Of a DNA stretch of 64,000 bases, positions 1 to 64,000 are shown piece by piece. Made by a program: the position numbers and the translations under genes. Source of the stretch: an uncultured Clostridia bacterium. Its GTDB lineage: Bacteria; Bacillota; Clostridia; TANB77; CAG-508. The stretch's first letter is position 1. Every line of letters begins with the position of its first letter. Where the stretch lies: assembly GCA_947585105.1 (NCBI GenBank), contig CANPWV010000001.1, positions 2,875 to 66,874 on the forward strand. The letters run 5' to 3'. Under the pieces are notes generated by a model. The model was not told the DNA's origin and ran no database searches. It worked only from the letters and a program-made list of their open reading frames with translations.

Positions 1-359
1 CATCAATTAGAGATGCAGATAGAATCATAGGACTTTTGGAATCATCATCAATCAAAAACCCAGAATTAATAGTAAACAGACTTCGTCCTTCAATGGTAAG
101 ACGTGGAGAAATGATGGATGTCGACGATATTGTTGACCTTCTATCAATAGATCTAATTGGAGTTGTACCAGATGATGAAAACATTATAATTCAAACAAAT
201 AAAGGAGAACCTGTAATCACTAATAAGAAAGCCCCTTCTGGAAAAGCTTATATTGAAATTTCAAGAAGAATATTAGGCGAAAATATAGAGGTTACTGTTC
301 CTGGAAAGGAAAAAGGCTTTTTCGCTAAATTAAAAAGATTATTTAAAAAAGATAGTTAG
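1..359 (+). CDS. minD: Septum site-determining protein MinD, C-terminal part; 5' end lies outside the window
   Basis: Translation matches the conserved MinD C-terminus including the terminal amphipathic helix (GKEKGFFAKLKRLFKK). The listed ORF 36..359 is the in-frame continuation. Confidence 0.85.
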   Translation, partial: SIRDADRIIGLLESSSIKNPELIVNRLRPSMVRRGEMMDVDDIVDLLSIDLIGVVPDDENIIIQTNKGEPVITNKKAPSGKAYIEISRRILGENIEVTVPGKEKGFFAKLKRLFKKDS

Positions 360-386
360 ATTTAAGTTAGTGGAGGTATTTTAAAA

Positions 387-1175
387 ATGGCAATGTTTGA
401 AAATATTGGTGTATTTTTCAAAAGATTTATGCAAAATGATAGAAAAGAATTATTAGCAGAAAATACAGTTTCACAGTCTAAAGATACTGCGAAAGATAGA
501 TTACATATAGTTCTTATGCAAGATAGAGCTAATGTTTCGGCAGACTTCCTAGAAATGATGAAGGAAGAAATCATTGAAGTTATTAAAAAATATATTGTTG
601 TTGATGAGTCAAAAATAGATGTAAGACTTACAAATGAAGAAAATGAAGATGGTAGTATTGGTGCGCCATTATTACGCGCAAATATTCCTATTTTAAACAT
701 TAGAAATGATTTAAAAGGCGAATATATGTATAATACTGTTACTCATACAATTGAAAATGTAAAAAATGATGTAGAAAATGAAGAAGATCAAGAAGATCAA
801 GAAACAGAACAAGTTAAAGAAGAAAACTTAGAAGAACAAGAAAAAACAGAAACCGTAGAAGAGAATGAAAATAAAGAAAATCAAGATAATACAGTAGAAG
901 CTCAAGTTGAAGATATTCCAACTGAAGACGTTCAAACTGAAGATACTCAAATTGAAAATTCTCAAGAAGAATATGATGATGAATTAGATGATGATGTTAC
1001 TTTTGACGATTTGCTAAAAGCCGCTGAGGAAGAGGAAGAAAGAATGAAAAAAGAGTCAGAAGAAGATAACAAAAAAGAGAATCAAAAAGAAGAAAAGAAA
1101 GTAACTAAAAAGAGTAATCCAAACACAACTAACAAAAAGAGAAAGAAAACTTCAAAAACTAAGAAAAATAAGTAA
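387..1175 (+). CDS. minE: Cell division topological specificity factor MinE with a long acidic/Lys-rich C-terminal extension
   Basis: The first ~95 aa match MinE (DRLHIVLMQDRANVS...IDVRL). It sits directly after minD. The remaining ~170 aa are low-complexity E/D/K/Q-rich. Confidence 0.75.
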   Translation: MAMFENIGVFFKRFMQNDRKELLAENTVSQSKDTAKDRLHIVLMQDRANVSADFLEMMKEEIIEVIKKYIVVDESKIDVRLTNEENEDGSIGAPLLRANIPILNIRNDLKGEYMYNTVTHTIENVKNDVENEEDQEDQETEQVKEENLEEQEKTETVEENENKENQDNTVEAQVEDIPTEDVQTEDTQIENSQEEYDDELDDDVTFDDLLKAAEEEEERMKKESEEDNKKENQKEEKKVTKKSNPNTTNKKRKKTSKTKKNK

Positions 1176-1185
1176 GAGGTTTTAA

Positions 1186-2318
1186 ATGAGAGAAAAAAGA
1201 TTTAAAAATACTGATTGGGTGGTTTTATTAATTAGTTTGGCTTTATTTGGAATCGGCTTAGTTGCGCTATATTCAGCTACTTTTAATTCTGAACTTTATG
1301 AGTTTAAAAAACAAATTCAATGGGCTTTAATTAGTGTTCCTTTTCTTATATTGGTATATTTTATAGATTATAAATTTATTACAAAATTTACACCAGTTTT
1401 TTATCTGATTTTTATATTATTATTAGTTGGTGTATTATTTATGAAGCCAATTCATCGGTGCTAGAAGCTGGTATAAATTTGGGGATTCGTTTGCAATACA
1501 GCCATCAGAACTTGCTAAAATAATTATTATAATGTTTATGGCGCTTGTTTTATATAAGTTGCAGTTAAAAGGAAAAAGAGAGATAAATAAACCTTGGAAA
1601 CTACTAATATATTTTGCTTTATGGGGAATTCCAATTTTCCTAATATATAAACAACCAGACTTAGGAACAGCCTTATCATATCTTACAGCAATGTTATTTA
1701 TGTTATTTGTTTCAGGTTTAGATAAAAAGTATATGGTTGTTGCAATTTTGGCGGTTATACTACTTGCCCCTTATGTAGTTCAACATTTACCAGCTCACGC
1801 TAAAGCCAGAATTGAAATTTTCAAAAATCCAGAAAGTGACCCAAGAGGAGATGGTTATAACTTAATACAGTCTAGATTAGCAATTGGTGCTGGTCAATTT
1901 TTGGGAATGGGAGTTCTTAAAGGAAACCAAACTCAACTTGGCTATTTATCACCAAAAACTACAGATTTCATTTATTCTGTAATTGGCGAAGAAATGGGAT
2001 TTGTTGTTTCTAGTACAATTGTTGTTTTATATGTTATATTAATTACTAAGGCAATTGGAATCGGAAAAAACGCTGAAGACAGTATAGGATCATATATTGC
2101 TGCTCGGAATAGCTGGAATATTATTTTTCCACATGGTAGAAAATATAGGAATGACAGTTGGACTTCTTCCAATAACTGGTGTTCCGCTTCCATTTGTAAG
2201 TTATGGTGGTAGCTCACTTATAACTAATTTTATATGTATTGGACTTTTATTAAATATTAGTTCAAGACGTAAAAAAGGTTTATCTTATAACAGCAAATTT
2301 AATATGTATGGAAATTAA
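1186..2318 (+). CDS. rodA: Peptidoglycan glycosyltransferase RodA (FtsW/RodA/SpoVE family). Continuous only with +1 shifts at in-frame CGG 1456-1458 and 2105-2107.
   Basis: Three ORF pieces (1186..1464, 1532..2212, 2097..2318) each match consecutive RodA segments (..NGARSWYKFG.., ..QSRLAIGAGQ.., ..GVPLPFVSYGGSS..). Both frame breaks fall on in-frame CGG, and GGN after the C restores a conserved Gly. Confidence 0.8.
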
Positions 2319-2392
2319 CATTTTTATAAATAAAATAAGACATATATGTATTAATTATATTTGAATTAATTTTAGATAGGATAAATTAAATT

Positions 2393-3348
2393 ATGTATTA
2401 TAAGAAATTGAGACTGGGAGAGGTCGAACTTGAGAATAATTTAATATTGGCGCCGATGGCTGGAGTTACAGATTTGGCTTTTAGAAGGATTACAAAAAAG
2501 TATGGAAATCCGGGTCTTGTTTGTAATGAAATGGTTAGTAGCAAAGCGATTTGCTATGAAGATGGAAAAACTCTTGAAATGTTGAAATCAGAAAATGAAA
2601 GCCCAATTTCTATGCAAATTTTTGGAAGTGATCCTGAAAGTATGGGAAAGGCTGCTCTTGAAGTAAGTAAGCTTTGTGACATTTTAGATATAAATATGGG
2701 TTGCCCGGCTCCAAAAGTCGTAAAAAACGGCGATGGAAGTAAACTTTTAACTGATTTAGGATTAGCGAGAACTGTAATTCAAGAAGTTGTGAAAAATTCT
2801 TTAAAACCTGTTACTTTAAAAATAAGAAAAGGTTGGAGTAATGAAAATTTGGTTTATAAAGAAATTTCCAAAATTGCCGAAGAAGAGGGAGTAAAGGCGA
2901 TAATTGTTCACGGAAGAACAAGGCAAGAATTTTATTCTCGGTCAAGCAGACTGGAACTCAATAAAAGAAGTAAAAGAAAGTGTTTCAATTCCAGTAATTC
3001 GGAAATGGCGATATAGTGGACGAAGAGACGGCTTTGGAGATTTTTGAAGAAACAGGGTGCGATGGAATAATGATAGGGCGAGCTTCGTTGGGAAATCCTT
3101 GGATTTTCATGAGAATCGCTAGATTTTTGGAGACAGGTGAGAAATTGCCAGAAATATCAGATGAAGAAAAGCTCAGAGTTTTAAAAGAGCATTTCGAACT
3201 TTTATTAGAAGAAAAAGGAGAATACACTGCAACTCGCGAAATCAGAAAGTTTGTAGCTTGGTATGTCAAAGGAATGAAAGATGCTAGGCGATTCAAAGAG
3301 AAAATGAATACTATAGATTCTGTAAAAAGTTTTTATGATATATTTTAA
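2393..3348 (+). CDS. dusB: tRNA-dihydrouridine synthase (DusB-like). Continuous only with +1 shifts at in-frame CGG 2939-2941 and 3000-3002.
   Basis: Dus family motifs are present (LAPMAGVTD, HGRTR, IPVIxNGDI, MIGR). ORFs 2393..3016 and 3016..3348 plus a 60-nt middle frame join into ..EFYS-G-QADWNSIKEVKESVSIPVI-G-NGDIVDEE... Confidence 0.8.
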
Positions 3349-3384
3349 CCTTCTTACATAAATTAATGTAAGGAGGTTTTTGTT

Positions 3385-3978
3385 TTGAAAAAAATATACA
3401 TAATTTTGGCGATAATTGTACTTTTAATTTTTTCGATTTTTTATTATAAAAAATCAAAACTGGGAAATACTATAATTAAATTAAGTGAAGAAAATATTGA
3501 AAATATTTTAAGTGAAAATTTGAAATATGAAGCAAAAGCTAAAGTGAAAATTTATAGTAACAAAAATGAAAATGAATATAGCCTAAAAATCAAGGAAGAG
3601 AAAGATTATAGTTTGCTTGAAACTATTGGAAAAAGTGATATTTCAGGTTTAAAAATTGAAAAGAAAAATGGAGATTTAATTATAAAAAATGGAGAACTGA
3701 AATTAACGAAAATATACGAAGATTATAATGAATTTACAGATAACAGTTTGCTTTTAACAACTTTTTTAGAAGAATATAAAGAGTCAAAAGCAAAAGAAGT
3801 TGTAAAAGAAAACGGGAAAATGGTAGTAAAAATCGAGGTAAAAGACTACAACAAATACATAAAATATAAAGAACTTTATTTGAACGAATCAGATGGAAAG
3901 CCTGAAAAGCTTGTGATAAAAGACAGTGGCAAACAAGTTAAAATCATCATAGAATATACAAATATAGAAATATTATAA
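3385..3978 (+). CDS. Hypothetical membrane-anchored Lys-rich protein
   Basis: N-terminal transmembrane segment, good RBS (aaggagg) and no recognisable domain. It occupies the position where a MazE-like antitoxin would be expected. Confidence 0.5.
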   Translation: MKKIYIILAIIVLLIFSIFYYKKSKLGNTIIKLSEENIENILSENLKYEAKAKVKIYSNKNENEYSLKIKEEKDYSLLETIGKSDISGLKIEKKNGDLIIKNGELKLTKIYEDYNEFTDNSLLLTTFLEEYKESKAKEVVKENGKMVVKIEVKDYNKYIKYKELYLNESDGKPEKLVIKDSGKQVKIIIEYTNIEIL

Positions 3979-4024
3979 CTTAAAATATATTCAATAATTC
4001 TATTTTAATTGTAACAAATTAGGA

Positions 4025-4378
4025 GTGAATATTATGGTAATAAGAAGAGGAGATATGTTTTATGCGGATTTAAGCCCAGTTGTAGGATCTGAGCAGGGAG
4101 GAATTAGGCCAGTTTTGATTATTCAAAATGACACTGGAAATAAATATAGCCCAACAGTAATTGCCGCAGCGATTACATCCCAAACTGGTAAAGCTAAACT
4201 TCCAACTCATATAGAAATTTCATCAAGCGAAAATGGGTTAAAATCAGATTCTGTTGTTTTAACAGAGCAAATTAGAACAATAGACAAAAGTAGATTAAAA
4301 GAAAAGATAGGCCATATTGAAGATGGAAAGCTAATGGATAAAGTAAATGGCGCAATAGGTATAAGTTTCGGATTATAA
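4025..4378 (+). CDS. mazF: MazF/EndoA (PemK family) mRNA interferase toxin
   Basis: Strong similarity to the Firmicutes EndoA/MazF pattern ([29 protein letters not shown]...KLPTHIEI...[13 protein letters not shown]). Confidence 0.85.
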
Positions 4379-4380
4379 AA

Positions 4381-4411
4381 AAGACCGCAGTTTTATAACT
4401 GCGGTTTTTTG
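4381..4411. terminator. Bidirectional rho-independent terminator after mazF
   Basis: GC hairpin ccgcagtt-ttataa-ctgcgg flanked by A-run and T-run. Confidence 0.6.
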
Positions 4412-4433
4412 GGTTAGTATCCAATCTTGCTAA

Positions 4434-4469
4434 CATCAAGATTATATCACATTTTACAGAATATTGCAA
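4434..4469 (-). promoter_or_regulatory. Outward-facing sigma70-type promoter (TTGCAA-17-TATAAT with TGn extended -10). Left arm of a ~45-bp inverted repeat.
   Basis: The sequence is the reverse complement of the promoter at 5277..5305. Its downstream transcript would be only ~55 nt and would end at the 4381..4411 hairpin. Confidence 0.45.
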
Positions 4470-4639
4470 AACTTGATATTTTGCTTAAAATGATGTATAA
4501 TGTTGAAACAATATATTTTATATTTATATATATATATTCAATTTCCTGTTTTCACTAATTAGTGAGAGGGATTTCCTCTAACTTTTTGGTTTAACATATA
4601 TAAATAAGCAACAATAAAAGAATGTAAGGAGGACTTTAC

Positions 4640-4903
4640 ATGGTAGTATCATCTGTTATTTATCTTCTCTTGGCTGAAGCAATTTTAAGTGGTACAGGTT
4701 TAGTTTTTATGTTTGCTAAGAACAGAAAAACTTTTAGTAAGATAATTCGGATAATTTGCGCCATCTTGGTCATATTAATCGCGGTTTCTATAATACCACT
4801 GCAAATGGCAATGGGAAGATTCTATGGATCTCAAATTTTAATAATTTTTTGTATGGTTATTAATCTAATTGTTGCTACTATGGAATTAAAAGAAAAAAGA
4901 TAA
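4640..4903 (+). CDS. Hypothetical small membrane protein (87 aa). Contains in-frame CGG at 4748-4750.
   Basis: Two predicted TM helices and a terminator directly after the stop. Under the CGG +1 rule it would terminate right after the CGG (..KII-G-stop). Confidence 0.35.
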   Translation: MVVSSVIYLLLAEAILSGTGLVFMFAKNRKTFSKIIRIICAILVILIAVSIIPLQMAMGRFYGSQILIIFCMVINLIVATMELKEKR

Positions 4904-4917
4904 ACTACCTTAAAAAA

Positions 4918-4958
4918 AGAAAATATTTCTTTTCCTCGTAAGAGGTTTTTCTTTTTTT
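4918..4958 (+). terminator. Rho-independent terminator (cctcgtaagagg + T-run). Member of a repeated terminator family.
   Basis: Hairpin plus a T8 run. Related copies sit at 7090..7125 and 8828..8868. Confidence 0.5.
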
Positions 4959-5088
4959 ATAACAAAATTGACATAACCATATAAAAAAGATTATTGAAAA
5001 TCTAAAAAAATAAAGTTTTTACATTGCTTTTCAATTCCTCTCACTTTTCGAAACAAAAAAGAGATATGTTTATTCATATCTCTTAATT

Positions 5089-5171
5089 TGGTGCGGGTGA
5101 GAGGACTTGAACCCCCACGGTTGCCCACTAGATCCTAAGTCTAGCGCGTCTGCCAGTTTCGCCACACCCGC
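5089..5171 (-). tRNA. tRNA-Leu (anticodon UAG) with a long variable arm, encoded CCA end, own promoter and terminator
   Basis: Reverse complement reads GCGGGTGTGGCGAAACTGGCAGACGCGCTAGACTTAGGATCTAGTGGGCAACCGTGGGGGTTCAAGTCCTCTCACCCGCACCA. Acceptor, D, anticodon (CT-TAG-GA), long variable and T arms are all recognisable. TTGACA-17-TAATAT lies upstream on the minus strand, and the hairpin at 5056..5086 lies downstream. Confidence 0.85.
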
Positions 5172-5276
5172 GATTAACAATAATAATATTAACACTTTAA
5201 ATCTAGATTGTCAAGTGTTTTTATATATTTTCATAATCAATTTTGTCTTTAAAAACTAGATATAAATCTCTAAATT

Positions 5277-5305
5277 TTGCAATAATCTGTAAAATGTGAT
5301 ATAAT
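5277..5305 (+). promoter_or_regulatory. Sigma70-type promoter TTGCAA-17-TATAAT (TGn extended -10). Right arm of the inverted repeat.
   Basis: ttgcaataatctgtaaaatgtgatataat. A related promoter (ttgctttttatgtaaaattgtgatataat) lies at ~6612..6642. Confidence 0.5.
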
Positions 5306-5380
5306 CTTGGTGTTAGCAAGGAATTGCTTTCTTATTCGCCCGTTCTTTAAAGAACGATTTCGTCCTTAGGGGGTGAAAAT

Positions 5381-5548
5381 ATGGGTAAAACGGTCCTGTC
5401 TGTTATTGCTGGAATGGCGGTTAGTTTACTTGCTTTGATTTCAGTAGCTTTTCTATTTCCTGAAAAATCTGATGAAAGCGAAGACGACTATGAACCAACC
5501 AGTGAAGATGTTTTCAAGCAGAGATGCGAAGACAGTATGGGATACTAA
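5381..5548 (+). CDS. Small membrane peptide (55 aa: N-terminal TM helix, acidic C-terminal tail). Not in the ORF track.
   Basis: ATG follows a GGGGGTG RBS. Product is MGKTVLSVIAGMAVSLLALISVAFLFPEKSDESEDDYEPTSEDVFKQRCEDSMGY. A terminator hairpin lies at 5557..5586. Confidence 0.45.
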   Translation: MGKTVLSVIAGMAVSLLALISVAFLFPEKSDESEDDYEPTSEDVFKQRCEDSMGY

Positions 5549-5691
5549 CCAAAAAAGGCCACAGTTTTAGGACTGTGGTCTTTTTAATTGGCTATTATAA
5601 ATAAAAATTTATATAAAAATATTTTAATGTAATTAATAAAGTGCTATAATAGTTATATGATAAATTAAAATTAAGAAGTAAAGAGGTTTTT

Positions 5692-6297
5692 ATGGAAATT
5701 AAATCATGGTTAATAAGTGAACAACAAAAAAATACTAACATAAATAGAAATAATAATAAATTATATAATGAAAGTATTATATTAATAGGACCATCAGGAG
5801 CTGGTAAGACAACAGTATCAGAAAAACTTAGTCAAAAGACTGGAATGCAAAATTGTCGTCTAGATAGAATTTCACATAAAGCAAAAAAAAATGGTCTTGC
5901 AGATAAATTTAAGAATATTGACAGATTTAATCTTTTCATGATATCAGAACTTTTGAAAATAGCAAAAGAAAAAGATTTGTGTGGGATAGTTGACTTTGGC
6001 GGAGGTCATTCTGTATATGAAGATATGGATGCGTTTGAAAAGTTAAAAGAATTGTTAAAACCTTTTAAAAATATCGTTTTATTATTACCTGATAAAGACG
6101 AAGAGAAATCTTTAGATATAATGGAAAGAAGATCAACAGGTGATATAACAGATAATAGGAGATTTATTGAAAGCCCATGTAACAAAGAATTAGCAACGAT
6201 GATAATATATGGTAATGGTAGACAAGCTTCAGAAATTGCAGATGAAATTTTACAAGTTATTAAAGAAAGAAATGAGCAACAATTAGAAATAGAATAA
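5692..6297 (+). CDS. P-loop NTPase / kinase-like protein (Walker A GPSGAGKTT)
   Basis: Walker A motif and a ~200-aa single-domain architecture. Two distant paralogue-like genes lie at 46258..46863 and 60515..61084. Confidence 0.55.
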   Translation: MEIKSWLISEQQKNTNINRNNNKLYNESIILIGPSGAGKTTVSEKLSQKTGMQNCRLDRISHKAKKNGLADKFKNIDRFNLFMISELLKIAKEKDLCGIVDFGGGHSVYEDMDAFEKLKELLKPFKNIVLLLPDKDEEKSLDIMERRSTGDITDNRRFIESPCNKELATMIIYGNGRQASEIADEILQVIKERNEQQLEIE

Positions 6298-6482
6298 TAT
6301 TACTCATATTGCTTTATTTTTCGTTGATGGAAAGTATCATAATATAATATATTAAAATAATAGAAGGTGCAGGTAAAAATATAAAGAATATAATTATGGA
6401 GAGGAAAGATAACTTACAATTTTTATGGGGATTTTATGTTTTTATAAAAACATATTTCTTTATAAAATGAAAAAAATATCAT

Positions 6483-6606
6483 TTGACAAAATTAAATAAT
6501 CTATGTATAATAAATATAGGAAATGACAATTCCACAAACGTGGTTTTGCCAAGATATAGTTTTAATAAACCATTAGCTCGGCCAAGCAGAATGGTTTATT
6601 TTTTAT
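6483..6606 (+). ncRNA. Candidate small RNA E1: perfect TTGACA-17-TATAAT promoter, ~85-nt transcript, intrinsic terminator. Paralogue of the antitoxin-like sRNA at 7888..8014.
   Basis: The 5' 40 nt are identical to those of E2 and E3 (aaatataggaaatgacaattccacaaacgtggttttgcc) and are followed by hairpin aaaccatt..aatggttt plus a T-run. The minus strand retains only a start-less remnant ending ..KQLHK*. Confidence 0.4.
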
Positions 6607-6747
6607 TTATGTAGTTGCTTTTTATGTAAAATTGTGATATAATATGACAGTAATATTCGTAGGTACAACGAATTATAATAAATGTACCGCTTTCATTATC
6701 TTTTACATTTATTATTGTAATTGAGCGTGAATGCTGTTGGAGGAATT

Positions 6748-7071
6748 ATGTGTCAAACCAATGAAAAATCCACAGAAACCATGAAATGTAACTGCAAACA
6801 ACTCTGCTGTAAAATGCAGAACGCTAGCCTTCGGTGTGCTATTGCTAGTTTAAAAAATTACCAGTATAATAGTAACACTATTTTAAGAATTCTAGAAACT
6901 ATTGAAAATTTGTTAACAGTGTATTCTTGCTTGCCTGGTACTTGCTTACTCAAAAGGGTACAATGGGTATACCATAACATAGCAAGAGGCACTGATCCCT
7001 TATGGAATGACGAAAAGGTTAAGGTAAATATGTTGATTTCAGAATTGGAGACATTTTTAGGCAACAGCTAA
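6748..7071 (+). CDS. Hypothetical Cys-rich protein (108 aa). Contains in-frame CGG at 6832-6834.
   Basis: RBS ggagg and an ATG at 6748. It is preceded by a promoter of the tgtgatataat family and followed by a terminator right after the stop. Under the CGG +1 rule the product would be a 34-aa Cys-rich peptide. Confidence 0.35.
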   Translation: MCQTNEKSTETMKCNCKQLCCKMQNASLRCAIASLKNYQYNSNTILRILETIENLLTVYSCLPGTCLLKRVQWVYHNIARGTDPLWNDEKVKVNMLISELETFLGNS

Positions 7072-7089
7072 ACCACAAAAAAGAAAATG

Positions 7090-7125
7090 ATTTCTTTTCC
7101 TCGAAAGGGGTTTCTTTTTTTTTTA
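7090..7125 (+). terminator. Rho-independent terminator (repeat-family copy)
   Basis: cctcgaaagggg hairpin plus a T10 run. Confidence 0.45.
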
Positions 7126-7315
7126 TTTAAAATAATATTAATTACAATTTCAAGAAATTTTTCATTTGGTAAGTTATTGCTTTTAGGACAGAAATATGTT
7201 AAAATTTGAATACATATTCTTATATGTAATATTATTAGGAGATGGCAATATTCTTGAGAAAGAAGAATTTTAAATAATATGAATAATAATTCTTTATAGA
7301 AAAGGAGGGGAAGGT

Positions 7316-7891
7316 ATGCAACATTTTAAAAAGTTAGTAGGAGATAATATTTATTTGTCACCAAAAGGTGTATCAGACGAAGAAATAGAGAAGTTTACTG
7401 AATGGATGAACGATTTTCAAGTTACAGATTATACTGGAAGAAGTGGGCAAATAGTAACATTAAGTGAAGAAAAGGAATGGCTTGAAAATTCAGTAAAAAA
7501 TACAAGTAATAGAAACTTTAACATTATTGAATCAAAAGATAATAAATTAATTGGAACTGTTGGATTAGAAAAAATTAATTGGATTGAGAGAAACGCAGTT
7601 CTTGGAATATTTATTGGAGATACTGATTATAGAAATAATGGCTATGGAACAGAAGCTATAAAGCTATTGCTAGAGTATGGCTTCAGATATTTAAATTTGC
7701 ATAGTATTAGATTAGACCTTCTTTCTATAAATGAAAGAGCTCATAAATGTTATCTAAAATGTGGATTTAAAGATACAGGAAAAAGCAGAGAAGAAATATT
7801 TTTAAATGGAAAGTATTATGATAAATTACATATGGACATACTTGAAAGCGAGTTTGAAGGGGATTATATTAGAAATAAAAATATCATTTGA
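7316..7891 (+). CDS. GNAT family N-acetyltransferase
   Basis: GNAT fold motifs are present (..NxxSIRLxxKxGFK..). Confidence 0.75.
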   Translation: MQHFKKLVGDNIYLSPKGVSDEEIEKFTEWMNDFQVTDYTGRSGQIVTLSEEKEWLENSVKNTSNRNFNIIESKDNKLIGTVGLEKINWIERNAVLGIFIGDTDYRNNGYGTEAIKLLLEYGFRYLNLHSIRLDLLSINERAHKCYLKCGFKDTGKSREEIFLNGKYYDKLHMDILESEFEGDYIRNKNII

Positions 7892-8014
7892 CAAAGTTAA
7901 ATAATCTATGTATAATAAATATAGGAAATGACAATTCCACAAACGTGGTTTTGCCGAAATTAGTTGTAAAAACTCACACCTAACTCGCCAAAGTACAGAT
8001 GTGAGTTCTTTTTA
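7888..8014 (+). ncRNA. Candidate antitoxin-like small RNA E2 (promoter TTGACA-17-TATAAT at 7888-7916, ~90-nt transcript), convergent with and overlapping the 3' end of the peptide gene 8012..8125
   Basis: Perfect consensus promoter, a conserved 5' domain with a ccacaaacgtgg hairpin, and a bidirectional terminator (aactcaca..tgtgagtt + T-run) shared with the opposite-strand peptide mRNA. Confidence 0.45.
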
Positions 8015-8125
8015 TTTATGTAGTTGCTTATCAACCCAGTTCTTATAAAGAACTGTAGCTAAGGCAACGTTTAATGTTAAAGATATTAAAAATGATGTTA
8101 TAAAAAATAGTATTACTTTAACCAT
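8012..8125 (-). CDS. Type I toxin-like small hydrophobic peptide (37 aa, MVKVILFFITSFLISLTLNVALATVLYKNWVDKQLHK). Not in the ORF track.
   Basis: RBS aaggtggtg lies 8 nt before the ATG. The product has a single TM helix and a charged C-terminal tail. It is transcribed convergently with the sRNA and shares its terminator, an Fst/TxpA-like architecture. Confidence 0.45.
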   Translation of the reverse strand: MVKVILFFITSFLISLTLNVALATVLYKNWVDKQLHK

Positions 8126-8461
8126 AAACATCACCACCTTTCCTACGAAGATTCGTGAAAATGGTGGCAAAACCACATCTGCTTATTATCATTTCCTATA
8201 ATAGCTACTATACAACATTATTAAATGGAATACAAGCGAACAAAACAAATTTTTTGAAATTTTTTTTAATATATATTAACAATGCAAAATTAAGAGATAT
8301 GAATTAACATATCTCTTTTTTTAAATTAAAGCTATTGTTAAATTTCATAAAATATGAGTGTTGCAATTTTGAATAAAACGTGCTATAATTGTTGTGTATG
8401 AGTTTTCTCGTATTTAAAGGCACTATTTAACTAAGTCAACAATTTTAAGGAGGTCTTTCTT

Positions 8462-8809
8462 ATGAAAAAAGAAGTTATACTTGTGCCAAAGGATAAGTGT
8501 CCATTGGATGTCTTGGTTGAACTGGGTGATCGGGTAAAAAATTCGTGGTTTTTCTTGCACAAAAATGCATACGAAAAGCTACTAAAAATGAACATCGGCC
8601 ATATGAAGTTCAACATCTTGAATTCACCGGAAAGAATGTGTATTACGTTGAAGAATGAAAACAAAGAATCTCCTGATACGGTGATTTTCTGTGATATTCC
8701 TCGGCCAACTTGGGGGCAAATAACTTCAATAGATGCACCTAATATTGCATATTATGGAGTGCGTCCCTTTGATCCGGAAGACATCTATTTCTTGAAAATG
8801 GATGAATGA
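8462..8809 (+). CDS. Hypothetical protein (115 aa). Contains in-frame CGG at 8531-8533 and 8702-8704.
   Basis: Own promoter (TTGCAA-17-TATAAT at ~8357..8390), RBS ggagg, and a terminator directly after the stop. No recognisable domain. Confidence 0.4.
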   Translation: MKKEVILVPKDKCPLDVLVELGDRVKNSWFFLHKNAYEKLLKMNIGHMKFNILNSPERMCITLKNENKESPDTVIFCDIPRPTWGQITSIDAPNIAYYGVRPFDPEDIYFLKMDE

Positions 8810-8827
8810 CTTATTTTTTAAAAGTAA

Positions 8828-8868
8828 AACATTTTCTTTTCCTCTTTCTTTTGAAAGAGGTTCTTTTT
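8828..8868 (+). terminator. Rho-independent terminator (repeat-family copy)
   Basis: cctctttcttttgaaagagg hairpin plus a T-run. Confidence 0.45.
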
Positions 8869-8875
8869 TAAAAAT

Positions 8876-9062
8876 ATCATTAATAATCTATATACAATAA
8901 ATATAGGAAATGACAATTCCACAAACGTGGTTTTGCCGAAATCAGTTGTAAAAACTCACACCTAACTCGCCAAAGTACAGATGTGAGTTCTTTTTATTTA
9001 TGTAGTTGCTTATCAACCCAGTTCTTATAAAGAACTGTAGCTAAGGCAACGTTTAATGTTAA
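8876..9062 (+). repeat. Degenerate third copy (E3) of the sRNA/toxin element
   Basis: About 95% identical to 7905..8090. The -35 region is deleted (-10 is TACAAT). On the minus strand only the 3' half of the toxin ORF remains (..LTLNVALATVLYKNWVDKQLHK*). Confidence 0.45.
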
Positions 9063-9216
9063 GATACAAAATTAAGAGATATGAATTAACATATCTCTTT
9101 TTTAAATTAAAGCTATTGTTAAATTTTATAAAATCTAGTATAATACTAATATAAGTAAATTTTGAAAAAACTTGATGAAATAATGGAAAAATAATTTAAA
9201 AAAGAGGAAATTAATT

Positions 9217-9978
9217 ATGTTTGATGCCGAAAAAATAGCTAATGAAATAATAGAATTTATTAGAAATTATTATAAAGAAAACAATTTAAAAGGTGCTGTA
9301 GTTGGTATTAGTGGTGGAAAAGACTCTGCTGTAGTTTCTGGTTTATTTACTAAAGCTCTAGGAAAAGAGAATGTTACAGGTATTTGGATGCCTTGCCATT
9401 CTAAAGAAGAAGATAAAAGAAACGCGTTAGAGTTAGCTAGCCATTTTGGATTTGAATTAAAAGAGTTTGATTTAACAAATATCTATGATTACTATGTTAA
9501 TCAATTTTCTAAATTAAATAATCCTAATATGGATGATTTGATTGATTCTAATATAAATATTAAACCTAGACTTAGAACTACAACTTTATATTATTATTCT
9601 AGTTATTTGAGCAAAAAGAACAAGGGAACATATCTTGTAGCCGGAACTAGTAATAAATGTGAAATCTATGTTGGCTACTTTACTAAAGGTGGAGATAATG
9701 TCGCTGATATTCAAGTTTTAGCTGATTTAACTGTAGACGAAGTTATTTCAGTTGGTGAAGCAATTGGAGTTCCTTACCATATTGTTCATAAGACGCCTGA
9801 TGATGGGTTAAGTGGATTAAGCGATGAAGACAAGCTTGGCGTAAAATATAGTGAAATTGCCGATGTTATTGAAAATGACGGAAAAAATACGGAAGAAGAA
9901 ATAAAACAAAAAATTAATAATTTACATCAAAGAAGTTATCATAAATCTAATATACCAACATTTAGAAAAAATAGATAG
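9217..9978 (+). CDS. nadE: NH3-dependent NAD+ synthetase
   Basis: PP-loop SGGKDS motif and NadE-like sequence throughout. Confidence 0.9.
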   Translation: MFDAEKIANEIIEFIRNYYKENNLKGAVVGISGGKDSAVVSGLFTKALGKENVTGIWMPCHSKEEDKRNALELASHFGFELKEFDLTNIYDYYVNQFSKLNNPNMDDLIDSNINIKPRLRTTTLYYYSSYLSKKNKGTYLVAGTSNKCEIYVGYFTKGGDNVADIQVLADLTVDEVISVGEAIGVPYHIVHKTPDDGLSGLSDEDKLGVKYSEIADVIENDGKNTEEEIKQKINNLHQRSYHKSNIPTFRKNR

Positions 9979-9988
9979 GAACGGAATT

Positions 9989-10558
9989 ATGAAGATAGGT
10001 ATATTTGGTGGTTCGTTTAACCCGCCTCATAAAATGCATAAGAAAATTGCCTTAGAGCTAATAAAAAATGGTTATGTTGATCAGGTAATTTATGTTCCAA
10101 CTGGAAATAAATATAACAAAAAAGATTTAATTGATGCTAAAGATAGATTGGAAATGTTAAAAATAATGACACGAAATAATGAGAATTTGTCTGTATCTGA
10201 TTATGAACTGAAAAATACTTTAACATATACTTATCAAACTTTAGATTATTTTCAGAGTATTTATCCTAATGACGAAATTTATTTTATATGTGGAACAGAT
10301 AATTTGAAAGAGTTAACTACTTGGAATCATTATAAACATATTTTAAATAATTATAAAATAGTTGTTATTGAAAGAGATAACGATAATGTTGAAGATATTA
10401 TAAAGTCTTTAAATAGCAAGAATATAATAATTGGTAAAATTGATTCAAGAAATATATCTTCAACTAAAATTAGAAATAATTTAAAGGAAAATCAAGATTT
10501 TTTTGATTTGGATGATGAAGTTATAAGTTACATAAAAGAAAAAAATTTGTATAATTGA
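9989..10558 (+). CDS. nadD: Nicotinate-nucleotide adenylyltransferase
   Basis: GGSFNPPH motif and NadD family sequence. It lies immediately downstream of nadE. Confidence 0.9.
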   Translation: MKIGIFGGSFNPPHKMHKKIALELIKNGYVDQVIYVPTGNKYNKKDLIDAKDRLEMLKIMTRNNENLSVSDYELKNTLTYTYQTLDYFQSIYPNDEIYFICGTDNLKELTTWNHYKHILNNYKIVVIERDNDNVEDIIKSLNSKNIIIGKIDSRNISSTKIRNNLKENQDFFDLDDEVISYIKEKNLYN

Positions 10559-10604
10559 ACTTGCTATAAATAGTTTATGGAGTAAACTAAGAAGGAGAAG
10601 AGTT

Positions 10605-10757
10605 ATGAATGAATTTGAAATTGGAGATAGAGTAAGAATAAAATACAGAGAACAAGAAGGATATATAATTGACAAAAATGGAAGTTTGTATACAGTATCA
10701 ATAGACAATGGAAGTCGAGTAGATTCATATCAAGCTAACGAATTAGAAAGATGTTAA
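10605..10757 (+). CDS. Small hypothetical protein (50 aa). Not in the ORF track.
   Basis: Strong RBS aaggag plus ATG. Product is MNEFEIGDRVRIKYREQEGYIIDKNGSLYTVSIDNGSRVDSYQANELERC. Confidence 0.35.
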   Translation: MNEFEIGDRVRIKYREQEGYIIDKNGSLYTVSIDNGSRVDSYQANELERC

Positions 10758-10806
10758 TTATAATAAAAAGCTTCGAACTTCCAAATAAGAAATTAGGAAA
10801 TGTATT

Positions 10807-11547
10807 ATGAATGATGAATTAGAATTTTATAATAAAATAAAAGACTGGAATTTTAGCAAGATAAAGTACATAGAAGAATCATTAACAAATTGGGATTTAT
10901 ATTCTATTTTAAAAGAAAAAGCTACCAAAGACTCATATATCCTAGATTTGGGAACAGGTGGTGGAGAAAATTTACTGAAAAATTTTCCTGAAGCAAAAAA
11001 GATAATTGGAACTGATTTGTCGCCAGAAATGATAAAAACTGCGCAACAGAATTTGGAAAAATCAAAAAGAAAAAATATCGAATTTAAAGTTATGGACAAT
11101 TTGAATATGGAAGTGGAAGAAAATTATTTCGATATAGTTGTTGCTAGAAATACTTGTATAAACGCAAAGCAAATTTATGATTGCTTAAAAACAGATGGAA
11201 TACTTTTAGTTAGAGGCGTTGATAAATTAGATTGCTTTGAGTTAAAGAAAATGTACGGAAAAGGTCAAGATTATAATGATGAAAAGCCAGTAAGCCAAAT
11301 GGATTATGAAAATATTCTTGATTCAGGTTTTAGAAATGTTGAGCTAGTTCCAATACATGTGAGAGAATATTATAAAACGAAAGAAGATCTAATAGCTCTT
11401 TTAATTAAAACTCCTATATTACAAGACTTTTCTGGTCAAACCGAAAAATTAAATTTTTCAATTATAGATAATTATATTAAAAGCCATAAGTCAGATAAGG
11501 GAATTTTATTAATAAGAAGATATTATGGAATTGTTGGTTATAAATAA
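10807..11547 (+). CDS. Class I SAM-dependent methyltransferase
   Basis: SAM-binding motif I (LDLGTGGGE) and a ~245-aa single domain. Confidence 0.7.
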   Translation: MNDELEFYNKIKDWNFSKIKYIEESLTNWDLYSILKEKATKDSYILDLGTGGGENLLKNFPEAKKIIGTDLSPEMIKTAQQNLEKSKRKNIEFKVMDNLNMEVEENYFDIVVARNTCINAKQIYDCLKTDGILLVRGVDKLDCFELKKMYGKGQDYNDEKPVSQMDYENILDSGFRNVELVPIHVREYYKTKEDLIALLIKTPILQDFSGQTEKLNFSIIDNYIKSHKSDKGILLIRRYYGIVGYK

Positions 11548-11606
11548 AAATGGCGAAACAGAAATAAAATAAAGCGTTTTACCATAGAATGTTTTAAAGG
11601 AGGTTC

Positions 11607-14558
11607 ATGATGGGAAAGAAAGGTAAAAAAGTCATATTTTTAGTATTACTAATAATAATTATTTTAGCAATTTTAACAGCTGTAGCTATTTATTTTCTAG
11701 GAATTAAAGGAAAAAAGAATAATGATAAAAAAGATAAAGACGACGTAGAAAAAGTTGCTAATTTTAATTTCGTTTCGCAAATGGAAAATGGAGCTTTTTA
11801 TATTCCTCAAGCAAGTGAGAACATCACTTTTGAAGTCGAGAAAAATGATGTAGATTCATTTGAAATTATTGATAGTAGCGGAAATAAGGTAGAAGCTGAA
11901 ATCGTAGAAAACGATGGAAAATATTTGATTTCAAATGAAGAAAATTATAAATCAGGTGAAACTTATACTTTAAAATTAACTAACAATAAATTTGTTCAAG
12001 AAGAGCTAAAAGAAGCTAAAACTGTAATATTTAAAATTGTAAGAAAAAAGGTTTCAGAATATAGTTTAAAAGATAATGTAAAAGAAGTTTCAAACAAAAA
12101 AGTTGAAATAGATTCAGATGGCGAAAATATCGAGTTTTCAGACGATTTAGATTTGGAAGTTGGAGATATTATAATTGTAAAAGATGGTTTAGAATATGTA
12201 GATGCTTATAAAATAGATAGTATAGATGGCGATAACGCTACTGTTTCTAAGCCTGAGGTAGATGAAATTTATGAAAATTTGAATTTGTATGAGTCTATTA
12301 AAGTTGACTTTTCTAAAATGGAATTTGTAGACGAAGTTGATGTAGAAAATTCAAATGTAGATAATTTATCTAACTTGCAAATCATTGAAAACAACGTTGA
12401 AAAAGAATTTTTGAATAGCTCAACATATAAATACATAAAAGAAGAGGCTGATAAAACTGGAAATTTAGTAAGTAATAAAATATCAGCAAAATTCAAAGAT
12501 GGAAGAATTTATATTGAAATTTCAGTTAATGTTAACGCTAATGGCGAAAGCTTTTTGGGAATAGAGGCTTTGAAAAATCACAGTGTCAAATTTACTTTCC
12601 AATTTGGAACAAGCCTAGATATTCTTACAGATATTCAAAAAGGAACAATTTTTGATGTTGCTGTTGAGCAAAAGCAAGATATGTCTGTTAAAGTTGAACT
12701 TATAAATACAATAGCTCAAAAAGAAGGATTTTCAGAGCTTAAAGATGATGAGTATGATAAAGTAGTTAAAGGTATTGTTGAAAGAATTGAAAAAGGAAAG
12801 TCAGATTCTGTTTCAGGTCAAGCTAAAATAGGTGCGCTTTCTATTCCTACTTCTGCTCCAGGAGTAAGTGTTTTTGTTGATTTATATTTTAGAACAGAAT
12901 TTAGTTTAGAGATAGCTTTAAATTATGAGCAAAAGGTAGAAAGTATTGAAAGATTTGGTGTTGCTGTATATGAAGATAGCTTACAACCATATCATACTAG
13001 CTACAGCCCAACTTCAACAATCAGTTTTGAACTTGTTGGAAAACTTTCTGGAAAACTTGGAATCGGTATTGATGTAGGTGTAAGTTTTATTTCAAAAGAT
13101 ATAGCTTATGTAGAATTGAGATTAGAAGTAGGATTATATGGTGAAGTTATTGCAAAAGATTCTATTGTTTACACAACAACCGAGGATAAAGAAAATTTTG
13201 AAACAAAAGCTCAAATAAGCATAGAAGCCGGTACTTATATTGATTTAAAAGCTAAAGGAACTATAAATCTTCTATTTGTAAAATTTGAAAAAGAAATTTC
13301 AATTGCTGAAAAGAAAAATCCATTCTTAAAATTAGGAAATTCTGTTTCAAGCTCTAACGCTACAAACAATGGCGGAGATGTTGTAAAATATAATGGAAAT
13401 TTATATTATTGGAAACTAAATGAAAGTAGTAGATTAGATAGCGGTGGAGGTTTAAATCTTTCAGAAAATCAAGGTTATTCAGGAAATCAATTAGTAAAAA
13501 TAGATATGAATGGCCATGATCAAGTTATTTATACTGGAAAAGGACTAGGAAAAATCTTTGCGGTTGGCGAAAGATTATATTTCATGTATGAAGAAAATTA
13601 TAGAGAACATATATGCTCAGTAAATTTAGATGGCGGAGATTTTAAAGAATTTGGAGAAGGCGAAATTCATTATGTATTAGGAGATTATTTATTCTGTACA
13701 GATGGAACTAGTGGAAATATTGATCATAAGGCGTTTTTACAAAGTATTCTATTAGATACAAAGAAAGATTTAGGAAAAGAATTAACATATCTAGGAATTG
13801 TAGATAATTTAATGTATTATTCTCAATTTGATTATAAAGCTGGAACTTTAAGTATAGGAACAATTTCAGGTGATGGAACAGATAATGGAATTATTGCAAC
13901 TTTAAACGCAAACTTGTTTACTATGTGGACTCAACAAACCATGTATGTATATAATTTTATAAATTATAATGATAATTTATATTTAGTTTATGGTTATTCA
14001 GCTGGAACAGCAAATTTAGTTCAAGAATCTAGAATTGCTAAAATGAATGAAGATGGAACAAATTTGAAAATATTAAATAGTTATTGCGAGGAAGATACTG
14101 GAGATTCATTTATGGTTGATGGCAAGCTATGTTTAATATATACAGAAGGAAAAGCAATTGATTTAGAGAACGACCAAATCATTGATGTAGATAAAAATTT
14201 AAAAGTTCATTTTAATTATTGGCAAGTTATTTTTGATGTAGAAACAGAGTATACACCTACTTATGACTTGAGTTATAAGAATCCAAAAATTTTATATTGC
14301 GATAAAGAAACTAATGAAAGTAAAGTAATTTTATCTGAACAAGATTTGAAAAACGAAGGAATTACAGTAGATAGTGAAAATACAGTAAATGTGTACAGTA
14401 GTAGCGTAATTGGAAATGAAGCGTATTTTGTAATAGATTATGGAAAACATGACGCAACAAAGGATGTTGGCTGGAGATACGTATACAACAGATTAAAAAC
14501 TATTTGCTATAAATATAATATTGAAACAGGAACAGTTGAGAAGTTATACGAATTTTAG
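11607..14558 (+). CDS. Large membrane-anchored surface protein (983 aa) with a beta-propeller-like C-terminal region
   Basis: N-terminal TM anchor. The C-terminal region has repeated Y/W-rich blades (NGNLYYW.., ..LYFMYE..) resembling DUF5050-type propellers. A terminator hairpin lies at 14562..14592. Confidence 0.55.
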   Translation: MMGKKGKKVIFLVLLIIIILAILTAVAIYFLGIKGKKNNDKKDKDDVEKVANFNFVSQMENGAFYIPQASENITFEVEKNDVDSFEIIDSSGNKVEAEIVENDGKYLISNEENYKSGETYTLKLTNNKFVQEELKEAKTVIFKIVRKKVSEYSLKDNVKEVSNKKVEIDSDGENIEFSDDLDLEVGDIIIVKDGLEYVDAYKIDSIDGDNATVSKPEVDEIYENLNLYESIKVDFSKMEFVDEVDVENSNVDNLSNLQIIENNVEKEFLNSSTYKYIKEEADKTGNLVSNKISAKFKDGRIYIEISVNVNANGESFLGIEALKNHSVKFTFQFGTSLDILTDIQKGTIFDVAVEQKQDMSVKVELINTIAQKEGFSELKDDEYDKVVKGIVERIEKGKSDSVSGQAKIGALSIPTSAPGVSVFVDLYFRTEFSLEIALNYEQKVESIERFGVAVYEDSLQPYHTSYSPTSTISFELVGKLSGKLGIGIDVGVSFISKDIAYVELRLEVGLYGEVIAKDSIVYTTTEDKENFETKAQISIEAGTYIDLKAKGTINLLFVKFEKEISIAEKKNPFLKLGNSVSSSNATNNGGDVVKYNGNLYYWKLNESSRLDSGGGLNLSENQGYSGNQLVKIDMNGHDQVIYTGKGLGKIFAVGERLYFMYEENYREHICSVNLDGGDFKEFGEGEIHYVLGDYLFCTDGTSGNIDHKAFLQSILLDTKKDLGKELTYLGIVDNLMYYSQFDYKAGTLSIGTISGDGTDNGIIATLNANLFTMWTQQTMYVYNFINYNDNLYLVYGYSAGTANLVQESRIAKMNEDGTNLKILNSYCEEDTGDSFMVDGKLCLIYTEGKAIDLENDQIIDVDKNLKVHFNYWQVIFDVETEYTPTYDLSYKNPKILYCDKETNESKVILSEQDLKNEGITVDSENTVNVYSSSVIGNEAYFVIDYGKHDATKDVGWRYVYNRLKTICYKYNIETGTVEKLYEF

Positions 14559-14593
14559 AATTTGAAAGCGACCTAAGAAAAAGGTCGCTTTTT

Positions 14594-15338
14594 TCAATTA
14601 CTTTCTATAAATAAGGCTTTGGCTAGATATGGAATAATTTCGTCTGCATCATACCAACCAGACGATTTTGAATCATTTTTTCCGCCGATTTGGATTTGAA
14701 ACATAGATTTTTTCATTATCGTCACAAGCAAGTAAAGCCATGTAATGCGAAGAGGTTGTCCAACGATTATTATTAGGTTTATTCCAAACACAAATTATAA
14801 TTGGTCGATTTGTTTTCAAGTGAGAGATAATATTTTCTTTTGATAAATGAACTGAATCATAATAAAAATCAGTATTTTCAATTCCAAAAGTGTTTGAAAG
14901 TTCTTTTGAAAGCTTAGTATAATCTAAAACAGGGTAATATTTTTCTCGTAAATCTTCAGGTGTCAAATCTTTTCCATAGCCACTTAAAATTATTGCCATT
15001 ACTGTAATTCCGCAACCATTTTCTTTCATCGTTCCACCCCAATACTTTTTTCCACTCCATGAAGCTTTTCCATTTTGTTTGTATTCAATATAAGTCTTTT
15101 GGTTTTCCACAATTGTAGTAAAAGTTGTGTAAAAACCATCTTGATTTTCAACCTTTTTTTGACCAATTCCAGAATAATTTTTATTTTTATCTTGCTTAAT
15201 AATTTCATATTTGTAATTTGAAATTGTAGTTGAAATTGTGTCATGAACAGATATGTAAATATTTCTAAAGCATAGTATTCCTAGTATTAAAGCGACAATT
15301 AATATAATTTTTTTGATCAATTTTTTTCTTTTTTTCAT
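14594..15338 (-). CDS. C39-like (papain-fold) cysteine peptidase domain protein with N-terminal TM anchor. Continuous only with a +1 shift at in-frame CGG (minus-strand codon at 14685-14687).
   Basis: Contains the NGCGITVMAI motif. ORFs 14673..15338 and 14594..14791 join as ..IYVSNPN-G-GKNDSKSSGWYDADEII... Confidence 0.6.
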
Positions 15339-15491
15339 AATAAATCTCCTTTTCGATTTTTATTATATATTTTTGAAAAAGCTTATGCTTTAAGACTTGC
15401 TTAAAAAATTCTTAATATTTTCTTACTATTACTAATTTGTGGTGAAAAACGAATAATACTGTGATATAATCAAAACTGAAATGGAGGATTT

Positions 15492-16175
15492 ATGAATATT
15501 TTAGTTTTAGATGATGAAAAAGAAATAGCTGATCTTGTTGAAGTGTATCTAAAAAATGAAAATTATAATGTTTATAAGACTTATGATTCTAAAAGTGCTT
15601 TAGAAATTATAGATACAACAAAATTAGATATAGCAATATTAGATGTTATGATATCTGAAAAAAATGGCTTTGAAATTTGCAAATATATAAGAGAGAAAAA
15701 CTTGAATTTTCCAGTAATATTTTTGACTGCAAAAATTGATTTTCAGGACAAAATCGAAGGCTTGACTTTAGGTGGAGACGATTATATAACAAAGCCTTTT
15801 AATCCTTTGGAACTTGTTGCAAGAGTAAAATCTGCGATTAGGCGATACACAAAATATAATGAAAAACAAGAAGAAAATTCCATTTATATTAACGGACTTG
15901 AAATAAACGAAAGAACTCATACTTGCAAGTTATATGAAAAAGAAATCGATTTAACACCCTTGGAATTTGAGATTTTGTTATATCTTGCCAAAAATAGAGG
16001 AGAAGTTATTAGCTCAGAAGAGCTTTTTGAGAAGGTCTGGAAGGAAAAATATTTAGATAGTAATAATACAATAATGGTTCATATTAGGCGAATTAGAGAA
16101 AAACTGAAAGAAAATACAAGAGAGCCAAAATTTATAAAAACTGTGTGGGGAGTGGGTTATAAAATTGAGAAATAG
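15492..16175 (+). CDS. OmpR/PhoB-family response regulator (VanR-like)
   Basis: Receiver domain with conserved Asp, plus a winged-helix C-terminal domain. Confidence 0.9.
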   Translation: MNILVLDDEKEIADLVEVYLKNENYNVYKTYDSKSALEIIDTTKLDIAILDVMISEKNGFEICKYIREKNLNFPVIFLTAKIDFQDKIEGLTLGGDDYITKPFNPLELVARVKSAIRRYTKYNEKQEENSIYINGLEINERTHTCKLYEKEIDLTPLEFEILLYLAKNRGEVISSEELFEKVWKEKYLDSNNTIMVHIRRIREKLKENTREPKFIKTVWGVGYKIEK

Positions 16176-17250
16176 AGAATTTACAAATTTAAAAAATAGT
16201 TTAGCAATAAGAGCAGTCGTAAAAATTATTATGTATAGTATAGGAACAATTATAATTTTTTCTATTCTTATTGATAATGGATTCTTAGGAAATGATATTG
16301 CAAATGGGTTGTCTGACTTCAACAGAAGTCTATATTTATGGTGCGTTAGAAATAAAATTTTAGTTTTAGGCCTTATTTATTTAATGATATTTGGAATAAT
16401 ATCTTTTCTTGTAATTAGAAATACTAATAATAATATGATTAAGATTATTTCGGCAATGGACGAAATTTTGAAAGAGCCTAAAAATCAAGTAAAACTTCCA
16501 ACTGAACTTGCAATTTTAGAAAGCAGATTAAATAATATTAGAGTTGATTTAATCACTAACCAAAACGAGGCAAAAGAAGCGTTAGAGAAGAAAAATGATT
16601 TGATTATGTATATGGCTCATGATTTGAAAACTCCTTTAACATCTATAATTGGCTATTTAACACTTCTTTCAGAGGAAAAAGGAATTTCAACTGATTTGCA
16701 AGAAAAATATTTAAAAATCGCTTTAAATAAAGCTTTTAGAGTTGAAGAACTTACAAATCAATTTTTTGATATTACAAGATATAATCTTCATACTATTCCA
16801 ATTATAAAGCAAGATTTAGATATTGCTTTTTTGTTAGAACAATTAAAACAAGAATTTTATCCTATGTTACAAGAGAAAAATCTTGAAATTTTGCTTAACA
16901 AATCTAGTGGAATCACATTTAGTGGTGATGGCGATAAACTTGCTAGAGCCTTTGGAAATTTAATAAAAAACGCAATTAGTTACAGTTTTGAAAATACAAA
17001 AATTGAAATTGATATAAAAAAAGAAAATGATAAAATTAATATTGTTTTCAAAAATAAAGGAAATAAAATTCCAGATTACAAGTTAGAAAAAATATTTGAA
17101 AAATTCTACAGAGGCGATGAATCAAGAACTTCAAACACTGGTGGTGCCGGACTTGGACTTGCTATCACAAAAGAAATCATTGAACTTCATGGTGGAAAAA
17201 TTTCTGTAAAAAATGATAATGAATTTATCGAGTTTTTAGTTGAATTGTAA
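16165..17250 (+). CDS. Sensor histidine kinase (VanS-like), two TM segments
   Basis: H-box MAHDLKTPLTSI and G-box GGAGLGLAI. It overlaps the end of the response regulator gene. Confidence 0.85.
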   Translation: MRNREFTNLKNSLAIRAVVKIIMYSIGTIIIFSILIDNGFLGNDIANGLSDFNRSLYLWCVRNKILVLGLIYLMIFGIISFLVIRNTNNNMIKIISAMDEILKEPKNQVKLPTELAILESRLNNIRVDLITNQNEAKEALEKKNDLIMYMAHDLKTPLTSIIGYLTLLSEEKGISTDLQEKYLKIALNKAFRVEELTNQFFDITRYNLHTIPIIKQDLDIAFLLEQLKQEFYPMLQEKNLEILLNKSSGITFSGDGDKLARAFGNLIKNAISYSFENTKIEIDIKKENDKINIVFKNKGNKIPDYKLEKIFEKFYRGDESRTSNTGGAGLGLAITKEIIELHGGKISVKNDNEFIEFLVEL

Positions 17251-17445
17251 TTATTTAGATACATCTTTGATACAAGTTTTTTGTAAAATATAAAAATGGG
17301 AGGAGTGTTTATGACTCAAATTTAATTTGCGGCGCTTTTAATTTTGATAAGAGAAAAAAGTAAATAAAAATTTAATATTGACAAAAAATAAAAGATGTTA
17401 TATATCAAGAATAAGAAAATTAATTTTGAAAGGAAGATATGTGAT

Positions 17446-17712
17446 ATGAAATATACTTATGAAACTCAAAATACATGCGCTCAGGTTATAGAATTTGAGT
17501 TAGAAGGAAATATAGTTAAAAATGTTAAATTTTTATATGGCGGTTGTCCGGGAAATTTACAGGCGGTTCCAAGACTTGTTGAAGGAATGACTGTTGAAGA
17601 AGTTGAGAAAAAACTAAAAGGAATTCTTTGTGGAATAAAAGGAACATCTTGTGCGGATCAATTGGCTAGAGCTGTAAGAAAAGCTTATGACGAATCACAA
17701 AAATTGGTGTAG
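17446..17712 (+). CDS. TSCPD domain protein
   Basis: GCPGN..TSCADQLA motifs typical of the TSCPD family. The internal Met with an RBS is the likely start. Two tandem terminator hairpins follow at 17758..17812. Confidence 0.65.
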   Translation: MKYTYETQNTCAQVIEFELEGNIVKNVKFLYGGCPGNLQAVPRLVEGMTVEEVEKKLKGILCGIKGTSCADQLARAVRKAYDESQKLV

Positions 17713-17825
17713 ATTTTGTATATAAAATATTATTGACAAAAATTGTCAACAGTCTGTAAAAATGTCGGTTATAACCGACATTTTTTTAAAAATATCGCTT
17801 TAGAGCGATATTTTTATTTTATATA

Positions 17826-17874
17826 TTGACAAGTGTTATAAAGTGTTATATACTGTTATATACTGTTATATATA
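17826..17874 (+). promoter_or_regulatory. Promoter (TTGACA-17-TATACT) overlapped by four ~10-bp-phased TGTTATA direct repeats. Putative operator of the downstream GntR regulator.
   Basis: ttgacaagtgttataaagtgttatatactgttatatactgttatata, immediately upstream of the GntR gene. Confidence 0.45.
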
Positions 17875-17887
17875 GAGAGGTAAAGAT

Positions 17888-18262
17888 ATGGATTTGATAA
17901 TTAGTAATAATAGTGAAATTCCAATATATGAACAGATTAAAGAAAAAATTAAAAAGGCCATAAATTCAAATGAATTAAAAGCTTCTGACATTTTGCCGTC
18001 TGTAAGAGGTCTTGCTAAAGATTTAAGAATTAGTGTTTTGACTGTTAAAAAGGCTTATGACGAATTAGAAAACGAAGGCTATATTAAAACTGTTCAAGGA
18101 AAAGGAAGCTTTGTAGTTCCTAGAAGTAAGGAACTAATGAGGGAAGAGCAGATTAAGATAATTGAAAAAAATATAGGCGAGATTGTAAAAATTGCTAAAA
18201 CTAATGATATTAGAAAAAAAGAGATAATTGATTTATTTAAATTTTTATATGAGGAGGACTAA
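17888..18262 (+). CDS. GntR-family (YtrA-like) transcriptional regulator
   Basis: N-terminal winged HTH (..LPSVRGLAKDLRISVLTVKKAY..) with a short effector domain. It is first in an operon with an ABC transporter. Confidence 0.85.
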   Translation: MDLIISNNSEIPIYEQIKEKIKKAINSNELKASDILPSVRGLAKDLRISVLTVKKAYDELENEGYIKTVQGKGSFVVPRSKELMREEQIKIIEKNIGEIVKIAKTNDIRKKEIIDLFKFLYEED

Positions 18263-19126
18263 TTGGAGATGGAAAATATTTTAGAGATTAAGAATCTGTC
18301 AAAAAAATATAAAGAATTTGAATTGAAAGATGTAAGTTTCGATTTGCCAAAAGGTGTAATAATGGGATTTGTAGGTGAAAATGGCGCTGGAAAAACTACT
18401 ACAATTAAGGCAATTTTAAATTTGATCAAAAAAGATAGCGGAGAGATTAAGATTTTTGGCTCAAAATTAGAAGACAACGAAAAAGAGATAAAAGAAAATA
18501 TAGGAGTTTTATTAGACGATAGCTTTTTATCTGAATATTTGAACCCAGTAGATTTAAATAAAATTATGAAAAATATTTATAAAAATTGGGATGAAAAGTT
18601 ATATTTTAAATATTTAAAAGACTTCAAATTGCCTGAAAAAGTTAGAATAAAAGATTTTTCAAGTGGAATGAAAACAAAAGTAAAAATTATAGTAGCTTTA
18701 TCTCACCATCCTAAACTTTTGATATTAGACGAACCTACATCAGGGCTTGATCCAGTAGCTAGAAATGAAGTTTTAGATATTTTTCAAGAATTTATGGAGA
18801 ACGAAGAAAATTCTATATTAGTTTCAAGTCATATAACTTCTGATTTAGAGCGAGTTGCGGATTACATTACTTTTATAAATGAAGGAAAAATAGTTTTTGT
18901 CAAAGAGAAAAATGAACTTTTGAATAGTTTTGGAATTGCTAAATGCACAGAAAAAGAGTTCGAAACAATTGACAAAAGCGACTTTGTAAAATTTAAGAAA
19001 AATAAATATGAATATGATATTTTAGTTGAAAATAAAACTGATTTTGAGAAAAAATATAATATAGAAGTGATAGACAAAGCAAATATTGACGATATTATGT
19101 ACATTTATATAAAGGGGGAAAAATAG
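18263..19126 (+). CDS. ABC transporter ATP-binding protein
   Basis: Walker A GENGAGKTT, signature SGGMK and Walker B ILDEPTSGLD. Confidence 0.85.
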   Translation: MEMENILEIKNLSKKYKEFELKDVSFDLPKGVIMGFVGENGAGKTTTIKAILNLIKKDSGEIKIFGSKLEDNEKEIKENIGVLLDDSFLSEYLNPVDLNKIMKNIYKNWDEKLYFKYLKDFKLPEKVRIKDFSSGMKTKVKIIVALSHHPKLLILDEPTSGLDPVARNEVLDIFQEFMENEENSILVSSHITSDLERVADYITFINEGKIVFVKEKNELLNSFGIAKCTEKEFETIDKSDFVKFKKNKYEYDILVENKTDFEKKYNIEVIDKANIDDIMYIYIKGEK

Positions 19127-19769
19127 ATGAAAGGTTTGATTTTGAAAGATTTACTTGAACTTAAAAGTTATAAAAATACTTTATTTGTTTTCTTAATTGT
19201 ATCTTTGATATTGATAATTAAAGAAAATACTTCTGGAACACCGATATTATCAATACTTCTAATGACTATTGGATTTGGAATGTTTTCTGTTGCTTCATTT
19301 TCTTATGACGAACAAGCAAAATCTGACAAATATATTCGGAAGTTTTCCTTTAACTAAAAAAGAAATTGTTTTGTCAAAATATTTACTCGTTTTTTTGTCA
19401 ATTATAATTGGTGCGGTAATTGGAGCAATTTTTAGCTTAATCATTGTATTTATAACTGCAAAACAATTTGTTGATATAAGAGAAATTTTGTTGATTTCAA
19501 CAGGTTCAATATTAGGAGTAAGCTTGTTAAATTCAACAGAGATGCCTTGTTTTTACAAATTTGGAATGGAAAAAGGAAAAATTTGCTCAATGCTTATTAT
19601 TTTAGTATTTACTTTAGGAGCAACATTTTTAGTAACATCATTGCCAGACTTTAATGTAACAGATAAGCTAATTACAATCTTGCCAATAATATTTATTTTA
19701 TTAACCCTTGTAGCTTTTATAATTTCTTACTCAATATCTTATAAAATATATAAAAATAAAGAGATGTAA
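19127..19769 (+). CDS. ABC-2 type transporter permease. Continuous only with a +1 shift at in-frame CGG 19337-19339.
   Basis: ORFs 19127..19357 and 19269..19769 join as ..SDKYI-G-SFPLTKKEIVLSKYLL... Six predicted TM segments. Confidence 0.7.
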
Positions 19770-19772
19770 ATA

Positions 19773-19809
19773 AAAATAGTAAATGTTTAAAAACATTTAC
19801 TATTTTTTT
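19773..19809. terminator. Bidirectional terminator hairpin. A near-identical copy sits at 21350..21387.
   Basis: aatagtaaatgtttaaaaacatttactattttttt lies between the convergent permease and XRE genes. Confidence 0.5.
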
Positions 19810-20024
19810 GCCTTAGGGTAAGGCTTTTTTTCGTTAGTTCTGAAAACTAAATAATCTATACTTGTATTATAATAATCGGCAAGTTTTGATAATAAATCTA
19901 AAGGAATATTTCTTTTGTTTAATTCATAATGTGAATAGGCAACTTGTGATATGTTAAGCAATTTACTTATATCAGTTTGATTCAAATCATTATCTTCTCT
20001 TAAATTTCTGAGTCTTGTTTCCAT
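19800..20024 (-). CDS. XRE-family HTH transcriptional regulator
   Basis: Cro/CI-type HTH (LNQTDISKLLNISQVAYSHYE). Confidence 0.8.
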   Translation of the reverse strand: METRLRNLREDNDLNQTDISKLLNISQVAYSHYELNKRNIPLDLLSKLADYYNTSIDYLVFRTNEKKPYPKAKK

Positions 20025-20144
20025 ATAATTTTTCTCCTTTTAAATTACTAACAAAATTATAAAATAAAACAAAATGTTATATTGACTTTTAAAACATATT
20101 GTTATAAAATTAAATTGATACTAAAGAAGAGTAGGAGGAATAAA

Positions 20145-21345
20145 ATGAAAAAAATATATGAATCAAATCAAGGAATCACGCTAATAGCGCTAATTATAAC
20201 GATTATAGTTTTGTTAATTTTAGCTCGGTGTTTCAATATCTTTGGTAGTAGGAGATAATGGAGTTTTAACACAAGCTCAAAACGCGAGTAAGAAAACTAC
20301 AGTTGCAAGTGAAAAAGAAGCAATAGAATTTGTTATGTCAGATGTTCAAGTAGATATTTTAACAGATAAAGATGTTCCAGAAAGTAAATTAATAGGGGAC
20401 AAGCTATCAGGATTTTCAGTTGTAGAAGCTTGGAAAAGCGTTATGGTTGGAGATAAAAGTTATGAAAATGGATGGTATTTAATAGAAAAAGACGATAATA
20501 TTCCAAGTTATGGAAAAGCAAAATCAAACTGGTTAATAAATTATAATACAGGAGAAATAATTGAACTTGAGGACGATAGTTATAGAATAGCAAGTTCAAA
20601 TTCTAGTGGAGCTTTAGTAGATAATACTTTAAAATTAAACATAGATCCAAGTAATCTTCAAGATAGAAGCAAATGGGAAAATGATGGAATAATAGTAAGC
20701 TTTGCTGGAGAAGATACTGGAGGTGAAAATAGTGGAGTAAAAGAAACAGAAATAAAATTTGATGGAACAGATGACTATTTAAAAATTGAAGGGATAAACT
20801 TAAATAAAAGCGGTGGAATAACTTTTGAATATTATGGGGGAAACTATGGAACAATAAGATATCCATTAGAAAAAATAGAATTTGATGAATATGGAAATCC
20901 AACAGGATATTCAAATTTTAGATGGCATATTGAAGATATTGGTATTGGATGTATCTTTGGAAATATTAATTGTCAATCAGATTTGAAATATGATACTGAT
21001 AATAATTGGTTTGGATTTTTAGGAGATTTTAGTGGTGGCTATGATTATATTACAATTTCTTTAGACTTTAAAACAAGTGAAATGATATTATATAAAGATG
21101 GTATTGAATTAGATAGAACAATTCTAGGTATAGAGTATTTAGAAAGCGGTGATATATTTAAAAATGAGATACCATTTGCTATTGGAATGGTGTGTGGTGG
21201 AGCACCATGGCAAGTTCAATATGGAAAATTTGACTTATACGCTTGTCGTTTATATACTAGAGTTTTAACAGATGAAGAAATAAGTCAAAATTATACGGCA
21301 ACAACTAAATACCACAATGATTTAGTAAATTCAGTTACTGAATAA
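20145..21345 (+). CDS. Prepilin-type N-terminal domain protein with C-terminal LamG-like (concanavalin A-like) domain. Continuous only with a +1 shift at in-frame CGG 20226-20228.
   Basis: N-terminus is MKKIYESNQGITLIALIITIIVLLILA-G-VSISLVVGDNG (pilin-like methylation-motif helix). The C-terminus has a LamG_3-like ending (..LYACRLYTRVLTDEEISQNY). Confidence 0.65.
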
Positions 21346-21472
21346 AACTAAAAATAGTAAATGTAGAAAAAACATTTACTATTTTTTTGCAAATTTTTTA
21401 TAAAAAATGTAACCTTTTTTGAAAAAATGGTATTATATAAATGAAAGTACTTTTAAGGAGTTTAGATCTAAA

Positions 21473-22027
21473 TTGAATGATGATAAGACACTAGAAGATT
21501 TCAAAAACGAGGAAAACAGGCTAGATATAGAGAAGGTTATAAAGACTTATAATAATTATATTTATACTGTTGTGAGAAATTTAATATCAAATGAAGAAGA
21601 TGTAGAAGAGATTTTATCAGATGTATTTACTATTTTATGGAAAAATTATACCGCAATGACCTTAAATAGTGAAATTAAAATAAAACCTTATCTTATTGGA
21701 ATAACCAAAAATTTAATTAAGAAAAAATATAAAAACCAAAATGCACTAGAAAGTCTTGATTCTATGGATGTTGAAATACCAGATGTTACTGATGTTTCAA
21801 AACTTGCTGAAAATAATGAAAAAAGCAAATTGATATTAGAGGTCCAAAACGAAATGAAAGAAGAGGAAAGAGAAATTTTTATAATGTTTTATTATCAAAA
21901 TAAGAAAGTAAGAGAAATTGCTAAAATTCTTAAAATATCAACTTCAAAAGTAAAAGTGAAATTACATAGATTAAGGAATTTAGTAAAGAAAAAGTTTAAA
22001 GAGAGGGGATATAGCTATGGAAGATAA
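21473..22027 (+). CDS. ECF-type RNA polymerase sigma-70 family factor
   Basis: Region 2 and region 4 sigma motifs (..FIMFYYQNKKVREIAKILKISTSKVKVKLHRLRN). The TTG start at 21473 after AAGGAG is inferred, so the start is uncertain. Confidence 0.7.
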   Translation: MNDDKTLEDFKNEENRLDIEKVIKTYNNYIYTVVRNLISNEEDVEEILSDVFTILWKNYTAMTLNSEIKIKPYLIGITKNLIKKKYKNQNALESLDSMDVEIPDVTDVSKLAENNEKSKLILEVQNEMKEEEREIFIMFYYQNKKVREIAKILKISTSKVKVKLHRLRNLVKKKFKERGYSYGR

Positions 22028-22463
22028 TAAATTAAGCGAAAAAATTATTAATAATGTGAGAAATAGAATAGTTGTATCTAACCTAGAAAGCGAGGAAAAA
22101 ATGAAAATAAGTAAGAAAAAACAAGTTATTTCAATAGCTATGATTTGCTTAATTTTATTAACTGGAAGCTTTGTTACTGTAAACGCGGCAACAGACGGAA
22201 AACTTGTTAAAGATGTTAAAGATACTATAAAAACTGTTACAGTTAGAATAGTTAAAAATGGCGAAATAACTGAAATGAAAGCAGAACCAATTGAGTATGA
22301 CGAAAACGGAAATGGACTTATATCATATCATTTGACTGATAGCAATGTTGATGTAGAGCTTGAAGGAAAAGATATAGTTGTACAAAAGGGAACTATTGAA
22401 TTTCAAGAAAATTCAAATGAAATAGAAAATGAAGCTCAATTAATTTATAGATATGAAGAATAG
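22017..22463 (+). CDS. Putative anti-sigma factor (single-pass membrane protein)
   Basis: It overlaps the sigma gene stop, has one TM helix, and shows the typical sigma/anti-sigma gene pairing. Confidence 0.5.
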   Translation: MEDNKLSEKIINNVRNRIVVSNLESEEKMKISKKKQVISIAMICLILLTGSFVTVNAATDGKLVKDVKDTIKTVTVRIVKNGEITEMKAEPIEYDENGNGLISYHLTDSNVDVELEGKDIVVQKGTIEFQENSNEIENEAQLIYRYEE

Positions 22464-22507
22464 TTAAAATTTAAAAATGGCTTACTCAGAAGGGAGTAAG
22501 CCATTTT

Positions 22508-23059
22508 TTAGTAGAATAATTTTTCAAACCAGTTTTTCATATTTAATAATAATTCGTCTAAAGAATATTTGCTTTCGTTCCTGAAATATTCAATAAATTC
22601 CATACTAACACCATTCATGAAAAATGATAAATTTAGCTCGAGAAACTCGTCTGAATTAGTATTTTTCAAAAAATCGTAAATCTTTTTACTAGCTATATTT
22701 TTAAGCTCTCCTACAACTAAAAGCGATTCGTCAGCCGATAATAATAATTTGTAAGTCTCCTCATTATCTTTAAAACACTGTATAATATTTGAAAAATAAC
22801 TAAATAAATCTTCTTTTGAATTTATTTTCAAATCGTCACTTCCTAGAAACGCAATGGTTTGCAACTGATAATCATTAGCAACATCATATATACTTTCATA
22901 GTGCGTGTAAAATGTGCTTCTAGTAAGCTCGGCTCTCTTTACAAGCTCTGTTACAGTTACTTTATTTAATTGCTTTTTCTCGTGAAATAATTCGGCAAAA
23001 GTTTTCTTAATTAAATTTCTCGTTTTTATAGAAGAGGAATTTAGACATTGTACTTTCAT
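22508..23059 (-). CDS. TetR/AcrR-family transcriptional regulator
   Basis: N-terminal TetR HTH (VTVTELVKRAELTRSTFYTHY). It is divergent from the MMPL transporter gene. Confidence 0.85.
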   Translation of the reverse strand: MKVQCLNSSSIKTRNLIKKTFAELFHEKKQLNKVTVTELVKRAELTRSTFYTHYESIYDVANDYQLQTIAFLGSDDLKINSKEDLFSYFSNIIQCFKDNEETYKLLLSADESLLVVGELKNIASKKIYDFLKNTNSDEFLELNLSFFMNGVSMEFIEYFRNESKYSLDELLLNMKNWFEKLFY

Positions 23060-23244
23060 TTGTGGCCCCTTTCTTAAAATTAATTAGAATATAAATATTA
23101 TAGCATAGTTTTATCAAAAGATAAAGACAATTTATAAAAAAGTGTCAAAATTTAGACACTTTTTATTTTTTTATACTTCCATTTTGTAAAAAAAGGGAAT
23201 ATAATATAGAACAGATTTTTTAAAAAGGGAAAGGATGATTATCA

Positions 23245-26200
23245 TTGAGGAAAATTACAGATTTTGTTGTAAATAAAAGATATTTTATTTTAGTTTTGTT
23301 TGTAATTTTAACAATTATTTCAGGAATATTTTCAAGAAAAGTAAAAATTAATTATGATATTGCTGAATATTTACCAGATACTTCTGAAACTAGAATCGGA
23401 ATGGACATCATAGAAAAAGAGTTTGCTGGAACAGAGACAAGTACTCTAAACTTGATGTTTAAAGATTTACCAGATAAAGAAAAAACAGAAGTAAAAGAAA
23501 ATTTAGAAAAAATTAAAGGTGTAGAAAGTGTAGATTATGACGAAACTGAAAAATACAATAAGAAAAACTATACTTTATATGTTATAACAGTAGACGACAA
23601 GGAAGATTCAGAACTTGCCAAGAATGTGTACAATAATGTAATTGAAAAATATGACGAAAAGTATACTATTTATACAAGTGGAAATGTTTCAGATACAAAT
23701 AAAACTGTATTACCATTTGGAATAATAGTTTTAGCGGTTGGTTGCGCGCTTGTAATTTTGATTATAATGTGCGAATCTTATATTGAGCCATTTTTGTTTT
23801 TGACGGCAATTTTAATGGCGGTCGTTTTAAATAGCGGAACAAATATAATATTTGGAATGGTTTCAAATATAACAAATTCAATATCTGCAATATTGCAACT
23901 TGCTTTGTCAATGGATTATTCAATTATGCTAATGAACAGATATACTCAAGAAAAAGAAACAGAAAAAGACAAAGTAAAAGCTATGAAGAAAGCTTTATAT
24001 CACGCTTTCCAAGCTATTTCAAGCAGCTCTGTTACTACAATAGTTGGACTTCTTGCTTTAGTGTTTATGAGTTTTACTATTGGTAGAGATTTAGGATTTG
24101 TTTTGGCTAAAGGTGTGTTATTTAGCTTGATTTGTATTTTCTTTGTATTACCAGCTTTAATATTATTATTTGATAAATTAATTACAAAAACAAAGAAGAA
24201 AACTCCAAATATTAAGCTTACTTTATTAGGAAAATTTAGCCACAAAATGAGATTTGTAGCAATACCTTTATTTCTTTTAGTATTTGTTGGAAGCTTTGTA
24301 TTAAAAGGAAATTTAGGTTATGATTATACTCAGACTCAACAAGATGATGTTTCAACTGTTTTTGAAGAAAATAATCAAATGGCAATAATTTATAAAAATG
24401 ACGAAGAAGAAAAAATTGTAGAATATCTAGAAAAGCTTGAAAATGACAAAAAAGTTGACGAAGTTTTAGCTTATGGAAATACAATTAATGAAGAGCTAAC
24501 TTATGATAAATTAAATGAAAGTTTGAATGATTTGGGCTCAAGTGTAAATATTGAAGATTATATGTTAAAAATAATCTATTATGATTATTTTACACCTGAA
24601 GTAACTTCTACTTATTCATTTGACGAGTTTGTAAGATTTGTTGAAAATGATGTATATACAAACGAGAAAATGAATGAAGAAATAGACGAAGAAACTAGAA
24701 ATAATATTACAAGATTAAAGAATTTTATAACAAATGATGAGATATATAAATCAAGGAAAATGAGTGATATTGCTACAATTCTTGAAGTAGATCAAGACAA
24801 ATTAAGCGATATAATTATTTTGTATTTGTCTCAAAACGATACAATTCAAATAAATATAAATGATTTTATAAATTTTATGAATAATGAAGTTTTAACAAAT
24901 CAAAGATATGGCTCTAAAGTTGGCGAAAATGAAAGAGCAAGTTTAAACAAATTATCAGTGTTTTCAAATATAGATTTGATTCAAAGAAAAATGGGAAGTG
25001 ACGAGATTTCAGGATTATTTGGAATCGATTCAAATATTTTAGGACAAAATCCAGTTCAAATGACACCTCTTGAATTTACAAACTTTATTTTATTACATAA
25101 AGACGACGAAATTTTAAGTGGAAAAATCGACCAAGGAACAATAGGAAGTTTAAGCTTGCTTCAAACTGTTATGAATGGAGTTGTTTCAGGAAAAACTTAT
25201 TCAAGTAGCGAACTTTCTAGTTTGTTAGGAATGAATTTAAATGATTTAAAATTAATTTATGGTTTGTATGGTGCTAGACATTTAAATCCAAACCCTAGTA
25301 TCTCTTTAAAAGAATTTGTAGATTTCTTACTTGAAGATGTAGTTACAAATCAAGAGTATTCACAAGGTTTTGACGAAGATAAAATTACAAAATTGAACAC
25401 TGTTAATAAGATTATGAACGATTCTTTAAATGGTGTTAAATATACTTCAAGCGAAATGTTTGATATTGCTACAAAACTTACAGACAATATGGAGAAAAAG
25501 ACTTTAGATCTTTTATATATTTACAATGGAAGTATTAATAGCTACAACAGCGAATGGACTATGACTGTAGAGAAATTTGTTAATTTCTTGAATGATAATG
25601 TTTTAAATGATGAGAAGTTTACAGATTTCATTGAAGATGATATGAGAAATGATATAGTAAACGCAAAATCTGATATTGTTGATGCGAAAGAACTTCTTAT
25701 TGGAAAAAATTATTCAAGAATTGTTTTAAATACAAAATATAGCGCTGAAAATAAAGAAACTTTTGATTATATTAAAAATCTAAAAAAAGAAATTGGAAAA
25801 GATGTTAAAGAATTTTATATAGTTGGCGATTCGCCTATGGCTTATGAAATGAGTCAAACTTTTAATGATGAGCTAAATTTGATAACAGTTATTACTATGA
25901 TAGCGATTTTCATAGTTGTTGCGGTAACATTTAAATCTTTGATTATACCAATTATATTAGTTTTGACTATACAGTGCGCGGTATTTTTGATAATGGGAAT
26001 TTTGTCATTTACAGGAGAAAATGTATATTTCATAGCAATGTTAATTGTTCAAAGTATTTTGATGGGTGCAACTATAGATTACGCAATTTTGTACACTTCA
26101 TATTATTTGGAATATAGAAAAACATTAGGAGTAAAAGAAAGTTTGGTTGAGGCTTACAACAACTCAATACATACAATATTAACATCAAGTTCAATATTAA

Positions 26201-26379
26201 TAATAGTTACTTTGATTATAGCAAATTTTGCTTCTGCAATCGCAGCTAAAATTTGCAAAACAGTATCACAAGGAACATTATGTTCAACACTATTGATTTT
26301 GATATTGCTACCATCAGTTCTTGCTGGATTTGACAGAATTATAGTTAAAAAGAAAAAAGTTAAAGAAGAGAAAAAATAA
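23245..26379 (+). CDS. MMPL/RND-superfamily membrane transporter (YdfJ-like)
   Basis: Two 6-TM bundles separated by large extracytoplasmic domains, 1044 aa in total. Confidence 0.75.
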   Translation: MRKITDFVVNKRYFILVLFVILTIISGIFSRKVKINYDIAEYLPDTSETRIGMDIIEKEFAGTETSTLNLMFKDLPDKEKTEVKENLEKIKGVESVDYDETEKYNKKNYTLYVITVDDKEDSELAKNVYNNVIEKYDEKYTIYTSGNVSDTNKTVLPFGIIVLAVGCALVILIIMCESYIEPFLFLTAILMAVVLNSGTNIIFGMVSNITNSISAILQLALSMDYSIMLMNRYTQEKETEKDKVKAMKKALYHAFQAISSSSVTTIVGLLALVFMSFTIGRDLGFVLAKGVLFSLICIFFVLPALILLFDKLITKTKKKTPNIKLTLLGKFSHKMRFVAIPLFLLVFVGSFVLKGNLGYDYTQTQQDDVSTVFEENNQMAIIYKNDEEEKIVEYLEKLENDKKVDEVLAYGNTINEELTYDKLNESLNDLGSSVNIEDYMLKIIYYDYFTPEVTSTYSFDEFVRFVENDVYTNEKMNEEIDEETRNNITRLKNFITNDEIYKSRKMSDIATILEVDQDKLSDIIILYLSQNDTIQININDFINFMNNEVLTNQRYGSKVGENERASLNKLSVFSNIDLIQRKMGSDEISGLFGIDSNILGQNPVQMTPLEFTNFILLHKDDEILSGKIDQGTIGSLSLLQTVMNGVVSGKTYSSSELSSLLGMNLNDLKLIYGLYGARHLNPNPSISLKEFVDFLLEDVVTNQEYSQGFDEDKITKLNTVNKIMNDSLNGVKYTSSEMFDIATKLTDNMEKKTLDLLYIYNGSINSYNSEWTMTVEKFVNFLNDNVLNDEKFTDFIEDDMRNDIVNAKSDIVDAKELLIGKNYSRIVLNTKYSAENKETFDYIKNLKKEIGKDVKEFYIVGDSPMAYEMSQTFNDELNLITVITMIAIFIVVAVTFKSLIIPIILVLTIQCAVFLIMGILSFTGENVYFIAMLIVQSILMGATIDYAILYTSYYLEYRKTLGVKESLVEAYNNSIHTILTSSSILIIVTLIIANFASAIAAKICKTVSQGTLCSTLLILILLPSVLAGFDRIIVKKKKVKEEKK

Positions 26380-26396
26380 ATTACAGGAGATAGAAA

Positions 26397-27134
26397 ATGA
26401 AAGTTGAATATACTAAAAATCACATGGTAAATTACACAGAAGTAAATCAAGAGGGAAAATTAGATATTATTTCAAGTTTTAATTTGGTTCAAAATGTAAT
26501 GACTGAATATTTTGAGAGTTTTAAAAGTGATAATATAAGATTAAAGGCCAAAAATAACGCGATTTGGGTGGTTACAAAAGCTAAAATGCACTTCTATAAA
26601 TACCCAATGTGGAGAGAAAAAATCTTCGGAAGAGGTCATACGACTAAAGTTAAGCCAATTAGAACTGAGATGGAAACAACTTTCAAAAATGATTTAGATG
26701 AACTTCTATTTAGCGTAAGACAGGAAACATGTGTAATAGATTTAGATACTAGAAAAATAAGAAAAATTGAAACTGTAGATTACCCAAAAGATATGGAGGA
26801 GGAAGAAGCTCTTTTCAAAGATCCATATCAAATCTTAAAAGACGATTTTTCAGAAAATGATTTTGTTTATAGTCAAAAGGTGTATTCGTCAGACATTGAT
26901 TTTAGTAGACATACAAATAATGTTTCTTATGTGAAATTTATAATAAATTCTTTACCTTGCAAATTCTTTGAAGACAACAAAGTTACAGATGTTGAGATAC
27001 ACTATATTAGCGAGACAAAAGAAGGTCAAACTTTGAAAGTGTATAAAAAAGAAAAAGAAAATTCTGTAGAGTTTTTGATAACTGAAGGCGAGCGCGAAGT
27101 AATTAGAGCAAAAATTAATTATATTAAAAATTAA
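26397..27134 (+). CDS. Acyl-ACP thioesterase family protein
   Basis: Size and sequence pattern of FatA-like double hot-dog thioesterases. Confidence 0.7.
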   Translation: MKVEYTKNHMVNYTEVNQEGKLDIISSFNLVQNVMTEYFESFKSDNIRLKAKNNAIWVVTKAKMHFYKYPMWREKIFGRGHTTKVKPIRTEMETTFKNDLDELLFSVRQETCVIDLDTRKIRKIETVDYPKDMEEEEALFKDPYQILKDDFSENDFVYSQKVYSSDIDFSRHTNNVSYVKFIINSLPCKFFEDNKVTDVEIHYISETKEGQTLKVYKKEKENSVEFLITEGEREVIRAKINYIKN

Positions 27135-27204
27135 AAATCTTTTTCTTGATTTTAGTATATCAAGATGGTATAATCTATCTATTGATTTTTAAATTAGAAA
27201 AGAG

Positions 27205-27711
27205 ATGAAAGACTTGAAATTAAACTTAGTATTAGTTGAGCCAGAGATACCACAAAACACTGGTAACATAGCTAGAACTTGCGCAATTATTGGTGCGAAG
27301 CTTCATTTGGTTCATCCACTAGGATTTAAAATAGACGAAAAAAGCGTAAAGCGTTCAGGACTAGATTATTGGGATAAGCTTTGTATCGAGGAACACGAGA
27401 ATTTAAACGTTTTTTTGGAAAAATATAAACCAGAAGAAAATTGTATGTTTTTTTCTACAACAAAAGGAAAGCAAATTTATTCTGACATTGATTATAGTAA
27501 TATGGACGAAGTATTTTTGCTTTTTGGAAAAGAAACAAAAGGATTACCAGAGCCTTTATTAAAAAAATATATTGATAAAACAATTAGAATTCCAATGAGA
27601 GAAACGCTTCGCTCATTGAATTTATCTAATTCAGTAGCAATAGTGGCTTATGAGGTAATGAGACAAAAGAACTTTGAAAGATTAGAAGGAATATCTTCAT
27701 ATTTTGATTAA
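27205..27711 (+). CDS. trmL: tRNA (cytidine/uridine-34 2'-O)-methyltransferase TrmL (SpoU family)
   Basis: SPOUT motifs (LVEPEIPQNTGNIART, ..LLFGKETKGLP..). Confidence 0.85.
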   Translation: MKDLKLNLVLVEPEIPQNTGNIARTCAIIGAKLHLVHPLGFKIDEKSVKRSGLDYWDKLCIEEHENLNVFLEKYKPEENCMFFSTTKGKQIYSDIDYSNMDEVFLLFGKETKGLPEPLLKKYIDKTIRIPMRETLRSLNLSNSVAIVAYEVMRQKNFERLEGISSYFD

Positions 27712-27730
27712 ATAAAACAAGGAAGGGTTA

Positions 27731-28666
27731 ATGAGTAGGCTAGAAGAGTATATAGAAGAGGTTAAAAAACATATTGAACGAGTTGGAGATATGTCTGAAA
27801 CAGAAATAATAAGATATGTTTATATTGATTTAGGTAAAAAATTTTCATTTAATCTAAAATTTGCTTTTGGAAATTCAAAAACTAAAAGGCAAATTTATAA
27901 TGATACAAGCGATTTAGATGGGATTATGGAAAACAATATTATTGTATGTAGTCAGTCGTCTAAAATATTAGAATATATTTTTAAAAAGCTAGATATAGAT
28001 GTGTTAACAGTTGAAGACGACACTGATGAAAGGTCTATACGTCATGTTAATAATCTAGTAAGACAAAAAGACGGAAAAAGATATATTATAGATTTACAAG
28101 ATGATATTCCAAATATTCAATCACATTCATTTACCAAAAGCTTTGGATTAAGCTTAGAGCGTAATTCTCCGCCAGTTATTACTAGATTCGAGTTAGAACA
28201 AATTGATAGAAAAATTGGTTATATAGATAAAGAAAATTATTATTCAGATGATTATTTATATTTATTAAAATCTGATATCGGCTATTTTGATACATTGCAA
28301 GAAAAAGCAAAATTTGTTTTAGAAAATATTGATATTCATGAAAATAAGAATATGAAATATGCGGAAAGAAAATGGAGCCATGAAAGAATATTACAACAAT
28401 TATTTTCTAGAAAAGAATTACAAAAATTAGCTATGATAGATTGTTATCAAGGTGATGGGGAAGAGAAAACTTACAAAAACGCCATTGTTATTGATAATAA
28501 AGAAGGAGCTGATGTGTATTTATATTCGATAGATGAATGTAGATATAAACAAGTTCAAATAAGCGAGCTTTATGACTTAATTAATCAAGGATTAGTATTA
28601 AGCGGACAAACTTATGGATTAAAAAAAGCTTTGAATGAATATAGTAAAAGCTTGGAAGAAAGGTAA
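27731..28666 (+). CDS. Hypothetical protein (311 aa)
   Basis: Good RBS, no recognisable domain. Confidence 0.5.
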   Translation: MSRLEEYIEEVKKHIERVGDMSETEIIRYVYIDLGKKFSFNLKFAFGNSKTKRQIYNDTSDLDGIMENNIIVCSQSSKILEYIFKKLDIDVLTVEDDTDERSIRHVNNLVRQKDGKRYIIDLQDDIPNIQSHSFTKSFGLSLERNSPPVITRFELEQIDRKIGYIDKENYYSDDYLYLLKSDIGYFDTLQEKAKFVLENIDIHENKNMKYAERKWSHERILQQLFSRKELQKLAMIDCYQGDGEEKTYKNAIVIDNKEGADVYLYSIDECRYKQVQISELYDLINQGLVLSGQTYGLKKALNEYSKSLEER

Positions 28667-28669
28667 TTT

Positions 28670-29416
28670 ATGGTAAATCAATTTTCGAGAACAGAGTTAT
28701 TAATTGGAAAAGATGGAATCGAAAAATTAAAAAATTCTAAAGTAGCAATATTTGGAATCGGCGGAGTTGGTTCATTTGTTGTTGAAGGCTTAGCTAGAGC
28801 TGGAGTTGGAAACTTTATTTTAGTTGATGACGATAAAGTAAGTTTAACTAATTTAAATAGACAAATAATAGCTACTTGCGAAACTATTGGGGAGCCTAAG
28901 GTAGAGGTTGCTAAAAAAAGAATATTAGATATAAACCCAAAAGCTAAAGTAGAAATATATCAAGAGTTTTTCATTCCTGAAAGCAAAGAAATTTTAGATA
29001 ATAAAATTGATTATATAGTAGATTCAATAGATACAGTAACTTCAAAAATTGAATTAGTAGTAAGAGCTAATAAATTAAATATTCCGATAATATCTTGTAT
29101 GGGAACTGGAAACAAGCTAGATCCAACGAGATTCGAGGTAACAGATATTTATAAGACAAGCGTTTGTCCTTTAGCTAAAGTTATGAGAAAAGAGTTAAAA
29201 GCTAGAGGAATAAAAGAGCTTAAAGTTGTTTATTCAAAAGAAGAGCCAATAAAACTTGATAATAATCTTCAAAATGAATGTAAAGAGGAAAGCTCTGGAA
29301 ATACTAGAAAAGGAGCTCCAAAGGCTCAAGTTCCAGGAAGTATATCATTTGTTCCATCAGTTGCGGGCTTGATTATAGCTGGAGAAGTTATAAAAGATAT
29401 TATAAAAAGAAAATAG
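28670..29416 (+). CDS. tcdA: tRNA threonylcarbamoyladenosine dehydratase (ThiF/MoeB E1-like)
   Basis: Nucleotide-binding motif GIGGVGS and TcdA-like sequence. Confidence 0.85.
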   Translation: MVNQFSRTELLIGKDGIEKLKNSKVAIFGIGGVGSFVVEGLARAGVGNFILVDDDKVSLTNLNRQIIATCETIGEPKVEVAKKRILDINPKAKVEIYQEFFIPESKEILDNKIDYIVDSIDTVTSKIELVVRANKLNIPIISCMGTGNKLDPTRFEVTDIYKTSVCPLAKVMRKELKARGIKELKVVYSKEEPIKLDNNLQNECKEESSGNTRKGAPKAQVPGSISFVPSVAGLIIAGEVIKDIIKRK

Positions 29417-29460
29417 TGAGGCTTAAATTAAACCTCACTATTTTTGTTAGATAGTTAAAA

Positions 29461-39278: not shown

Positions 39279-40667
39279 ATGGAATGTGTTGTTAAAGATT
39301 TTTTCGAAAATCCAGAAAAATTTTATTCAAAAGATGTTACAATTTCTGGTTGGGTTAGAACAGTTAGAGACTCAAAGACATTTGGCTTTTTAGAAGTTAA
39401 TGATGGAAGTTACTTTAAAAATGTACAAGTTGTATTTGATAATAAATTAGATAATTTCGATAATATTTGCAAACTTACAATTGCTTCATCAGTTGAAATT
39501 ACAGGAGAATTTGTAAAAACTGAAAACGCAAAGCAAGCTTTTGAAATTCACGCTAAAAGTATAAAAGTTCTTGGAGAATCAGATCCTGATTATCCGCTTC
39601 AAAAGAAACGCCATAGTTTTGAGTATTTGAGAACTATAGCTCATCTTCGTCCTCGTACAAATACATTTAGCGCAGTATTTAGAATAAGAAGCGTTGCAGC
39701 TTTTGCAATACATGAATACTTCCAAAATAATGGTTATGTTTATGTTCATACTCCAATTATTACTTGCGCAGACTGTGAAGGATCAGCTGAAATGTTTAAA
39801 CTTACAACTTTAAATTTAAAAGAACCACTTCCAGTAAATGAAAAAGGTGAAACAGACTTTTCTAATGATTTATTTGGAAAAGAAACATATATAACAGGTT
39901 CAGGTCAATTACATGGAGAAACTTTTGCTCCAGCTTTTAGAAAAATATATACATTTGGACCAACACTTCGTTCAGAAAATTCTAATACAAAAACACATGC
40001 TAACGAATTTTGGATGATTGAACCTGAAATTTCATTTTGTGATTTGGAAGAATTAATGAATATAGAGGAAGATTGCTTGAAATATATAGTTTCAAAGGTT
40101 TTAGAAAGATGTCCTGAAGAAATAGATTTTTGCGACCAATTTATACAAAAAGGATTAAAAGAAAAATTGAATAGATTGATAAATTCTTCATTTGTTAGAA
40201 TTGACCACAAAGATGTAATTGATATTTTGAAGAAAGCTGATAGAGAGTGGGAGTTTAAACCTGAATATGGCGAAGATTTAGCAAAAGAACATGAAAAATA
40301 TATCACTGAATATTTTAATGGACCAGTATTTGTTAAAAATTGGCCAAAAGATATAAAATCATATTATATGAAACTTAATCCAGATGGAAAAACTGTTGCC
40401 GCCGTTGACTTAGAAGTTCCTGGTGCAGGCGAGATTATGGGTGGTTCTCAAAGAGAGGAGAACCTAGAAACTCTAAGTAAAATTATGAAAGAAAAGGGAA
40501 TAAATGAAGATCAACTTTATTGGTATATGGATTTAAGAAGATATGGAACAAATATCCATTCAGGTTTTGGACTAGGATTTGAAAGATTATTAATGTATTT
40601 AACTGGAATGGAAAATATTAGAGATGTTATTCCATACCCAAGAACACCAAACAATTGTGATTTCTAG
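39279..40667 (+). CDS. asnS: Asparagine--tRNA ligase
   Basis: Class IIb aaRS with N-terminal OB fold and motifs 1-3. Clear AsnRS similarity. Confidence 0.9.
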   Translation: MECVVKDFFENPEKFYSKDVTISGWVRTVRDSKTFGFLEVNDGSYFKNVQVVFDNKLDNFDNICKLTIASSVEITGEFVKTENAKQAFEIHAKSIKVLGESDPDYPLQKKRHSFEYLRTIAHLRPRTNTFSAVFRIRSVAAFAIHEYFQNNGYVYVHTPIITCADCEGSAEMFKLTTLNLKEPLPVNEKGETDFSNDLFGKETYITGSGQLHGETFAPAFRKIYTFGPTLRSENSNTKTHANEFWMIEPEISFCDLEELMNIEEDCLKYIVSKVLERCPEEIDFCDQFIQKGLKEKLNRLINSSFVRIDHKDVIDILKKADREWEFKPEYGEDLAKEHEKYITEYFNGPVFVKNWPKDIKSYYMKLNPDGKTVAAVDLEVPGAGEIMGGSQREENLETLSKIMKEKGINEDQLYWYMDLRRYGTNIHSGFGLGFERLLMYLTGMENIRDVIPYPRTPNNCDF

Positions 40668-40769
40668 GTTAGAGGTTAGAAGTTATAGATTAGAAGATAT
40701 GAAGGAAACAACAAATTTTGTTGCTTCCTTTTTTTGTAATAAAAAAATAAATACAAAATAGAATTTATC

Positions 40770-41343
40770 ATGGACATTTTAGAAATTATATTAATTGGTA
40801 TAGGTCTTGCAATGGATGCGTTTGCCGTCTCTATTTGTAAAGGCTTATCAATGAAAAAAATTAATTTTAATAAAGTAATAAAAATAGGTTTATATTTTGG
40901 ATTTTTTCAATTTTTAATGCCATTAATACGGTTATTTTCTAGGAAATACTTTTGCGGAAATTGTTAAAAATATTGATCATTGGCTTGCTTTTATATTGCT
41001 TTCTATAATTGGAATAGAAATGATAAAAGAAAGTTTTGAAAATAAAGGAGAAAATGATAAGGTCGATTTTAAAACAATGATAATGTTAGCAATTGCTACA
41101 AGTATAGACGCTCTAGCGGTTGGAATTACATTTTCTTTTTATAAAGTAAATATTTTAATTTCTACTATTTTAATTGGAATAATAACTTTTGTTTTATCAA
41201 ATATTGGAGTTTTAATAGGTTTTAAATTTGGAGATAAATTTCAAAGTAAAGCTGAGATTTTAGGCGGAATAATCCTGATTTTAATAGGTTTGAAGATTTT
41301 ACTAGAAGATTTAGGAGTAATTTCATTATTTAATTTTAACTAA
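40770..41343 (+). CDS. mntP: Manganese efflux pump MntP. Continuous only with a +1 shift at in-frame CGG 40929-40931.
   Basis: ORFs 40770..40967 and 40996..41343 join as ..[27 protein letters not shown].., which restores the conserved PLIG motif. Confidence 0.8.
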
Positions 41344-41462
41344 TTTTTTCAAATAACTCTTTTAATTTCTGAAAATTATGATAAAATAAGTTTATCAATA
41401 TTTAAGTTAAAATTTTAATTTATATATTAGATTATGAAGTCTTATTTTAGAAAGGCTAAGAT

Positions 41463-42954
41463 ATGAAATTAAAAGATATTTTAAATGGCGTAGAAATCCT
41501 AGAAACAAAGGGAAATTTAGACGTTGATATTACAAATTTAGGTTCAGATTCTAGAAATCTTTTTTATGGAGGATTATTTTTTGCAATAAAAGGGTTTACA
41601 CTAGATGGAACAAAATTTATTGAGATGGCTGTAAAAGAAAAAGGTGCTGTTTCAGTTGTTGTTGAAGAAGATTTTGATATGAATAATTGTATAGACGGCG
41701 TAAGTTATGTAAAAGTAAAAAATATTAGAAGAAGTTTAGCTTTAATTAGCAATAATTTTTATGGGAATCCTTCAGAAAAATTAAAAGTGATTGGAGTTAC
41801 TGGAACAAAAGGAAAAACAACTTCAACTTTTATGATTAAATCAATTTTGGAAAAGGCTGGATTTAAAGTTGGATTAATAGGAAGTATTGCTGTATATATA
41901 GGTGATGAAGAACTTGAAATCACTGATAGAACTACACCAGAGAGCTTTGTTATTTATAAATATTTGAGTAAAATGGTAGAAGAAAAAGTTGATATTGTAA
42001 TTTTGGAAGTATCTTCTCAAGCTATGGTTTTAGATAGAGTTACAGGAATAAAGTTTGACGCTACATTATTTACAAATTTGACAGAAGATCATATAAGTCC
42101 AAAAGAACATAAAGATATGGAAGACTATTTTAACGCAAAATTATCACTTATGAAAATTTCTCCATATATAGTTACAACTCTTGATAATGAATATACTAAT
42201 AGAATCCCAAAACTTATAGAAAATACGCCAATTTTAACATTTGGATTAACAGAAAAAAATGAAGTTGTTGGAAAAAATCTAAAGCCAACAAATTCTGAAA
42301 CAACTTTCACATTGTGTTCTAATGGAGAAGAAAATGAGATAACAGTTTCAATTCCTGGTGAATATATGGTTATGAACGCTTTGGGTGCAATTGCTATTTC
42401 TAGACATTTTGGGGCAACAATAGAAGATTGCAAAAATGGTTTAAAAAATGTAAAAGTTTTTGGTAGAAGTGAGATTGTTCCTAACAAATTAGGATTAAAA
42501 ATTATGATAGATTATGCTCATACTCCATCAAGTTTAGAATCAATTTTGTCTACAGTTAAGCCATATACAAAAGGTAGAGTAATTTGTGTATGGGGAGTTG
42601 GCGGAGATCGTGATAGTAAAAAAAGACCAATAATGGGCGAAATTTCAGGACGTTTGGCTGATTACACAGTTTTAACATCTGATCAAGTTAGAACAGAAGA
42701 GCCAATGAAAATTTTGAAAGACATAGAAGTTCGGACTAAAGCCAGTTACAAATCAATATAGTATAATTTTAAATAGAACAGAAGCAATAAGATTTGCTAT
42801 AAATATGGCTAACGAAAACGATATTATTGTTATTCCAGGTCTTGGAAATGACTTGTATATTGAGAAAGATCACGTAAAACATCCATATAACGAAAGAACA
42901 GTAATACACGATATTATTGAAGAAAAACTTTTAAATAAGGACAAGATTTTTTAA
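41463..42954 (+). CDS. murE: UDP-N-acetylmuramoyl-tripeptide synthetase (MurE family). Continuous only with a +1 shift at in-frame CGG 42732-42734.
   Basis: Mur ligase motifs (GVTGTKGKTT, DYAHTP). After the CGG the +1 frame encodes the conserved C-terminus ..NRTEAIRFAINMANENDIIVIPGLGND.. through a stop at 42952-42954. Confidence 0.85.
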
Positions 42955-42972
42955 AATCTGAAAGGGGTAAAT

Positions 42973-44205
42973 ATGTTTTATATTAATGAAAATTTTTTGA
43001 ATTTACAAGATAGTTATTTGTTTTCAACAATTGCTAAAAAAGTTAGTGAATTTCAAAAAAATAATCCAGATAAAAAAGTTATAAAACTTGGAATTGGAGA
43101 TGTAACAAGGCCAATAGTTCCAAAAGTATGCGAGGCTATGAAAAAAGCAATTGACGAAATCGGAACAGCGGAGGGTTTTAAAGGTTATGGTCCAGAGCAA
43201 GGTTATGATTTTTTGAGAAACACAATTGCTGAAAACGATTACAAAGGCTTAGGAATAGAGCCTGACGAGATTTTTATATCAGATGGCGCAAAATGTGACT
43301 GCGGTAATATAGTTGATATTTTTGATGAAAATAGTAAAATTGCTATAACAGATCCTGTTTACCCAGTATATTTAGACACAAATGTTATGGGCGGAAGAAG
43401 TGGAAAATTCAACGAAAAAACAGGAATGTATGAAAACATAATTTATATGCCTGTAAGTAAAGAAAATAACTTTGTTCCAGAGCTTCCAAAGGAAAAACCA
43501 GATGTAATATATTTGTGTTTTCCAAATAATCCAACTGGAACAGTTTTAACAAAAGACGAGTTAAAAAAATTTGTAGATTACGCAAAAGAAAATAAGGCGA
43601 TAATTCTTTTTGATGCAGCTTATGAGAGATTTATTCAAGACGAAAATATTCCTCACTCAATATATGAGGTAGAGGGCGCAAAAGATGTTGCTATAGAGTT
43701 TAGAAGTTTTTCTAAAACAGCTGGATTTACGGGAGTTAGATGTGCTTTTGCTGTTGTTCCAAAAACAGTTTATGGTTTATCAAAATCAGGTGAAAAAGTT
43801 TCATTAAATAAACTTTGGAATAGAAGGACAACTACTAAATTCAATGGTGCTAGCTATATAGTACAAAGAGGAGCAGAAGCCGTTTATAGTAAAGAGGGAA
43901 AAGAGCAAGTTGAAGAGAATATTAAATTTTATAGAGAAAATGCAAAAATAATTAAAGAAGGTTTGGAAGAAGCCGGATTTACAGTGTTTGGAGGTGTTCA
44001 TTCACCATATATTTGGCTTAAAGTTCCAGATGGAATGACATCTTGGGAATTTTTCGACGAATTATTATCAAAAGCAAATGTAGTAGGAACACCAGGAAGT
44101 GGCTTTGGACCATCAGGAGAAGGCTATTTTAGACTTACTTCATTTGGAACAAGAGAAAATACAATTGAAGCAATTGAAAGAATAAAAAAATTAAAGAAAG
44201 GTTAA
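42973..44205 (+). CDS. dapL: LL-diaminopimelate aminotransferase (DapL; class I PLP aminotransferase)
   Basis: Aminotransferase I/II fold with PLP-lysine motif [10 protein letters not shown] and DapL-like N-terminus. Confidence 0.8.
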
Positions 44206-44207
44206 AT

Positions 44208-44765
44208 ATGAAAGAAGAATTTATAAAATTACTTAGAGAAACAAAAAGAGAAGGAATTGAAGATGTAATAAATTTCTTGGAAAAATCAGATTTCTTTAAA
44301 GCGCCAGCTAGTACTAGATATCACGGAGATTATGAAGGGGGGCTTTTAGAACACAGTATGAAGGTATATGAGATTTTTAAAGATAAAGTTGAAAAATCTT
44401 GTATCGAAATAAATACTCCAAAAGAATCATTGATAATTATGGCTTTATTACATGATATTTGTAAAGCAAATTATTATAAAGTTGATTATAGAAACGCTAA
44501 AAATCAGACAACAGGCGAATGGGAGAAAGTTCCATATTATACAGTTGACGATACTATTCCTTATGGTCATGGCGAAAAGAGTGTAATGATGCTTACAGAA
44601 TATATAAAACTTACAAATGAAGAAAAATACGCGATTCGTTGGCACATGGGCTTTACAGAGCCAAAGGAAAATTATCAATATTTATCAGGAGCTTTTAAAA
44701 AATACCCAGTTGCGCTTTTGCTACATGAAGCTGATTTAGAAGCTACATACTTTTTCGATATTTAA
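44208..44765 (+). CDS. HD-domain phosphohydrolase
   Basis: H..HD..K metal-binding motif (LLHDICK). Confidence 0.7.
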   Translation: MKEEFIKLLRETKREGIEDVINFLEKSDFFKAPASTRYHGDYEGGLLEHSMKVYEIFKDKVEKSCIEINTPKESLIIMALLHDICKANYYKVDYRNAKNQTTGEWEKVPYYTVDDTIPYGHGEKSVMMLTEYIKLTNEEKYAIRWHMGFTEPKENYQYLSGAFKKYPVALLLHEADLEATYFFDI

Positions 44766-44852
44766 ACATATTTTAAAGATTTTGAATAAAATTATAAGTA
44801 GAGAAATTTAATTAAATTTCTTTCAAAATATTATTTTAAGTGAGTGATTTTT

Positions 44853-45866
44853 ATGAAAGAATATAGTTTAGCCTTAGTTGGCGCTACAGGAGTTGTTGGT
44901 AGGGAAGCAAGAAAAGTTTTAGAAGAAATGAAGCTTCCTATTTCAAAATATGTATTTTTTGCCTCAAGCAAATCTGCCGGAACAAAAATTGAATTTATGG
45001 GGAAGGAATATGAAGTAAAAGAATTAAAAGAAGATTCTTTTGACGAAGGATTTGATTTTGCGGTGTTTAGTGCAGGTGGCGAGACATCTAAAAAGTTTTC
45101 TCCAATAGCATCCTCAAAAGGTGCAATAGTTGTGGATAACAGTAGTGCTTTTAGAATGGATAAAGATGTTCCACTTGTTGTTCCAGAGGTAAATCCAGAG
45201 GAAATATTTAGAAATCATGGAATTATAGCAAATCCTAATTGTTCTACAATTCAAGCTGTTGTACCATTAAAAGTTTTAGATGACAAATATAAAATAAAAA
45301 GAATTGTTTATTCAACATATCAAGCTGTTTCAGGCGCTGGAAAAAATGGAATTGAAGATTTAGAAAGTGGAATTGACGGATATGTTAATAATACTAAAAA
45401 TGAGCTTAAAAAATTTCCTCATCAAATTTTTAATAATTGTTTGCCAGATATAGATATTGCTATGGAAAGCGGTTATACAAAAGAAGAAGAAAAAATGATT
45501 AATGAAACTAGAAAAATCCTAGGAAAACCCGATTTAGCGGTTACAGCTACATGTGTAAGAGTTCCAGTTTTTAATTCACATAGCGAGTCTATAAATGTTG
45601 AATTTGAAAATGAATTTGATTTAAAAGAACTTGTAGAAAGTTTGAAAAATTCTGATGGAATTAGAGTTCAAGATAATTTAGAAAATCACGAATATCCTTT
45701 AGCTACAAACGCTACAGGTCATAATGAAGTTTTTGTTGGAAGAATCAGAAGAGATTTTAGTGTAAAAAGCGGAATAAATTTCTGGTGCGTAGCTGACAAC
45801 ATAAGAAAAGGTGCTGCCACAAACGCACTTCAAATTGTAAAGTATATTATTGAACATATGGAGTAA
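44853..45866 (+). CDS. asd: Aspartate-semialdehyde dehydrogenase
   Basis: NAD-binding GATGVVG motif and active-site Cys in NCSTI. Confidence 0.9.
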   Translation: MKEYSLALVGATGVVGREARKVLEEMKLPISKYVFFASSKSAGTKIEFMGKEYEVKELKEDSFDEGFDFAVFSAGGETSKKFSPIASSKGAIVVDNSSAFRMDKDVPLVVPEVNPEEIFRNHGIIANPNCSTIQAVVPLKVLDDKYKIKRIVYSTYQAVSGAGKNGIEDLESGIDGYVNNTKNELKKFPHQIFNNCLPDIDIAMESGYTKEEEKMINETRKILGKPDLAVTATCVRVPVFNSHSESINVEFENEFDLKELVESLKNSDGIRVQDNLENHEYPLATNATGHNEVFVGRIRRDFSVKSGINFWCVADNIRKGAATNALQIVKYIIEHME

Positions 45867-45869
45867 AAA

Positions 45870-46268
45870 ATGGAAATTAATACAGTTATTTTAATTGATG
45901 AAAATCAAGAAAAAAAGAAGAAAATAATTGAAGAATTGAATTCAAAAATTGTATTTTCTTATACTAAATTAGAAAGCTTAATTTCTTCATTTGTAGAAAA
46001 TATTTCAAAAGAGGATAATAAGCTTTTGCTTCAATTTTTGAACACTTTTTTCAAAAAGTTGAGTGATAAAGAAGAATTGTTTTTAATTGATGTAGATAAA
46101 CTATCTTATGAAAATTCTAAAATGTTAATTCAAAAGAATCCAAATATCTTTGTTTGTTATCTAGAAAATGTTCAAGATGGTGAAAGATTGAAAACAGTAA
46201 ATAAATATGAAGATATAGAAGAAATTATGACTAAAGCAAAATTTGGAGATGAAATAAATGAAAATTGA
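45870..46268 (+). CDS. Hypothetical protein (132 aa)
   Basis: Translationally coupled to asd and to the downstream P-loop protein. Confidence 0.4.
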   Translation: MEINTVILIDENQEKKKKIIEELNSKIVFSYTKLESLISSFVENISKEDNKLLLQFLNTFFKKLSDKEELFLIDVDKLSYENSKMLIQKNPNIFVCYLENVQDGERLKTVNKYEDIEEIMTKAKFGDEINEN

Positions 46269-46863
46269 TAAAGAATTTAAAAATATATTTTTAGTCGGAC
46301 CATCAAGGTGTGGTAAAACAACTACAGCAACTATTTTTCAACGAGAATATGGATATACTCATATAATAATGGATGCAATTATTGAAACAATGATGGAAAT
46401 TTATCCGAATTTAGGAATAAAGCATGGTAATTTGCAATCTGAAGAATTTATAAACTTTTTGAAATCATATAGTAAAAATTTGTTTAAGTATACTAAACAT
46501 AATATTATAGATTTAGAAGTTCTTGATCCTATAGATGCAAAAAAAATTATTAATGAGGATGAATCGACCATAATTTATATGGGATATCCTAATATTACTC
46601 CAGAAGAAAAATTAGCTCAAACTAGAAAATATGATAGCCAATTTGATTGGACTAGAAATATGTCAGATGGTGAATTATTAGAATTATTTAAGAAACATAT
46701 AGAAACAAGTAAATTAATAGAAGTAGAAGCTAAAAAATATGGTTACAAATTTATAGATACAAGTTTTAATAGAGAAAATAGAGTTAAGCAAGAAATTCAA
46801 CAACTAATTGAGCAAGGAGAATTATATAGGACAAATGAAAGTTATAAAAGATATTACAGATAA
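46258..46863 (+). CDS. P-loop NTPase / kinase-like protein (Walker A GPSRCGKTT)
   Basis: Walker A motif and a 201-aa single domain. Confidence 0.5.
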   Translation: MKIDKEFKNIFLVGPSRCGKTTTATIFQREYGYTHIIMDAIIETMMEIYPNLGIKHGNLQSEEFINFLKSYSKNLFKYTKHNIIDLEVLDPIDAKKIINEDESTIIYMGYPNITPEEKLAQTRKYDSQFDWTRNMSDGELLELFKKHIETSKLIEVEAKKYGYKFIDTSFNRENRVKQEIQQLIEQGELYRTNESYKRYYR

Positions 46864-47644
46864 TTATCATCAAAAATATATTTTTATAGATTTAGATGGA
46901 ACCCTTACTAATAGTAATAGAGAAATTAGTAAGAAAAATATTGAGCAAATCAAAAGATTACAAAATTTAAATAATGAAATTATTATTTGCTCAGGAAGAA
47001 ATAGAGAATATACAGTTGAGAAAAGTAAAATTTGTAATATTAGTAAATATGTAATTTCTTCAAATGGTGCGGAGATATTTGATATAGCTTCTAATCAAAT
47101 TATTTATGAAAATATTATCAAAAATTCTACTGTAATAAAAATTTTTAATTATTGTATAAGAAATAATATTGTTTGCAAATTAAATTCAGGAAATACTAGA
47201 ATCATAAGTAATTTGATTGAAGAACCAATTGAGAAAATATTAAAAAATTATAAGATTAATCAAATTGCTATTGAAACTGGATATATATTAGATATATTAA
47301 AATTACGAAATTATGTAGAAAATAATTTTGACGATGTCTCTATTTTAAATTATTCTAAAAATGTATATGACCCTAGTGATAAGTCTGATAGAGCATGGCT
47401 AGATATTGCAAATAAAGATGTGTCTAAAGGAAATTCAATAAAAATTTTATTAAATATTTTAAATGTAAATAAAGAAAATGCTATTGCAATAGGAGATAGT
47501 GATAATGACATAAGTATGTTTGAAAATGTAGGTTATGGTGTTGCTATGAAAAATGCTAGTGAGAATTTGAAAAAAATTGCAAATGAAATTACATTAAGTA
47601 ATAATGATGATGGTGTTGCAGAATTTTTGAAAAAAATCAAATAA
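46808..47644 (+). CDS. Cof-type HAD-IIB family hydrolase
   Basis: DxD nucleophile (FIDLDGTL) and C-terminal GDSDND motif. A terminator hairpin lies at 47644..47665. Confidence 0.75.
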   Translation: MSKENYIGQMKVIKDITDNYHQKYIFIDLDGTLTNSNREISKKNIEQIKRLQNLNNEIIICSGRNREYTVEKSKICNISKYVISSNGAEIFDIASNQIIYENIIKNSTVIKIFNYCIRNNIVCKLNSGNTRIISNLIEEPIEKILKNYKINQIAIETGYILDILKLRNYVENNFDDVSILNYSKNVYDPSDKSDRAWLDIANKDVSKGNSIKILLNILNVNKENAIAIGDSDNDISMFENVGYGVAMKNASENLKKIANEITLSNNDDGVAEFLKKIK

Positions 47645-48001
47645 AAAGCCCGAAAACGGGCTTTTGAAAATTAATTTAAAATAATAGTAGTAATTTTAAA
47701 AATATTGTGATATACTAATATATATTAAAAAAGAAAGGATGAGAAAAAAAATATGAAGATTATGATGTCAAATGATGCTCATAATGATTTTAATTCATAT
47801 TTAAAAAATAATTTTTAATTCTTTAAAATTTTCCAAATAAACAAAATTAAATAAAAATAGTTAAGTACAACAAATTGTTAATTTGATGTTTTTTTAAGTT
47901 TGCTCAAGAATAAATTTTCAAAAAACTTAAATTTACTATGTACAAAATATAAAAATAGAGATATAATTAAAAATAGTTAGAGTATTATTTTACGTTAAAA
48001 C

Positions 48002-48532
48002 ATGTATTTAAATTGGAATAGGAGATTGGGGATTATGTATAGCGAAAAATCATTTAAAAATTATATTTTTTGGGTACAAGTAAAAAGAGTATTTTTAATA
48101 ATAATTCTTAGCTGTATTGGTGCAGCTTTAGGAATTTTAATTGGAAAAATTTTAGAAAGTACTGTTAAAATTACTTCTTTTAATAATGTGATAATCGCTG
48201 TTTCAACAATAATTTTCTTTTTAATTTCACTTTTATTAACAGTTGGAACAGGAAAGCAAGTTCAAGATGGTTATTGGAAAATTGCTGTTTTAAGAAAACT
48301 TACAGTAATTCAAAAAAATTTAGAATTAAATAATGAATTATTAAAAAATACTGATAAATCAGTAAAAGAAAAAATTAAACCTATAACAGAAAAAATTATA
48401 GATGATGAAGAAGTAAATGATGACGAAGAAGAGATAACTTCTAATCTTTATAAATTTAATGATGAAGAGGAAAAAGAAGAAAAAAAGACAACTAGAAAAA
48501 CATTAAAAGGACCAGAAGAACTTAATAATTAA
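48002..48532 (+). CDS. Hypothetical membrane protein with acidic C-terminus
   Basis: Two TM helices and a D/E-rich tail. Confidence 0.4.
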   Translation: MYLNWNRRLGIMYSEKSFKNYIFWVQVKRVFLIIILSCIGAALGILIGKILESTVKITSFNNVIIAVSTIIFFLISLLLTVGTGKQVQDGYWKIAVLRKLTVIQKNLELNNELLKNTDKSVKEKIKPITEKIIDDEEVNDDEEEITSNLYKFNDEEEKEEKKTTRKTLKGPEELNN

Positions 48533-48652
48533 ATATTATATTTTTAAAAAGGTTAGTTTCGATTTTTGATCGAAACTTTTTCTTTTTTTAGTCATAAAAA
48601 ATTTTTTAGCGAATATATATTAGTAAATATAGATTACAAAGGAAGAATAAAG

Positions 48653-49606
48653 ATGGGAACAAAGTATAAAGAGATTTTAAAATATTTTCCAGAAGAAATT
48701 GAAAAAGTTTTAGCTTTAGAATTAAATGAAAATTTTGAAAAATTAGAAGAGATAAGGTTACGAGCTTTAAGACCAATAATTTTAAAATTTAGAGATGATG
48801 AAAAAATTATAAAATACAATGTCTCAACTGAAGAAATTTTAAACACTTTGGCGCATATTTGCGAAAATTCTATATATTCATATCAAAATGAAATATCAAA
48901 TGGCTTTGTTACTATTAAAGGTGGCCATAGAGTAGGAATTTCAGGCTCTTGTGTAATAGAAAATTCAAAAGTTATAAATATAAATTATGTTTATAGTTTG
49001 AATTTTAGAATTGCAAGAGAAATTTTAGGTTGCTCACAAAATATTTTAAATGAAATTATAAATTTAGAAACAAATTCCATTTATAATACATTAATTGTTT
49101 CTCCGCCTGGAGCTGGAAAAACGACTATTTTAAGAGATTTGGTAAGAACTTTAAGTTCTGGAATAAAAGATTATAAATTTAAAGCTGTAAATGTTGGAAT
49201 AGTTGACGAAAGAGGCGAAATTTCAAGCCTATTTCATGGTGTTCCTCAAAATGATATTGGAACAAAAGTTGATATATTAGAAAATGTTTCAAAAGAAATT
49301 GGAATGAAGATGTTAGTAAGAAGTTTAAGTCCAAAGATAATTGTTGCTGATGAAATTGGTAGTAAAGAAGATATAGAGGCAATAAATTATTCGGTTTGCT
49401 CTGGAGTTAAAGGAATATTTACATCTCATGGAGAGAGTATTCAAGATTTAAGCTTAAATCCTGTAACTAAAAGCTTGATTTCACTTAATTTAATCGAGAG
49501 AATCATTTTTCTTGACGAAAAGAAAAAAGGAACAATTCGAGAAATTTACTATTTGGACAAGAAAAATAGAGAATATATTTTAAAAGAAAAAGGGACTTTA
49601 ATATGA
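48653..49606 (+). CDS. spoIIIAA: Stage III sporulation protein AA (AAA ATPase)
   Basis: Walker A SPPGAGKTT and SpoIIIAA-like sequence. First gene of an 8-gene operon. Confidence 0.8.
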   Translation: MGTKYKEILKYFPEEIEKVLALELNENFEKLEEIRLRALRPIILKFRDDEKIIKYNVSTEEILNTLAHICENSIYSYQNEISNGFVTIKGGHRVGISGSCVIENSKVININYVYSLNFRIAREILGCSQNILNEIINLETNSIYNTLIVSPPGAGKTTILRDLVRTLSSGIKDYKFKAVNVGIVDERGEISSLFHGVPQNDIGTKVDILENVSKEIGMKMLVRSLSPKIIVADEIGSKEDIEAINYSVCSGVKGIFTSHGESIQDLSLNPVTKSLISLNLIERIIFLDEKKKGTIREIYYLDKKNREYILKEKGTLI

Positions 49607-50088
49607 TTGTTGTTAAAGGAATTTTAATTATTTTAATAATTGTAACTAGTGATTTAATTGGAAATATGAAAGCCAAGACTTTTAGCAAAAGATATTTTAG
49701 TTTAAAAAAGTTTAAAAGCGGTTTAGGAGTTTTTAAAAGCAAGTTAGAGTTTACTTATGAGCCGATTTCAGAGATTTTTGAAGATATTTCTAAATTAGTT
49801 TATGAAAATGAAGAAAACATTTTTCAAAGATATGTTCAAAATAATGACTGGAATTTAGCGGTAGATGGTGAGAAAGATTTTTTAAATGATGATAAAGAGG
49901 TTGCAAAAGGCTTGGGAAAGATGCTTGGAAAACTTGATAAATCAGGGCAATTAAATGAAATAAATTTAGTAGACGAATTTTTAGATAAACAAATTGAACA
50001 ATCATTTGAGGAAAAACAAAAAAATGAGAAATTGTATAAAATCTTGGGAAGAAGCGCTGGAATAGCAATTGCCATAGTTTTAATTTAG
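49603..50088 (+). CDS. spoIIIAB: Stage III sporulation protein AB
   Basis: Position in the operon, N-terminal TM segment and SpoIIIAB-like size and sequence. Confidence 0.7.
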   Translation: MIVVKGILIILIIVTSDLIGNMKAKTFSKRYFSLKKFKSGLGVFKSKLEFTYEPISEIFEDISKLVYENEENIFQRYVQNNDWNLAVDGEKDFLNDDKEVAKGLGKMLGKLDKSGQLNEINLVDEFLDKQIEQSFEEKQKNEKLYKILGRSAGIAIAIVLI

Positions 50089-50097
50089 GAGGATTTT

Positions 50098-50299
50098 ATG
50101 AATATAGATTTATTGTTTAAAATTGCTGGAATTGGAATAATTATTGCTGTTTTGCACCAGATTTTGAGCAAAGCCGGACGAGAAGATCAAGCTATGATGA
50201 CGAGTCTGGCGCGGAATGATAATTGTTCTGACAGTAATAATAAAAGAAATTAGCGAACTATTTGCGACAGTTAGGACGGTGTTTAATTTGTGATTGATA
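50098..50299 (+). CDS. spoIIIAC: Stage III sporulation protein AC. Continuous only with a +1 shift at in-frame CGG 50212-50214.
   Basis: The N-terminus MNIDLLFKIAGIGIIIAVLHQIL.. matches SpoIIIAC. After the CGG the +1 frame gives ..TSLA-G-MIIVLTVIIKEISELFATVRTV.. as the second TM helix. Confidence 0.75.
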
Positions 50300-50677
50300 T
50301 TGTAAAAATTGTAGGCGTTCGGATTTGTAAGCCTTATAATAATCGTGATTTTAAAAGAATATAGAAGAGATTTTGCGATATACGCTGAATTAATAGGAGG
50401 ATCGATAATCCTCTATTTTTGCGTAGATTATTTAAAAGGAATTGTAAATTTTATAAGTGGACTTTCTTCTACTGGAATTGACAGTAGTTTCATTTTATTA
50501 CTCGTGAAAATTACGGGAATTTCGATACTTACAGAATTTGCGGTTTCGGTTTGTAGAGACATGGGAGAGGGCGCGATTGCAAGTAAAGTAGATTTAGGAG
50601 GAAAATTGTTAATTGTTTCATTATCAATACCAATTATCACGGCTACATTAAGTGGTTTATTAGGACTTTTGGAATAG
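50292..50677 (+). CDS. spoIIIAD: Stage III sporulation protein AD. Needs a +1 shift at in-frame CGG 50322-50324 plus a second, non-CGG frame change near 50338-50345.
   Basis: VIDIVKIVGV-G-FVSLI.. aligns with B. subtilis IDIVQIAGLGLIATFLSLIVKE... The body ORF 50345..50677 (ILKEYRRDFA..) is in yet another frame, and the junction at ataaatcgtg is not explained by the CGG rule. Confidence 0.65.
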
Positions 50678-50769
50678 TTTTTATTTTAATAATTTTTATT
50701 TCTCCCAAGATTTTTGCAAGTAGCGAGGCTGTCAAAGCTCAAGCTGAAAGCTTTGGAATTAAAGGCTTT

Positions 50770-64000: not shown

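Follow-up and report, generated by a model that had tools for sequence, protein, structure and literature searches.

A probable type I toxin-antitoxin module of uncultured gut Clostridia with a convergent small RNA and a predicted end-locked toxin mRNA

Introduction

What is encoded by a 330-base stretch of clostridial DNA that carries a perfect consensus promoter on one strand, a very short hydrophobic reading frame on the other and an 11-nt sequence repeated between the two? The stretch lies in a window of 64,000 nucleotides (the whole of the DNA analyzed) from an uncultured Clostridia bacterium and is unannotated because its open reading frame (ORF) is short. Its context is chromosomal, with housekeeping genes around it. 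An original prediction, made from the sequence alone, had likened it to the par and txpA/ratA toxin-antitoxin loci. Judged from its sequence and that of its relatives, the stretch is most likely a type I toxin-antitoxin module in which the gene for a 37-residue membrane peptide, whose toxicity we infer, is silenced by a convergent small RNA (sRNA).

Results

On the plus strand, the promoter TTGACA-17-TATAAT at 7888-7916 is the sole 12/12 consensus match within positions 6500-9500. It would drive an antitoxin sRNA of ∼90 nt (7921-8011, plus strand), for which the predicted fold begins with an unpaired 5′ tail (7921-7931), continues through a 5′ hairpin (7932-7953) and an A/U-rich linker and ends in a terminator hairpin (7971-8007) with a U run behind it. 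The minus strand carries the putative toxin ORF at 8012-8125 (37 codons plus stop), the product of which is MVKVILFFITSFLISLTLNVALATVLYKNWVDKQLHK; an alternative in-frame ATG at 8131 would yield 39 residues. A Shine-Dalgarno (SD) sequence, AGGTGG, can be read at 8139-8134, 8 nt before the ATG at 8125. The predicted toxin promoter, TTGTAT-17-TATAGT (8207-8235, minus strand), was likewise read from the sequence and is conserved in related loci, with a family consensus of TTGATT-17-TATACT; it is weaker than the consensus promoter of the sRNA. Between the two genes lies a shared hairpin (∼7964-8011, both strands) with U runs on both strands, which would act as the sRNA terminator and provide a perfect antisense overlap of 47 nt. 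The original prediction had named the promoter, a peptide with one transmembrane helix and a charged tail, its ribosome-binding site, an RNA of ∼90 nt ending at a shared bidirectional terminator and a 3′ overlap of ∼50 nt, and all of these were recovered, although both promoters and all RNA ends at the module are themselves model predictions.

Peptide homologues share 72-95% identity; for the divergent relatives, identity to a reference peptide that is itself divergent is 42-61%. Variability at codon positions 1, 2 and 3 of the ORF was 0.040, 0.007 and 0.074, respectively (3 > 1 >> 2), which is a coding pattern indicative of purifying selection on the protein; no variation, even of the synonymous kind, occurs in the last six codons. 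The peptide has one hydrophobic span (maximum of 2.35 in a Kyte-Doolittle window of 19 residues) and a charged tail, and AlphaFold2 modeled it as a single helix (residues 2-37, pLDDT 95). The suggested resemblance to Fst, TxpA and Ldr peptides found no profile match at permissive thresholds. Searches of Pfam (E ≤ 1), NCBIfam (E ≤ 10) and PHROGs profiles returned sub-threshold noise only (e.g. PMP1_2, E = 0.078), and the peptide matched neither Fst_toxin (Pfam), nor the Fst models of NCBIfam, nor HOK_GEF. Rfam covariance models gave no hit to the locus at gathering scores and only noise within 6400-9200 at E ≤ 10. No significant match in Pfam, NCBIfam, PHROGs or Rfam pointed to homology with BsrG/SR4 or TxpA/RatA, whichever of these families those libraries hold, and a text search of the literature for motifs of the peptide found none. 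The toxin and sRNA thus appear to form a sequence family without a match in any library or paper searched. A leader ORF (MIISRCGF..., 8118-8192) was considered as a mok-like element and rejected because the frame is lost in relatives.

The module was found at 329 places in species-representative genomes, and among the matches listed, 80 of 80 loci belong to uncultured gut Clostridia or related Bacillota. The hosts are low-GC gut Clostridia from humans, rabbits and ruminants. Several metagenome-assembled genomes carry multiple copies, dispersed in unrelated contexts. Module length was 271-281 nt in 38 close and ∼11 divergent relatives; immediately beyond the −35 box of the sRNA promoter, conservation drops to the background level, and on the toxin side it fades over ∼60-120 nt upstream of the start. 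A contig end adjoins the module in 15 of the 80 listed loci, and 46 of the 55 collection blocks with an identical peptide consist solely of contigs under 2 kb: the module often breaks metagenome assemblies. Searches of phage and plasmid sequences by blastn and tblastn yielded no real match, and viral contigs gave one match in 2.9 million.

Within the window, the promoter and 5′ part of the sRNA occur three times (6472-6555, 7877-7960 and 8859-8942); the window therefore holds one intact copy (copy B, described above) and two decayed copies, both of which lost the peptide gene and kept the sRNA side. Orphan copy A (6483-6606, plus strand) consists of a perfect promoter (6483-6511), an sRNA and the last few toxin codons. 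Its sRNA carries the other terminator allele, the stem of which (AAACCATT..AATGGTTT) is the type-2 allele of loci L010, L011 and L043, and it shows no overlap pairing with the hairpin of the copy-B mRNA, i.e. it is non-cognate. Copy C (8859-9062, both strands) is 98% identical to 7900-8080. Here, the sRNA (8903-8992, plus strand) has lost its −35 box but still pairs perfectly with the copy-B mRNA, and the toxin remnant comprises the last 22 codons (8994-9062, minus strand).

Equivalents of the sRNA promoter, TTGAC(A/T)-17-TATAAT or TAAAAT, are kept in all related loci, and per-sequence folds of 29 relatives retained the two-domain structure of the sRNA. The stem of the 5′ hairpin occurs as at least five different sequences (among them CCAC/GUGG, CCGU/ACGG, AAUUGCA/UGCAAUU and AAUCGCA/UGCGGUU) and that of the terminator as at least four, with compensatory changes in both hairpins. 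The possibility that the plus-strand RNA is the 5′ leader of a downstream mRNA was excluded: given that a terminator ends the sRNA and that the downstream genes vary between loci, the sRNA is evidently not a leader.

If it ended at the shared hairpin, the toxin mRNA would be 238 nt long, and the fold of this short form has a z score of −7.1. Across 38 sequences, 99.1% of cells in the consensus structure of the toxin mRNA are paired. The SD is paired with an upstream GCCACC in every fold, and this GCCACC/GGUGGU pairing is retained, with A-U to G-U changes. The mean unpaired probability of the SD and AUG was 0.09-0.24 in all modeled states and lineages. Accessibility of the SD did not differ among the free, sRNA-bound and short forms, and the modeling did not predict an activation step. 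A tightening of the SD helix like that of bsrG was unsupported, accessibility being equal in all three modeled forms. Most internal helices of the mRNA gave no covariation signal in the close family because they are invariant. Six pairs in the stem of the shared hairpin show changes at both partners within the family. The hairpin occurs as two stem alleles, which vary while the peptide is identical, and locus L011 has both terminator alleles with the same toxin.

The 11-mer GTGGTTTTGCC occurs 4 times in the window, against 0.27 expected. The original prediction placed its minus-strand copy correctly at 8166-8176, but the plus-strand copy, put at 7955-7965, actually lies at 7945-7955. The 11-mer is part of inverted arms of 34-37 nt, 7921-7957 (plus strand) and 8199-8163 (minus strand). 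The 5′ arm of the toxin mRNA (8163-8199, minus strand) reads ATAGGAAATGA..GTGGTTTTGCC, then the anti-SD GCCACC at 8168-8163, and has almost the same sequence as the 5′ end of the sRNA. An analogy of this motif with the par repeats is not supported: the repeat is inverted, so both RNAs have the same sequence there and do not pair with each other through it. For pairing in trans between the sRNA 5′ domain and the ribosome-binding region, RNAduplex gave only loose solutions with large loops. An SprA1AS-like trans action of this domain was dropped, given the absence of compact RNAduplex pairing with the mRNA.

The complement of the sRNA start (7921-7957, minus strand) is fully antisense to the sRNA 5′ domain and would form the 3′ arm of a long read-through toxin transcript of 279 nt, complementary to the transcript's own 5′ arm. 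This arrangement implies that the 11-nt motif belongs to a 5′-3′ end-to-end helix of this longer, likewise conjectural, toxin transcript; the 5′ ends of the sRNA and the mRNA would resemble each other since each of them is the complement of one and the same 3′ arm. The predicted fold of the long form, in which nt 1-34 pair with nt 245-279, has a minimum free energy of −106.7 kcal/mol and a z score of −12.4, whereas the fold of the opposite strand of the same unit reaches −73.6 kcal/mol. In 14 modules of seven lineages, which are a closely related and partly non-independent sample, the arm helix is more stable on the toxin strand by 4-20 kcal/mol; with one module taken per lineage, 27 G-U pairs were counted on the toxin strand versus 6 on the other. 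The wobble tally inside the close family alone is too small to decide. The arms also change in concert, from GTGG to ACGG in L090, from TTTT to TTT in L092 and from ATAGGAAAT to GTAGAAGTT in L108, a pattern to which gene conversion between the inverted repeats may have contributed. The differences between arms are strand-asymmetric wobble changes and so point to selection on RNA. RNAalifold found little or no consensus in MAFFT alignments of the divergent members, which were instead compared through folds of the individual sequences and through named structures. The cognate sRNA-mRNA duplex was calculated at −83 kcal/mol, the perfect overlap being 47 nt for the predicted RNAs and ∼90 nt with the long mRNA form.

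On the toxin strand, the hairpin of the window copy has a 19-bp stem followed by UUUUU, a good intrinsic terminator, such that most toxin transcripts may stop before the 3′ arm. The type-1 allele has 4-5 U at this point, whereas the type-2 alleles and L095 have no U run on this strand and other lineages have poor ones. Downstream of the 3′ arm, no clear terminator was found on the toxin strand.

Discussion

Sequence comparison gives good support for placing the locus in a type I toxin-antitoxin-like class, in which an sRNA converges on a gene for a small hydrophobic peptide and overlaps its 3′ end. This part of the original prediction stands on a block conserved in hundreds of loci, on variation of the coding type and on a hidden SD and start codon; a par-like reading of the 11-nt motif is not supported. 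We consider it probable that the whole is best explained as a chromosomal type I module with an end-locked read-through toxin mRNA and a 3′-antisense sRNA. The weak minus-strand promoter (8235-8207) would yield a highly structured mRNA for the 37-residue, single-helix membrane peptide, in which the upstream GCCACC would hold the SD and a downstream stretch of the coding region would hold the start codons. Part of toxin transcription would pass the shared hairpin up to the sRNA start, and the last ∼35 nt of the resulting 279-nt RNA would pair with its first ∼35 nt to give an inert, locked form; this end pairing is likened to helix P1 of the bsrG mRNA, the tac/fbi stem of hok and the 5′-3′ interaction of aapA1. 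The consensus promoter (7888-7916, plus strand) would supply the ∼90-nt sRNA, perfectly antisense to the 3′ end of the toxin mRNA. By covering the hairpin and the 3′ strand of the end helix, the sRNA would form a long duplex, most likely cut by RNase III, and the mRNA would be exposed to decay. The results behind this scheme were obtained in silico and concern the anatomy of the module, its conservation and covariation, the coding signal and the strand asymmetry; the transcript ends, the nuclease and the trigger of translation are inferences.

An unlikely alternative, though one to be taken seriously, is that the module is of type I but its toxin mRNA invariably stops at the shared hairpin as the 238-nt form, that the sRNA acts through the 47-nt 3′ overlap only, as in txpA/RatA, and that the 5′-end similarity has another cause, such as a site for one protein or RNase in both RNAs, an initial transcribed sequence that they have in common, or pairing of the two 5′ ends with the last toxin codons. 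The 4-5 U that follow the toxin-strand hairpin in the window copy and the type-1 allele would suit it, as would the invariance of the last six codons even at synonymous sites and the short-form pairing between the 5′ block AUGUGGUU and AACUACAU, which lies in the terminal part of the ORF. Neither a protein site nor a DNA-level function predicts, however, that G-U pairs should be kept on the toxin strand only, as they are in 7 of 7 lineages, and type-2 alleles and L095 do without a toxin-strand U run. Pairing of both 5′ motifs with the last toxin codons is weakened because in L090 both arms changed from GTGG to ACGG while the proposed third site, GCAACTACAT, did not change.

Many small membrane proteins share the composition of this peptide. 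This fact, the lack of homology to characterized toxins and the chromosomal site among housekeeping genes would also fit a non-toxic small membrane protein (e.g. a transporter regulator or a stress peptide) tuned by a cis-antisense RNA and forming no addiction module. We regard such a role as improbable in view of the dispersed copies, several per genome and in unrelated contexts, the decayed copies in which the sRNA side outlived the peptide gene, the layered sequestration of translation signals, the pairing of a consensus sRNA promoter with a weak peptide promoter, and the allelic variation of the RNA-RNA interaction region alongside an identical peptide. Dispersed multiple copies, survival of the sRNA side, sequestered translation, promoter imbalance and an allelic interaction region all typify loci of type I toxins (PMC6563280, PMC8594479). 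That the unit is a miniature transposable element, whose 35-nt inverted arms are bound by a transposase and whose ORF and hairpins are incidental, seems very improbable, despite the constant length, the inverted arms, and the many copies per genome with their varied insertion contexts and assembly breaks. Conservation runs past the arms through both promoters, so that the arms are not terminal; an informal look at the printed flanks revealed no target-site duplications; the ORF is under purifying selection at the protein level; and the arms differ by strand-asymmetric wobble changes.

Beyond the end-locked module with its 3′-antisense sRNA, a bolder proposal can be made, one that we hold tentatively and think somewhat less likely to be right than wrong. 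The module may be a palindromic, self-contained transcription unit of 280 nt in which G-U wobble lets one duplex encode two RNA folds: the toxin-strand arms would close the mRNA end to end, and the bases of the other strand would form the 5′ hairpin of the antitoxin. In that case the antitoxin would mimic the mRNA 5′ end and compete for the fold-back element, the start of each RNA would set the end of the other, and the unit would have spread as a selfish repeat in uncultured gut Clostridia. If this is true, the wobble-coded double fold and allelic switching of the shared hairpin would make a compact and portable design.

The module adds a putative toxin/sRNA pair, unmatched in the libraries and papers searched, at hundreds of places in uncultured gut Clostridia. 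With seven lineages, a hairpin in two alleles and wobble pairs that are strand-asymmetric, the variation among its copies is unusually informative and amounts to a natural mutational data set on the interplay of end-to-end mRNA locking and 3′-antisense control. The sRNA could mark these uncultured lineages, and the module would be usable as a counter-selection tool if the peptide is toxic.

In the par locus of the Enterococcus faecalis plasmid pAD1 (Fst/RNA I-RNA II), a toxin mRNA and an sRNA converge on a common bidirectional terminator, the Fst peptide of ∼33 residues has a transmembrane helix and a charged tail, and each of the two RNAs has repeat blocks at its 5′ end (PMC8167048). The present module shares the convergent genes, the common bidirectional terminator and the general type of peptide. 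The par blocks are direct DNA repeats, which makes the two RNAs complementary at these blocks and lets them pair across the ribosome-binding region; by contrast, the blocks described here are inverted, the two RNAs have the same sequence and RNAduplex gave no compact pairing.

In hok/Sok of plasmid R1 and aapA1/IsoA1 of Helicobacter pylori, pairing of the 5′ and 3′ ends closes the full-length mRNA and makes it translationally inert, and 3′ trimming with refolding then gives the active form (PMC9841398, PMC5416894). The 34-bp end helix predicted here would have the same structural role. Unlike the antitoxins of those systems, which are antisense to the 5′ part of their mRNAs, the sRNA would be antisense to the 3′ portion of its mRNA, with the fold-back element itself included; moreover, the hosts of those systems are Gram-negative and their toxins are not homologous to the peptide.

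The bsrG/SR4 system of the Bacillus subtilis SPβ prophage has a hydrophobic toxin of 38 residues encoded by an almost fully structured mRNA of ∼294 nt, in which helix P1 pairs nt 1-35 at the 5′ end with nt 232-262 at the 3′ end and the SD lies in a double-stranded region (PMC3834814). SR4 is complementary to the bsrG 3′ end, covers the 3′ strand of P1, has the stronger promoter and brings about RNase III-dependent decay (PMC3834814). The corresponding features here are a 37-residue peptide, the 279-nt putative long form, an end helix of ∼34 bp and an sRNA antisense to the 3′ strand of that helix, this antisense cover being predicted only if the toxin transcript reaches 7921. Unlike in bsrG/SR4, the shared hairpin sits between the ORF and the 3′ arm rather than after the arm, the sRNA is ∼90 rather than ∼180 nt long and does not overlap the ORF, and the context is chromosomal rather than that of a prophage; peptide and RNA have no detectable sequence relationship to any curated family. 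Given that the sRNA start coincides with the arm end, the unit is also flanked by inverted arms, as bsrG/SR4 is not.

The modules of Clostridioides difficile (CD2517.1-RCd8 and others) consist of convergent overlapping genes, present in several copies per genome, with toxins of 34-59 residues that have an N-terminal transmembrane segment and a charged C terminus and with antitoxins that are cognate-specific (PMC6563280). Compared by description, the present module shares with them its occurrence in Clostridia, the convergent overlap, the small membrane peptide and the multiple copies. The C. difficile modules lie in prophages or beside CRISPR arrays and have Sigma B promoters, whereas the module described here resides on the chromosome among housekeeping genes and has promoters of the σ70-type consensus.

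The peptide gene and the predicted convergent sRNA

The minus-strand open reading frame described in the original prediction is present at 8012-8125 and encodes MVKVILFFITSFLISLTLNVALATVLYKNWVDKQLHK, the putative toxin. A Shine-Dalgarno (SD) sequence, AGGTGG, lies 8 nt before the ATG at 8125, a second in-frame ATG is found at 8131, and a plausible promoter, TTGTAT-17-TATAGT, occupies 8235-8207 (-). About 6 nt upstream of the -35 box of the latter is an A/T-rich palindrome-like box, caaaaaatttgtttt (8241-8256, -), which most related loci keep and which may act as an operator or as an UP element. The peptide comprises one hydrophobic span followed by the tail YKNWVDKQLHK and was modelled by AlphaFold2 as a single helix (pLDDT 95). 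Among relatives, the minor-allele fraction was 0.040 at the first codon position, 0.007 at the second and 0.074 at the third, a pattern suggestive of coding, and the amino acid changes fell in the N-terminal half and exchanged one hydrophobic residue for another. Even at synonymous sites, no variation was seen in the first five or the last seven codons, which points to constraint at the RNA level. In a consensus mRNA structure built from 38 sequences, 99.1% of cells were standard pairs. Here, the SD was paired with GCCACC, with variation in that helix limited to A-U to G-U changes, the start codons were paired with the codons for SLTLNV, and six terminator pairs were altered on both sides. The SD was closed in every state modelled.

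On the plus strand, the perfect TTGACA-17-TATAAT promoter claimed at 7888-7916 was recovered as the sole 12/12 match within 6500-9500. The 90-nt sRNA predicted to start at ∼7921 has two hairpins: a small one (CCAC-AAAC-GUGG plus flanking pairs) preceded by an unpaired 5′ tail, and the terminator hairpin at 7971-8007, which follows an A/U-rich linker and leads into a U run. Both hairpins are retained among relatives via compensatory changes, the 5′ stem occurring as CCAC/GUGG, CCGU/ACGG, AAUUGCA/UGCAAUU or AAUCGCA/UGCGGUU and the terminator as four stem types. The proposed overlap of ∼50 nt between the convergent RNAs at their common terminator is borne out by the predicted ends, which give 47 nt within the shared hairpin and a duplex of -83 kcal/mol.

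Inverted arms and strand asymmetry

The window has four occurrences of the 11-mer GTGGTTTTGCC, compared with 0.27 expected; the plus-strand copy adjoining the ORF sits at 7945-7955, and not at 7955-7965 as originally reported. This motif belongs to a block of 34-37 nt with which both RNAs begin in nearly identical form (ATAGGAAATGA, 12-13 nt, GTGGTTTTGCC), forming inverted arms at 7921-7957 (+) and 8199-8163 (-). Given that the 5′ sequences are the same rather than complementary, the par-type arrangement that had been proposed does not apply, the arms being unlike DRa/DRb (PMC8167048). With RNAduplex, the 5′ domain of the sRNA showed no compact pairing to the mRNA. Across divergent lineages the two arms change in concert: GTGG becomes ACGG in both arms of locus L090 (compensated by CCGU in the sRNA hairpin), TTTT becomes TTT in L092, and ATAGGAAAT becomes GTAGAAGTT in L108, while the arms of L095 have just AATTGCC in common.

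Read-through of the shared hairpin to the sRNA start would give a 279-nt toxin RNA, nt 1-34 of which are predicted to pair near-continuously with nt 245-279. The minimum free energy of this long form was -106.7 kcal/mol (z -12.4), compared with -73.6 kcal/mol (z -6.9) for the opposite strand of the same DNA (279 nt). A value of -70.0 kcal/mol was obtained for the 238-nt short form ending at the shared hairpin, and a similar 249-nt stretch of minus-strand RNA folded far more strongly than its shuffles (z = -7.1). Wherever the aligned arms of the window copy differ (four sites: U/C, G/A, G/A and U/C), the toxin strand has a G-U pair and the opposite strand an A-C mismatch. The helix was compared between strands in 14 modules representing seven lineages: that of the toxin strand was more stable by 4-20 kcal/mol and held 1-5 G-U pairs, with 3-5 in all but one module, as against 0-2 on the other strand; with one module taken per lineage, the totals were 27 and 6. 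Such wobble asymmetry points to selection on a toxin-strand RNA that holds both arms. The strand-asymmetric G-U pairs are at odds with arms that serve as a site in DNA or as a shared protein site. In the window copy, the toxin-strand hairpin is predicted to be an effective terminator, so that most toxin transcripts there may be of the short form. In other alleles and in L095 the U run is missing on the toxin strand. No evident terminator was found past the 3′ arm.

Copies and genomic surroundings

The promoter and the 5′ part of the sRNA occur three times in the window, at 6472-6555, 7877-7960 and 8859-8942, and 7900-8080 is 98% identical to 8882-9062. Of these, only copy B, at 7877-8235, is intact. 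In copy A (6483-6606), the promoter is perfect, the sRNA carries another terminator stem and no more than the last few toxin codons remain; copy C (within 8859-9062) has lost the -35 box and all but the last 22 codons. By computed pairing, the copy C sRNA still matches copy B mRNA perfectly, and that of copy A does not.

The surroundings are ordinary chromosome of ∼28% GC (MinE, RodA/FtsW, Dus, tRNA-Leu, a GNAT acetyltransferase, NadE and NadD). Housekeeping genes appear split or truncated in 1532-2212 and 2393-3348 (Dus in two ORFs, 2393-3016 and 3016-3348; FtsW/RodA as a fragment), through either frameshifts in the organism or assembly errors. A PemK/MazF-like type II toxin gene (4025-4378, +; Pfam E = 2.5e-35) lies ∼3.6 kb upstream of the module, directly preceded by an ORF (3385-3978) with no Pfam match. 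A 49-nt inverted repeat, 94% complementary (4426-4474 and 5272-5320), comprises a promoter-like TTGCAA..TGATATAAT and, after it, the hairpin CTTGgtgttagCAAG, present twice and facing outwards; the two copies enclose tRNA-Leu (5089-5171, -) and an 87-aa membrane ORF (4641-4904), and the left copy is aimed antisense at the end of the mazF-like gene. Two families of repeated intergenic terminator hairpins were also observed, one (AAGAGATATG-loop-CATATCTCTT; 5061-5086, 8292-8317 and 9074-9099) flanking the toxin-antitoxin copies and the other of GAAAAGG/CCTCTT type (4907-4958 and 7072-7123).

Distribution and boundaries of the module

Close peptide homologues (72-91% identical) were exclusively of metagenome origin. 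When a single genome was scanned for each species, 329 places were found; the 80 listed were all in uncultured gut bacteria (rabbit, goat, sheep, deer and human hosts) labelled Clostridia, Clostridiales, Clostridium sp. or Bacillota, with single cases of Bacilli or Tenericutes, and in 15 of these 80 a contig ended ≤250 nt from the ORF. Several metagenome-assembled genomes carried multiple copies. The identical peptide, P0014, was found in 55 collection blocks, in 46 of which the longest contig was <2 kb, as expected of a dispersed repeat in short-read assemblies. Against 1.84 billion representatives, a profile search matched just 24 clusters; the family is narrow, and its divergent members shared 42-61% identity with P0045, itself a divergent reference peptide. 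Plasmid and phage records gave no match, and L090 (IMGVR_UViG_3300045988_168928) was the sole module in 2.9 million contigs classed as viral.

Conservation is ∼90% throughout the unit and falls to background right outside the sRNA -35 box; on the toxin side, upstream of the start, it declines gradually over some 60-120 nt. The distance from RNA start to RNA start is 271-281 nt, divergent lineages included. Two shared-hairpin alleles accompany the same toxin, which fits an RNA-RNA specificity determinant. Locus L011 carries both, in modules at 2932-3208 and 4703-4980 with identical toxin peptides, and this pair suggests that antitoxin specificity is diversifying. Variant arrangements were seen in one metagenome contig (protein P0017), where the 5′ motif of the toxin is preceded, in tandem and on one strand, by a 5′ motif of the sRNA type, and in L092 (2330-2413), which carries two modules in tandem.

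Proposed mechanism and comparison with known systems

No curated family in Pfam, NCBIfam, PHROGs or Rfam matched the peptide or sRNA by sequence, and a text search of the literature returned no paper with the peptide motif. Judged from sequence, the architecture is that of a Gram-positive-style, 3′-overlapping type I toxin-antitoxin system (PMC8594479) with a putative toxin and predicted transcript ends. Here, the long toxin mRNA would be an inert form locked end to end. An abundant sRNA, antisense to its entire 3′ untranslated region, would make a duplex of ∼90 bp that sets off cleavage and decay. Under this proposal, the resemblance between the 5′ ends of sRNA and mRNA follows simply from their complementarity to one and the same 3′ arm.

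Among known systems, bsrG/SR4 comes nearest to the proposed arrangement. In bsrG mRNA, helix P1 is formed by nt 1-35 and nt 232-262; SR4, the antitoxin, has complementarity to the 3′ end and opens P1, decay depends on RNase III, and of the two promoters that of the antitoxin is stronger (PMC3834814). The end-to-end lock is also reminiscent of those of hok (tac/fbi; PMC9841398) and aapA1 (PMC5416894). The module would be an instructive variation on this kind of system: on the predicted transcripts, the 3′ untranslated region contains the shared hairpin and the sRNA begins exactly where the arm ends, and wobble pairs distinguish the two strands.
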